Assembly (NCBI GenBank): GCA_025603075.1
Contig: MU626320.1
Coordinates: 1-64,000 of the forward strand
From: Neoconidiobolus thromboides FSU 785
Lineage: Eukaryota > Fungi > Entomophthoromycota
Reading direction: 5' to 3'
Length of the DNA: 64,000 nucleotides
The position numbers and the translations under genes were made by a program. Under the pieces are notes generated by a model. That model was not told where the DNA came from and ran no database searches. It worked only from the letters and a program-made list of their open reading frames with translations. Positions 1 to 64,000 of this stretch are shown here, one piece after another. Each line of letters begins with the position of its first letter. Within the stretch, counting starts at the first letter, position 1.

Positions 1-69
1 GAAGTTTTTAAAATACAAAATTTTTCAAAAATTGGATAAAATAATGAAACTAATTCAGACAACCCCATA

Positions 70-159
70 TGTATTTTAGTTTCATCACTTTTCCATTTTT
101 AAGCATTATTTGAGCGGAAAAATTATTAGTAAAATTATTAAATCCAAAAATACATCCCC
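70..159 (-). mobile_element. ~97-bp MITE family copy (one end degraded)
   Basis: Reverse complement of the 483-578 copy; ends TACATCCCC. Confidence 0.75.
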
Positions 160-482
160 ATATGTTTTCATTATTATGTAAGACATTGGTAAATAAAGCT
201 AAGTGATAATTATACAAACTTCTATCAAAGTTATCTTAGTTTGATCATTCACTCATTTCCATTCACTGTAATTCCCAGCTTGTAGTGAAAATATATGGAA
301 AAAGTTGTATTGAACTACAACCAAAAAATTATACTTTTATACAAAATAACACAATTTTGATCAAAAGGCTACTACTGATTTGATTAAACACAATGTAAGC
401 ATTTTCAATTCTGTAATTGTTGAGTTTAATCATAGCAATTTTTTATTTTCATATTCAACATTACAAAATTGAAAATACTTAT

Positions 483-578
483 GGGGATGTATTTTTGGGT
501 TTAATAATTTTACTAATAATTTTTCCGCCCAAATAGTGCTTAAAAATGGAAAAGCGATGAAGCCAAAAAAACATCCCC
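483..578 (+). mobile_element. ~97-bp MITE, reference copy
   Basis: TIRs GGGGATGTATTTTT...AAAAAAACATCCCC; direct 4-bp flanks TTAT/TTAT. Confidence 0.9.
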
Positions 579-2357
579 TTATGTTATATTCAATTGAACT
601 AATTGTAATTAGATTTTTGAAGTTGATAGTTTAGAATTTAGCTTATATTTTTCAATATTCATTCTTTTTTCTCAAGCTTCTATTTTTTTTCGAAAACCTT
701 AAAAGAGCAGACAAGATCACAAAGACTTCTTTGTGGAAAACATTTTTAATTCACAATACATAAAAAGTTTTTATCTTTTCATTAGTTTACAGTGGGCCAT
801 TTTGCTCAACTATTTTTTATATAAAAGAAGTTTAAGAATCTAGCTAAATTGTAGAAAGATTTTTTTGATTTAGATCTCAGTTTGCAAAATTCAGATGACT
901 TATTTCAAAAGCAAGTAAGGATTTAGTTTATTAGTATTTACGCTTCCTCTATAACTTTTTCAATATAAGGTTTTTCATGAACTTATATTTTTAAGCAATA
1001 TTGAATTAATGAATTCGCATTCACCAGAGCACATAAACTTAAATTCATAAATCATTACTAAGTTTAAGAAACAGATCCAAACTATTTGCATTTAATTTTA
1101 TAATTCCAATGCATCAAACTTTTTTCAATATTGCTCAAAAAATATATAAGAACTCATGAAAAACTTTAATACAGAATAGATTGAGCTTGGATTTAATCTA
1201 ACTTATGTTTTGGATAGATTTTAATACATTTGTTATAAACCTATAAACGATAATATATATTTATTTTTAGACGTTAACTGTTGATAAATAAGTGTTACTA
1301 ATCAACAGTTCCAAATATCAGATGCTTAAGGAATGGGTTTTAATATGAAAGAATAGTTTTAAATATCCCGGAGTTTAACAAAGAACCATATTTGATAAAA
1401 ACTTTTTATAAAAAAATTATAGCTGGCATGGCGTTTGCTTAAATTTCAAGTATGGTGTTTTATTTTATTTGTCCGCGCCTCAACTTATTGATCAAATCTG
1501 ATATTTAAAAAGGATCAACTTACAAAATTCCTTATTATTGAGTTAAAAATTTCCAAAAAAAACTTGGTATTAGGACTAAGAACCTCTCCTCTAACCTAGT
1601 TATTCTAGAAACTTGAGATTTTTTCTTGTTTTTCATTCTTTTGTTCCTTTCTAAACATTCAAACTTAATATCAGATTAATAACTCCGATTTAGAAACATT
1701 ATTATTATTATATAGTATTATATATATATAAACCTAATTTTAAACCCAAGCTATCAAGCACACAACCTATAAGATCACCTACTTTATAATATTAAATTTC
1801 CATTTTTTTGTAATTAAGCTAAAGGATACGTTTGTCCATTTTTAATAGAATAAAAGGACCGTTGAAAGGGGATCTGGGGACGCGTTATTACAATAAAATA
1901 TTCATTAAGAATTCTTTTAAAATTAAATTGATAATGTCAAGATGGAACTAATATATTAAGTTAAAATCATTTTGATAGATTAAGGATATAGAATAACTAT
2001 AAACAATATATTATGTTTTTTATTAAAATTTATTACTAATATTAGTAATAACAATAAACTATTTAAACATCGACTTTATTAAATGCAAATTTAGAGTACA
2101 GAAATAACAGGTTTAAGCGACAACCAAGATTAGGTAGAAGATAAAGTAGTTTGATTCAGTAACATTTTTATCATTGGCTACAAACTTGAACAACCACACA
2201 ACAAAAAAAAGCATGAAAATTTAGATCTAATGACCTCATAAATTCATTGGACAGAATAGAAATTACAGAAAAAACTATAAATAAGCATCTTCAAGAAGAA
2301 TGACTATTAATTTTTTTATAAAAAGCATCAAAAGATAGTTTTTAATTTTGTTCTATA

Positions 2358-3980
2358 ATGATACAGTCAAATGCTATCGTTAACAGTTATCGTATCAATG
2401 GTCACAAGAGAAAAGCAAGTAGAGAAGTTAGGAACGAAAAATTAGTGAATAGTTACTTACGTAGTGGTCAAACAATGCGTGCTATTATGGATGGTGATTT
2501 GACTAGTTTAAATGAGAATGACATTAAAGATTTAAATGTCTATTTTGGCAACAATAACTCTGGAAATCACCTCGATAAGTTTATATTAAACAATCGTACT
2601 TTAAATCATGTGATGAGCAAAGTATTAACTAAAATTATTCAATCTCCGAGCTTAGGCATCAATTTATTAATATTAAATAGCATCTCTATTGATTTTAATT
2701 CGCTGAATCATATCATTCTTTCCATAGCTAAATCAAAATCACTCAAAAAATTAGTGTTAAAGCAGATTAAGTTCGATAGAAGAATTGTACAGCCCTTTTT
2801 TGAGTCTCTCCAACGAAATAAAGCAAGTCAATTGTCCACCATCCTAATTGAAAACATTAGTTTAGATAAATCCTTTTGTAAAGCATTTGCTACTTATTTT
2901 CCAAAAAACTTAGACTTGAAAGCATTAAGTTTATCCAATTGTTCTATTGATAATGATTCCTTTAAAAGTATTGCCCCAATCTTACATAACAATAATACAA
3001 TCCAAGAATTGAACTTGAGTCATAATTTAATTGGAGCTAACGGAACCGATATATTATATCAGACTCTAATATTCAATCACACTCTTGCTTATTTAAGTTT
3101 AGAGGGTAATAATATTGGACCAAGAGGATGTGAGAGATTAGCTTCCTGTTTAGAACTCAATTCTTCAATAAAATATTTGAATCTTAACTACAATAATATT
3201 GGGGATCTTGGAGTCCGTCATTTGTATTCTGTGTTGAAAGATAACAAAACCCTTCATTGCTTAAAGTTAGCTCAAAATCGATTGAGTGAAGATTCTTGTA
3301 TTCCATTAAAAGCAGCTTTATTAAAGAATCATAATTTAAGCCAACTTGATCTATCTAATAACATGATTAATAGTAATGGAGGTGTCATTCTTTCAGAAGG
3401 ATTAAAAGGCAATCAAGGGATCCAAGAGTTATTGCTAAATAATAATAATCTAGGAAATCAAGGTATAAGTAGTATGTTACAGGCCATGAGTGTTAATAAA
3501 ACATTGCAACATATTGATTTAAAGGATAACAATATACAAGATCCTACCATTTACAGTAATTTAATTAGTAGCTTATTCCACAACCAACAATTAAAAGTGT
3601 TGAACATCAACTATGATTTTGAAGGTTGGGAAAGTATCTATTCGGAAATTCAATCCATTTTAATTAACAACTTTTTATTTTATAAAGAAAAGGTTGCTTC
3701 TGCCCTTGAAATGTTAACCCTTGTACGTTTGTTATTATGTGGTAAAAAGAGTGGAATGGAGTTTAGTAATGAAATTTTGGAGTATATTGCAATTGGAGCA
3801 GATAAGAAAAGGGTATTATCTTCTAAACAATGTCATCAAATCTTGAAGTTTGGGAGGGATAAAACTAAGTTGAATGAAAAAGTGACTAAATTAAATTATT
3901 TAAAGTTTGTTTTTGGGAATGAATTCAATTATTATCCTGTCCCTGTTTGCCACTCCGCTTTAACTTATACTTTTGATTAG
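2358..3980 (+). CDS. RNI-like (NLRC3/ribonuclease-inhibitor-type) leucine-rich repeat protein, 540 aa, intronless
   Basis: About ten 28-aa repeats of the form LxxLxLxxNxIgxxG (e.g. IQELNLSHNLIGANG, LAYLSLEGNNIGPRG, IKYLNLNYNNIGDLG). Confidence 0.9.
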   Translation: MIQSNAIVNSYRINGHKRKASREVRNEKLVNSYLRSGQTMRAIMDGDLTSLNENDIKDLNVYFGNNNSGNHLDKFILNNRTLNHVMSKVLTKIIQSPSLGINLLILNSISIDFNSLNHIILSIAKSKSLKKLVLKQIKFDRRIVQPFFESLQRNKASQLSTILIENISLDKSFCKAFATYFPKNLDLKALSLSNCSIDNDSFKSIAPILHNNNTIQELNLSHNLIGANGTDILYQTLIFNHTLAYLSLEGNNIGPRGCERLASCLELNSSIKYLNLNYNNIGDLGVRHLYSVLKDNKTLHCLKLAQNRLSEDSCIPLKAALLKNHNLSQLDLSNNMINSNGGVILSEGLKGNQGIQELLLNNNNLGNQGISSMLQAMSVNKTLQHIDLKDNNIQDPTIYSNLISSLFHNQQLKVLNINYDFEGWESIYSEIQSILINNFLFYKEKVASALEMLTLVRLLLCGKKSGMEFSNEILEYIAIGADKKRVLSSKQCHQILKFGRDKTKLNEKVTKLNYLKFVFGNEFNYYPVPVCHSALTYTFD

Positions 3981-5022
3981 TTTATATTGAATCTATTTAT
4001 ATTCATCTTTTATCCTTCCTTCATCTTTTATTTTTTTTGTTTAAAAAGTGAATAAAATTTTAGTTTTGATTATTAAAATAAGGGATATTTCTATATTTGG
4101 TAAATTAGGGGACAGAAGTTATTGAGATTGAAACAGTACTTAAAAAGTGATATAATGGTAGTAAGCTTCTAAATTTATAAAAATAATAATAATAACAATA
4201 ATATTATAAAATAATACTATAAAATAATAATAATTAGTTGTAATTTCACCATGTAAAATTAAATTTAAAACCTATTGAATATTGAATAGATGAAGTCAAG
4301 GGTTTAATAGAAATGGTAATTTTAAACAGTTTTTTATTTCCTTCAATTTCTTGAGATCACAATATGCTACAAGTAGTTTATTGACAAAGAAATTATAAGT
4401 TAGTGATAGGGAGGCAGAGGTCAGGGGTATAATTTTTTTATCTAGATCTATTTAAAGGGAGCTGAGATACAATTCAAAAATGATTTCCAGGGCATGGAAT
4501 TTTACATATTGATAAAAAAAGAACACTTGAAGGACCTTTTTGATCCTTAATAAACGGTAGTTCTGTATTGATAAATTTGACAAAAAACAAATGAAAAAAA
4601 GAAAGTCATAAATAATTCAATAAGGGGTTTTAGAGTTGCTTGTATTATTAATACTAAAGTTTAGGTGTCAAAAAGTACAATAAATAACGGATGAACATGA
4701 GTTCTGAAATGAAAATGAAACTGAAGTTAAAAAATTAAAAACTAAGATTACATTTTAGTAAGCTAATAGTAGGTAATATAAATATATATATATTAGAGCT
4801 ATAAAGTTCATACCAATAACTGTAAGGTTATTAATCAATCACTAAAACAACGTTAAAACTTGTTTCACATCCATTAGTATTTAGACTATCTTATAAACAT
4901 GTTAGAGTAAAGCATACATTAGTTAATAACTCATATTGTTCTTTATTGATCTATTCTCAGAAGTCATTAGCTAGCTGTCCTTTTATACTATAGCGGCCAA
5001 TGACTTTGGCAAAGGTTAGCCC

Positions 5023-5027
<5 letters not shown>

Positions 5028-5060
<33 letters not shown>
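5028..5060. repeat. (AAT)11 microsatellite
   Basis: Perfect trinucleotide run. Confidence 0.9.
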
Positions 5061-5064
<4 letters not shown>

Positions 5065-5196
5065 TCTGTTAATCTAAATTGCTTTATTTATTGACTTGAT
5101 ATCTAAAGCTGTCCCCATACAATCAGTTAATTATCATATCTCATAGTTTATTTCTCCCCTATAAAAAATCAATACCTCAAAGCTCACAAAAATAAA

Positions 5197-6926
5197 TTAA
5201 AAAGACATCCTACCATCCTTAGCTTCCAATTTCTCCGTCTCTCCCAATAATAATTGTTTATGAATGGTATTTAAAGCTTGTGGAACACTAGCTTTTGAAA
5301 TAACACCTGAAATATTAATTTCAGAAGAACCTTGAGATATCATTTCTAAATTAGCACGTAAAAAATTCAAAGTTAAAGATAAATAGATAATATAATATAG
5401 TAATGTAAATTAAATTATTTTAAAAAAAAGGATATCTGCCATTGATAAAGCTTTGAAAAAAGCTTTAGCTACTCCAGGTCGTTGTTTCATTTGACCACCA
5501 ATTAAACTAATAATTACTAAATCTTTAAGCACTTGAACCTAAAACAATAATTCAATATTAATATTTTGTAACATTTAAAAAAGAATAAAAAGTACTTACA
5601 AACCCTACTTGATTTAAGTCATCTACAGCCTTTGTCAGCCTTTCTTCGTCTGGTTTAGATAGAGCCATTGATAAATTAACTTCAGATGTAGATACTAAAT
5701 CTGCAATCAATTGGTAATCATTTAGAATTTTAAACACTTTTTTTAAAAAATCAAAGGATCTAGATTTTCGATTGGATTGTACATTTAATACTACTACTTC
5801 TTCTTTAACACAAACAGCGGTTGCTAACCCTAACACTTCATTTTCATTTCCAACTTTTTTTCGTCCAATGGTTGTACCTTTTATTTCTTGATCCTTTCCA
5901 TTGACATTACAAATTCGAATTGTAATCTCTTGTTTACTAGCTATTTCAATAGCCATTGGATGCACTGCTTCGGTGCCATAATAAGTTAATTCATATGCTT
6001 CTTCAATTGTAACAAATGGTAAGATCTTAGATTCTTTGACTATACTTGGATCTGCAGTATAAATCCCATCAATATGTTTCCATACAATCAACTCAGTTGC
6101 CTTTAAGGCAACACTTAAGCATGAGGCTGTAATATCAGAGTATCCACGACCAACCGTATTTAATAGGCCGCAAGGGAAGGGACCCATAAAGCCTATGAAA
6201 AAGGAAAAGTTATAACAATGATCAATTAAAATAATGAACTAACTTACCAGTCAATACCAAAACTTTACAATCTTTAGAAACCTCTTTATTCACTGCTAAT
6301 TTCAGATTTTCAACAACACTATCATAATCTCCATCCTTTAATTCTGTTGCTAATTTTTTGGATAAGTCCAAATATTCTACACTTATGTTATTTTGTTTTA
6401 ATAGTGCTACTATGATTATACAAGCTAATCTTTCACCAATAGATACTATTAAATCTAATGAAGAATGTGATGTCTCTCCTATTACTTGTAAAGCTTCAAG
6501 AAGGAATAATAAACGTTTGTGTTCCTCGACAATTTGTAATAAGGCAGGTTCGAGAATTGTCGAATTGTTTATGACAGATTTTAATTCTTCAATATGTTCC
6601 TCTATGATGGTATTAGCTTCAAGAGTGATAGTATCATTAGTTCTGTTTTCACCAGTGGACATTAATTTTAATAATCTGTATAGTAAAATTATATTAATAA
6701 TTTGTTAAACTTAAATATTATTTTTTATAAATTTTTATTCTATTATTTACCTAGAAGTAATAGCTTTTGTTTTATGTGGTATATTAGAACGTGCACTACA
6801 TACTAAAGCTACTTTATAACCTTTATTTAATTGATTTTGAACGATAGATGGTATATTGAGTAAATAGCAGCCTACACTTATACCACCAAATTTATTAATG
6901 AGCCATGATGAAGTTGAGTTGTCCAT
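5197..6926 (-). CDS. HOM3: Aspartate kinase with C-terminal ACT domains, 5 exons (approx. 6926-6751, 6675-6248, 6192-5600, 5538-5436, 5357-5197)
   Basis: KFGGISVG, SIGERLA, TVGRGYSDITA, WKHIDGIYTADP, EAYELTYYGTEAVHP, STSEVNLS, EMISQGSSEINIS motifs across the spliced exons. Confidence 0.92.
5358..5435 (-). other. U12-type (minor spliceosome) AT-AC intron, 78 nt
   Basis: 5' end G|ATATCCTTTT; branch site ATCTTTAACT ~15 nt before the 3' end TTTTAC|; removal restores LSMA-G-ANLEMISQG. Confidence 0.85.
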
Positions 6927-7064
6927 TTTGTTTTGTTGATACGTATTTTGAGTTTGTATTTGTATTTGAAATTACAATAAGAATCCAAATCAATTTTTGA
7001 GAAAAGATTCTACTTGTCTAATTAAACTTTGATGCTTTATATTTTCATAAGAATAAAGATTCAA

Positions 7065-7071
7065 TGACTCA
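7065..7071. promoter_or_regulatory. Gcn4/CpcA-type element TGACTCA upstream of aspartate kinase
   Basis: ATGACTCAA ~140 bp upstream of the ATG at 6926; amino-acid biosynthesis genes are canonical Gcn4 targets. Confidence 0.5.
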
Positions 7072-7330
7072 ATTTTAGTTGGTTTTAAAACTTTGGCTTA
7101 TCAATTTTAAAATCAAAAAATAAGAATCTAATTTTTATACCTTGAATTTATTATTATTATTGATTAGATAAAGTATTAACAATTTAGTTTATCTTATCTA
7201 ATCGAGCTTCAATATATCACCTGACAACTACCAACTTTATATTCACAAAATAAAATAAAACAAAATTTAACAAAATATAGACCATTATTGAAATAATTTC
7301 CATATAGAATCATCACATAAAAACCTGAAG

Positions 7331-8378
7331 ATGCTCTTAATCACTGGTCCCAGCTGGCCTGAACATTCATTCGAAAAACCAACAGCTTCTTCTTCAATAA
7401 ATCCGATACTTTGTAACCCATTTACAATAGCTGGAAAACCAATTTATTTAGTTCAAAAAGAAAAGAAAAGAAAATCAAAAGAAAACCACTCAGCTATTGA
7501 AAAGTGTAATAAAGATAGCATCATTTCTCATACAGAAGCTACAGCCAATACTGTTTGGGATGGAGTAAGCTTTATTGAACAAGAATATTATTTATTTTAA
7601 GTTTTATTAATATTGTCCTTTATATATAAAAAGTGCATTGTATTATCCAAATATTTAGAATATCAAGTAGAAGAAGGGAACTTATGTTTGAAAAATCTAA
7701 GAATATTGGAATTGGTAATTAATTGTTGAGTTTATTTTAGTTTATTTTATTGATGGCCTCCTTTTTATTCATTCTTTTAACCTATCCTTTTTTAGGGCTC
7801 TGGTCAAGGCATCCTTGGTCTAGCTTGTGCCCATTTACTAGCTAAAGTCGTCTTCTCCGATGTTCAGTTTGCTTTGAATAAATTGAAACTTAATATCAAA
7901 CAAAATGAAATGATTCAAAGTAACATTGAAGCAATAATAGAATTGGATTGGTTAAAAGGGTAAATTTTAGACACAAAAAGTAAAAGTTTGAATGAAGTTG
8001 ATTAATATTGACTTGAGTAGGATTAAAGATAAGAAAGTGGATAATACATTATTAAAAAAATTTGATTTAATAGTTGCTGCAGATGTTATTTGGGTAGATG
8101 AATTGGTCGTACCTTTATGTAGAGTTATTGATGGTAAATCAATTATATTTTATATTTTATATCTTGTATTATTATTATTCTATTTAATAGATTTGCTTTA
8201 TCCTGATGAAAATTCGATGTTATTATGTTATCAACCCCGAGGTAAAAAAGTGGATTTATTATTATTTTCAACTTTAAAACAATTGAATTTGAGTTATGAT
8301 TTAATTGATTTTAAATATCATCATCCATTTTATAAAAAACCAGATATTGTTTTTATCTATAAAATTTATAAATCATAA
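7331..8378 (+). CDS. METTL21/EFM-type protein lysine methyltransferase (Methyltransf_16), 5 exons
   Basis: Spliced motifs TANTVWDG-CIVLSKYLE, ILELGSGQGILG, FSDV, ELDW, FDLIVAADVIW. Confidence 0.85.
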
Positions 8379-8495
8379 AAATAAATATAATATAAACTTC
8401 AAAAACATTTTAAAAAAAATAAAAACTTATACTTTAATCTCTTATATAAACCAAAATTAAAACTCATCTTCATCACAATCCTCCTATCTTTCACT

Positions 8496-11400
8496 CTAAA
8501 GATATCCATAAGCTAAGGCAGAAGGCGATACTTCAATACCTGAGTTACTATCTTCTTTTTCCATTTTAATATCTTTGTTATTTTCTTCATTCTTATTATC
8601 ACTACTTTCTATATTTAATTCTGGCACTTCAATTTCTTTGTTTTCTTCCAACTTAAATTCTTGGATATTATCTACTTCTTTTTTATCAATCACGATCTCT
8701 GGCATAACTTCTTTGGCAGGAACTGGATCCACAATAATTTCAGGTTTAATCTCACTTTCATTACTCTCTTTTGGAACTTCTTCTACTTTTGCTAATGGGG
8801 GTGTATTCTTTTTTGGAAACAGTTGTTCCACTGCGATTGGTAACGATTCCATAATTAAATTCCAAGTATGAGTTGACATCTTTTGTCTTTTATCTTCTAA
8901 TCCTTCTATCATTTCTACTTTCTTTCCGTCTTCTCTCTCAATACCACTAGGTGGTAATAATAAATTTGTTGACATTAAGACTAATAATAAATTTTTTAGA
9001 TTTTCCATTATAGCTTCTAAATACAATGACTCATTTTCTGGATGTTTAACTAATCTTAATAGAAAATCAATGACTTGCATCCACAAAGGTGTGAAATTTG
9101 TATACATCTCATTAGTCAACTCACTGTTATTCTCCCCATTCTCTCCATTCTCATTCTTCAATAAACAAGTACTAATGAAATGTAAAAACAAAGAAGCAAT
9201 CAATGAAGTCACTCTACTTCTTCTATCTTCCACTGATTCATCCCCATCATATAATTTTCTCTTTACATTAACTTCTAAACTTTTTTCAGCTAATGGAAAT
9301 AATACTCTTTCAAATATAGGTTCCCATTCCTTAATTGTATGGTGATATTCACTACTAAACAATTCTTGACTCATTATTGATCTTTTTAACAAATAAAAGG
9401 ATTGATTTCTAATTTCTTTACGTCGGTGGTTACTTAGTGTACTTAATCCTATTAATGGAGGTAAAAAATAGCGATTATCTAAGTTTGTTGTTCCTTTTTC
9501 TTGTGGATTACATCTAACTACTAAAGTTGCTAAATCTTGTATAGCTAATAAACTACGTTCAATTATAGGTTGTATATTATCTCCACTGGATAATACAAAG
9601 CGATCTGGGTTGGAAAACTCAACTAATAAATTGACTAACACTAAGAAATCAGTATGTTGAATTTGTACGAATTTCATAGTTAATGCCAAGTTTCTCAATA
9701 AATTAAACGATTCTTTAATTAATAAAGTATCATCTTGATTCACTGTTACTTGTAATACTTGCAAACATGTTGTCCAATAAGTAGTATTTCTATTATTTAG
9801 TATTAATACATGAACTATGACTATTATTATATTAACACTTACTTAAATACATCCATATTGGCTAAAGATATAAATTTAAATGCAGCTAGCAATGGATGAG
9901 CTGCGATTTCAATAACAGTAGGTGACAAAGAAGCAATGATTTCTAGTATTTTAATACAACATGAATCATCATAATGAATCTAAAAGAATAAACAATTATT
10001 AATAAATACATTATTGTCATCTCATAATTATAAAATACTTACTGTTGAATCCAATCTAAAGAAATGAACTAATATTAATAATATTTCAATAACCGCTCTT
10101 TTAATTAAATAAGGATGATAAAAATCTGCGTGATAAAAGATATCACCTAAGAAGGAGATAACCAATGACCAATAGTTATTGGAATCTTCTCTTAAAGCTG
10201 TAGCATGAACAATCCAATGAAAGAAAAAGGCTGTGGATGGGAAATATTTGTCCACTCTTTTTGAATTATTATTATTATTATTATTAGTTTTTATTGAATT
10301 TATTGAATTTGGTGTATCTGGTCGATGATGTATCATTGAAGCTGCTGTAGAAGTTAGAGTAGATAATTCATTATCTACTTCTCTCTCCATGTCTTCTTTA
10401 TTATTGTTAATAACTAATTCTTCATTACTTCCCTCTTCAGTAACAGCATGTTGAACTTTAACAACAATCATAATCCTCTTTAATACAGTTTCAAAATTAT
10501 CTTCATCAATTTTAGTTAAAATATCTAAAGCATCTTCAAAATTACAAATTGGTACTATTTTTTTAACAGATTCTAAATGAGAAAATAATACTTGTGGCGA
10601 TAAATCCCAAATTAGATCAGGATATTGATTGGAATAACCTAAATAAGATGATAAAGTTGAAAATAATCCATTATTACCTTCTGTTAATATAATATCTGAT
10701 TTTTTATCTTCATTATTATTATAATGTTCATTAAAATAACTATTATTATTATGTTGATTACTGTTGTTATCAGATAAAGATGAATTCAATTGTCTTCTAT
10801 TCAAATTTCTTAATTGCGAATTTAATTGAGGTTTAAATGGAATTTGAGTAAAACTATTAGTAAATTCATCCTTAATTTCTAAATCAGGTATTTTGATTGT
10901 ATTCGTTGATAACAAAAAGGAATCAATAAAATTTCTTATAATATCTAACATATCCCACCAGCCATTGAATAAAGACTTTGGCATTTCATTAAATATATTC
11001 ATTAAAAATATAGTAATTATTTGTGATTTATAAGATTGTCCTAGAGATAAACTTAAATCGGACAATATTTGATTGTCTACTTGTTGTATTCGATTGGTTG
11101 ATAATGCCCTTGGTTGACTTGCAATATCTTCATTTTCTATTGATTTGTCTAATCCAATTGTTGGGTCATGATGTGCATAAATTGATCCTGTTAACATAAT
11201 CATTCTTCTTATAACATAATCAGTTACTTCACTCGATTTGTAATGATTACTTAATAATAATATTATATATAAACCTTGTAAACTATCTTGTAATATTAAA
11301 TCACTAGTACTATTTGTCAATGCTAAGATAAAAAAATTAATTATTAGTGAATAATAAATAAATATAACTTACATTGAATATAAAATTCTACTAAAATATT

Positions 11401-14159
11401 AGATAAATAAAGAAAAACTTCTTTATTATACTGATTGGGTTGACATAATAAATATTTTTTTTTTAAATTTGGATTTTGAGTGGTTACTTTCCAATTATAT
11501 TCTAAACTTATACGTCCATTTTGTTCTTCTGGCATAACAATTTCATTTGATTGAATTGTAGTATAAATGGTTTTCTATGTAAGATTATTATTATTATGAA
11601 TTAACATTTATTTTTTAATAACAAATTTATTTATTCTTACCAAAAAATCTTGATCAAAATCTTGACCATCATTAACTCCTCTTAAATTCCTAGCATAATC
11701 CGCAAATTGCATTTTTTTTCTGACTTGATTATTATGTAAATCAGTGTTCACTAAAATAATAGAATATGCCAATACAAACACTCCATCTTTACTTTTAATA
11801 TGGGGTGGTTCTGTTTTAAAATAATGCTCTGAAAATTCTTCAAATATTCTAGCAATTAATTGTGCTTCACCAGGTAATCTAAAAGCTTCTAAAAATTCTC
11901 TCATTGCTTCATCGATTCTTTTGTTAGTAAAATTAAATTCGGAGATAAATACTTTTAATAGCTCAAAATTGGATTTTTTGGATACAAATTCTCCAAGTTC
12001 TTTTTTGTTAATACCAGAAGTAGTTAATAGAAATCGACTAGCTAATCGATTAAATGTTGGACTGTCTTTAGGGGGTAATAATCCATGTTCAATTAAATAA
12101 TCCAAACCTTTCCAAGGCTTTTGATTAAATAATTCAATTGCTTCTCTAATAACTTTTTTTTTGCTTTGAATTTGTAACAATTCTTCAATACTAGCAGTTG
12201 AACAATATTCTTCATCAATTTTATTTGAATTCATTGAACTAAAGGAAGCTGATTTTAATAAGTCATTAATTCCAGTTAATTTACTTAATATTTCATTTTC
12301 AGGCTAAAATCAAATAAAATATTATTAATTATTTGCTCACTATTATAATTATAAATATAAATATAGTCTTACTTTGATTTCTGTTATCATAATAAAGTTT
12401 AATAATATTTTTTTAATTTGATCTAACCAAATATTAGCTTTATGTGATTTTACAGAATTAACATTTTGACCAAATTTAGTTGCTGATTCGATTAAAAAAC
12501 TCATAACATCAATAGCTAAATCTGGTTGATTTAAACAGCAATCGAAATTAATAAATAATTCATTAATTAAAGATGGGTGTTGATTAATATGATTTAATAA
12601 GAAATTTGTTAGTAAAAAACTTAAATCATCATCTTTAATTTGCCTATATGAGCCTGTATGTAAAGGAGATGTTTCTAATTTATTTATACGATTTAATATC
12701 TGTTGAATCCACATTAGTTGTTGCTGTTTCAATTGATATTGAGCAGTTGATATTAATATTGATATCAAATTTAATGTTTTTGTTATAATTCCTAAATGTT
12801 CGGATTCTAATAACATCCAAAGATAACCACTTAATTGATCACAAAACATATCGGATAATGATGTAATTTTAAATAATGCTTGACCATATTTTAATAATAT
12901 ATCATTAAATATATTTAATCCTAATAATCTCATATAATTAGAATGTTGTGTACTATGTGGTTCTAATAATGTAATAATAAATTGAAATACTACTGCTAGC
13001 TTCTCGTTTTCATTTAATACAATTTTTACTATATTATAAATCATATTTTTAATTAAAATTTCACTTTGGTATCTTAATATTTTGGATAATTTTAATTGAC
13101 AAGCTAAATTAATCACTGCTTTTAATATAGATTTGACTTCTTTTATACTCAAATAAAGTATTAAGTATTCATCTTTAAGTAGTAACTCCATCACTTGAAC
13201 AATTTTTAATATAGTGATATCATCCGTTCCAGATTCTCCAGCCTCAAATTTACAGGATATTATAGATTCAGTTAATTGTTTTAAGGCTTGAGAAATATTA
13301 GGTGTAATTGGGTTTAAAATATTTGATGTTAAGAAACTCTCAATTCCACTTAAAGCTACTCCAGTTAATGAGCCAGATGTATCGGGGTTTTTTATGATAT
13401 CCATAAAAGGTGTTAATAAAGCTAATCCATCAATTTGTTGAATATCTTTGTGTTTTGAAATGAATTAATATCATAGTTAAAAAAATAATACCTAACTGTT
13501 ACCTTTTGCTTGGTTTATCAATAATCTCAAATCAATAAGTGTTTGAAGAATTTCTGGAATCTAATAAATAATTAAAATCAATGAGAATAATTTAGTCAAC
13601 TCAGACTTACTTTTGGAGGGTTAATGAACTCATATTCATCCCATTGCTCAAACTCAAAAACTTGAGTACCAATTAATTTCCCTAGTTTCCCAAAGTGATT
13701 TAAATTCGAACTATAAACTTTATTACTCTCCAAACCTCCCTTTTCCCCTTCCTCCTTCCCTTCTTCCTTTCCTTCTTTACTAAATGATCCATGCAATATA
13801 TTCGAATAAATATTTCCCAAATTATTACTACTTGGTTTATATCGATGATAACTTAATAACTGAACTATTAATTCAATGATGGAAAAATCAATTGTTTTTT
13901 TCCATTTATCACTAGGATAAGTGTTGATTGAATGCTTTAAATTTTTCAGGGTTTCGGAGCTACCAATAGGTTGATCTTCTTCTTCAATATTCGACTGTTC
14001 GGCTGATTTTAAAGGGGTTACATTTGATACTAGAGGAGCTATACTTGACTCGATTGCCTCTCTAGATGAAATTAACGGTGCTTTCTCTTCAGCTTTAATG
14101 TTTTTTTCCATTAAACTATTATCTTCCATTGTATTTATTTTTTCATTATTTGATTCCAT
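8496..14159 (-). CDS. GEA2: Large Sec7-domain Arf-GEF of the GBF1/Gea type, multi-exon
   Basis: DCB/HUS region (LTGVALSGIESFL, ELFINFDC), Sec7 domain (FRLPGEAQLIARIFEEF, LAYSIILVNTDLHN), HDS region; GT-AG junctions connect ORFs 13596, 12349, 11608, 11344, 10028 and 8496. Confidence 0.9.
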
Positions 14160-14956
14160 GTTTTCTTTTTTATTTATACAATGAATTTTTTTAATGTCAC
14201 CTTTTTGAATTATCAACGTGGTTTAAAAAATGTTAATTTAGTTAAAATCAAATCAAATCCAAGAATGTTTAGCCAATTATTTTAAGCCATTCTATTGATT
14301 TATTTGGAGTTTGAAGGATGATGTGATTTGCAGTATCAAAAAATTAGTTGTTAAAAATGAGAGGTTGATAATTTAGAGTTTTTAAATTAAATGATGGAAG
14401 ATCCTGATTCAAATAGAGAATTTCAATGCCATTTTGGCCCTCTCATTTTATTTTGTTTAATAAAATCTCAATCTTAGAATTCTATTATATTTAATTATAA
14501 ATAAAGATTTAGCTAAAAAAATTTATTCAAGACAATGTTATTTATTTAACAACAATTTCTAGTGTATTTATACTAGTCATACTACTTATTATAATAATAT
14601 TCACGTTATTTATTAGAATAGCTTGAGTAACGAATAACCAATGAATAGCAACATCTATTGTAACACTTACATTATTATTATATTCTAGAGTAATAGTGTA
14701 TTTACAATAAAGTATCAATTTAATAATTATATAATAATTTAGAAACTGTAAGTTATATACTATAGAGTCTAACAATTATAACCAATTATTGGTAATAGGA
14801 TGATAGAATTGTATCATTTAAATTATTTCTAAGAGATTTTAACTATACAATAATCTTTTGGGGGTAAATAAATAGAATTTGTAGAGTGAGTTTATAAAAA
14901 ATTTAGTAAACATAGCCATTAATGGACTCTCGATTTCTATACTGAAACTTTAGAAC

Positions 14957-15420
14957 TGTGAAACCTGGTGCTCAGTGTTTGGAGTCAAAAACAGTTATTA
15001 CCTGGCTGATTACACTATAAGTCGAAAGGTCTTAGTTTATGTGACTAAGATAGACTTGGATTATGAAGAATAGCGCGTAATAGGCTACAGGCTATGTAAA
15101 ACAAATAGAATAAACAATACTACTGTAAAATCTACATAAAATATTATTAAGAAAACTTAATGGCTTTATTAAATGTTCGAGATATGAGGGAATAATTCAG
15201 TTAAAAAGCCTCGAACTACTATACTCTGAAAACTCTTTTATACTCTGAAAACTATAAATACCAAAATGAGAAGATAATATTCTTTGGGATAGAGCTAGAA
15301 ATCCTCTTAGCAAATCAAACTAAGAACGTAGGATTGATTTTCTCTGAACTCGAGAACACAACAGCTTAGGCGGTTGTTATGCTATAATTAACCATGGGAC
15401 TGACAAAGCGATATCTCATA
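14957..15420 (+). mobile_element. ~460-bp element (solo LTR or Ginger-like non-autonomous element), copy 1
   Basis: Starts TGTGAAAC, ends ATATCTCATA (degenerate ATTTCACA); exact 4-bp direct flanks GAAC/GAAC; homologous to 61352, 62944, 63523. Confidence 0.85.
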
Positions 15421-16062
15421 GAACCTCAGAAAATCTTAAACTAGAAGAAAATAGTATTTAGGTCTAGACTAAGTTCTACATTAATTTAAAAGGCTTCTTT
15501 TTTGTAAACATAGAAATTGAAAGTTTGTAAGTAGTTATCATCAATATTAAACTAGCACTATATCAACATTTCTGTCATGTTTTGTTAACTATTCTTCCTG
15601 TAATTGTATAAATTTTTAATCTATTTTAAATAACTAGTAGTAAAAAACTGTGTAAAATAGATAAGCAATAAATGTACTATATAAAAGAACTTGTAACAAT
15701 TAATTCTCATTAAAAAAAATTTTTTGATTAAATTTACCAAACTAATGTTTAGTAAATTGGCTGTATTAACTTTTCATATAATTTTCTTAAAAATGTATTT
15801 ACATTAGTATTAGAAAGTTTATATAAAAAGGAAAATAAAATTATTAATATAATTCAAAAAATATGATAAGATTATTAGGTTTAGGAATTGGCCTTTTGTT
15901 ATTTTAATGTAAACTACCAATCAAAGTTAGGATATATATATACTTCCATATCCTGTTATTATCACTTATATCATTTCTTTAACAAGTTTAATTTTTACCT
16001 TTTCCTCTTTTTATTTTTTCGGAAGTTTACGTAAAAAAATCTTGATAGCTTTATGGTATAAT

Positions 16063-16383
16063 ATAATTTGTTAAAGATAGTAAATAGTCAACTTCAAGCA
16101 AAAAGTAAAATAAAATAGGTATAGAGATAAAAATAGGGATTAAATAATTAGCTTTTTTATTTCATCAATACAATTATAAACTATAATATTATAACTCCTT
16201 TTATTTTTCTAGAAAGGGTCATTTTTAACTCTTTTTTCTTAACCTAAAAAATATTGATAAAGATTATACTAGATAGAGTTTTTTTGATGAAAGATATCAT
16301 TATCTAAGTAAAGAAAAGATACTTATCATATAATGACAAACAATTAAGACATTGACAGAAGAAGAAATGTTTAACTCTTTAGA
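16063..16383 (+). promoter_or_regulatory. Upstream module shared with peptide precursor gene 2 (inverted copy at 37292-37611)
   Basis: About 9 differences in ~320 bp versus the reverse complement of 37292-37611; ends 148 bp before the ATG. Confidence 0.8.
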
Positions 16384-16452
16384 ACTTCTTCAATCATCAT
16401 AAAGGAATTCACTCGACTGTAATAAAAACATATCACAAGATACCAACAAAAG

Positions 16453-16460
16453 TATATAAA
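16453..16460 (+). promoter_or_regulatory. TATA box of precursor gene 1
   Basis: TATATAAA ~75 bp upstream of the ATG; equivalent TATATAAA at 37223-37216 for gene 2. Confidence 0.5.
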
Positions 16461-16530
16461 CCCCATAGCAACACTATAACTTAAACATCAAAAAAAATAC
16501 AATTTTTATTGACTTGTAAAAATTAAAAAA

Positions 16531-16983
16531 ATGAAATTGACTTCCTATATTGTTTTATTCGGTATAATTGCTTCCTCTTCTAGCCTTTCTCTAAAAAATG
16601 TCCGTGAGGTTAGTAAAAATACTTTAGGACGACGTTTTATTCCTCCTCAGTTATTTGATCAATTGGCATCAGCTAAAGCTTTTTTTAGACGCAAATATCA
16701 AGTTGATAGTAATGGAGGTGAAGTCTTAAGTAAACGTTTTGATCAAATGTTTATGGATGCACTTAATGGACGTATTCCTGGAGTTAACTATCGTAGAGGT
16801 AAAGAGGGAGACAAGAGTTTAAGTAAACGTTTTGATCAAATGTTTATGGATGCAGTTAATGGACGTATTCCTGGAGTTAACTATCGTAGAGGTAAAGAGG
16901 GAGACGAGAGTTTAAGTAAACGTTTTGATCAAATGTTTATGGATGCAGTTAATGGACGTATTCCTGGAGTTAACTATCGCTGA
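16531..16983 (+). CDS. Secreted Kex2-processed repeat-peptide precursor 1 (KEP-like), 150 aa
   Basis: Signal peptide; three 93-bp repeats encoding KR-FDQMFMDA(L/V)NGRIPGVNY-RR, plus RR-FIPPQLFDQLASAKAFF-RR. Confidence 0.92.
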   Translation: MKLTSYIVLFGIIASSSSLSLKNVREVSKNTLGRRFIPPQLFDQLASAKAFFRRKYQVDSNGGEVLSKRFDQMFMDALNGRIPGVNYRRGKEGDKSLSKRFDQMFMDAVNGRIPGVNYRRGKEGDESLSKRFDQMFMDAVNGRIPGVNYR

Positions 16984-17201
16984 AATAATAAAAGGAGTAA
17001 CTACATTTAGTCATGTAGAATAATTAAAGGTTTTGAATACTAAAAATTTCAAATTTCAAATTCACATTATTTAGTTTTGTATATAGAAATCACAGGGGAA
17101 AAGTGTAGTTTAGTATAATGTTTTGATGTTTAATAAAAGTACGTTATAGAACCTTAAGATAATCGAAACAATTGATTCTAAAAAAAGAGTAGACAAAATA
17201 T

Positions 17202-17300
17202 GGGGATGTATTTTTGTGTTTAAGAATTTTGTTAACAATTTTTCCACTTAAATAGCATTTAAAAGATGGAAAAAGTAATGAAATCAAAAAAAACATCCCC
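17202..17300 (+). mobile_element. ~97-bp MITE copy
   Basis: GGGGATGT...ACATCCCC, ATAT flanks. Confidence 0.9.
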
Positions 17301-17783
17301 ATATTCAAACTTAAAGCCTGAGGGAATTTCAATTGAAATTGTTTAGTTAAATAGATGTTACAAAACACTAACTTCAAAAAATGATTAATAATAAGAAAAC
17401 ACAATTTTAAAAAGAAACATAACTTCTAAACATAATTCTCAAATGTCTTTGGACTTCAAGTCTGTTATTTACAATTTTTAAAATAGATTCCAAATTCATT
17501 TCTCATTTTCTTTTTGATTGAATAAATTCCTTCTTAGCCTTTTTACCTAGCCATGTTTTAAAATAGTGCTATTTAGTATGCTATAGAAAATTCATGTTAT
17601 TTTTGATAAATGCTTTGTTATCATGTTTTTAAAAAATTGTCTATCATTTTTCTAAATAATAGCTATACTTTTGGAGATAAAATAAAATTTTACTTATTAA
17701 TTTATTAAATTAATTGTATTTTTAAATTACTTGTAAGATTAACTTTGTAAGATTAACTACAAACTAAAAACTGAGTATCATTT

Positions 17784-17879
17784 GGGGATGTATCTTTGTG
17801 TTTAAGGATTTTACTAACAAATTTTCTGCTCAAATAGTGCTTAAAAAATGGAAAAAGTGAAGCCAAAAAAGATATTCCC
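17784..17879 (+). mobile_element. ~97-bp MITE copy
   Basis: Direct ATTT/ATTT flanks. Confidence 0.85.
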
Positions 17880-18010
17880 ATTTAAAGATTAAAAATCAGT
17901 CTGAAAAAAATAAAAAAAATAAAGAGTAATCAAGGATAAGTAAAGTAACAAAAAAGGACATAAAAAATTAAACTATTGTTTATCAATAGATATGTTACTA
18001 AATTACAAAA

Positions 18011-18088
18011 ATAGAGTTAATCTCCTATATTGTTTTGCCATTAATTATTGCTTTATCTCCTTAACTTATTAGTTTAAAAAACTTTTGA
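18011..18088 (+). pseudogene. Relic of a KEP-family signal peptide/pro region
   Basis: IELISYIVLPLIIALSP*LISLKNF* versus MKLTSYIVLFGIIASSSSLSLKNVR; ATG replaced by ATA, internal stops. Confidence 0.6.
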
Positions 18089-18452
18089 TTCTATATCTGA
18101 TAACAACTAAAGTAAAAGCTATGCTGGAAGCATTATCAAAAACTAGAAAGAATTTTATAGAACTGATAGATTTTGGGCTTGCTTTAAAAAGTTTAATTAC
18201 TGTAGTAGATCCAATAATACTTTTTACTTCTATTTTAAAACATATTACGTCCTTTAATAACGTAATCTAGGAACTCATTGTGAATAAGGTAGTTAACTCC
18301 TAATTCTTATAAATTTTATTGAATTTTATAAAATATTTCAAGTCAATCTATCAAGTTAAAAGTTTCAGTTTACTATGAGATGCTTTATTTGATAAGTAAA
18401 TGGTACTATAAGAATGAGTTTGTATATTTAGCACTTTATTTAAACAATATAT

Positions 18453-18551
18453 GGGAGTGTTTTTTTTGACTTCATTATTTTTTCCATTTTTTAAGCACTA
18501 TTTAAGCAGAAAATTTGTTAGTAAAATTCTTAAACACAAAAATACATCCTC
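18453..18551 (-). mobile_element. ~97-bp MITE copy
   Basis: Reverse orientation, ATAT flanks. Confidence 0.85.
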
Positions 18552-19534
18552 ATATATAGTTTAAAGTTTAGTTTTAGATTTTTAAAGAGAGCTAATATAA
18601 CGAGTTCAAAAAAAATAGCAAATTGTTAAAGACAAGGTTGATTAAAATAGCAAAAATAAATTAATAACTCAGTTGTTATTGAGTTAATTTGTTTCTTATA
18701 GAAATTCGATTGAATTATCAATAGCATTATAAGTAACTTCGCTTTAATGGAGTGTAATAAAACTTATAAAAAAACTTATTTTATCATTATACTTTATTGT
18801 TGTTTTTAAATAACTCAAATTAATATGCTTGATAAAATATCAATAAGTTGAAAACATCAAATCGGTAAATTAAATAAATTTCTTATTTCATATAAGAAAA
18901 TGAAATCATACCAATAGAAAGTTAAAAGGCGATATTAAATATAAAATCAAAAATTTTAAGTTTCTAAAATACTATCATCACACCTATTAACCTATCAACT
19001 ACTTTAAAACTAATTGATAATAATTTATTATACCGATATTGAACCATTAAATTTCATATTTCATATTTCAATGAGGTATTTTAGCTTAAATAAAATAACT
19101 CCCATTTTAATTAATGGATAAAATAGAAATATAAGCAACATACTATAATAAGTAGTAACATTTTAACAACTCTAAAAATTAATAGAGAAGGTTCAGATTT
19201 AATAAAAAATGCTAAAGATTAATGCTATAGTTCAATTTACCCTAATTGATGTCGAATGTTGATATCTTTATTAGTTAGTATTTTTATTAGTTGACTTTAT
19301 TTAATAAAGGCTAAATGACATAATAAATAAGTATATTATAAGAGAAATTGAATAACTTATTAACAAATAATATATTAATAATTATAACTTTACTTGTATT
19401 GATCAACAGAATATTGCGCTTCAAGATATCGCCTAAATTAGTTTTCCCATTGAATTGGGTTCCACTAAGCAGGGTAGTTTACTGAGTATAAAAAGTTGAG
19501 GGAAATACATTGTTGATTATTCAAATATTAGAAT

Positions 19535-21274
19535 ATGAGATTACTTTTACCTTTAATTTATTTGACTCAATTAATATTGAGCAAAGAAGTGAGTCAAGAA
19601 TGGACTCTTACCGATGCTAAAATGGCACCTGATAACTTTGTAGTCGATGGGGTATTAATCAATGGTCAATTCCCAGGTCCTCAAATTGATGCTACTGCTG
19701 GTGATTCAATCAAAATCAAAGTGAATAATCAATTACATAAGAATGTAACTATTCATTGGCATGGAATTACTCAAAAAGGATCCATTAAAGCGGATGGAGC
19801 ACCTATGGTCACTCAAGAACCTATAATGCCAGGAAAGAGTTACATTTATAGTTTTAATTTACATGATCAAAGTGGTACTTACTTTTATCATGCTCATACA
19901 GATATGGATTCAGAGCATATTTATGGAGCATTAATTGTTCAAGATAAAAAAGAAATTTGGAATGATATTATTAAATTTAATTCGGAATATAAATATGATG
20001 AAGAAATAACTGTCTTATTGTCTGAAAGATGGCATAAAACAACAGAAGAACTAATTCATGGCTTAACTACTGTTCCTTTTAAATTTAGTAATCAATCCCA
20101 AAGTATATTAACTAACGGTAGAACTTATCAAAAATGGGAGAATAATATGAATGGTGGTACTGCTGAAGATTTAAAGAGATTCAATGATGGCTTTAGTGTT
20201 ATTAATGTAAAACCAAATAAAACATATAGATTACGTTTGATAGGTGCTAATGGCTATTCTCTATTTACATATAACATTGAAGGTCATGATTTAACTATTA
20301 TTGAAGCAGATGGCACTTTAATTGATCCTATTAAAGTAGATAGAGTAGAATTAAGTAGTGGTCAACGATATTCTGTATTATTGAAAACAAACAAAAAAGT
20401 AGATAATTATTATATGTATACCCAAGTGAGTGATGAATTAAGACCTGAAGCACGTAAACCAGTAGCTAAAAATGGAGTAGCTATTCTTCATTATGATGGC
20501 GCAAAGAGTACTTCATCTTTAATACGTACAGATAAACAAGTACCTGGATTACAATTTGAATATTCCCATTGGGTAGAATCTAAACTATTTACTTCTAAAT
20601 GGTACAATAAAGGATTATCTAAACATTTTTACCCAGTACCAAAGAAGGCAACTAAAGAAATCAATTTAATAGTTACATTAAGAAAACCAAATACAATATC
20701 AAGATGGTTTATCAATGATAATGATAATAAACCAAGGGATAGTGTATTAATTGAAGATATGCAGTCTGGAAAATATAAACCAAGTGCAGGTATTTATGAA
20801 ATTAAAGAAGGTGATGATGTTCAAATTATTGTACAACATACAATGCCAACTGGTAAACATTGTGAAGTTCATCCATGGCATTTACATGGTCATTCATTCT
20901 ATGTTGTTGGACATGGTGATGGATTTTATGATCCAAAAGTAGATGGTCCGAAGATTGATAATTATTTAGCGACTACTAAGAATAATCCTATTTTAAGAGA
21001 CACTTATACTCAATTTATTACAGATGTTCCGGAAGTGGGTAAACCTCTAAATCAAACTAATTCTAGACTTGGCCCTATTGATGATAGTGTAGATATGTTT
21101 TCTGGACTTGATGGATTAGGTGAAAAACCACTCAATTCAGATGATCTTCCTTGTGGTTGGTATGCTATTCGCTTTAAGGCTGATAACCCAGGGGCTTGGT
21201 TTATGCATTGTCATATGGCAGCTCATATCATCATGGGTAAAATAGTTATTATTAACTATGTTCCTAAGAATTAA
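19535..21274 (+). CDS. Secreted multicopper oxidase (laccase/ascorbate oxidase-like), 579 aa, intronless
   Basis: Signal peptide; all four Cu motifs HWHG, YFYHAH, HPWHLHGH, HCHMAAHIIMG. Confidence 0.95.
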   Translation: MRLLLPLIYLTQLILSKEVSQEWTLTDAKMAPDNFVVDGVLINGQFPGPQIDATAGDSIKIKVNNQLHKNVTIHWHGITQKGSIKADGAPMVTQEPIMPGKSYIYSFNLHDQSGTYFYHAHTDMDSEHIYGALIVQDKKEIWNDIIKFNSEYKYDEEITVLLSERWHKTTEELIHGLTTVPFKFSNQSQSILTNGRTYQKWENNMNGGTAEDLKRFNDGFSVINVKPNKTYRLRLIGANGYSLFTYNIEGHDLTIIEADGTLIDPIKVDRVELSSGQRYSVLLKTNKKVDNYYMYTQVSDELRPEARKPVAKNGVAILHYDGAKSTSSLIRTDKQVPGLQFEYSHWVESKLFTSKWYNKGLSKHFYPVPKKATKEINLIVTLRKPNTISRWFINDNDNKPRDSVLIEDMQSGKYKPSAGIYEIKEGDDVQIIVQHTMPTGKHCEVHPWHLHGHSFYVVGHGDGFYDPKVDGPKIDNYLATTKNNPILRDTYTQFITDVPEVGKPLNQTNSRLGPIDDSVDMFSGLDGLGEKPLNSDDLPCGWYAIRFKADNPGAWFMHCHMAAHIIMGKIVIINYVPKN

Positions 21275-21396
21275 AATTTATTAAAAAAAATAAATTATTT
21301 ATATTTTTTTTTAATATTCTTTTTAATTGTTTTTAGTTTTTATTGTTTTTATTGTTTTTATTGTTTTTATTGTTTTTATTTTTTTTGTTTATATAT

Positions 21397-21495
21397 GGGA
21401 AGGATTTTTTTTGTTTAAGAATTTTATTAGCAATTTTTTCACTTAAATAGCACTTAAAAAATGGAAAAAGTAATGAAATCAAAAAAAATACCCTT
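21397..21495 (+). mobile_element. ~97-bp MITE copy
   Basis: Internal TTAAATAGCACTTAAAAAATGGAAAAAG core, ATAT flanks. Confidence 0.8.
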
Positions 21496-21738
21496 ATATG
21501 TATAGTATAATATTAATTAATTAATTATTGATACTTAAGAAAAATTTAAAATAAACTATAAAAGGAGCCTTTATTTGAATCATTTTAACTTTTAGAATAA
21601 ATTAATCAACGTTCTATAATATTATCTAATCAACTAATTTGAGACAGCTAATAGAATCTACTAAATATCAATAAATATAAAATTATAATAATAGTAAAGA
21701 TGATAATAAGAGAGTTCATTATCTTTATTTTATTATAT

Positions 21739-21836
21739 AGGGATGTATTTTTTTGTTTAAGGACTTAAGTAACAACCTTTCCCCTCAAATAGCGCTTAAA
21801 AAATAGAAAAGTAATAAAACCAAAAAAAACATCCCC
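21739..21836 (+). mobile_element. ~97-bp MITE copy
   Basis: GGGATGT...ACATCCCC, ATAT flanks. Confidence 0.85.
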
Positions 21837-22146
21837 ATATATTATATTAAAGTCATATATGATAAAATAACTTAGAAAGTACTATTATCTAAAGCAATAA
21901 ATGAGTTGTAGTTATAAAAGCGATAAAGTTTTAATAACTTATTAATAATAATAAGTTGTAATTAAACCCCAAAATTAAAACTATAAAGTTTATATTTTGT
22001 TAATTATAAATGAATCTAAAATCTAATTGTTTTTAAAAAAAGCTTATTTATAAATAAAAACAATAAATAACAGATAATGATATATATAAAATACACTAAA
22101 GTTGTGAAAAAATGAGACAAATAATCTCTAGATAACAGTTACATAT

Positions 22147-22244
22147 GGGAATGTTTTTTTAGGCTTCATTATTTTTTCTATCGTTTAAGCGCTGTTTGAG
22201 TGGAAAAATTGTTAGTAGAATTCTTGAATACAAAACATATCCTC
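22147..22244 (-). mobile_element. ~97-bp MITE copy
   Basis: Reverse orientation, ATAT flanks. Confidence 0.8.
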
Positions 22245-22614
22245 ATATAAAGTTCAAATTTTATCAAGTACAAGAAAAATGATAACAAATTACAAGTGTT
22301 TATTAAGTGAAATCAAATGTTTAGTTAACTAATGTAAACTCAAATTCATTACAAAAAAAAGTTTATTTCTGATATATTCTATTATTTTAAAGCTTAAATA
22401 AGATCACAAAAGAATTATACAAGGTAAGTTAAAAATACAAAAATATAAATATATAAGTCCTAACTTATATACTCTTAATTGATATTACAACAATTATTCA
22501 ATTCAAATCATAAGCTATTATTGTTAATAAATTTAAAAATTTAAAAACAAAGTATTATGAGAGTTAAATTTTATAATCAAAAAATAGAAGTTTTCATTTA
22601 TTAAAAGTGATGAT

Positions 22615-23337
22615 TTATTCTATTTTAAAAGTAGGTGATTTGATAAGATGATACACAATCATTTGTTGATAAAATTGTAAAGGCATTGTTGAGTAATTTT
22701 CAATTTTAGCCTGATCATCCCAAAGTCTCATGTTAACAATTTCCTTTGCATATGCTCCTTTTTCAAATTCAATTACTTGTTCTCCAGTATATGGTCCCCC
22801 CTAATAATTTAATATTTAATAATCTTCACTTTTTTTTACATTTTTGCAATTTAAAGTAAAAGTTCAAAATAACTTATAAAATAGAATTGAACTTACCTGA
22901 CACTTAAGCGATGCCTGACTAGCTTGACTCAATTTATCATGATAGCTCTTATCTTTACCTGTGAGATACCTCTTAGCCTCTACATGAGATCCAACTAATA
23001 TACAAACTTTTTCTGAAAAGCCTAAATTTCTTAAATAAACTTCACCTAATTTATCATGCGATTTTACACCCACTTTAACCCCATCACCCATCTCTTCAGA
23101 ATACATAGTGTGACGTTCATCAAAGGATAAAAATTGACCAATATCGTGGAGGAGCGCACCAATTATTGTTTCATCATCGGAATTACTAAGTAAAGCGAAT
23201 TGGGCTGCTTGTAAACAATGTTCAAGTTGGGAAATATTTTCACCAAAATATTCAGTTGCACTGCCATCTTCTAAAACTTTAAATAGTTTATTGGCAACTT
23301 TAATGGCGGCGGTTTGTTTCAAGGCTATGTTGACCAT
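22615..23337 (-). CDS. phnZ: HD-domain di-iron oxygenase, PhnZ/TmpB-like; exons 23337-22897 and 22800-22615, 208 aa
   Basis: EYFGENISQLEHCLQAA, LLHDIGQ, SHDKLG, SHVEAKRYL, KLSQASQASLKCQ|GGP, LWDDQAK. Confidence 0.85.
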
Positions 23338-24078
23338 ATGGAATTTTTAGGATTAAAAAAGCGATAAAGTGATAAGTGTTGGAATGGGATGGAATTTAAA
23401 GTTTTTGGTTAATATTAATAGATTAATGATTTAATTTCGAATTGTATTTCAAAAGTTCCACTTTTCAATCACATTTTAAAATTATAGGTTTTAATTGACT
23501 ATGATTTCTATCATTTACTATATAGAAAATAAGTAATAAGATTATGAATAGGAATGAATTAGTTTATCTTATTTATTGTAATATAATAAATTAAATTAAC
23601 TTTTTCTTTGTGATTTATTATTATTTACTGATTTAGTTGTAGTTTCATCTTATAAACAATAAAGATTAATTTTTGAACCTTAACGACTGTTAATAAACAG
23701 TTGTCATTTATTCTTATATGAAATACAATGTAATGCTAATAACCTTGAAGTACAACAGGTTCTATTTTTATCTTGAATTGTCATTTGAGTTCATCTCTTC
23801 TAAACTCAACTCATCTGCGATAAACCAAAGATTGTTGATAATTTAAAGATAGTTAAGTATATCATATAATAATAAAAACAATATAAATGTCGAAATAGAA
23901 TAAAACGTAAATTTGTATATTATAAGCAATCTAAAAATTTTAATAAACTTTGTTTTTTTAAAAATCAAGATACATACCCATAATAAGTAGAAGGCTTAAA
24001 TTTCATTATTTCAATAAATCATTTTTAAGTATAGATTTTATTTTAAGAAAATCAGATTTGACCAAAATTTTCGAACTC

Positions 24079-24087
24079 GCACGTGGG
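24079..24087 (+). promoter_or_regulatory. Pho4/NUC-1-type bHLH site GCACGTGGG in the divergent phnZ/phnY promoter
   Basis: Exact match to the yeast high-affinity Pho4 site in otherwise GC-poor DNA. Confidence 0.5.
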
Positions 24088-24389
24088 TTCAAATTGAATA
24101 TAGTTGGCTAAAAGCTAACATTTATTTGATTATTATATTCAAATATATACAAAGCAAATATTATCAGACCATTTAAATAATTGTTCTGCTGGATTGTGAT
24201 TGCTTAAAACGGTTCTTATGATATCAACACAGTAGACTTTTTATGAAGAAAATTGACAGCTATATAAAAGTATATAAGTAGATAAATTTTGTTTTAATTA
24301 GACTTCAACTTTAAAGTAATTAAAAGCAACTAAAAGTAAGTTCATACTTCATTTTATAATTTAATTTAATTGATCTTTCATCTTAGTAA

Positions 24390-25294
24390 ATGGATTTCTT
24401 AAACACTAATTATATCTTATCTAAAGAAGACAAGGAATTTTATGACCGTGAAGGTTATTTAGTTCTTAAAGATTTCTTAAACCAATCGGGTAAAGAATTA
24501 TTAGTTGAAGGGTGTAAAGAAATCAGTAATTGGCCCGAGGAAAAAGGAAAGTGGATGCATTATTTTGAAAAAGATAATGAAACTGGAAAAAGGAAATTAT
24601 GTCGTACTGAAAACTTTACTCCTTACTCATCAACGGTCGCCCAATTTGTGTCTGGCCAACGTGTATCCAGTCTTTTAGAACAAGTGTTTAACGAGCCTTA
24701 TGTTATCTTTAAAGAAAAGTTAAACTATAAGTTGCCAGGTGGAAATGGATTCCCAGGTAAATCAATTTAGGTTGTTTTATTCATTATTTTGATTTTTTGT
24801 TAGCTCATCAGGATTTCACCACCTTTACTCACCTTGGACAAAGTACTCATGTTACCGTTTTATACGCTGTAGATAAGATGACCGTTGCTAATGGTTGTTT
24901 ACAATTAGTACCTAAATCACATGTACTCGGTACATTGCCAATGGAAGAGGATACCACCTTAGCTAAAGAATGGTGTGAAAAACAAAATTGGGTTCATATT
25001 GAAGCTGAAGTTGTAAGCTCAATTAATTTCATCTTTCCTTTTTTATTAATAAATTTACAGGGTGATGTAGTTGTATTTGGATCTTACTTAGCTCATAGAT
25101 CGGATAAGAACACTACTAATACATCTCGTAAAGCTTTATACCTTACTTATAACCCAGCTAAAGAGGGATCGGTTCACGAAGAATATTATAAATCCAAACG
25201 TGAACACTTTCCACCACCTATTGAAAGAGTAGAGGGTAAAGATTACTCCGTTGGTGCTCAAATGTATAACTTGGCCACCCCTATAGAAAACTAA
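24390..25294 (+). CDS. phnY: PhyH-family Fe(II)/2-oxoglutarate dioxygenase, PhnY*/TmpA-like; exons 24390-24756, 24804-25012, 25061-25294, 269 aa
   Basis: KEKLNYKLPGGNGFP|AHQD (HxD), NGCLQLVPKSH, GDVVVFGSYLAHRS, RKALYLTYN, EEYYKSKREHFPP. Confidence 0.82.
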
Positions 25295-26465
25295 AATAGC
25301 TTAGCTCAATTAGTACAAAACGATTTACTTTAGTAAATTTTAATCAATTTGATCCTTTTCATTTCATCATTTATTTTTCAATAACTTGAATCTTCGTGAG
25401 TTAATCTTGTTTACTATTTTCTATATTAATTGTAAAAATTGAACATCTATATATAATATAACTTTATTTGATTTTTCATTAATTGTTTACAATCTACTAT
25501 TTAATATTTAATAAAAGTTATTTCAAAGTGACATCAATTCAATGTTTATTATAGAATGATAGTTATTGAATCAACTTTTATATCTTCTACTAATATCTTA
25601 ATTTTAATTTCACTTCATTTTTAATTATCCCTGAATTTGATGATTATTTGATCATGAACTTTAAAATCAGTAAATCCCAACCAAAAAGAATGTTGAATCA
25701 ATAAAAAAGTGATTAATATTAACTTATAGAGAATAAGTATTCTAAACCATTTTTAGCCTGGAATGTTAGGTTTGATATTCTGTAAAGTAAAACACTTACT
25801 TCAATGTTAGGACCAACTTAAAGTCAAGTTAGAGTAAGTATTATATGATTTCCATACATATAAAAGTTTATTAATAATACTTTTCAATGAATAAAAATGG
25901 GTATTTTTGTTGGAATTCTCTTGATTTGGATTCTAATTTGCCCTTGAATGATATTTTTAGAAATTTTTAAAGTATATCTATAATTAGTTTCTATAATGAA
26001 AACAAAGTTTTCATAGAATGTCATAGTCATGACAAGAAGTGTAAATGTTAAAAGTTAGTTCAAACTTTTAACAAAATTTGTTTAAGTTTTTTTAAAACAA
26101 TCTGAAATGTTGAAGTTATTACTATTAAAGCAAAACAGATTAAGTAAAATTTAAACTTTTAAAATAATGGATTTATACAAAGGTTTAAATTGTAGTTATA
26201 CCTTTTTTGAATCCTCTATTATTAAAATAGTGGTTTGAATATCTTGTATGATTTTTGATAAAATTATAAAAAAATGATTCATAGTGAATTTGGATGTATA
26301 TATTATTTACTTATATTCATTTATCAACTTTTAACGCAATATGTCGATTTAAAGTGTAGCTTTTAATCACACGGCCCAATAAATAATAATAATAACAAAC
26401 TTTAAAATGTTTAGTCGTAGTTATAGAACATCGTCAAATGAAATATAATTTTATTAGAGTTAGTA

Positions 26466-27023
26466 TTAACAAAGAAATTCGTCGGTTAGAATAGAAGGTG
26501 TAAGTGTAATATAAATAGTTCCTTGAGGGACTTCGGGGATATAACCATAGTAAATGATGGAATCAAATCCTTTTTTTCTAATATCTTCACGAAAAGTATC
26601 ACAAACAAGAGATAACACATTTAATATCTGAACCTCATCTTGATGGTGTTTGATATTAAGCCAGCTTTTAGCTTTATTTTTGAAACTAATGAATCTCCTA
26701 TTAGTTTTAATTTTATCATTGATTTTCGATATCATGGTGGGTGTTTTTTTGGAAAATACAGTGGAACTATGATTAAAGTCACATAAAAAATTCTTTTGTG
26801 TATCCGAACTGGTATCTGAATCAAGGTTCGTATAACTGGGATCTAAAAACTTATGATCATTCATAATACTAGTGCGGGTAGCCTCAATTTCATATAGCAT
26901 AAAAGTAATCTCATCAATAAGGTCCTTTACTATTAACATTTCTTCATACCGCTGATTACTTTTTGGATGTAGTATTTTAACTACTTTAGCACGCTTCTTT
27001 TTGCTAAATAACATTTTTCCCAT
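26466..27023 (-). CDS. Hypothetical protein, 185 aa
   Basis: Long ATG-initiated ORF in very AT-rich DNA; no recognised motif. Confidence 0.6.
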   Translation of the reverse strand: MGKMLFSKKKRAKVVKILHPKSNQRYEEMLIVKDLIDEITFMLYEIEATRTSIMNDHKFLDPSYTNLDSDTSSDTQKNFLCDFNHSSTVFSKKTPTMISKINDKIKTNRRFISFKNKAKSWLNIKHHQDEVQILNVLSLVCDTFREDIRKKGFDSIIYYGYIPEVPQGTIYITLTPSILTDEFLC

Positions 27024-29423
27024 TTACATAAATTTAATAAAAATAACAAAAAAATAGAAATAAATACTCAAAACGATTATTTATATACTTTTAGGGATAA
27101 TACTCTTTTGATCATAAGTTGTGTTTATTATTTTAAGTTTAGAAATAATAGATTGCTGAGTTGCAGCAAAATTATTTTTACTTAATTTGTTAACAATATT
27201 TTAGTTTAAAAGCTAGATTGAATTTGTGCTTGAAAAAAGAATGGTAAATTAACTTAAGAATATTAACGATAGATTAAATATATTTGATATATTATACTAT
27301 TTTTAATTAATGATTAAAGGTTAAACATATTCAGATAATTAATATACTTGGCTATTTTCAATCTCTTTCGTTGTTAGGAAAAACAAAGATATTTAATTAA
27401 ATTAAAAATCTTATTAATGTTTATATAGAACCATAATTTATTAAGCACAATCAAGGATCGTTTAATTGTTCTATGGTTACTAAATTAAGCCAAGTCATCA
27501 TATAATATCTAGTTTTCTGGTAATAAATAATCTGTCTTTACTTAAAATATGCTTTTATACCAAAGTAAATAAACTCGATTAAGTAAGATAATAGACAAAC
27601 ATGTCATCAGTTAATGATAGTATTCAAACTTGAGCTTAAGCTAATCGTCGAAAAATAATCATAATATACTTTACTTCTTCTGTGCATTTCAGTTTAAGTC
27701 ACAAAAGTGTGCATTGCGCCTTCTATTTTGCGTTTTGTTGTTTTAGCTTTAGTTTTTATAAGACAGTTATAATTTAAAGTGAAATCATTACCTTGGCTGC
27801 AAGTTTAAAGTTGGGATTTGAATTTAAATTATGATTGTACAAATTTGAATGGGATTTCTTATAAAATACTATAATAAATCTATTAAATATAATGAATTAA
27901 TAGAATAAACAGTTTGTACATGGAGGTAAAGCTTTGGAGTTTATAAACAATAAAAATGTATGTTATTCTCAAGGATACTGGTTCAATTTCTAGATATCAT
28001 TATGTTTAACCTTAATTTATTCTTTAGATTTCTTAAACTATTCAAAACTAAGGCTTTTGGGTCCTTTGAAGATATTGTGAATTCTTCTTTTGATCATAGT
28101 GGTTGTATTACCCTTTTAAAAGCTATTTTTAAGCGTAGAAGAGCTTGGTTGTTACCACGATAAATAAAATATACTCTTGTATTATAAGATAAACGTCCAT
28201 TCTTAAATTTTAGCAGATTGGAGTACTATTTTTATATAATACTTTGTCCATTTTTTAAACAGCTTAAATTATAAAAAAAAAGTAAGATCTTTAAATAAAA
28301 AACATACTATATAAACTACAAAATAAGCTTTGATATAACTCTATTTTATTTTAGGGGTCAAATTTTAAGATTATAAGTATTTATTATATTTCTAGAAAAC
28401 TGAATAATCATATCTTAATGTATATGATAAAGTAATTATTATATCGAATATTTTAATATAAAACCTAAAGCTTTAACCTTTTATTAACGAATTAATTAAA
28501 ATGGTATTTATAAACATTATGAAAGCATACTGTCAAATTTTATTTACTTTAGCTTTTATACTATTTTTAAACAACACATATATCTCCTTTGTGTTTTTTC
28601 TTTACCGCCCATGCTCTATCCTTTATATACATATATTATAAAGAGTTATGGCGCCTGTAAAGAAAACAATAACTGAAAATAAATTACTACTGAGTTTAAA
28701 TTTATTAGCATTTTTAGTTTAATTAAAAGTTTAAATTAGTATATAAAACTTAGTAAAATAGGATAAATATAGTAAATAACATTGCTTTATTTCATTTGAT
28801 ACTGTTATTTCTTATGACATGGTTATTGATATGAATGGACGATAGAATTATTTTGCTATTTTTGAAGTGGCCATAATTTTTCTCTCCATTACTTTTTTCC
28901 TCAAGTATTTAGTAAATTTAGGTAATTATTCTATTATTTCAGCCTGGTGGTACTTATTAGCATATAACATAGCTAAGTATTATTCATGTAATATAATATT
29001 GGTATAAAGTATCATACAAAACTAACATTTTTAAAAATCTAGAATTATTCTTTGTATTCAAAATCAGCTTTTATACTGATATTATTGTCTATGAGGATAT
29101 TTGGAATAATGGTTCTTCTGGTATTGATTTATTACGGAATTTAAATATAGGAAATAATGCAAAAATTGCTTTACTCAAATCTATCCAAACTCTAAAAGTT
29201 GAGTCAGATCTAAACACTAATATGCAGAAAAGGTTTGATATTGTATTTTATATTAGATTTTCAATGTTATAACTCCTTTGATCATAAAAAAGTGTAATTG
29301 AAGTAGAAATTTGATTAAACAAAAGCAATGAAGCTTATTTTTATCCAACTATTTTTTATTTTATTAGTTTTTTATTTTTTATTAGTATTTTATTGTTTTT
29401 GGATTAGTAAAGGAATAAAAGTC

Positions 29424-31259
29424 TTATTTAGTAACTTTCTTGACAGAGTGAGGGATGGATTGCTTTAAGGGACTGATGCTACTTGCTTTGGCACCTTTCT
29501 TTTCGGCATTGGCTTTTTTGAATGAGTCGAGATCTGGGAATTTTTTAAGAATTTCTTGCAATTTAGGGTTAATATCTAAAGTGAGGGAATCTTTGTCTGG
29601 GCGGTAGTAAAGATAAGCCCAGAATTTTTCAAGTCCATAAAGTTCACCACGTTCGTAGTCGATTAAAGTCATCTCTTGGAAGTCTTTAAAGATATGAGCG
29701 CGGTATTTCTTTTCAAGTCCATAAGAATAGAAACGGAAGAGGCACTCAAGACCATAATGATAGTTGGCTTCAGCATCCTCAAGTGCTAATCTCTTGAATT
29801 CGCGGTACATCTTTTTGTTGAAATGCTTACGTAAGAAGTGAGACCAGAAGCGGAAAAGCGTATTCATTTCTTGAGAATGTCCAGCTCCTAAACGCTTACG
29901 CTCTTTGATAGCTTTATCATGGAAGCGATAGAATTTATGTTGTCTAAAGTTGTTTTCACGTAAAAGTTCATGACTTGGGTGCTCAAAAGCAGGGAATGAT
30001 TTTCCATAAGATGCTGCCATTGATCCATCGTTACCAAAACTCTTACCATAACTTCCATAACTTTTGGAGAAGGAGGAAGGTGGAGTCGCTGCTTCTGGAT
30101 CATGAGGTTCAGTTCCCATTACCCAACCAACAGGGTTTTCAGCACCATGACGACGAGTATCGCGATGTTTAATAGCGTGGGCTTGTGACCCGGCGCCCAA
30201 TGAACTTCCAAGAGGGGGAACGTTGGGGCCTTGGTCTCTGACGGGAATAAACTTTGGTGAGAAGAATTGATTACGCTTGGATTTACGTGGTACTTTTTTA
30301 ACTTTGGCAACGTCGCTCATAGAGAGAGTAGATTGAATTTTTTGGAATTCATCTTCATTTACAGTGTCTACTTTGATGTTACTTGGCTTATCGGTAGGAG
30401 CAGGTGCTTTTTTATGAATGTCCTTTTGATAATAGTATAATCCGTCTTTAATAATTTGGTTAAATTCATCATTGATAGCTTTACGCTCATAAGCGACATG
30501 AGGGCGGTCACGTCTACGTTGAGTAACAATAATAAGTGAAGATACTTGTTCATCAGTAATATCTTCATCACTGGTATACTCATCATCGGAATGATGATAC
30601 TTAGCAATATTGCTAGAAGAGAGCTCCTCATCCAGTTGAAATAAGTCGTCGTCATCAGTACTTTTAAACTTAGGGTTGATTGCTGGAGAGTTGGTTGCAC
30701 TATGCTGACCAGTTTTACGATACGCACCAGGGCGAATAGCTGGTGAGAGTGGAGCATAGGTTTTAAATGATGGAGTACTTTGTTGAGGCTCCTCAATTAT
30801 TACCTTTGATTGTTTGGATACAGAACGTGAACTCTTACCATTTTCAGGGTACAACCATTGCTCCCAATCATGCTTAACACGAACAGCCATGTCTTTTACA
30901 TCGAGTATTTTGCTTTGCTTGAGTACCATATGAACAAAAGCAACATCAGAACAAAGCTTGGTGATACGAGGAAAGCTGACAATTAAACTAAGAGGCACAT
31001 AACCTTTGCTGTCCATTTGCTTACGGAAATACACATCACGGCAAAGATTAGTAGTGCTAAAATACCACTCAACTTGCTTACGAATAGAAAACATGAGTTC
31101 CTCTAAATTAGTTGGGAAAGGAAGTTCAGGTGGAACATCGCCACCAGGCATACGTTTTTTTGTTTCAGCATTGTTGACTCCTACTTTAGCAGCAGCACTA
31201 TATGGAGTGCTTGTAGCAGAATTAAGGGCAGGGCTTAATGGGGTTTCAACAGATGCCAT
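29424..31259 (-). CDS. LARP1: La-related protein 1 (La motif plus DM15 repeats), 611 aa
   Basis: [31 protein letters not shown]; [53 protein letters not shown]. Confidence 0.95.
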
Positions 31260-33581
31260 TGATAAATAGTAAAATATCTTCTTTGAGTAAAATTAAATAA
31301 TATTTAAATGAAACCTTTAAAGGCTTTATATACCAATCCCAAATCATCAGATTTTTTTGAATTATGAGTCACTATCATATTAAATTAATTTGATTAGCTT
31401 AAAATAGCACACTGTTGGCATTAACAAATTGATCGTATTTTAAATTCCTTCTAGTAAAATCCAAACACTTTCAGTTCATATTTTAACAAAGTCAACCATT
31501 TGCTCAGTATGATCACACATTTTCTTCAAATCCACTTTAATTGGCTTTGTTATGAGGCTAATATTATGTCACTGGCCTAAAGAAGAAAGTCATTGGATTC
31601 AAATTAAAATATAACCAATCAAGCTTGAATTTTATAGTATGTTTCACTTTTGTCACTTAAACTTTGTAGATGGTTTTATTCTTAGTATGATGAGTCACCT
31701 AGGCAATTTTGTCTAATAGGTTTCAAAACTGATATTATTAGCTTTGAATTGTATTAAAATAATATTGACAAATTATAAATAAAAACAAGGCTTCAAACCC
31801 TTAACGTAGCACATGTATACAATTTTGTATATGATTTTATGTAAGAATATAGTGGTTTATTCTAAAAGTAGCACATTATGCACAAGAAAATAATAGCATC
31901 AGTAATAAGCTTTAGAGCGAAATGAGATTTATGGACGACATATTTTTTTTATAGCTTGGTATCTTCTAAAGCTGAAGTTGAATTTTAAGCACAAATGATC
32001 TCAAAACATGTAGTTTGACTATAGGAAATTATTGGGCGGAAATGAAAGATTTACTAAACTTATTGATTTCATTAGATAAAGAACTCATTTTTAATTTTTA
32101 ATTTCTAATTCAAATTTTAAGTTAACAGAACAGCTCATGAAATTAAAATAAAGCTTAGAATCAAACTAACTTTATACTCAATTACATTTATTTTCAATCT
32201 CACATGTAACATTTAATTATCTTTATGCTAGGCGATATTTATTAGATTCATTCCACTTATGTATAAACAAAGTACTTGAAGATAGGGGCTTTAAAGCAAA
32301 GGGCTATCTTACAACTAGAATGCAATTACTAATTGAATATCATCTAATATTTACAGTAGTATACTCATAAATATTAAAATATCATTCTAAAAATAAACAT
32401 ATTCAAATTTTTTTGTGACGTAAGTTTAATTCAAATAGAAAAGCCTTCATTTAGATATATTAAATATCCCTAATATTTGGTATATTATTATGATTTTTTT
32501 AAGAATTGTCATTAATAATATTAGCTTAAAAGATAAGCATTTTATTCTTCTAATTGTTTGGATTTGAATACTGCCACTATTTTATTGAATCAATATTTCT
32601 ATATAGCTGTCCTCTACTTTCATACTCTTGATTACGATAAGACAGCCTTAGACAAAATTTAAACTTCTTCCTATTATTTTATTGTACTTACTACTAACAA
32701 TTGAAATAATTGATTACAGTTAGAAGTCATTGAATACTGTATCATAAAATTATTACACACTTATTACACTATTCCAATATTACTAACAATTATAACTTTA
32801 ATATTTTAAAAATTTTAATTTCAGTGAATTGTTAATTGTACTAAAATTTTCAAGATATTTATATTATCATCTAAAAACTAATACTTTATCATACCTTAAT
32901 CATTTGATTGTGGACAAATCCACGACGTTTGTCGAAATTGTCAAGTATTTGACTATACGTCTTCTTAAGTAGTCTAACTCAACTTACTCAATTTACTCAA
33001 CTTGACGATTAATAAATGCAAAAAAGTATTTGGTCTTGAATTTCCAGAAAAAATAGTTATCATATCAATTATATTGAAATTTTATTTCTAAATTTTAATA
33101 GACCCTAATTGATTGAAAACTCATTATTAAAGAATAAAAATCTAATCAATTGAAATTAACCTGAATACATTAGAACATCACATTTCCTTTATCATGATAT
33201 TATTTAAACATTGAACAATCTATAACTATAATAAATTCATCAATTTTACTCATAATATAAAACAACTCTATCTCATGTAATACATAAAATACAAAGCTTG
33301 AATTTTGAGTGTACATTTATCTCCAAATTCAATCTTTGAGTTTTTTCAAAAATATTTTTCGAAAATTAAATTACTCCGCAAATTTTATCCGTGGTAAAAT
33401 ATTGTAATCTAATCTTCTTAAAATTGTAATGAAATTATTTAACCATTTATTCCATAATTAATTAAAGCAAGAACAACCGTTATTCTATAATCTATTTAAA
33501 TAAGAGCAATGATTGACCATTCTTTAGTCAATTTGATTTCTATTTAGATTAAAAAAAGAATTAAATAATTAATCAAAAAAG

Positions 33582-34463
33582 ATGCATCTGTTAAAAACAT
33601 TAACCGGAGTATTGGTAGCAAGAGCAATAAAGAATTTTCATGAAGAGGGGGTTAAAAAAGGGTATGGAAAATACAAACCCAATCAACTTGTAATTGAACA
33701 AAGTAATCAAAATAGCAACGGCACTTCGGATTCTAGGATTGTAGGCGGAGTAAAAACAAATAATCAAGAATTTCCATGGCTAGTATCTATTGGCAGTAAA
33801 TTAGTACCACATAATTGTGGTGGTACAGTAATAGGGGAAAAAGTAGTAGTTAGTGCGGCCCATTGTATCATGGGAAAAACACCTATTGAAAGTTATCATG
33901 TTAAATATGGATTAGATAAATTAGATGATCAAGAAAACGTCCAAACTTTACAAGTTTCTTCAATTATTTCTCATCCAGAATATAAAAAAGTCCCCATATT
34001 TAACTTTAACGATATTGCTATATTTATTTTAAAAGACCCGATAAAAGATTTTAAGGCCATCAGCGGTGCTGTTACTGAAGCTACTACTACAGTCGATCAA
34101 TTAGTTACAGTTGCTGGTTGGGGAGCCACTTCTTTTAATGGTGGGGCATCAAATGATTTACTTAAAGTTGATTTAAAAACTGTGAGTGCAGAAGAATGTA
34201 AAAAAACATGGCTTGTGATGGAGGATAAAACATCGATATGCGCTGAAATAAAAGAAGGAGGGAAGGATGCATGTCAAGGGGATTCTGGAGGCCCATTGAT
34301 GAGCTCAGATGAAAATGGCCAATACAAACTTTTAGGCATTGTTTCCGTTGGTAAGGGATGTGGGGATAAAGACACCCCAGGGGTTTATTCAAGAGTTTCT
34401 GCCTTTTTACCTTGGATTAAAGATGAAACTAGTAAATTGGGACTAACTACTACCTTTGGATAG
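33582..34463 (+). CDS. Trypsin-like S1 serine protease, 293 aa
   Basis: Activation site SR|IVGG; AAHC, NDIA, GDSGGP triad; Asp in the S1 pocket (KDACQG). Confidence 0.95.
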   Translation: MHLLKTLTGVLVARAIKNFHEEGVKKGYGKYKPNQLVIEQSNQNSNGTSDSRIVGGVKTNNQEFPWLVSIGSKLVPHNCGGTVIGEKVVVSAAHCIMGKTPIESYHVKYGLDKLDDQENVQTLQVSSIISHPEYKKVPIFNFNDIAIFILKDPIKDFKAISGAVTEATTTVDQLVTVAGWGATSFNGGASNDLLKVDLKTVSAEECKKTWLVMEDKTSICAEIKEGGKDACQGDSGGPLMSSDENGQYKLLGIVSVGKGCGDKDTPGVYSRVSAFLPWIKDETSKLGLTTTFG

Positions 34464-34614
34464 TTATCTGTATATAATTTGTCATCAATAAAATGTTAAT
34501 CAACTTTTTATAATATCATACTTTTGATCTTTTGATTTGAATTTCAATTATAATATAATGTTTAAAGTATAAAAAATTAGTTATTTTTATAAAAGAGACC
34601 AATTGTCAATATAT

Positions 34615-34708
34615 GAGGGTGTTTTTATGGTTCCATCACTTTCTCCATTTTTTAAGCGCTGTTTAAGTGAAAAAGCTATCAATAAAACTCTTAAAAAAAG
34701 ACATCCCC
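34615..34708 (-). mobile_element. ~97-bp MITE copy
   Basis: Reverse orientation, ends ACATCCCC. Confidence 0.75.
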
Positions 34709-35121
34709 CTCTATATTATAATAGATGCAAGACCAAGGTCCAAAGACATTTGAAAAGAATTTTTAGAGTTACGATTAATATTTTCCAAATACACGTTTCC
34801 TTACCACTAAACATTTTTTGAAGTTTGTTTTGCGATACTTAGTAGGTTTGAGATCTCAATTTAAGTTGCATCAAAATCCAAGCTTTGAAATTCTATCTGT
34901 TCCTTTCTTAAATCAAAAATTTTGATTACATTGTGACTTTATAAGTTCTATTAAATTATATATTAAAATAATAAAGATTAAGAATATTTGTATACCCTGA
35001 TATTCATATTTAATAGTAATAAAATCATATAAATTTAAACTTTTAAACTATTGCAATTAAAAATCATTATTTCAATATTTTGGATGGTTAAATTTAGTTA
35101 CCTCAGTTAGTTATGTTTTAG

Positions 35122-35471
35122 CTACCAAAGGCGATCACCATTAAGTACGACCATATAGGGTGTATAAAAACACTTTTCTAAAGCATCATACCCTTGATAA
35201 ATTTCGTCATATTTATCTTCAAATTCTTGAGCATTTCTGAGTATTTCACTAAGTAGATTAAAACTACCTTGGCCTTACTGTAAAATATCACCTCCTTCAT
35301 AACTTCTATTGAATTTACCCGCACTATGAGCAGAATTCAATGCTACCAAAAAGTCTGTAATTGTACATTTTTTCTAAAGCATTCTCACTTGAATCGCCCG
35401 CATTTATAAATAAATAAAGACTGGAAGAAGAAATAGTGGTAATGAATAAAACAATACGAAGTCAACTCTAT
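35122..35471 (-). pseudogene. Decayed KEP-family peptide precursor
   Basis: ATA for ATG, two frameshifts, one stop; IVLFITTISSSSL...ENALEK(C)...FNRSYEGGDILQ*...DALEK(C)FYTPYMVVLNGDRLW. Confidence 0.75.
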
Positions 35472-36626
35472 TTTTTTGCTTTTAATGGTTCATGAGAATT
35501 GCGCTTTTTTTATACTCGAAGTGTGAGTTTTATTTGAGGTTCACATGCTGTTGTTGTTATCTTATAATAGACTTTTGTTAGGATATATTTCACTCTTTTA
35601 TAGTAATAGATAGGACTTTGAAGGGCTAATTTTTACTTCTTCGTCCAATATTTTACTTGCTTATTGATTTATAATCTACTTTTTCTTTACTTAGATGATG
35701 ATACCTTTTATAATGGAATTTACAGTTGATAAATTTTACTTGATGATTTATAAGTTAAGAGAAAAAAGTTAAGAACCCACCTTCAAAAAGGGAGCTGTAG
35801 TTCAATCTTTTATAGTCATATTGATAAAATAAACAAAGAGTCCAAATTTGATGTTTTAAAATAGACATCTATATTTAAGTATTGCCTATTTTACATCACT
35901 TTTTTTGAAACTTTTTTTTGGCTTTTTAAATGAGCTACTATTGTTTGCTACTTCTGTCCTAAAAGAGTTATATTAGACCATAAACTCAAACAAGTTTTTT
36001 TCTATATAACTTCCGAAAAAAATTCAAGGAAAAAGGAGCAAAAAGAGCTAATCATTTTAAAAGTTCTGAAAAAGTTCTAATAATTTTATAAAAGTAAGTT
36101 TGTATTTTAATTTACTTGATATCATCTATTCTATAAAGGATAATAGTTGTTATTGACTGCCAATTTGATAATGTGTATTTATTGTTTATTCATTTTATAG
36201 AAATTTTTATAATTAACTGTCTTAATGTAGACAATTTCTTTACAAATAATAATTTTAATATTTTGTTATATACATAACAACTTTATAATAAATAATAAAA
36301 TTTAAATACTTTTATGAATTTTATTAGCCTTATAATAGTCGTTTTTTACTATAGTGTAACATTTTAAAGCCCCATATATAAAACGTCGAGATGTGTAAAT
36401 CATTACTTCAGCTATCTTAAGATTTTATAAGATACTTTAAATTCTATATCAAAACATTGAAGATAGAGTACATTTCAATCCAGTTATTTACATATATAAA
36501 GGATAGAATCATGAAAATTTAAATTAAACATTTAGAATCAAAAATATTTATTTGAAGTATTTTGAAGGATTAAGCGTATGTATCACATTTAGTGTTCATA
36601 CACTAAGGTGATTAATTCTAAGGATC

Positions 36627-37148
36627 TTAACCTTGGATCATTTGTTCAAGAATATGAGGAGGGATAAAACGCTTTCCTAAATCATCATTTCCACCATAGC
36701 TTCTACGATAGTTACCGTTCATCAGTTGGTGAAAAGTATTAGGAGGGGGGATAAAGCGTTTTTCTAAATCATCGTTCCCACCATAGCTTCTACGATAGTT
36801 ACCGTTCATCAGTTGGTGAAAAGTATTAGGAGGGGGGATAAAACGTTGTTGTAAGGTATTATCTACTTTGTTACTATCAGGATAACTACGCCCAAAAAGA
36901 TTACCTGCTGCAATTTGATCAAGCAAATAAGGAGAAATAAAACGTTGTTGTAAAGTACTATCTACTTTAGCATTATCTGGATGGTCACGCCTAAAAATAC
37001 CTTTAGCTGCTGACAATTGTTCAAGTACATAAGGAGGAATAAATCGTTGCCCTAAAGCATTCTTAGCAACCTCACGTACATTTTTAAGAGGAAGGCTGAT
37101 AGAAGAAGCAATGGCAGTGAATAAGACAACACAAGAAGTCAATTTCAT
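36627..37148 (-). CDS. Secreted repeat-peptide precursor 2 (KEP-like), 173 aa
   Basis: Signal/pro region homologous to precursor 1; five cores starting FI(P/S)P after QR or KR; 87-bp repeat encoding FIPPPNTFHQLMNGNY-RR-SYGGNDDL(E/G)-KR. Confidence 0.92.
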   Translation of the reverse strand: MKLTSCVVLFTAIASSISLPLKNVREVAKNALGQRFIPPYVLEQLSAAKGIFRRDHPDNAKVDSTLQQRFISPYLLDQIAAGNLFGRSYPDSNKVDNTLQQRFIPPPNTFHQLMNGNYRRSYGGNDDLEKRFIPPPNTFHQLMNGNYRRSYGGNDDLGKRFIPPHILEQMIQG

Positions 37149-37291
37149 TTTTTTTAACAGAAATTAATAAGAATCGGGATTTTTTTGATACTTAAGCTAT
37201 GGAGTCGCTTTGAAGTTTATATACTATTATGAATATCTTATGATGTGGTCTCGTTGATGTTTACCTAACTCTTTTAGGATCACAGATAGAC

Positions 37292-37611
37292 TCTAAAGAG
37301 TTAAACATTTCTTCTTCTGCTAATGTCTCAATTGTTTGTCATTATATGATAAGTATCTTTTCCTTACTCGGATAATGATATCTTTCATCAAAAAAACTCT
37401 ATCTAGTATAATATTTATCAATATTTTTTAGGTTAAGAAAAAAGAGTTAAAAATGACCCTTTCTAGAAAAATAAAAGGAGTTATAATATTATAGTTTATA
37501 ATTGTATTGATGAAATAAAAAAGCTAATTATTTAATCCCTATTTTTATCTCTATACCTATTTTATTTTACTTTTTGCTTGAAGTTGACTATTACTATTTT
37601 TAACAAATTAT
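37292..37611 (-). promoter_or_regulatory. Upstream module shared with precursor gene 1
   Basis: Near-identical reverse complement of 16063-16383; ends 144 bp before the ATG. Confidence 0.8.
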
Positions 37612-38061
37612 GTTGCGTCACGGATGTTAGATATTTATATATAAACTTCTAAATAAAAGAGTGAAAAAAGGGTTAAAAAAATACATTTGCTCATTAAAGA
37701 AATGACAAAGAGATAATAGCAGAATTAAAAAGTAAATACATTCTAAAATTAGTTGTTAGATTTACATTAAGGTAATAAAAGGCTAACTTTTAGATGTAAT
37801 AGTCAAATTATCCTTAAAATTCTAATGATAACTTTGTTTTTCTTTTTGAAATAAACCTGTTGATTATATTGATAAACAAGTTTTAAAAAAACATATTTTA
37901 AAATATAAAATTGATTTATAAAATCTTACTTTAAAAAAATTCTTCAAAATTTTTATTTTATAAAAGACTGATACTATAGCTTCTTTTATAAAATATACCT
38001 ATTATTTACTTTTTTTTACCCACATTTTATAATTAGTTATTTAAAAATAAAAATACTATAT

Positions 38062-38158
38062 GGGGATGTATTTTTGTGGTTAAGAATTTTACTAACAATT
38101 TTTCCGCTTAAATAGCGCTTAAAAATGGAAAAAGTAATGAAGCTAAAAAAACACCTTC
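38062..38158 (+). mobile_element. ~97-bp MITE copy (left member of an inverted doublet)
   Basis: ATAT flanks; the right ATAT is shared with the next copy. Confidence 0.9.
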
Positions 38159-38162
38159 ATAT

Positions 38163-38259
38163 GGGAGTGTTTTTTGACTTCATTATTTTTTCCACCTTTT
38201 AAGCGTTATTTAAGTGGAAAAATTGTCAGTAAAATTCATAAATATAGAAACACATCCTC
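38163..38259 (-). mobile_element. ~97-bp MITE copy (right member of the inverted doublet)
   Basis: Reverse orientation, ATAT flanks. Confidence 0.85.
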
Positions 38260-38555
38260 ATATAGTATTTTTTTATACAAAATCTTCAATTTTTATTATT
38301 AAAAAGTGGGAATTTTCAGTTAATTGTTGTATTGAATTTAATTTGAAATTTTATTTCTAATACAGTAATTCGATTTTTAATTGACTCTCATTTTACTTAT
38401 TTGCTTTATGAAATTAAACTCAACTATTAACTAATTTTGTAGAACTAGATCTATCAGTCAGCTTATTTAATAAATGCAACTTAATATAATATTATTAAAT
38501 TGAATACATTCAATTAATCAAAATTTTCTTACTTCTATTAATATTACCCTTTATT

Positions 38556-39901
38556 TTATTTTTTTGTCACAAAAGAAAATATACTACATTGTTTACTTTT
38601 ATCATATTTTGGCTTTTCTTCATTCGCTTGCAAATTGCCCAAATTTTCATTATTGTCTTCTTTACTAGTTTCCTTATTTATAAGTTCTACCTTCATATTT
38701 TTTACTTTAAACCACATAACTACAGGGAGATGGTCTGAAGCCCCATAACAATCAAATCGAACATCGGAGGCTAAAACATTTGGAATAAAGTTAGCAGACA
38801 CAATAAAATAATCTAATCGCCAACCATTGCCTTTAGAACGAGCACCAGAGCGGTAACCATAAAAAGTGTAACGACATCGCTCATTGGGATAGAAATAACG
38901 ATCCACATCAATGCGTGGGTAATTTTTTTCATTTAATTGTTGAGTAAAGCTCTCTCGCTCTTGAATCGAAAATCCAGCCGACCTTTAAATTAAAATTATA
39001 TATAAAATAAAAGATAATAATAATAAAATTATTACTGTAAATTAGTTTTCGGATTAGCTAAATCAATCACTTGATGGGCCACATTTAAATCACCAGTGTA
39101 AATAACACTTTTTCCCTTTTGTTCTAAAGTTAATAAATGCTCTTTCATTAACTCATCAAATTTCATTCTTTTATCTAAATTCTTTAATTTTTCACCAGCA
39201 TTAGGTACATAACAAGTTACTAAAAAAAATGGTTCAAATTCCAAGGTAATAACTCGACCTTCTAAATCCAATCCATTTTTATTAAACCCATATTGGGAAT
39301 GAATGGGTGGATATTTACTTAAAATTGCCGTTCCACTATAACCCTTTTTGGACTGACATGGCCACCAGTATTGATAATTATATTCGGGAAACAAGTTAAG
39401 TGGTCGTTCATTAATCTTAGTTTCTTGTAAACAAACAAAATCTGCATTTTCATAATTCAAATATTCCTTAAGTCCTTTCTTTAAAGCTGCATTTAATGAA
39501 GCTACATTATAAGTAATTAATTTGATCATTTTTTCATCTTTACTAGAAACGTAATTTTTCACTATTTCAGGTGTTGATAAAATGGAATAATCTTTTGGCA
39601 TTTCAAGGCTTGTTGGACGATCAATCAATTTATGACCTAAAAGTTCAATTTTTTTCAATAATTGATCCACTTCTTGTCGTGTACTTGGTAGTTCCACTAA
39701 AGGAATGATAGGTTGATTGTCAGCTTGAATCATGCCATTTCTTGTTTCTGTTGTTTCTAAAGGATGGATTTTTACTTTTTTACTTTCTGGAGAAAAGGAA
39801 CCCACTTCTTCATTGGTACTATAAAAATGATATTTATTTAGCGTATGATAATGTAATGCTGGTACCAATTTGATGAATCTTTGGATTATTTTAGTTATCA
39901 T
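38556..39901 (-). CDS. ExoIII-family AP endonuclease, APE1-like, 2 exons
   Basis: LITYNVASL, VCLQETK, KKGYSGTAILSK, EGRVITLEF, YVPNAG, GDLNVAH, SAGFS, GWRLDYFIVS, SDHLP. Confidence 0.92.
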
Positions 39902-40189
39902 TTAATGTCGATTTTATTTACCTTTGATTTAAAGCCATTAAAAGAAATCAAATTTTGAGAAACTCAAGTTTTAGCGTCATTATAAAAAATAACATAATCC
40001 CATAAAAAAAGAATATTAGTAAAAAAAATCAAAATTAAATCTTATATAATAGAATAGAATATATGTAAATTAATTAAATAATTTTATTCAATAAAAATCA
40101 TCAAAAACATCAAATAAATAAAGACCTAAAAAAAGAATAAAATATTAATTTAAACTTCTAACTAAATTATCATTTAAAAAATAGAATGA

Positions 40190-40280
40190 ATTTCAGATTA
40201 GGTGCTTGAATTTGTTTAGAGCAAGCAGTTTACTCAAGGTTAATTAGTAAGACCGTCGTGATAATAAACTCATCATTTTA
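40190..40280 (-). ncRNA. Box C/D snoRNA, snR73/SNORD35(U35)-like, intronic copy A
   Basis: Box C AUGAUGA (40276-40270), box D CUGA (40196-40193); guide UCACGACGGUCU complementary to LSU rRNA AGACCGUCGUGA; inside intron 40313-40126. Confidence 0.8.
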
Positions 40281-40507
40281 TACTATTTAAATTATATAGA
40301 TTAAGTTACTTACATTAAAATAAATAAGTCTACATGACTAGCGAATTATATACAGATAGACGTTTTTAATGTCTATTTAAAGTAAATTAGGATACTAACT
40401 GTATCCTGTTAAGGAACCTTATTGAATTCTAATTTTTGTTTGATTTATCTATTAATTAACGGATTAGTTTAATGTACATTTTAAAATAGGATGTTAAAAT
40501 GAAATAA

Positions 40508-40598
40508 ATTTCAGATTAGGTGCTTGAATTTGTTTAGAGCAAGCAGTTTACTCAAGATTAATTAGTAAGACCGTCGTGATAATAAACTCATCATTTTA
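40508..40598 (-). ncRNA. Box C/D snoRNA, snR73/SNORD35(U35)-like, intronic copy B
   Basis: One mismatch to copy A over ~97 bp; inside intron 40634-40449 (GTAAGT...ACTAAT...TAG). Confidence 0.8.
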
Positions 40599-41275
40599 TA
40601 CTACCTTTAAAATAAAATAAATCAGAATACTTACCTTATTTTTATAAACACAAAGCAAAAATAAAATTTATCATTACAAAATTTCTTTAGATTTATACTT
40701 TTTAAAATATTTTCAAAAAAAAACTTTTTCAATATTCACTCAATCTTATTGGCCATAGTTGAATCTCCCAACAATCCAAAAAATAGATACTTTTGGATTT
40801 CAATTTTAAAATTATTAAATCTCAATAAATCAATTCTTGAACGAAAAAAACTTTCAACAATGAGAATAATAAAATCTTTTCTATAAAATCTATTATGATT
40901 GGTCATAATTACCCTATCACACCCCAGTTTCGCTTCCAAACCCACAATCTCAATAAAACTTGTATTCCACCAAAAAAAATTGTTTCTGTCGATGTGTCTT
41001 TAGAGCAAGGCACTTCGAAGCCCTAGTAACTGATCTAACTTTAGTTTCATCAGGGTCAAAAAGATGCCAAGAATGAATAAATAGACACTCTACGGTCGTT
41101 GATAAACGTATTTCTATTGCTTAATGGTTATATCAGCATACTAAGAAGTATCTACAGTTTTGTTACTGTGCAAATTTATAAAACAAAATAAAATCTTTAA
41201 GTGAAAAGAGTTTGATTTGATTGTGTTTTGATATTTATTAGATAAATAAAGAGCTAAAGATAATTTCATTGACAT

Positions 41276-41371
41276 GGGGATGTATTTTTCTTTAATAGTT
41301 TTATTGATAATTTTTCCACTTAAATAGTGCTTGAAAAATGAAAAAAGTAATTAAGCTAAAAAAACATCCCC
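41276..41371 (+). mobile_element. ~97-bp MITE copy
   Basis: GGGGATGT...ACATCCCC. Confidence 0.85.
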
Positions 41372-41778
41372 ATATATTAATTACCCAGTAATTTTGTTAT
41401 AATTTACAAACAAGGAGGGGGGCTATATTAAGATTAAACAATGCATAAGTGATTTATATCAAGGTAATATTTGAATATAACGAGTTTTTTTAATTTCAAT
41501 TATTATTAGTTTAAGAATTTGAATAGTTTAAACTTGATTAATTAAAAAAAAGTGATTGAAAAGTTCAAAACAATGATCAATTTCTACTTTTTATCTAATT
41601 TAGTATATCACCTTTATTAGACAAAACACTTGTGAACTTCAATTCTTTCATGAGTATAAAAAAATGATTGTTAAATTCTATCCCAAATTGAATAATTTCA
41701 ATAATACATTTCATTAAGTTGCCTTATCTCATCTTCTTAATGACATGTACTACTTTAAAACAATATTATAAAGTGTCT

Positions 41779-41874
41779 GGGGATGTATTTTTATATTTAA
41801 GAGTTTTACTAACAATTTTTCCACTTAAATAGCATCTAAAAATGGAAAAAGTAGTGAAGTCAAAAAACATCTCC
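41779..41874 (+). mobile_element. ~97-bp MITE copy
   Basis: GGGGATGT...ACATCTCC; flanks GTCT/ATCT. Confidence 0.85.
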
Positions 41875-41936
41875 ATCTTCTAAAATAATCTGACTTTGAG
41901 CTAAAATTAATTTAGTCATTGATTATAACAGCAAAT

Positions 41937-42035
41937 GGGAGTGTTTTTTTTGACTTCATTATTTTTTCCATTTTTTAAGCGCTGTTTAAGCGGAAAATTT
42001 GTTAGTAAAACTCTTAAACATTAAAATACATCCCT
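41937..42035 (-). mobile_element. ~97-bp MITE copy
   Basis: Direct AAAT/AAAT flanks. Confidence 0.85.
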
Positions 42036-42042
42036 AAATATT

Positions 42043-42135
42043 GAGGATATTTTTTTAATTTCATTACTTTTTCCATTTTTAAGCGTTATTTGAGCGGAAA
42101 GATTGTTGGTGAAATTTTGAAAAAAATACATCCCC
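42043..42135 (-). mobile_element. ~97-bp MITE copy, tandem with the previous one
   Basis: Same core, ends TACATCCCC. Confidence 0.8.
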
Positions 42136-43131
42136 ATTTATGTCTAAAAGTATGATAATTTTTCTGTAAAAATCAAATTGTTGTATTCTATACATTTAGT
42201 AAAATCGACTTGCCTAAAAAGTTAGATTACGTTACAAAATATCTTCTATATAATTGTGAATCCAAATTACGACTATAAATTTTGAGAATGAAAAAGTTAT
42301 TTAATTTAACTGTAATTATGTGGTCTATTTATATTGCTAGAAATGCTTATAATGATAATAACTAGGTTGCCAAGGTATAATAGATATCTCATTCATTAGT
42401 AACAATTATAATAATAACTTTTACTATTATTTAAATCAAGAGTAATAATGAGTTTATAAAAATTATAAAATAAATCAAACATCATAAATAAAATCCTCTT
42501 TTATGGAATTTAGCACTGTATGGTTTATTCAGTTTGTATATGCTACAATCTTGGAATTAATTCCAAGTTACTATTTAACAGTAATTTTCAATCATTGTTA
42601 GTAAATATGTTTTTTTCTAATTGTTGTTATTAATGAATGTACTGATTGAGTTGTTGTTATTATTGAAATGTTTAAGATTTTAAGTCTTAATTGAGTGATT
42701 TCCATGATTCCATATTTTAATAGTTATTTTTAAATTTAAATAAGTTAAAAATAGATATCTATTAAGAACAATTTTAAGTTTTTATTATTATACAAGTGTA
42801 ATATTTAGAATATAGAGTTTATAACAATGAGTTTGTAACAATGAGTTTTTATGTTAAAGATGACAATAAATAAAATAAAACAAAATTTAATGATGACTAT
42901 AATTTGATATAAAACTTATTTTACTGCCAACTTTTAATCTATAACTTATTTTTAAATAAATTTGGTTAACTGAAACGAAAATTCAAATTGAATTCAAAAT
43001 TAAACCAAAAAGGAACACCGTTTTTCTTTTAATCCTTAGATTTTTTGAGATTTTGAAATAACTCTTTTTTTACAGAAAGCCTCATTAAGAAGAAATAAGC
43101 GATACTAATAATAATAACAAAATACAACAAA

Positions 43132-44438
43132 ATGTTAGAATTTGGAAAATTTAAAGGGGTATGTGAAATAGCACCATTACCTTTGTGTAAATTAGTGGAA
43201 TCAAAATATGATTCAGGTCCAGCTTGTTATGCTCGTTCTGTAGATACTTTTAGTCAAGTGTTGTTTCAACCTGGTAAGATCAATTGGATATTTATAATAA
43301 ATAATTTACAATACAAATACAAAAGTTAATCGAGATGAGGATTAGATACTTAAAGAGAAAGTAATGGTATTAATTATTCTATTTTTTAGCTACTTTGACA
43401 ATCCATATTATATCATTAATAATGACCGTTTTTATGATTATTCATGTCAAAACAAAATATATTGCTTTGGGTAGGCTATCTTGAGATTGTAATAATCTGA
43501 CATTAATTAATACTTTATTTTAAATTTAGGTAGAAAAGAATTTGTTCAATTTTTTTATTTATATATGTTAGAAACTATCTTTGAGTTTGTTATTATTTCA
43601 GGATTAATTAGAACTACTTATATCGCTTATAAGGTAAAGTTGATTATCTGTTCTAAAAAAAAATTAAATTAAATATGTTTGTATAGTATTTAGTGGCTAT
43701 TTATTATGGATTTGTATCGGCTACTATATTTTGTTTATTTTTTAATGGCTTTGTTGGTTATCAATTAATTGAAGATGGCACTAAATTATCTGTTTGGGTA
43801 AAATTTATATTATATTATATTATATTATATTAATACTTTGTTCATTAGTCTATTCGATTAGGTTCTTCATTAGCATTTGCGGTTTCTTTTTTAATTTCTA
43901 TTGCTACATTTGAAAACTTTTTATTGTCTACAAATAATCCAGTCGTATTATGGTCTTGGATTTATATAGTTAATGGAACTATTTTGTTATTATATACAAT
44001 ATCTCAAATTGTATTAGTTTGGAAAACTTGTGATGATTATTGGCCAATTGGTAAATAGCGTTATTTATAAACATAGACTAGAAACTAAATTTACTAACAT
44101 GTACTTTTTCTCTCATAGGTAATATAATCTTAGGCTTTACATTCTTTATCCTTGGACAAGTAATCTTGAATATACTTTCTAGTCAGCTATGTTCTTTTTC
44201 CTCTCATTATCTTGATGGTATGTTTCCATCTACTGTGTTGACTTTATTAGCTGTTATGATGATTTATAAATATTGGGATTCATTAACAAAAGAAGATATA
44301 GAATTCACAGTTTCTAAAGATCCTCATCAATGGGAAGTTAAAGATTTGTTGATGGAACCAGAACAACAATTTCCATTGAATTTTAATAATACTTATGGTA
44401 GGTCTTCCCACTATCATCGTACTTCAAAGCCAATGTAA
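43132..44438 (+). CDS. CHS7: Chitin synthase export chaperone, 6 exons
   Basis: FGKFKGVCEIAPLPLC, GRKEFVQFFYLY, NGFVGYQLIEDGT, DDYWPIGNI, HYLDGMF, MMIYKYWDSLTKEDIEF. Confidence 0.92.
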
Positions 44439-44554
44439 AAGAAAATATTAATCGGACTTCTATTTTTTTTAAATCGTATATTGATATATAATAAGTAATA
44501 ATAAATTTTAAGTAATAATATTATTTATTTTATTTTATTTTATTTTATTTTATT

Positions 44555-45334
44555 TTATTGTGAATACAATTGTTGACATCTTGATTCAAATGCTTTTACC
44601 ATTTCACTAGCTATTGATTCAAAATATAATTTAGCAACTGAATGATATAAAGGAGAATTTAATTCAAAATCTAAATGAAATTTTAATCTAGAACCTTGAC
44701 CATAACTTTCAATTTCCCAGCGATTAGTTAAGGTTTTAAATAAATTGGAATTTTCATTTTGAGCCTATATATATCAATGTATGTTAATAAAAATTAGTAC
44801 AATAAAATAAACTGATATGTGTACATATATTATCGTATATTTGAATAAAATATTAACTTACAATAATTAATTTGTTTTCCCAACATTTTACTTTAGATGT
44901 ATAACTTTCTTCGAAATTTAAAAATCCAATTGTCAATTTAGCTTCCATATAACTTTTATCTTCTAATTTTTGCAATTTATAAACTTCACTTGCTTTACAA
45001 TAAGGTAAAAATTCATTATACTTCTTTACATCTGATATTACTAAATATAACTGAGAAGGTTTATAGCTGAAGTAAATAGATTATCAATATAAGATACAAT
45101 ATGTTAGATGATAACTTACTTTAATATCCTTTCTTGATAATGACTTAATTTCAATGGTATATTTGTTGATTCAAGTGAACTAATCTTTTTTATTGTAGAT
45201 TCTACTAATTCTTTTGGTGAAAAAAAAGTCCTTGAAAGTTCTTTTTTTATGCTTTCTGTTCTTGTTGTTCTACTTAATCCAGCTATTAGTTTATATCTTT
45301 TTTTTAATTCATTTCTGTAAATTATTGAAAGCAT
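44555..45334 (-). CDS. COQ10: Coenzyme Q-binding START-domain protein, 3 exons
   Basis: Basic mitochondrial-type N-terminus; YKPSQLYLVISDVKKYNEFLPYC, AKLTIGF, EESYTSKV, LFKTLTNRW, MVKAFESRC. Confidence 0.85.
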
Positions 45335-45654
45335 TGGTATTATTTATTAAAAAATTAATATTATTTAGATTAAAATTTGACTTAAACTTTTTTGATAAAA
45401 GTTGAATTGATTTTGGGGATAATGTTTCAAATCAACCAATCATCATTCGGTTTTAATGAAATTTTTTATCAATATGTTCAAGTTCAAATTGAATCTAACT
45501 TCCTTTAAATTTTATAACATATTTGAGCTTATAAGCAAATTATGAAAAGTTTGAAGTAAAAATTCTATTTTAAATGTCTCAATCAAATCAAAATTGCATA
45601 ATTAGCAAAAAAATATTTATTAATATGAATAAAGCTGAAAAGTAGGAAGGATAT

Positions 45655-45745
45655 GGCAGTGTTTTTTTACTTCATTATTTTTCCATTTTTTAAGCGCTAT
45701 TTAAGCAGAAAAATAGAAAAGTAATGAAATCAAAAAAACATTCCA
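45655..45745. mobile_element. Palindromic MITE derivative made of two right-hand halves
   Basis: TTTTTTACTTCATTATTTTTCC...AGAAAAGTAATGAAATCAAAAAAACA. Confidence 0.7.
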
Positions 45746-46034
45746 ACATAGTAATAGCTTATCATGATAAATCATTAAAGCTTTTATGCTAATTAAAATT
45801 CAAATGAAAAAATAATCTGAAAAAATTCCGTTTACAAAACTCTACCATTCTTAAAGTTAAATCAAACTCAGTTTTGTCTGGTAGCTTGACAATAAATATA
45901 AAACTATAAATAGGTTTTCTTTTTTTAAAAATTCACTTAAATAAGCTATTTATTTTTTTATTATGTCTATTATTATGTCTATTATTATGTTTATTATTAT
46001 GATATAACTTTAAGTTATTATCATTATTATCATT

Positions 46035-46118
46035 GGGATATATTTTTAGATTTAATAATTTTACTAATAATTTTTCTGCTTAAAAAATAGAAAAAGTGAT
46101 AAAACTAAAAAACATCCC
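46035..46118 (+). mobile_element. Internally deleted MITE copy
   Basis: Lacks the central AAATAGCGC segment; both ends retained. Confidence 0.75.
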
Positions 46119-47436
46119 TGTTATTGTTTTCATTTAAAACTGTAATTAAAATAAGTTGAAATCAAAATCTTTTGTTTTTTTGTTAAATATTGAATTACAA
46201 AGTCAATTCTAGATAATTCCACTTCCATCAATAGAATTACAATTTAAGCAGTGTTGTTAGCTGATTATATATATATTTGTATTAAGATGATTATACAATA
46301 ATATTATAAAAAACAAATTAATAATTAGTTATTGAATCGAATTAAATCAATATCAAGTTATTTTAGTATCAATTTTATTTACTATATAAACTGAATCAAT
46401 ATATCTTATACTTTAATGAGTTGATAAACATAATTCTTTTATTTCCTTTAATTGTATTAAATTTGATGAATCTTTATTTTAAATACTACATATTTTATTT
46501 CCTATAAATCTCTTAATAGCTTCTAGAATCTTATATTTCTTTAAGTAGTATTATTAAAAATAATATGTGGAGTATTGAATCCATGGAAATAGAATAGCTC
46601 AATAAATTTATTTTATTACATATATGACGTTATAGATCGATTTCTTTAATCATATCCTTATTGACGGAAATAACTGTCAGTATTAGTAAAATTAGAAATG
46701 GAATTGAATCAAATGATTGTGTATTCCTTTGATAATTGATATTAAATTTAATTGATAGTGGCATTTTCTATCGGAATTAAGTGTATATTTTGTATATATA
46801 GCTAATATTTAAAATGTATCATTTAGTTTAATACTACTCTTAAAAATCAAGTTCAACATTATGGAGTGACTACAATTTTAAAGAACAAATAAATAACAAA
46901 TAAATAACAATTGGATTCTTAAAGATGATATCATTGAAATAAAATAGATATAAAGACAGTCTCTTTTAAAAGACTTAATAATTGAAAAGGAGAGAATAAA
47001 TTAATAGAAGGTATAAAATTAAAAAAAATTACTAATAAAGTCTAAAAAACAAAACTTTCGTTATATTAGATAATAAAAGTAGTACCTCTAAGCTATAAAC
47101 TAGATAGTGAAATTTTATGTTATTACCAAATATAGTAATAAATTATTTGTCTGACTACTTAATAAAATTTTGGATAATTTAATTAATTGATTGATTAATT
47201 AATTTTTCTAACTTTCTTTAAAAAATGTCGAATAACGCAAAATTGCAAAAGGGGGATCCAACTATTAATTCATTAAATATTACAATACCTTAATTCCTAT
47301 CAAAATGTTATGAACAACTCTTTTTATATTCTTTTAATTTCTTTTATACTGTTTTTTCAATTTTTATAAAATAATCAATTTTCTATTATTAACATTCTCT
47401 TCTTTATAAAGTTTTGAAAACTTTATAAGTATAACG

Positions 47437-49728
47437 ATGAACATATCCCTTTTAGTATTGACTTTATGTAGTTCAATACTGTCAACTACAAACAATATTA
47501 ATCCATCATCAACAATTAATAATACAACTAATTTAATATCTAATGTTCCATCTATTACTACTCAATATTTATCATCTCAATCAACTACTACTGATACATT
47601 GTTAGTAGACAACAATATAAATAACAATATATTTACTTCATCAACAGAGCCAAATCAAAGTAATAAAGAAGAAATAAAATTAGAAGATAATAAAGAACAA
47701 TCTAAGGAGATAACTAATAACAAATTAAAAGAAAGTAATCAACAATCAAACAACATTGATTTTATTAATCCAGAGCTAGAAAATCAAAGTAAGGATGCTC
47801 TAACTTCCAGTTCATTCATTAAATCTTCAACTATTGATATTCAATTAAAAGATGATATAAATGAATTAGACCAACAGGAAGAGTTACCTCAATTAGAAGA
47901 AGGTGATAATGAGGATATTGATTTAGTTAATAAAAATGAACATCAACATCATTTTATACCAATACCTAGCTTTATAAAGCGCTCAATTAATATTATAAGG
48001 AAAGTATTTCAATTTGATAGTAACAATAATAATCAATTAAATTTTAATACTTCAACAGATGATAATGAAATTACATCAGAGAATAATAAACAAGATTTAA
48101 CTTTATTAAGTAAGAATCAACAAGATCAACCTGATAATAAAATCAGAGGAATAAGAAGTGATATACCAATACCAGAAGCAACAAAAGAACAATTAAATAA
48201 AGGTTTATCAAAAGGAGCCATAGGAGGAATTATAGGAGGAGTAGTAGGCTTATTAATCTTATTATCACTTGTTGGAGGAATATTATTCTATTTTCTACGA
48301 CATAAAAAACCAACAACAGTATTCGGAAATAATCAAGCAAATGAAGAGGGGGGTTTATTAACACAAGCTAGTAATGATATTGAAGAAGTAATCTTATCTC
48401 CGATTAATCCAATTAATAAATTTTGGCCAAATATTGAATTTAATCCCAAAAATCAACGATTTTCTAATATGTCGATGATAGAATCAAATAATAATAATAA
48501 TAATAATAATAATACTCATTCAACTAAAGTATCTAAATTTGCTACTATTAATAAACCAAATACAAGTTCACCAATCCCAATTAATTTATCTAATTCAGCA
48601 GGACAATTAAAACATACACCAAGTTTTAAATTACCTAATAAAACTAGTAATGAAACAATATATGAACGTCGAATGAAAAAAAAATCCCAAGATAATTCTA
48701 TTAATACCACTACTACTACTTCTTCATTACTCTCTTCCATGGTAGATGATATAAGTAGTGTTACTGAATATGAAACAGATTATGATGAAATTAATATGGA
48801 TGTACATATTCAGCAAATGAAATCAGATGATAACAGTGATAAAGATAGTATTGAGTTGTGTTCTGTTATAAGATCAAGCATCATTAATCCTAAATTAGAT
48901 CAATTAAATGAAGTTCATTTAAGATCTCCTTCAATTCCTCCACCAGATTATGGAATGAATTATTCAAAGGGTAATAATATTGATCAAAGTTTGTTTACAG
49001 TTGAAAAGAAAGATACATTAAAAGAAGAATCTATTGGATTACTTAGTACAAATGAGAATCATTCAAAACACAGGAATGATAGATCTGTATCTCCAATTAA
49101 TCGATCTATTTCACCTATTAATATGGGCAAAGAAGAAAAGAAGAAATATATATTTCCATCAGAATATAGGGTATCTAATGTAGAAACCTCTGATTCTACA
49201 AACTCAAGTTTAGCAAAGGTGACAAAACTCACAATCTCATCCAAATTAAAGGATTATAATGAATCTAATCCTAAATTATCTACTATACCGCCAACCACTG
49301 CTAATAGTATTAAAAAATCCACTAATCGAAATAGTACAGTTAATCAAAAGTTTGGTTTTAGTAATGAAAAGTATCAATTAGATGGACCTGATTATACGAA
49401 TATTGAAGATAATTCATTTAATGGTATTTCAGCAGAAAAAGAAATTGATAAAGAAATTGATCGACGATCCTTAGATGTTAATCGACATAGTTTACGTCAA
49501 ACAAAACTGTTTTCTGAAAATCGAAGTTTATTAACTTCAGGTAGATTACAACATCATCGACAAGTATCTGAAAATGTAAAGTTGAATAAAGATAAAGAAA
49601 CTGGGGCTAGTAAAATCATTAAAGAAAGAAGAAAAAAGGACTTGGTAAAACATCTAGCTGGTCAACCACCCTCCACTCCTATTACTCCAAAACAACAGGC
49701 TCTTGATACTGATTTTTGGGGGCTTTAA
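47437..49728 (+). CDS. Type I membrane protein (signal peptide, S/T/N-rich ectodomain, single TM, long disordered tail); Mid2/Wsc-like architecture
   Basis: MNISLLVLTLCSSILS; TM GAIGGIIGGVVGLLILLSLVGGILFYFL followed by RHKK. Confidence 0.8.
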   Translation: MNISLLVLTLCSSILSTTNNINPSSTINNTTNLISNVPSITTQYLSSQSTTTDTLLVDNNINNNIFTSSTEPNQSNKEEIKLEDNKEQSKEITNNKLKESNQQSNNIDFINPELENQSKDALTSSSFIKSSTIDIQLKDDINELDQQEELPQLEEGDNEDIDLVNKNEHQHHFIPIPSFIKRSINIIRKVFQFDSNNNNQLNFNTSTDDNEITSENNKQDLTLLSKNQQDQPDNKIRGIRSDIPIPEATKEQLNKGLSKGAIGGIIGGVVGLLILLSLVGGILFYFLRHKKPTTVFGNNQANEEGGLLTQASNDIEEVILSPINPINKFWPNIEFNPKNQRFSNMSMIESNNNNNNNNNTHSTKVSKFATINKPNTSSPIPINLSNSAGQLKHTPSFKLPNKTSNETIYERRMKKKSQDNSINTTTTTSSLLSSMVDDISSVTEYETDYDEINMDVHIQQMKSDDNSDKDSIELCSVIRSSIINPKLDQLNEVHLRSPSIPPPDYGMNYSKGNNIDQSLFTVEKKDTLKEESIGLLSTNENHSKHRNDRSVSPINRSISPINMGKEEKKKYIFPSEYRVSNVETSDSTNSSLAKVTKLTISSKLKDYNESNPKLSTIPPTTANSIKKSTNRNSTVNQKFGFSNEKYQLDGPDYTNIEDNSFNGISAEKEIDKEIDRRSLDVNRHSLRQTKLFSENRSLLTSGRLQHHRQVSENVKLNKDKETGASKIIKERRKKDLVKHLAGQPPSTPITPKQQALDTDFWGL

Positions 49729-49954
49729 ATAATTAGTTTTATACTCCTTTCCTCCTCTTTTTAAATAAAAAAAGCTATAAAAATATTAATTTAACTATTT
49801 AAGATTTCATTTATACATTCATTTAGAACCTAATACTTTACCCACTAACCTCTGGGTCTCCTCAATACATTTCATATCAACAATGCTGCCACTATAGCAA
49901 TTTGAAACAAAGTCAGCTCCCACACTCTTTCCATCCCTTTATTAAACAAGATAT

Positions 49955-50051
49955 GGGGTGTATTTTTGGCTTTATCACTTTTCCCATCTTCTAAGTGTTA
50001 TTTGAGCAGAAAAAGTGCTAGTAAAATTCTTAAACATAAAAGTATATCTCC
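49955..50051 (-). mobile_element. ~97-bp MITE copy
   Basis: Reverse orientation, ATAT flanks. Confidence 0.8.
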
Positions 50052-50676
50052 ATATATTGTGCACTATCCAAATTACGCCCAGTAATCGTCAATGTAAGCC
50101 CAACCATTTACTCAAAAATTGTTGGCTTAGAAATATGATAAATATTGGTAGTTCTATATATCTAAGTCACTACAGGTTTGAAATCCTTATGCAAAGTGAT
50201 GAACCAACTGATAAGTCTAATACTTGACCAACAGTAATTAGAAAGTTTAAAGTTTTCCTAAATAAACATAAGATAAATAGTATACTTTGAACAAAGCGAT
50301 TATATTAATGTAACTAATAAGGTTTAAAAGTATAGTTTATTTAGAAAATAGATAAAGCTCTCAATAAAAAGAGATCCCAAAGGAATAGATTGCATTGTTT
50401 ATATACTTTTCATATTACAAAATGCAATATTTTACTACCTTTTATATCCATATTTATTATATTTATTATCAAAATTATTGATATTTTTGGTGTTAATCTT
50501 CTTTATATTGCTTTATAAAAGCAGTCAACTTATATTGAATCTTGTTCAATTATAGCATCAGACTTCGAAAAGTAGGGAATTCTGTTAATTGTCTTCAGAA
50601 TTATATATATTTGTGAGAAATTACTCTTCTTTTAACTAAAGTTACTATTATGAATTACTAATACTTAATCATTAAC

Positions 50677-51056
50677 TTAATATCTTAACCCTGCAATACC
50701 TTCATCCTGAAAACTTAAACCAAACTTGGACTCAATGCTCTTCCCATCACCTCTAGAAAATAGGGCTAATTGAGCGGATCTTAAGGTACAACCGGGAATG
50801 TTAATGTAAGTCCACCATCGTCAGAAATAATCGATGAAAACGTACGATCATTATTTTTGATCTGCGCTCCTTCATGACGCCAAAACCTTTGAACAATGGT
50901 TCCATTAATTTCTGCATTATAAGTGCACACAAAGCTATAAGTGTTAGTTCCATCACCATTAGCATTACGACCAAATACGGACTCATAGAAGAAATTCATG
51001 AATTGACCAGTGGTCAATTGAAGGAAACTGACAAAAGTTAAGAATAAAAAGTTCAA
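50677..51056 (-). pseudogene. Frameshifted paralog of the adjacent small secreted Cys-rich protein
   Basis: No upstream ATG; 1-bp deletion near 50790; the shifted frame continues CTLRSAQLALFSRGDGKSIE...EGIAGLRY*; several Cys lost. Confidence 0.8.
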
Positions 51057-51570
51057 CGAAGTTAAATGAAAGGTTTATGTTATTTTAGTTTGAATTAGAC
51101 CTGTTAGATTTCTATAGTTTTTATAGGAATTTTCGATTTTTTTACTGTTAACCTAATTTGATGGCTTGTGTAGGCTTTTTTGAAGTTTATCACTTTTTTG
51201 ATAATGTACTGGGTTTTTAACTCATTATAATTGTTTCGAATTCTTTTTTGGGAAGCTGTAAAGATTTTTTTAATAAAAACAAAAGCCAACAGAATGCAAG
51301 ATGTTGTGATAAAAATTAGTATAGTTTTACCTATAAAGATTTAATTTTCATTAAATACAAAACATTACTCTCGCTTTCAGTTACTACGAAAAAAACTTAA
51401 ATAATTTTAAACTTTTTCAAGACAGTCGTGGTAGATTGAAAATACTATCTTTCTATGAATAAAATTGCTAATTAACCTTTTTCTAATTCTTGATTTTAAT
51501 AAAAAATTTAATAGTGTAAATAAATGTTAAAAAGAATGTGATTTATTAAAAAACTCAACAATTCTGCCCA

Positions 51571-51978
51571 TTAAATTGTAGTTCTACCATTACATCTCAC
51601 CCCAGCGACGCCTTCACCTTGACAATTCAATGGGAAATTAGGCTCATAACTTCTCCCTCCTTGTCTAATAAATAATTGTGGCTGAGCACTGCCTAAAGTA
51701 CATTCCGGAATGGTCAAAGTAAGTTCTCTGTCACTAGATATAAAAGGCGCAAATGTACGACAACTATTTTGTGTATCGGCTCCTTCAGAACGGCAGAAGC
51801 CTTGAATGGTGGTTCCATTGATTTCTGCATTACAAGTGCAAGTAAAGCTATAGATGTTGGTTCCATCGCCATTAGCAGTACGCCCAAAGACAGACTCGCA
51901 TTTAAAATCTATTGATTGAGAAGTGATAAGTGGGAGCAAGGTGGTGAGAGAAAGTAAGATGAAGGTGAACTTAACCAT
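51571..51978 (-). CDS. Small secreted cysteine-rich protein, 135 aa, 8 Cys
   Basis: Signal peptide MVKFTFILLSLTTLLPLITS; 8 Cys in the mature region; paralog immediately downstream. Confidence 0.85.
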   Translation of the reverse strand: MVKFTFILLSLTTLLPLITSQSIDFKCESVFGRTANGDGTNIYSFTCTCNAEINGTTIQGFCRSEGADTQNSCRTFAPFISSDRELTLTIPECTLGSAQPQLFIRQGGRSYEPNFPLNCQGEGVAGVRCNGRTTI

Positions 51979-53050
51979 GGTTCAAATTATTTAATGCTAA
52001 TGAAAGTTAATATGAAGGTGTATATTTTATATTTTGTGTTTGATGGAGCTTGTGGTTTTTTTATATAGTATTTTAATATAATCTCTAATTTTTACTGTTG
52101 GTTTAATTTGATGATCTCTATGGGGTTTTTTTTGATATTAGCACCCTTTAATAACAAGTTTTTAATAAAATAAACTTGTTCTTTTTAAAATTCTAGTTAG
52201 TTTAATAAAATGAAATCAGTTATTATAAGGGAAATAGCAAATTTATTATGAATTTATTGCTATTAAGAAAATAAAACTGTTATAAAGGAATAATCTATTT
52301 TTATTAAAATAGTTGGAGTTTCCGTTTAATCTCGTCTTATCTCTAGTTTCAGCTTCGTATAATTTAATTTAAAATGACAAGCATATCAAATTGATTCTAT
52401 TGCTAATTGAGATTCTGTATTCAATTGTTTTATCTAAAGCTATATAGTTTCTATTTATTTCAATTCATATTGTGAATGTAAAGTATATTTTTGTTTATTT
52501 GAAATATTTGTTTATATTATAAATAATACGTTAAACCCTCATTTTTATTTAATAATAGCTATTCATTACACTCTATTTACTAAAATAGTGATTTGAAATA
52601 TGCTAATAGCTAAATAATTTTGTTATTGATATTGAATTTTATTATATTATATTATATATTATAACATGATTATTAATTATTACTGTCGTCACTTAATAAT
52701 TAAATAATTTTGATGCTATTATTTTACAAGAATTAAAATTAAAACTAGTAGAACTATTCTAATATTCATAATTACAATTATTTTCATTACAAAATTTAAG
52801 CTAAATTACTAATAAGCCATTAAATTTTAATCTGAAACTCTGGTTTTAAATCAATGAATAGAGTTTATGGAAAAAAACATGGGAAAATGCAAAAAGTAAA
52901 AGACTTAATAAATGATGAGATAATAAATTTTTGCATTTAAACCAATAGGACCCCCCCTCAAAAACCATTTAAAATCACGATTCAATTCCCAATCTCACGT
53001 TTTATTTTTTTTACCAACTTAAATCAATTTAACAATTTTATAACAACAAA

Positions 53051-54125
53051 ATGGACTTTAATAACTATAACAATGCACCCTTTCAAGAGCCACTGATGCC
53101 CTTAAATAACGGCGAAAACAATCAACAGACAACAAATAGTACAAACTCAGGTCAAGGAATTATATCTAATTTTGGTGGTGCTCATTTAACTGATTTTACT
53201 AAACGTAAAAACTGGCCATTGAGAGTGTTAGGAGAATTAAAAGATTTTTTACATGTAGTATCACCTTCTGGTCGATTTTTATTTTGCTCACCTTCTTGTT
53301 TAGAAATGGTAGGTTTTTCACCAGAAGAGTTAGTGGGTCGTCAAGTAACGGACTTTATTCACGTGGACGATATTGATACTTTTATTAGAGATTTTAATCT
53401 AGCTATTACTCAAAAAGTATTTCGAATTCTATACCGATTCCGTAAAAAAGATGATAAATTCATCATTTTAGAGATCAACGGTCATCCTTATTTTCCAGAA
53501 AATTCAACTACTGCACGGTGCTTTTTTTTAATGGCCAGACCTTATCCTTCAAAAGCAGCTTCTACTATTGATTCTTTTTTGGAACTTAGAATGGAAAACG
53601 ATCGTTTAACAAAGCGACTTTTGGAACTTCAGAGAGAAAGTCAAGAACAAAACAATACTAATGATAACTCATTAAAAACAAACAGTGGTAATAATAATAT
53701 CAGTGAAGTGATCAATTACGCAACAGGTTCTTCAGAAAGTGTACCGCCTAACAACGGTAATAATAAACAACTTCCTCCAACGATGAATGCACCATCAATT
53801 GATGCAACTAAGAAAATCAAAAAGGTAAAAATCATGGTAATAAGCAAGCTTATATATTAAATTATTATTATAATAGACCAAAAGACAAAGGGCTGAAGAA
53901 GAAACACATGTATGTACGGATTGTGGTACGGTTGATTCACCTGAGTGGCGTAAAGGACCTCAAGGACCTAAAACGTAAGTTTTATTTAATAATATGCTAT
54001 AAAAAGCGGTATTAATTTAATATAATAGATTATGTAATGCATGCGGTTTAAGGTATGCTAAAAAGAATAAGAAGATATTAAAGGAGGCCGAAGCGGTTGG
54101 TGATGCAGAAAGAAATAACAGTTAA
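53051..54125 (+). CDS. wc-2: White collar-2 type PAS + GATA zinc-finger transcription factor, 3 exons
   Basis: [24 protein letters not shown] domain; [21 protein letters not shown]|[11 protein letters not shown]. Confidence 0.92.
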
Positions 54126-56648
54126 ATTCGAGAAGACTGATTATTATTTATTATAATTACAATTAATCTTCTTTATTAGTTTTTTTCCTAAAGTCAATAG
54201 AGCTTTGCTTCTTTTTTATATGAATAAATTTTAATCTTTTTTTATTATCAAGTGAGGATTTTATTTCTTGTTAAGATCGAGTTGTATTAGCAAATTTTTA
54301 TCATTAATTTATGTAGAGTCTTAGAAAATAAACTAAATAAGTAATTTCAAGTCAACACATTTCGTCTTAAAGGTTTAATAAGCCTATAAATATTGTTGTA
54401 ATGTGGATGAGTATCTAAAGAACGTTCTATACTTTTGAAATCTTATAATCAAACACTATAAGATATAAAACATTGAAGCTGATATCAAAGCAGTTCAATA
54501 TTTTCATAGAGCAATAAAAGAATAAACGGTAGGATTATACTAAAAGTAATATATATTAAAGGTATTTAAAGTGTTTTTCATAAAGTGCCGATATTTGGAA
54601 AGAATATGATTTTTTGTGAACATTTTAGAGTTATAATTAATTCTTAAAGGATAAGGGAATAATTTGCCATTTATGATTTATAATATTTAGACTAAAGTCA
54701 AAATAAAAATCAATTTTAACAGTTAAAAGGAGTTTTTTATACTTTTACTTAGAAGCTATCACTTTCAAAGTTAAAAAAACACTTAAAAGAGATCAATATG
54801 ATAATAATAGGCTTTGAAAGATTAAAAAGAATATAGTTGTTTATTTAAATAAAAGGTAGATAGTGTCAATGAATTTTGCTAAGGGTAAGTGGCCCGTCTG
54901 TTAAAATATAATAGAAAGTTAAATATAATATACTAATTATAGTCAAAATCAGTTCTAATTATAACATAATAGGCAATTTATTATATCAATAGGTTTTAAG
55001 ATCTATGGGTAAATTTATACTAACTTTATGCTTTTTATCTTATTTTACTATTTCGAATGCTATAATACCTTAAATATTTTATATAGTTTTTATACTGTTT
55101 TACAAACCTCATCAAACCTTAACAAACTAATAATAAACAACAATCAGGAAACACTATAGCAGATTTTTTCAAAAGCTCTATATTCTTTAATAAAAAATAA
55201 AGAGATCATTAATTGCACTAGTGAGTTTTAGTCAAAGATTAGCTAATAATATTTGAAAAAAACCTGCTAATAAATGCAGCAGTTTTTCTTCCAATCGACA
55301 TTTTTTTTATTGGAATTTTATCTAAATTGGAAAAAATTACTGTTGCAATTCTTTATCTCTACCGGTTTTTATAAAAAGATTAAATTTGAAAATTTGTTAT
55401 TTTTTTAGTGAAGAAAGAGTTTAAATCAGTTTTAAGATTTATTGATTTTAATGAAACTGGGCTAATTTTAAGACTTTTGTTATCATTTAAGTTAGAAAGT
55501 ACTTTTCAAGAACAGCTAAAAAGCGTCTTTAAAAATAAAAGTTCATGTTATGCATTCAATATTTTGTACATGAAATTATAAGGATTTAAGAACGTATTAT
55601 TACATTAATTTATTTGTATATGGATTTAATTTTAAATATACAACAATATTTAAATTGAGATATATTACTATATTTAATAAATGTAAATTTTGAGATCAAC
55701 TTATTTGACAAAGATTATTAACTAGCTAGTTGGGTAAAAAAGGAGTAGCCAATTAAAATTTAATGAAAGGTCATATTATTAAATCATAATTACTTAAATC
55801 TAAAGATGAATTTAAAGGCCAGATTTATTAGTAATGGAGGGTTATAACGCTATCTTAATAATCGTCATATCAACTTTTAATAATTAATGATATAAGCAAC
55901 AGTGATAATAAATATAGTATAATGGGCAATAAACTTATAAGCTAATAAACTTAGATTAATGAATAAAACATAGACTAAAAATAATTGGATGGGATTAATT
56001 ATCAAAGCATTTTATATTAAGCCCTCCCTTAACTAAACAATATCACTCTTTGGGGAGAAAGGTTACCATTGCTTATCTTTAAATACAATAGCCAATTATT
56101 CAATTTCTTTTATACACCTTATTTCATTATTTTCCATAGCATAGCCAGTAAAATTCCAATCGCAGTCCATTTGTTTACTTTTATTTTCACGGGATAGTGA
56201 GATTGGTGATCTAAATAATACACCAATTAAAAATGCCCATTTTCGAATTTCCTTTTAGTTTGGTGGGTCAAGAGATTGAATTTTTAGCTGCTTTATCTAA
56301 TTTATTAAAATTTTAAGTTCAAGTGTAAAAAAGGGATATATAACACTATCTATTGTATTATAGTTTATCAAAACTTTTTTAAAATTTTGTATTTATTTTA
56401 AAAAAGTGTATATTATATAAAGAGTACCATAAACCCTTGTTAATTTATTAATTTTAGTTCTTAGTTGAGTTTTATTAATTTAAGCGAACAAAGATTAAAG
56501 CTAAAAATAAGCTAATCAAATAATATCTGCCCATTTTTTAGTAAAAATTCGCAAAAAATCCATCCAAGTTTACTTCGTCCAAGAATTGCTTAGTTAAGAG
56601 TTAAATTAAGAGTTGAGCATATCATTTAGTTTCATTCTTTTCTTTTTA

Positions 56649-58564
56649 ATGGTGATGTTCGAAACAAATGCTAATTCACAGCACAATGGGAAGAATAGCC
56701 CGCATAAAGAAAATTCTCCCATCATACCACCACCGCTTTCTATCTACAATGACCATTCTGAGCTAGAATCTAATATAATTCAGTCGATTGAGCAACTGAA
56801 TATAAGTCCAAGTGGTAATAAGCAATAATAAATAATTTAAACATTACTAATCAAGTTTAATTTTAGAACCACAAACCAGTAATAATGGTAATAGCCAAAC
56901 ATTAGATAAAAGTAAAAAGGGAAAACAGCGATGGGGAAGTCAACAGAAAAATGGATTTCCACCATCCCCTGGCCTTTCTCAAAACCAGGATTACAAAAAA
57001 CATCCAAGTAAGACTATAAAAAGATTATTTATAAATAGCTAACCCCCTATTTAGTATATCAAAAAATTGAAGAAATAAATATAAAATTACGCTCTGGTGT
57101 TATTATTTTACCGAATGAGCGCCGCAGTCCTTCACCAGAACCATTATTTAACGCTGAAGGAAAACAGGTCAATACTCGAGAAATAAGATATCGAAAGAGA
57201 TTAGAAGAAGAAAGACAAAGATTAATTGAACAAGCTGTAAGTGAGGATCCTAATTTTAAACCACCTATTGAACTTAAAAAACCAGCCAAATTACAAGAAA
57301 AATATTACATACCAGTACATTTACACCCAGAAATCAATTTCATTGGGCTATTGATTGGCCCTCGTGGTAATACATTAAAACGTATGGAACTAGATTCAGG
57401 AGCAAAGATCTCGATCCGTGGACGTGGTTCTGTTAAAGAAGGTAAACGATTTGATGCTAATGGAGTTCCAGGAAATGATGAAGAACTTCACTGTCTCATT
57501 ACTGCCGATACCTCGCATAAAATTAAGAAAGCCAAAAAACTAATTGAAAGAATTATTGAAACTGTGAGTTTATTAATTTATTAATTTAATTAAACCAATT
57601 CATTGTTTATAGTCTGCTAGTGTTCCAGAAGGACAAAATGAATTAAAACGTCAACAGCTTCGTGAGCTTGCAGCCCTTAATGGTACGTTAAGAGATGACG
57701 AAACTCACGCATGTGGCTGCTGTGGTATGAAGGGTCATAAAAAACATGAATGTCAAGAAAATCCTACCGGCCATAATATTATTTGTTATTCATGCATCGA
57801 TAGTGGATTGAACATGGGTGATTGCAATCATGCTACCACATTCGATAATCAAATGAATCAAGAGATGTTACATCTTATGGAGGACTCTGATCCATTATCC
57901 CCAACAAATCATCCTAAGTTTAGAAAAAATTCTCTTAGTATCTCTCTTCAGGTAATATACTTCATTGAATTAAATGCGTAAGTTTATTAAAATTATCTTA
58001 GTATCCTCATCCTAGCTTAGAATCTAATATTCCGAGTTGGAAATTAAGTGGACCTAATCCAGTTCCAAGCCCAGGAATTCCTTATAATACGCCTGTAAAT
58101 GGCTACAAAAGTGACTCTACTCGTTCCTTTTTACCAGACCAAATGTCACCAGGACTTCCTTATCTTAGTAACCAAACGCCCATCAGTGAAGTATTTCCTA
58201 CAATTTTCAATCCACCAACTGAAGATAGTACTTGGGATAATATTGAAAAATCAATTTCAGCCTTTAATGAAACGCCTATGAACCATTCACTTGGACTCAA
58301 ATTTTATCCTAACCAACTTGGATCTCCAAGGCTTCCATCTCCGAAATTATTTTCTAACTCACCTAATCCCTCTTTCAAATCATCAGAAAATTTCAAATTG
58401 TCATTAAATTCAGAAAGTACTTCACTCCCACCACCATCTAAAGATCCAGTTCTCCCTTGGGTAAAGCTTAGATTTTCAGTATGTTTTTAACATAGATTAA
58501 TGTTTTATTTTAGGTATCTTTAAGTGGACCCAATGCTGGAGAAGAATCCCAACTTCCACATTAA
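56649..58564 (+). CDS. MSL5: Branchpoint-bridging protein / splicing factor 1, multi-exon
   Basis: [51 protein letters not shown] (KH), [24 protein letters not shown] (QUA2), [14 protein letters not shown] knuckle. Confidence 0.9.
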
Positions 58565-59794
58565 CAAATTTTCCTACACAAAAGTTAATTTTTATAGTTA
58601 GTTTGAATAGAAAAAGCCTATTTTAACTAAGTATAAAAAAAGTTGCTGCTTTTATTAACCAATTATTAACAAATCCCCTCTTTTGTGTCCTTTTAATAGT
58701 TTAACGACCTACTAACTGAACAAAATTCAATTTAAAACTAACTTTCATTTCATCAAGAATCAAACAACCCAATTTTTTTGAATTTTATTTTTGACGTGTA
58801 ATGAACTACTTTCATATGTACCCACTCAATCGTTATTAACCAAACTTTTTATTTCTCCTATATTGTTTCTTAATACTTTAGTTTATCCTCTGGCTTGCAT
58901 TAATTTATTTGTAATAAATAAAAGCTGTATTGGGTCTATCGTTTATTATTTTGTATTTATATTGTTTTTTGTTTTGCTTTTTTAATATGTAAGTTGTTAG
59001 AATATATCTGAATTTTGTATTAGTATCAGTGTCTCAGAAAAATGTATTTATACTCCTTTTATAGAGATATTGAATATTATTTCTATTATATAAATCCTAT
59101 AAATAACATTTAGTATATGAGTTTTTGTAAATTTAAGTTATTTTTTAAATTTCAAGCTACTTAAAAAGTGGACAAAACATTGAAGAAGTAAAGACATTCA
59201 GTATATTGTTTTTATCCAAATATTTTGAATTAAGAAAAAATCTGTTAAAATGATATTTCAATAGATGGAAATGATATTTAATAAAAAATATATCGAAATC
59301 AACAAATTATTTCTTAGTTTATCATAAAGATTTAAAATAAAAAGGTATATGATATTTTTGGCAATATTACAAAATTTAAAGAATCAAATAAACAGAAACA
59401 GATTTATGACTGATCTAATATTTGATCTATAAAGTAAAAGTGCTTGTCCATGTAAACCAATGAAAAAAGTATATACAAAAAGCTAGAAGGCATATGTTGA
59501 TAACTCTTAAAAAGACTAATTTTCTTATATTTTTACTGCCCCTTATTTTTAATCTACTTTGTACTCATTTAAATATTAAACTATCACATATTTTGCCCAT
59601 AAATTTCCATTAAAAACCATGAGTTATTTCATTGATATCTAAACTGAGAACTCAAAGCTAATAGTGTTATAAAAACTTTAACTGATTAATATTTATTAAA
59701 ATAAATACTAAAAAATAGAAACTAACTATTATAATTTAATTTAAGCATAAAAAGTAGTATTTGACAACAAGAAAACAAACAAAACTATTTTTTG

Positions 59795-60350
59795 TTATAA
59801 ATATCTTTTAGCAACAGCACGTACTTTAAGGTCAAATTCTTTGCTATTGATCTTGTTATTGACATCATAAAATGGATTTAATAATACCTAAAAAATTAAG
59901 TACAGTTTAAAAAATAGTGAGAGAAATTACTTTCAAATACAACTCATGTACTTCGATGAAAAAACTTCTAATCGAATCCTCATTTTGAACTCCATGCATT
60001 AACATAAACTTTACATAGCTTGGTGTAACATAAGCTGATATTAACCAATCGTTAAACTTATCCACTGTTTTTAAATATCTAATCACGGCCTGTTATTATC
60101 TTGATTTTACTAAATTATAATTAACCTTACAAATCTTTGTTTAGCCACATTACATCTTCCACAATATCCAATGCGCCATGTACAATAAACTGATTTAAAT
60201 GTTTATACTCTTCACCCTTGACTTCTAGTTCAATGCTAATAATCTTTTATATCCTTTATTAGTTACCTTATTACTATTTGTTGAATATCCAAACTCCGCT
60301 TCATAAATTGGATTGTCTTTTAATCCTACTATAGCAAAATAATATGACAT
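59795..60350 (-). CDS. TRS20: Sedlin / TRAPP subunit, 4 exons
   Basis: MSYYFAIVGLKDNPIYEAEF, HLNQFIVHGALDIVED, YLKTVDKFNDWLISAYVT, LLNPFY. Confidence 0.9.
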
Positions 60351-61351
60351 TTTAAACTTAAGAGAATAAAAATAAAGTAAATACTACATCAGTTTAATGG
60401 CCCAATAAAAAAGAACCAATTAAGAGTTGTAATTATAAACATAAATTTAAAGACTATTTGTTGAAATAAATAGTAATATTTAAAATCTACTAAATAACTA
60501 TACTCCAGCCATGAAAAATAGCATAACATGGCATGATTTGTAAATTATGTATTGTTTGTAATGATAGAATATACCTATGGTATAAATTATGAAATACTAT
60601 GAAGTTTAAGCATTTTTAAAATAAAGCTCAATAAAACTAACATATACATTATCGAGAATGTCAGAACACTCCTAGCCATATTAGGGAATAAATAATATTT
60701 AATATTAGTTTAAAAAATGCTAATCATCACTACTACAGCTATAACAGTTAAAATAAAATCAAGTATTTTGGAAATTCCAGAAAAAACTAAGCAATTTTTA
60801 CAGTTTTTGCAATTCAATTTTTTTAACTGATAGACTAAAATAAAGAATATTGGAAACAATGTGGATTTAAGAGGGATTAGTTATAATTTTAGTACTGTTA
60901 ATTTATTTATTCATTTTTTATAGCTTCTGAATCTAGTGAAATAAGAAGCTTGATAAAATAATAAGAATCTTCTTATTTATTATAATTTTAATTGTAACAG
61001 GTATAATTAAAAGTTGTGATAAAATCTATAGATTTGTTATTAAAAAGCAAAAATATCTGATATGGTTTTATTATTTTATTATAGTTTGAATTATAAGTCA
61101 GCAAAATTTCACTAAATTTAATAAAAATTCCTAGATTAACAAGATTTCTATTAATATCAACCAAAGTTGTAATATATAAATGAATACATGTTCTTGTAAA
61201 ACCTAGTTAAAAAATGTTTGTTATTGACTGGGTTATATCCAGTATTACAGACTTGCTATTAAATAAATAAATTATTTCAACGTTATAACTATATTATTAA
61301 TACATTACTCTAAACCAATAAATAGCTGCATGGAAGGGAATGGCCACCCTT

Positions 61352-61808
61352 TGTAAAATCTGGTACTCAGTGATTAGAGTCAAAAGCAGCTTTTACTTGG
61401 TTGACTAGTTGTAAGTCAGAAGGTCTTAGTTTATGTAACTAAGTTAGACTTGACTTATAAACAATAGCACATAATAGGCTATAGACTATGTAAGACAAAT
61501 AGAATAGACAATACTATTGCAAAATCTACGTAAAATAGTATAGAAAGATTTAATGGCTTTATTAAAGGTAATGACATCAGGGAATAATTCAGTTAAAAAG
61601 CCTTGAGTTATGTTAAAAAGCTCCCTTTATACTTCAATAAGTATGGATATCAAAATGAGAGGATAATATTCTTCCGATGGGAAGTTGGAAATTTTCGCAA
61701 CAAATCAAAATAAAAGGTTTGGGATTGATTGTGCCTGAGCTCGAGAATACAACTTAAGTGATTGTTATGTTATAATCAATCATAGAGCTGACAAAGTGAT
61801 ATTTCACA
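61352..61808 (+). mobile_element. ~460-bp TGT...ACA element, copy 2
   Basis: TGTAAAAT...ATTTCACA with exact CCTT/CCTT flanks. Confidence 0.88.
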
Positions 61809-62054
61809 CCTTAAAATTATATATATATTATTAATAACAATAAGTTGTTAATTTTACTATAGTTATAAATAAAAATCTTACATTTTAAAATTAACTAATT
61901 AGTATTTTTTATTTTGTCTAATACTTTAAAGTTATTTTTTTATTATAAAAGATTTTTAAAATGTTTATTAATTATATTTTTTCTACAATGTTTAGCAGAA
62001 AAACTAAAATCAATATTTAAATTACTATTTACTTTTATAAATTTTTGAACATAT

Positions 62055-62149
62055 GGGAATGTATTTTTTTGTTTGAACTTTACTAGCAATCTTTCTACTC
62101 AGATAGTGTTTAGAAAATAGAAAAAGTGATGAAACCAGAAAACATCCCT
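62055..62149 (+). mobile_element. ~97-bp MITE copy
   Basis: ATAT flanks. Confidence 0.8.
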
Positions 62150-62271
62150 ATATACTACAAAAACGAGGTTTAAAGTAGTTTTTCATATCTACTTACATAC
62201 TAGTTTTTGTAAATTTTATAAATAGAAGCTTTTTAATTATTAAATCAATTGAATAGTTTTTTTTATATATT

Positions 62272-62369
62272 GGGGGCGTTTTTTTTGACTTCATTATTTT
62301 TTCCATCTTTTATAGTGCTATTTTAGTAGAAAAATTGAGTAAAATTCTTGAATACAAAAGTACATCCCC
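62272..62369 (-). mobile_element. ~97-bp MITE copy
   Basis: Reverse orientation, ends TACATCCCC. Confidence 0.8.
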
Positions 62370-62772
62370 ATATGTTGAATTATAGTTTAACATTTTAGAT
62401 AAATAATTAAAATAAACTCTGTTTATTATTTTATTTTTTAAATATAAAGCATCAAGCCTTAATATTAGTATAGCTTATTTATTATACTATTTTAAATTTT
62501 TTATATTCATATTTTATTAAAATTTTTGTCGTATAATTTTTATTATATAACTCTTTGATAGTTTTATTAAACATGTTTTTTGAGTATTAATATAAAACTT
62601 ATAATTTATACGACTTTTTTTTATTAAAAGACTTTATATCTTTGTTTCATTTTCTATCGTTATGCTTATTTTTATTTTTACTAAATTTTGACAAAATAAT
62701 TGAACTATTAGATAAATATTACATGACAATTTTAATTTACTCTTTGTATTTTTGATAATAAATTATAATGTT

Positions 62773-62804
62773 AATAAAACTCTTAAATACAAAAATACAT
62801 CCCC
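62773..62804 (-). mobile_element. MITE end fragment
   Basis: AATAAAACTCTTAAATACAAAAATACATCCCC. Confidence 0.6.
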
Positions 62805-62943
62805 ATTTGTTGGTTTTTATTTCCTGTTTTTTTAAAGCATTAATTTTATACATTGCTTAATTAAATTTACTTTTGTTAATAATAAACTTTAATATTTTTT
62901 ATTTTATTTTGTTTTATTATAAAATTCTATAAACTTTGGGTTG

Positions 62944-63407
62944 TGTGAAATATCGCTTTGTCAGTCTCATGATTAATTATAGCATAATAATCGTCTAAGC
63001 TGTTGTGTTCTCGAGTTCAGAGCAAATCAATCCCACGTTCTTAGTTTGATTTGCTATGAGGATTTCTATCTTCGTCTCAAAGAATATTGTCCTCCTGTTT
63101 CGATATCCATACTTATTGGAGTATAAAAGAGATTTTAAAACATGATAGCTCGAGGCTTTTTAACTGAATTATTCCCTGATATCTCGAACATTTAACAAAG
63201 CCACCAAGTTTTCTTAATAGTATCTTACGTACATTTTACATTAGTATTGTCTATTCTATTTGTCTTACATAGTCTGTAGCCTATTACGTACTATTCTACA
63301 TAATTCAAGTCTATCTTAGTCACATAAACTAAAACCTTTCGACTTATAGTGTAGTCAACCAAGCAATAGCTGTTTTTGACTCCAAACACTGAGTACCAGA
63401 TTTCACA
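62944..63407 (-). mobile_element. ~460-bp TGT...ACA element, copy 3
   Basis: TGTGAAAT...ATTTCACA; flanks GTTG/ATTG (1 mismatch). Confidence 0.88.
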
Positions 63408-63522
63408 ATTGTTATGAATAGCTATTAAAGTTAGTGTAAACGAATCACAATGTTTACATAGTATGCTTTCATTTATTGTATTGACATTTTTGAAAATTTT
63501 AAAAATTAATTATAAAAGCTTA

Positions 63523-63982
63523 TGTGAAATATTACTTTATCAGCTCTATGATTGATTATAACATAACAATTACTTAAGTTATTGTATTCTCGAGTTCAGA
63601 CACAATCAACCCCAAGCTCTTATTTTGATTTGCTATGAGAAGTTCTGTCAAGTGATTTTGAAGGGCATTATCCTTCTCATTTTGATATCCATACTTGTCA
63701 GAGTATAAAAGAGCTTTTAGAGTATAGTAGCTTAAGGTTTTTTAACTGAACTATTCCCTGGTATTTCATACTTTTAAAACCACTAAATCTTTTTAATAGT
63801 ATTTTAGATGGATTTTACAGTAGTGTTGCCTATTCTATTTGTCTTACATAGTCTGTAGCCTATTATGTGCTATTGTTTACAAGTCAAGTCTAACTTAGTT
63901 ACATAAACTAAGACCTTCTGACTTACGACTAGTCAACTAAGCAAAAGCTGCTTTTGGCTCTAATTGAGTATCAAATTTCACA
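63523..63982 (-). mobile_element. ~460-bp TGT...ACA element, copy 4
   Basis: TGTGAAAT...ATTTCACA with exact CTTA/CTTA flanks. Confidence 0.88.
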
Positions 63983-64000
63983 CTTATATTTTATTTTTAT

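Follow-up and report, generated by a model that had tools for sequence, protein, structure and literature searches.

A predicted Kex2-processed repeat protein and its paralogue in the entomophthoralean fungus Neoconidiobolus thromboides

Results and discussion

The precursor gene and its product

The stretch of DNA analysed here, henceforth the window, comprises the first 64,000 nucleotides of contig MU626320.1 of Neoconidiobolus thromboides FSU 785, and carries an intact open reading frame (ORF) running from ATG to TGA, whose 150-residue product we term precursor 1 (Table 1). The probability that an open frame of 150 codons arises by chance in DNA of 26% GC is about 1e-6. The first-pass annotation, which was made from the letters alone, had described a signal peptide, a short pro-segment and a series of cores bounded by dibasic sites and separated by polar spacers, and the translation agrees with this architecture in every detail. 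Residues 1-20 are signal-like by a heuristic, with an initial MK, a 12-residue hydrophobic stretch (Kyte-Doolittle mean up to 2.8 over 9 residues) and a Ser-rich end, and the [KR]R pairs of the protein lie at residues 34, 53, 68, 88, 99, 119 and 130. The first of the four cores is of a FIPP type, and the other three share an FDQ-type sequence, FDQMFMDA(L/V)NGRIPGVNY, which occurs once in its Leu form and twice in its Val form. The repeat array terminates exactly one basic residue (Arg) past the last core.

At the DNA level Tandem Repeats Finder delineates an array at 16726-16979 with a period of 93, 2.7 copies and 98% matches, which bears out the near-identity of the 93-bp units that had been remarked upon at first reading. 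Repeat units 1 and 2 differ by two bases, both of which change the encoded amino acid (L/V and K/E). The ESM Atlas model of the whole protein (pLDDT 0.51, pTM 0.18) is that of a disordered polypeptide without a stable fold. Phe and Met are abundant in the cores, the FDQ core contains a Pro-Gly turn, and the predicted peptides carry a net charge of 0 or -1, their helical hydrophobic moment being 0.18-0.26.

Table 1. Positions of the features discussed in the text (window coordinates, except for the decayed copy on contig C104)
Feature	Position	Strand	Evidence or remark
Non-coding module, 324 bp, common to both peptide genes	16060..16383	+	Counterpart at 37292-37614 (-)
TATATAAA box	16453..16460	+	Invariant in the alignment with the paralogue; X1 depth climbs just downstream
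Precursor 1 CDS, 150 aa + stop, intronless	16531..16983	+	ORF reading; no joints in the contigs of run X1
Predicted signal peptide, ~aa 1-20	16531..16590	+	Heuristic (n-, h- and c-regions)
Pro-segment, aa 21-35, ends L-G-R-R	16591..16635	+	Best-conserved protein segment between the paralogues
Core 1, 17-aa FIPP-type peptide	16636..16686	+	Translation; RR at 16687-16692
Polar spacer 1, ends L-S-K-R	16693..16737	+	Translation
Core 2, 18-aa FDQ-type peptide, Leu variant	16738..16791	+	Translation
RR + 9-aa polar spacer + KR	16792..16830	+	Translation
Core 3, FDQ-type, Val variant	16831..16884	+	Translation
RR + 9-aa polar spacer + KR	16885..16923	+	Translation
Core 4, FDQ-type, Val variant; then one Arg + stop codon	16924..16977	+	Translation
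AATAAA	16987..16992	+	Directly past the stop codon; X1 depth near zero beyond ~17002
Multicopper oxidase, laccase/ascorbate-oxidase-like	19535-21274	+	2.5 kb downstream of precursor 1
Decayed third copy	~35110..35480	-	Start reads ATA; frameshifts and stops; KR -> KC
Paralogue (precursor 2), 173 aa, five FIPP-type cores	36627..37148	-	42-46% identity; repeat units align with those of precursor 1
Decayed copy, contig C104	L004 1480-1800	-	Start reads GTG; frameshift; KR -> KC

Transcription of the precursor gene

Parts of the window are carried by four public runs (X1-X4), in all cases as contigs. Run X1 is labelled as RNA by guess only; we treat it as RNA on account of a several-hundred-fold step in its depth at the borders of the ORF and of gaps in its coverage of the flanks, a pattern unlike that of genomic DNA. 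Its contigs span 16454-17002, where the depth is very high, and the ORF contains no joint, which points to the lack of an intron. The depth over the ORF is 100-500 times that of neighbouring DNA: summed depths are 26,000-89,000 in the bins from 16515 to 17002, and a 102-nt contig confined to the unique 5' portion of the ORF shows a depth of 23,757. By comparison, values of 48-271 were seen between 16025 and 16531, and at 15722-15965 and 17003-17185 the depth was zero or close to it. With X1 taken as RNA on this pattern of depth, the gene for precursor 1 is abundantly transcribed; a transcript, the absence of which had been named as grounds for abandoning the original reading, is on this view present. 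The TATATAAA box upstream of the gene, the AATAAA downstream of it and the depth profile together agree with a compact transcript, about 0.5 kb long and free of introns.

The copy of the gene in run X3 has a single difference, A to G at 16939, which replaces Met by Val in the last core, and its loose ends read as the signal-peptide sequence of the paralogue described below. Fragments 100% identical to the gene, mapping to 16518-16761 and 16814-16936 of the window, are also found in X2 and X4, two runs from 2016 labelled as other organisms, at depths of 2.6 and 10.5; these may represent carry-over of a very abundant transcript between libraries.

A paralogue and decayed copies

A second gene, encoding precursor 2, lies on the opposite strand of the window, and the two precursors can be aligned over their whole length at about 46% identity. 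Both this second gene and the F..NG..NY-RR pattern common to the two, as originally proposed, are therefore real. The DNA of the signal-peptide region is 77% identical between the paralogues. Estimates of dN/dS, all from small counts, are about 0.5 over residues 1-54, about 0.19 for the pro-segment and more than 1 for the first core. The alignment shows the FDQ cores of precursor 1 to be homologous to the FIPPPNTFHQLMNGNY cores of precursor 2, from which they differ in missing the residues aligned to IPP and in possessing a five-residue RIPGV insertion; therefore, all cores descend from one FIPP-type ancestor.

Apart from the two intact genes, two decayed copies were recovered, one between them in the window and one on another contig. 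A search of the entire genome assembly (24.6 Mb in 799 contigs) with a back-translated L-x-x-R-F-I-P-P pattern gave no further family members, the pattern having 8 matches as against 7 for its reversed control. Five of these eight fall within the two known genes, and the other three were rejected, as they correspond respectively to a multi-pass membrane protein, to a frame containing a stop codon and to a site in which Ser replaces Arg. The paralogue and the two decayed copies record a fast birth-and-death turnover.

Genomic neighbourhood

Upstream of each of the two peptide genes lies a copy of a non-coding module that has only these two copies in the genome. They are 97.2% identical over 323 aligned bases, as against 65-66% in both flanks, and the synonymous divergence in the coding sequence adjacent to the module is about 0.4. 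Both variants are present in X1 contigs at low depth. The module lacks an ORF and terminal inverted repeats and gives no RNA-fold signal (z of +0.66 and +0.29), and in view of these features and of its mere two copies we rejected its interpretation as an RNA or a mobile element. It is likely to be either a recent gene-conversion patch or a common, strongly constrained enhancer. A scan of the whole window against Rfam gave no match.

Downstream of the gene for precursor 1, at 17198-17305, is a dispersed element of about 107 nt, with a second copy near 17760-17880. At least 52 copies with 78-96% identity were scored, out of 3911 first-look candidates on many contigs, and the element is found in many RNA-like contigs; it looks like a MITE or a SINE.

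The nearby multicopper oxidase is one of at least 8 paralogues in the fungus, of which copies on other contigs are 81% and 75% identical to it and bear K502DRAFT tags of N. thromboides FSU 785. Its next relatives come from Entomophthora, Massospora and Basidiobolus, in keeping with the early-diverging fungal host that had been deduced for this DNA. The other neighbours in the window include an HD/PhyH pair, a trypsin and housekeeping genes. As nothing ties the oxidase or any of these to the peptides, we rejected a reading of the region as a gene cluster.

Predicted cleavage sites and a proposed model of processing

All core starts of both intact genes (nine of nine) have the form L-x-x-R followed by Phe. 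In the alignment of the paralogues the Leu at P4 and the Arg at P1 are almost the only invariant residues of the spacers, and at the core ends [F/Y]-R-R is likewise invariant. As the three repeats of precursor 1 are near-identical, conservation within this protein alone cannot separate core from spacer. An aliphatic P4 residue is favoured by Kex2, and Kex2 sites in fungal effectors are predicted with an extended LxxR motif (PMC8528282); the L-x-x-R core starts are consistent with both. Three core starts of the paralogue have Gln at P2 in place of Lys or Arg and make poor canonical Kex2 sites, so another Arg-specific protease may take part. The genome possesses a kexin gene, a 597-aa ORF on contig C335 with Peptidase_S8 (E 7e-45) and P_proprotein (E 3e-23) domains, and a second P-domain locus is present on contig C54. 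Cutting by Kex2 followed by trimming by Kex1 has been proven for Ece1p of Candida (PMC5784256).

These features suggest the following course of events. The N-terminal signal peptide would direct the 150-aa product into the ER, and in the late Golgi a kexin-type convertase would cut past the Arg of each L-x-x-R that precedes Phe, and past each RR, after which a Kex1-type carboxypeptidase would remove the remaining basic residues. The predicted secreted products are one 17-aa FIPP peptide (monoisotopic mass 1939.02), one FDQ peptide of the Leu form (2086.96) and two of the Val form (2072.95), accompanied by small polar spacer peptides; an extra cut past the internal (L/V)-N-G-R of the FDQ cores is also possible. 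We consider it probable that precursor 1 is a lineage-restricted Kex2-processed repeat protein, predicted to be secreted and cut into four peptides, and the mechanism by which these peptides would be produced may, by analogy, be regarded as reasonably secure.

Searches for relatives

For precursor 1, Pfam contained no family with a match above noise, and a word-indexed search of 5.8 billion proteins returned only precursor 1 itself. An exhaustive phmmer search of 1.84 billion protein representatives with precursor 2 as the query returned precursor 1 and two false matches only. One of these (P0002), with a spurious E of 1.5e-18 against the paralogue, is a 61-bp metagenome satellite in 28 copies that is read through in all three frames; it lies at L009 3013-4722 (metagenome contig, ENA ERZ25067543), and since three does not divide its period, it has been annotated as a protein of 670 aa. 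The other (P0003) is an unrelated repeat protein of 1662 aa. Precursor 2 was not its own match in this exhaustive search, and may hence be missing from public protein sets or merged into the cluster of precursor 1. Among JGI metagenome contigs 161 pattern matches were found and none was confirmed by tblastn, sequence searches of the PDB gave nothing meaningful, and the core sequences were not found in the literature searched. A match of the cores to an already characterised family, which would have spoken against the original interpretation, was accordingly not encountered in Pfam, the two protein collections or the PDB.

Place among the Kex2-processed repeat proteins

The definition published for Kex2-processed repeat proteins (KEPs) calls for a signal peptide, for three or more internal repeats, and for KR or RR between the repeats (PMC6339444). 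Precursor 1 displays all three features: the signal peptide as judged by a heuristic, and three 18-aa cores with KR before and RR after the repeated cores. Together with the kexin in the genome, this upholds the assignment of its architecture to this class in the first-pass annotation. The accompanying statement that such proteins are characterised mainly in Dikarya overstated the novelty of the finding, for KEPs were reported from all 16 of 16 Zoopagomycota strains, with 11.56 per strain, the highest density of any phylum (Umemura 2020, PMC7329392). That survey also listed 19 KEPs in Conidiobolus coronatus and found strain-specific duplicated types in Zoopagomycota, and in those of its tables that are searchable N. 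thromboides does not appear among the strains (PMC7329392).

Like the KEPs described by Le Marquer et al. 2019 (PMC6339444) and Umemura 2020 (PMC7329392), precursor 1 combines a signal with at least three near-identical repeats separated by KR/RR, its peptides fall within the commonest length class of 9-24 aa, and it belongs to a lineage-specific duplicated family, as is seen in Zoopagomycota. It departs from them in that its first core differs in type from the repeated cores and that it has no relatives in the collections searched. The suggestion of an undescribed family therefore holds for these cores, for which neither relatives nor a match to a characterised family were found, but not for the class itself, which was already known. 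What is new is the peptide family of precursor 1 only; KEPs as a class are known in Zoopagomycota.

Comparison with other peptide precursors

The Saccharomyces prepro-alpha-factor (MF-alpha-1) resembles precursor 1 in having a signal, a pro-region and repeated peptides that are freed at L-x-K-R sites, and its peptides, which resemble the cores in size, likewise have aromatic ends and a basic-Pro-Gly turn. The aromatic ends and the Arg-Ile-Pro-Gly turn of the cores are reminiscent of ligand-type peptides such as alpha-factor. Unlike prepro-alpha-factor, precursor 1 has RR also on the C-terminal side of its cores and lacks the X-Ala/X-Pro spacers of Ste13; the absence of the latter had been recorded at the outset, and the residues past KR are indeed F-D or F-I. 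The Pfam families MF_alpha and MF_alpha_N gave no match for precursor 1 even at E up to 10. A six-frame search of the genome found no STE2-type receptor, and the control genomes gave no response either.

Ece1p of Candida albicans, the source of candidalysin, is similarly a polyprotein expressed at a high level, from which Kex2 and subsequently Kex1 produce non-identical peptides (PMC5784256). Candidalysin is a hydrophobic peptide of 31 aa with a cationic C-terminus, whereas the cores of precursor 1 have 17-18 aa and are neutral or acidic. The precursors of ustiloxin-type (dikaritin) RiPPs also place repeated cores between Kex2 sites, but those cores are of a 4-residue type and the ones in precursor 1 are much longer. 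A scan of 22 window ORFs, each with 100 aa or more, gave no UstYa/DUF3328 match, in agreement with the earlier statement that the window has no DUF3328 gene; a genome-wide six-frame search found none either, an absence that is soft since the control was silent.

In its overall grammar precursor 1 further recalls animal multi-copy neuropeptide precursors (allatostatin, tachykinin, FMRFamide-like and others). The nearest neighbours of precursor 1 by protein-language-model features are neuropeptide precursors of arthropods, nematodes and vertebrates; their scores of 0.78-0.83 lie in a range also attained by a third of shuffled proteins. Unlike these precursors, the fungal protein has no Pfam neuropeptide match, and its cores do not end in a Gly-dibasic amidation signal; a search of the genome for a peptidylglycine monooxygenase domain found none, the control here being silent. 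We read the likeness, so far as the model features suggest one, as one of architecture only and not as mimicry.

Candidate functions of the peptides

We tentatively favour the view that the predicted peptides are diffusible ligands, with the fungus itself or organisms around it as their target, over the view that they are membrane-lytic toxins, while regarding it as possible rather than probable. Their net charge of 0 or -1 and low hydrophobic moment argue against a cationic membrane-lytic peptide. An antimicrobial or cytolytic role like that of candidalysin from Ece1p is accordingly unlikely, even though the precursor logic of heterogeneous cores between KR sites and the high expression are the same (cf. 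PMC5784256), and the organism, a pathogen whose host range is fairly wide for an entomophthoralean fungus, kills insects (PMC9409958): with 17-18 residues and a Pro-Gly turn, the cores look unlike cationic amphipathic helices. To a similar degree we doubt that the products are a structural or surface-active material coating aerial hyphae or conidiophores, in the manner of the Rep1 repellents of Ustilago maydis, although the very high transcript level, probably in axenic culture, is what would be expected of a bulk material and the abundance of Phe and Met would suit it. This explanation supposes a fungus without hydrophobins, which to our knowledge are confined to Dikarya. Repellent peptides are much longer than the cores of precursor 1, and the latter have low amphipathicity and no sequence likeness to known families. 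Kex2-processed repellents do offer a known precedent (cited in PMC5784256). It is also conceivable, though very improbable, that the product is not cut at all and is secreted as a disordered repeat protein in which the dibasic pairs are incidental. The predicted disorder would agree with this, but at about 45% identity the residues left invariant between the paralogues cluster at L-x-x-R-F and [FY]-R-R, the array terminates right past a core, and the decayed copies have lost exactly these sites.

A further alternative to diffusible ligands is raised by the FIPP cores, which show a resemblance to the PPL motif of protealysin-like M4 peptidase propeptides. Through five short FIPP motifs precursor 2 scores above the Pfam gathering threshold for PF16485 (PLN_propep), at 31.1 bits (E 2e-7). 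Single FIPP cores match PF16485 and no other family, at E 0.005 and 0.008, and 0.26 for core 1 of precursor 1 (17.0, 16.3 and 11.6 bits, where the cut-off is 28.1, over profile positions 1-15 of 43). Two of the cores fit the published motif, [FIV][IV]PP[YH][ILMV]L[EDR], residue for residue. FIPP itself is carried by 45 of 821 natural propeptides, and the first autoprocessing cut of protealysin falls directly before the PPL motif (PMC6778150 and its supplement), so that in both cases the 8-residue motif stands directly past a cleavage site, in the precursors that of the predicted kexin cut. The precursors differ from protealysin propeptides in matching only a third of the profile and in having no protease domain attached. 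A search for Peptidase_M4_C found no match anywhere in the genome, while the control genomes responded; as the fungus thus has no resident M4 peptidase, the motif is not the remnant of a resident protease gene. One might then suppose that the FIPP cores mimic the PPL motif and are secreted as inhibitors or decoy substrates of the protealysin-like M4 proteases of competitors, which, in the insect or the soil, might be bacteria (of Serratia and Photorhabdus types) or other fungi. The Pfam hit of precursor 2, the exclusive match of single cores to PF16485, the exact fit of two cores, the agreement in cut position and the lack of an M4 peptidase in the fungus would all accord with such a role. Nevertheless, we give it only a slight chance: the match spans only about 13 of the 43 profile positions, the repeated copies, which are not independent, inflate the score of the whole protein, the single cores score below the cut-off, a sequence search of solved structures gave nothing, the three repeated cores of precursor 1 are without the motif, and an N-terminal X-X-Pro-Pro could simply protect against aminopeptidases. 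The resemblance is weak and is offered as a lead only. If true, such mimicry would amount to a peptide-based interference with the proteases of competitors, which is not described for KEPs.

Conclusions

Peptides derived from KEPs constitute an almost unexplored layer of fungal chemistry, and we found no characterised KEP product from Zoopagomycota in the literature searched. Precursor 1 provides a handy entry point to it, being encoded by a short, intronless and very abundant transcript in a culturable insect pathogen, with exactly predictable products that are detectable by mass spectrometry. Should these products prove to be signals, protease blockers or host-active agents, they would represent a new peptide family in entomophthoralean biology; otherwise, precursor 1 would be another orphan KEP.

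Follow-up and report, generated by a model that had tools for sequence, protein, structure and literature searches.

Precursor 2, on the minus strand at 36627..37148 of the window (the whole stretch of DNA analysed here, 64,000 nucleotides of contig MU626320.1 of Neoconidiobolus thromboides FSU 785), is very probably an expressed gene for a Kex2-processed repeat protein (KEP), and as such an orphan addition to a well-known class of fungal proteins. KEPs are present in nearly all fungi and almost none of them has a known function; precursor 2 offers a tractable case, with an abundant transcript, synthesisable peptides, a two-gene family accompanied by a dead copy, and visible variation between strains. 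The sole feature that lifts it above the ordinary is the likeness of some of its cores to the PPL motif found in the propeptides of protealysin-like proteases (PLPs).

Organisation of the precursor 2 gene

The reading frame runs from ATG to TAA, encodes 173 amino acids and confirms, letter for letter, the five-core precursor that an earlier sequence-only reading had described. In translation, a signal peptide and a short pro-region are followed by five FI(P/S)P cores, each separated from the next by a hydrophilic, acidic spacer, and the protein ends in ...MIQG-stop; the FI(P/S)P start that had been claimed for all five cores is borne out. The cores comprise four different sequences, one of them duplicated: FIPPYVLEQLSAAKGIF, FISPYLLDQIAAGNLFG, twice FIPPPNTFHQLMNGNY, and FIPPHILEQMIQG-stop. 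RNA contigs are colinear with the frame, and since the public run X1 shows 0 joints inside it, the gene is considered intronless and complete.

All parts of the prepropeptide lie on the minus strand. The predicted signal peptide covers approximately residues 1-18 (MKLTSCVVLFTAIASSIS; 37095..37148) and reads MK followed by LTSCVVLFTAIA and SSIS; it was judged by eye from its basic n-region, its 12-residue hydrophobic core and the small residues at -3 and -1. The pro-region, residues 19-35 (37044..37094), was assigned from the translation and the alignment with precursor 1 and ends in LGQR. Core 1 (FIPPYVLEQLSAAKGIF; 36993..37043) is preceded by a monobasic QR and followed by RR, which opens the segment of acidic spacer 1 (DHPDNAKVDSTLQQR; 36942..36992). 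Core 2 (FISPYLLDQIAAGNLFG; 36891..36941) has QR before it and a single R after it, the latter belonging to the segment of spacer 2 (SYPDSNKVDNTLQQR; 36843..36890). Core 3 (FIPPPNTFHQLMNGNY; 36795..36842), again with QR before and RR after, leads into RR and spacer 3, SYGGNDDLEKR (36756..36794). Core 4 (36708..36755) is identical to core 3 and is flanked by canonical Kex2 sites, KR before and RR after; RR and spacer 4, SYGGNDDLGKR (36669..36707), separate it from core 5 (FIPPHILEQMIQG; 36630..36668), which stands between KR and the stop codon.

Two DNA arrays underlie the cores, one with a period of 87 (2.3 copies, 91% matches) and one with a period of 99 (2.1 copies, 78% matches), as detected by Tandem Repeats Finder. 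Units 3 and 4 are identical at 82 of 87 nucleotides (94%), with core parts that agree completely (100%), so that every difference falls in the spacer. An Rfam search of 36400-37800 gave no match.

Transcription and polyadenylation

The gene produces a real, very abundant polyadenylated mRNA. Run X1 contains 62% of the sampled words of 36300-37500, and its contigs, aligned to 34900-38000, reach a summed word depth of 2,500-350,000 over 36531-37187, compared with 0 at 35732-36459 and 37604-38000 and only 40-330 at 37188-37603; being taken from contigs, these depths are no quantitative measure of expression. Before 36531 an X1 contig terminates in a loose end of 21 T on the plus strand, that is, in the poly(A) tail of a minus-strand RNA. 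The contrast in depth with the flanks and this tail together establish transcription of precursor 2, and the expression on which the sequence-only reading had made its proposal hinge is thereby documented.

The 3' UTR of about 96 nt (36531..36626, minus strand) carries AATAAA at 36547-36552 in the minus-strand reading, 16-21 nt ahead of the poly(A) addition site at 36531. At the opposite end, RNA depth drops approximately 500-fold above 37187, so that the main start, as judged from contig depth, probably lies near 37188; the 5' UTR measures roughly 40 nt. Runs from further studies, one of them a poly(A) metatranscriptome, contain copies of precursor 2 that are identical or 90-99% identical, which means that the gene exists and is transcribed beyond one sample.

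Paralogues, variation and orphan status

The genome contains two live copies of the gene, precursors 1 and 2, and one decayed copy. Precursor 1 (150 aa; 16531..16983, plus strand) has the same leader, one FIPP core and three FDQMFMDA(L/V)NGRIPGVNY cores, and aligns with precursor 2 at a BLASTP E of 1e-27 and about 41-43% identity overall. The earlier statement that the two leaders are homologous and the cores different holds: 26 of 35 leader residues are identical (74%), the first cores agree at 9 of 17 positions, and the later cores barely align, those of precursor 1 having only their ends in common with cores 3 and 4 of precursor 2. The decayed third copy (35122..35471, minus strand) is devoid of an ATG and interrupted by stops and frame changes; a leader remnant (..IVLFITTISSSSL..ENALEK) and spacer remnants (FNRSYEGGDILQ and DALEK) can still be recognised, and its X1 depth is only 3.6.

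Variants found in other runs are distributed unevenly, with 11 non-synonymous and 5 synonymous changes in cores and spacers and 1 and 5, respectively, in the leader (Fisher p = 0.056); in the signal peptide or just after it, 5 synonymous and 0 non-synonymous variants occur. One variant of core 2, S72P in run X3, changes FISPY to FIPPY. The notion of a conserved leader combined with fast-changing cores, which had been put forward from the sequence of the two precursors, agrees both with the paralogue comparison and with these variant ratios. In addition, a short contig of run X9 (83 nt, 90-95% likeness) joins 36720 back to 36637, a faint hint, held with low confidence, of polymorphism in unit number or of recombinant units.

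As judged from its distribution in sequence collections, the FIPP precursor family is a small, lineage-restricted orphan family of the birth-and-death type, its two live copies and one dead copy lying within 21 kb. A word-indexed search of 5.8 billion proteins returned the paralogue precursor 1 only, and PDB sequence searches with the whole of precursor 2 and with core 5 alone gave nothing at E <= 10. An exhaustive phmmer search of 1.84 billion representative proteins yielded 4 matches, with precursor 1 (P0001) as the only true relative. The remaining three were rejected because repeat-on-repeat matching inflates E-values: P0002 (670 aa) and P0004 (106 aa) are both ORFs over tandem DNA repeats, and P0003 is a long TPR protein. 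The translation of P0002 runs through the three reading frames of its repeat in succession, and the repeat under P0004, on a contig of 46% GC, is broken by stop codons and changes in poly-G length. Structural neighbours from the Atlas, with TM scores of 0.29-0.42 on a model of pLDDT 0.42, were set aside as meaningless.

Junctions and proposed processing

Five of the nine junctions of precursor 2 are dibasic (RR three times, KR twice) and four are monobasic (QR three times, GR once); precursor 1 has seven internal junctions, every one of them dibasic. Cores 1-3 have the N-side sites L-G-Q-R, L-Q-Q-R and L-Q-Q-R, a lone R stands on the C-side of core 2, and Leu occupies P4 in every N-side site, the position that it also takes in LDKR of yeast alpha-factor. 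Given that this Leu is kept and that precursor 1 is dibasic throughout, the Q residues look like derived K/R-to-Q changes. Gln at P2 makes a poor substrate for yeast Kex2, and with four of nine junctions monobasic it is uncertain whether cores 1 and 2 are released.

The prepropeptide would enter the ER by means of its signal peptide and, in the late secretory pathway, be cut by a kexin-type convertase after L-x-(K/R)-R and after RR, whereupon a carboxypeptidase would trim the basic residues. The expected exports are short, linear, uncharged-to-acidic hydrophobic peptides that start with Phe-Ile-Pro-Pro, plus acidic spacer peptides. Dibasic cleavage alone would cleanly free FIPPPNTFHQLMNGNY (as core 4) and FIPPHILEQMIQG (core 5), together with spacers 3 and 4; the release of cores 1 and 2 would require additional cutting at the three L-x-Q-R sites and at the G-R site, for which a convertase of relaxed P2 specificity or an extracellular trypsin-like enzyme may be considered as candidates. 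The diversity of the cores may have arisen by tandem duplication of units and point change, with the leader remaining constant.

Probable placement among Kex2-processed repeat proteins

KEPs are defined by three features, namely a signal peptide, repeats within the protein and, separating these repeats, KEX2 sites of the KR, RR or KK type (Le Marquer 2019, PMC6339444; Umemura 2020, PMC7329392). Precursor 2 shows a signal peptide on sequence inspection, internal repeats in the form of the 87- and 99-nt TRF periods and the five FI(P/S)P units, and KEX2 sites for units 3-5, though only partly for units 1-2. A kexin-type convertase is encoded in the genome by a 597-aa ORF on contig C335 with a Peptidase_S8 domain (E 6.7e-45) and a P-domain (E 3.1e-23), and a second P-domain locus is located on contig C54. 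The suggestion of a precursor for a secreted, multi-core peptide cocktail is supported by the signal peptide as judged by eye, by the repeats and by the predicted KEX2 sites.

With the KEPs, whose prototype is yeast MF-alpha1, precursor 2 shares the signal peptide, the pro-region, the KR/RR-separated tandem units and the Leu at P4 of N-side sites, as well as a kexin in the genome, a small gene that has no intron and is highly expressed, and a core sequence specific to its lineage. It differs from them in its four monobasic junctions (QR three times, GR) and in having no Ste13 signature; in alternating hydrophobic cores with acidic spacers instead of repeating one unit; and in carrying four different cores in one precursor, from a core family with no relatives elsewhere.

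Zoopagomycota have the highest number of KEPs per strain, 11.56, with 19 in Conidiobolus coronatus (PMC7329392), and N. thromboides is absent from both KEP surveys (PMC6339444, PMC7329392). In other fungi KEP peptides are processed and exported; in Coprinopsis, KEP knock-outs had no phenotype and the peptides had no antibacterial activity (PMC9769878), for which reasons membership in the class gives little guidance as to function.

Likeness to the propeptides of protealysin-like proteases

The sole Pfam match of precursor 2 is PF16485 (PLN_propep, the propeptide of protealysin-like M4 proteases), with 31.1 bits against a cut-off of 28.1; this gathering threshold is passed only by summing repeats, no single stretch passing it, and the sum is inflated, as the units are paralogous and not independent. 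Taken singly, core 5 scores 17.2 bits (E 0.0046), core 1 scores 16.4 bits (E 0.0079) and the precursor 1 core 11.7 bits (E 0.24); all single-unit alignments cover profile positions 1-15 of 43, and no other Pfam family matched. A six-frame search of the fungal genome with PF16485 gave no match at all, precursor 2 itself included, as the initial filter of that search passes over motifs this short. A genuine PLP, a Stutzerimonas gene used as a check, gave 58.8 bits for PLN_propep over positions 1-41 and contained both M4 domains. In precursor 2, and in the fungal genome as a whole, a profile search found no M4 domain, the positive controls of the search matching in Bacillus subtilis and Methanosarcina. 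The resemblance to PF16485, as seen in these alignments, is a likeness at the level of a motif and not membership in the family.

The motif itself was assessed with a matrix built from 11 PLP propeptides, which the Pfam model had retrieved from 401 Pseudomonadota genomes, against the six-frame composition of the window as background. Core 1 reached 22.7 bits, core 2 reached 20.2 and core 5 reached 23.6, compared with a maximum of 14.2 bits among the 40,260 background 14-mers of the window's six-frame translation. Cores 3 and 4 have no match to the PPL motif (-2.5 bits with the matrix), nor do the later cores of precursor 1. All statistics come from the model-sampled set; PLP loci selected by pattern serve as illustration only and were kept out of the statistics, their first eight columns being biased by construction.

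Bacterial propeptides of the sample, such as LIPPFVLEQISNDC and LIPPYMLDQIARHG, can be set beside the fungal counterparts FIPPYVLEQLSAAK and FISPYLLDQIAAGN; the first residues of LIPPFVLEQISNDC are those of the Xenorhabdus beddingii entry in the supplement of PMC6778150. The published 11-mers of 821 PLPs follow the pattern x-C-x-[IVF]-[IV]-P-P-[YH]-x-L-x (PMC6778150). Cores 1, 2 and 5 share [FVIL]-I-P-P-[YH]-x-L-[DE]-x-[ILM]-[AIS] with the propeptides over approximately 13 residues, and the likeness extends past PP-x-x-L, as can be seen from the bacterial LIPPFVLEQIS and LIPPYMLDQIA and the fungal FIPPYVLEQLS and FISPYLLDQIA. In contrast to PLP propeptides, the fungal sequences match only 15 of 43 profile positions and have no attached M4 catalytic domain, and their motif is repeated, stands between convertase sites and is predicted to take the secretory route by way of the ER.

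In 2010, Demidyuk reportedly described the PPL motif as blocking the active site of the proenzyme, namely its S' subsites. The autoprocessing site of protealysin agrees with such a role, as self-cleavage at RS|VI, just before the motif, places V-I-P-P in S1'-S4' (PMC6778150). The predicted free N-terminus of the fungal peptides corresponds to the P1' residue of this site.

A novel but rather doubtful reading is that the FIPP(Y/H)xL(E/D)Q(L/I/M) peptides of this insect-pathogenic fungus mimic the tip of a PLP propeptide and act as a multi-copy cocktail of competitive inhibitors or decoys. Just as tentatively, they might sit in the primed-side subsites of PLPs produced by competitors within the insect, such as Serratia, Photorhabdus, Xenorhabdus and ascomycete entomopathogens; the target would have to be foreign, since the fungus itself has no M4 domain. 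This idea draws on the fact that PF16485 is the only Pfam match both of the whole protein and of its single units, and on the 20-24 matrix bits of cores 1, 2 and 5, well beyond the background maximum. It also gains from the prospect that Kex2 cleavage would free the fungal peptides at the exact equivalent of the protealysin self-cut, and from the motif being the constant part of the core, with S72P restoring FIPP. PLPs do occur in many insect pathogens, among them Serratia, Photorhabdus, Xenorhabdus, Beauveria, Metarhizium, Cordyceps and Ophiocordyceps, although in bacteria they are largely intracellular (PMC6778150).

Several further points weigh against it. The match is short, at about 13 residues, and chance alone should produce a few 14-mers of about 22 bits in a whole genome; primed-side, product-like peptides, moreover, are usually weak inhibitors. 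The motif is confined to part of the family, being absent from cores 3 and 4 and from the later precursor 1 cores, and incidental Pfam matches are frequent in KEP cores, as illustrated by 'Apidaecin' in Umemura's table (PMC7329392). Should the mimicry be real, it would provide the first biochemical target assigned to a KEP that is neither pheromone nor toxin, and an instance of cross-kingdom molecular mimicry in which a zymogen latch is imitated. KEPs would then gain a new role in the competition among microbes within insect hosts, and the peptides would be leads against a protease family with links to bacterial virulence; should it not be real, the locus stays an ordinary orphan KEP.

Other possible functions of the peptides

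The peptides may also be self-signals, pheromone-like or of the quorum type, sensed by the fungus's own receptor in the manner of yeast alpha-factor, the founding KEP, a role that we consider unlikely. The architecture of MF-alpha, with its signal peptide, pro-region, L-x-K-R sites and repeated 13-17-residue peptides, is recognisable in precursor 2 (PMC6339444). An N-terminal motif kept across cores and paralogues is what one would expect of a receptor epitope, and yet the cores vary greatly, both inside a single precursor and from strain to strain, something unusual in a ligand that has to fit a single receptor. The absence of a Ste13 (XA/XP) signature and the extremely high transcript abundance do not fit such a signal well either, and we know of no receptor for it, nor, to our knowledge, are peptide pheromones established in Entomophthoromycotina.

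Considerably less probable is a structural, surface-active function on aerial hyphae, conidiophores or conidia, comparable to that of the Rep1 'repellents' of Ustilago maydis and conceivable in a lineage that has no hydrophobins. Very deep transcript coverage would suit a bulk structural product, and cores 1, 2 and 5 are hydrophobic (GRAVY 0.36-0.86), but cores 3 and 4 are hydrophilic (GRAVY -0.54). The repellents measure 34-55 aa, so the cores of precursor 2 are much shorter, and no sequence likeness connects the two. Rep1 is, like precursor 2, an abundant KEP with hydrophobic products and without a Ste13 signature, and its peptides stay on the hyphae (PMC6339444); in contrast to those of precursor 2, they are longer and wall-bound.

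Very unlikely is the function to which the sequence-only reading had pointed, here taken as a cocktail of amidated, amphipathic-helical toxins that act on membranes or on the insect, comparable to candidalysin or to frog-skin peptides. Candidalysin, the cytolytic product of the Kex2-cut fungal polyprotein Ece1, is the precedent that speaks for it, and like precursor 2 the Ece1 of the pathogenic Candida albicans yields several different short peptides from one precursor. The two have no sequence likeness, however, and candidalysin, at 31 aa, with a cationic C-terminus and strong amphipathicity, contrasts with the 13-17-aa, neutral or acidic, non-amphipathic peptides of precursor 2. The proposed periodicity of amphipathic helices was not confirmed, since 18-75% of shuffles of the same peptide match or surpass the hydrophobic moments of 0.10-0.26; with these moments and a core net charge of 0 or -1, membrane activity is not supported either. 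Cores of 13-17 residues with an N-terminal Pro-Pro are, in addition, too short to span a bilayer, and the abundant expression in what appears to be a culture transcriptome is not host-specific.

As regards the C-terminal Gly that had raised the question of amidation, core 5 does end in ..IQG-stop as described, but the signal is present in only two of the five cores, the other being core 2 (..LFG-R), and cores 1, 3 and 4 end in F-RR or Y-RR without Gly. The profile of the peptidylglycine monooxygenase (PHM) domain, PF01082, had no match in the genome, in a search that lacked a positive control, its control matching nowhere. C-terminal amidation of the cores is therefore not supported.

The nearest neighbours of precursor 2 in a protein language model, which could be counted in favour of a toxin as a lead only, are arthropod neuropeptide preprohormones (allatostatin, prothoracicostatic peptide, tachykinin and PBAN), with a score of 0.85, which shuffled proteins also attain in one third of cases. 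This neighbourhood probably reflects a shared precursor grammar and not homology. Precursor 2 and the preprohormones for allatostatin, tachykinin and PBAN have in common a signal peptide, acidic spacers, basic cleavage sites and repeated short peptides; they differ in that no peptide motif is shared and precursor 2 has no consistent Gly-basic signal for amidation.

Finally, a true RiPP, with cores cyclised or cross-linked by tailoring enzymes in dikaritin/ustiloxin or borosin style, is hardly credible. The repeat layout with Kex2 sites and the Tyr that several cores contain would be compatible with it, as would two nearby enzyme genes, one for a multicopper oxidase at a distance of 2.5 kb from precursor 1 and one for a trypsin-like protease at 2.2 kb from precursor 2. 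Against it, no tailoring enzyme is evident, and PF11807 (UstYa/DUF3328) had no match in the genome in a search whose control set contained no fungus and gave no positive control. Umemura's Table 1 lists no DUF3328-linked KEPs for Zoopagomycota (PMC7329392), the paralogues have no adjacent enzymes in common, and the cores vary more than a single tailoring enzyme could accommodate.

Upstream regions of the live paralogues

About 70 nt upstream of the ATG of precursor 2 lies a TATA-like box, GTATATAAA (37216..37224, minus strand), which the paralogue comparison shows to be kept in both live genes. Further upstream, a module of approximately 323 bp (37298..37620, minus strand) is 97% identical to 16060-16383 ahead of precursor 1. 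It has two copies only in the genome, each upstream of a live paralogue, and is weakly transcribed according to the X1 contigs. DNA identity between the paralogues amounts to 97% in the module, 78% in the coding leader and approximately 65% in the stretch from the module to the ATG.

Genomic surroundings of the two precursor genes

The KEP-type peptide precursor gene (precursor 2, 36627-37148, minus strand) and its paralogue (precursor 1, 16531-16983, plus strand) share an upstream module of 323 bp, located at 37298-37620 (-) ahead of the former and at 16060-16383 (+) ahead of the latter. Identity between the two genes is 78% in the coding leaders and ~65% in the promoter-proximal 150 bp, compared with 97% in the module, of which the 24.6-Mb genome holds two copies in total, one per precursor gene. 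Such identity could be due to gene conversion, or to a regulatory or RNA element under strong constraint. An Rfam search returned no match for the module, and its transcription in X1, the public RNA run covering precursor 2 deeply, is weak (depth 48-270 versus tens of thousands for the precursor 2 ORF).

At 35122-35471 (minus strand), 1.2 kb downstream of precursor 2, is a third copy of the precursor gene in a decayed state; it has lost its ATG and carries stops and frame changes, retaining remnants of the leader and spacers, and RNA coverage over it is at trace level.

The enzyme genes nearby differ between the two loci. Precursor 1 is followed, 2.5 kb downstream, by a three-domain multicopper oxidase/laccase-like ORF (19535-21274, +), which has no counterpart next to precursor 2. 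Precursor 2 has a trypsin-family serine protease ORF at a distance of 2.2 kb (33582-34463, +; PF00089, E 5.8e-51). This places a basic-residue protease beside a precursor whose QR and GR junctions are monobasic. This proximity may be coincidental, because such proteases are common in this fungal group.

Sequence matches in public collections

Transcribed copies of precursor 2 that are 90-99% identical occur in X3 and X9, two runs whose labels give other organisms or studies. Copies in X2, an unrelated 2016 run, are exactly identical and of low depth, and could stem from carry-over of a very abundant transcript. One short contig over 36637-36720 implies an additional or recombinant 84-nt unit, which would represent repeat-number polymorphism.

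Two rejected matches from public protein collections, P0004 and P0002, are ORFs across tandem DNA repeats (locus L128, 2800-3250; L129/L130, 3001-5013); within P0002 all three reading frames of one repeat unit follow in turn. ORFs of this type give misleadingly low E-values against repeat-containing queries.

The bacterial match closest to fungal core 1 is the motif LIPPFVLEQIS from a protealysin-like protease of one gammaproteobacterial genome (G198), where three such genes stand in tandem (L136, L142 and L143; contig C79, 208641-211392); the propeptide bearing this motif has an 11-mer identical to the published Xenorhabdus beddingii entry.
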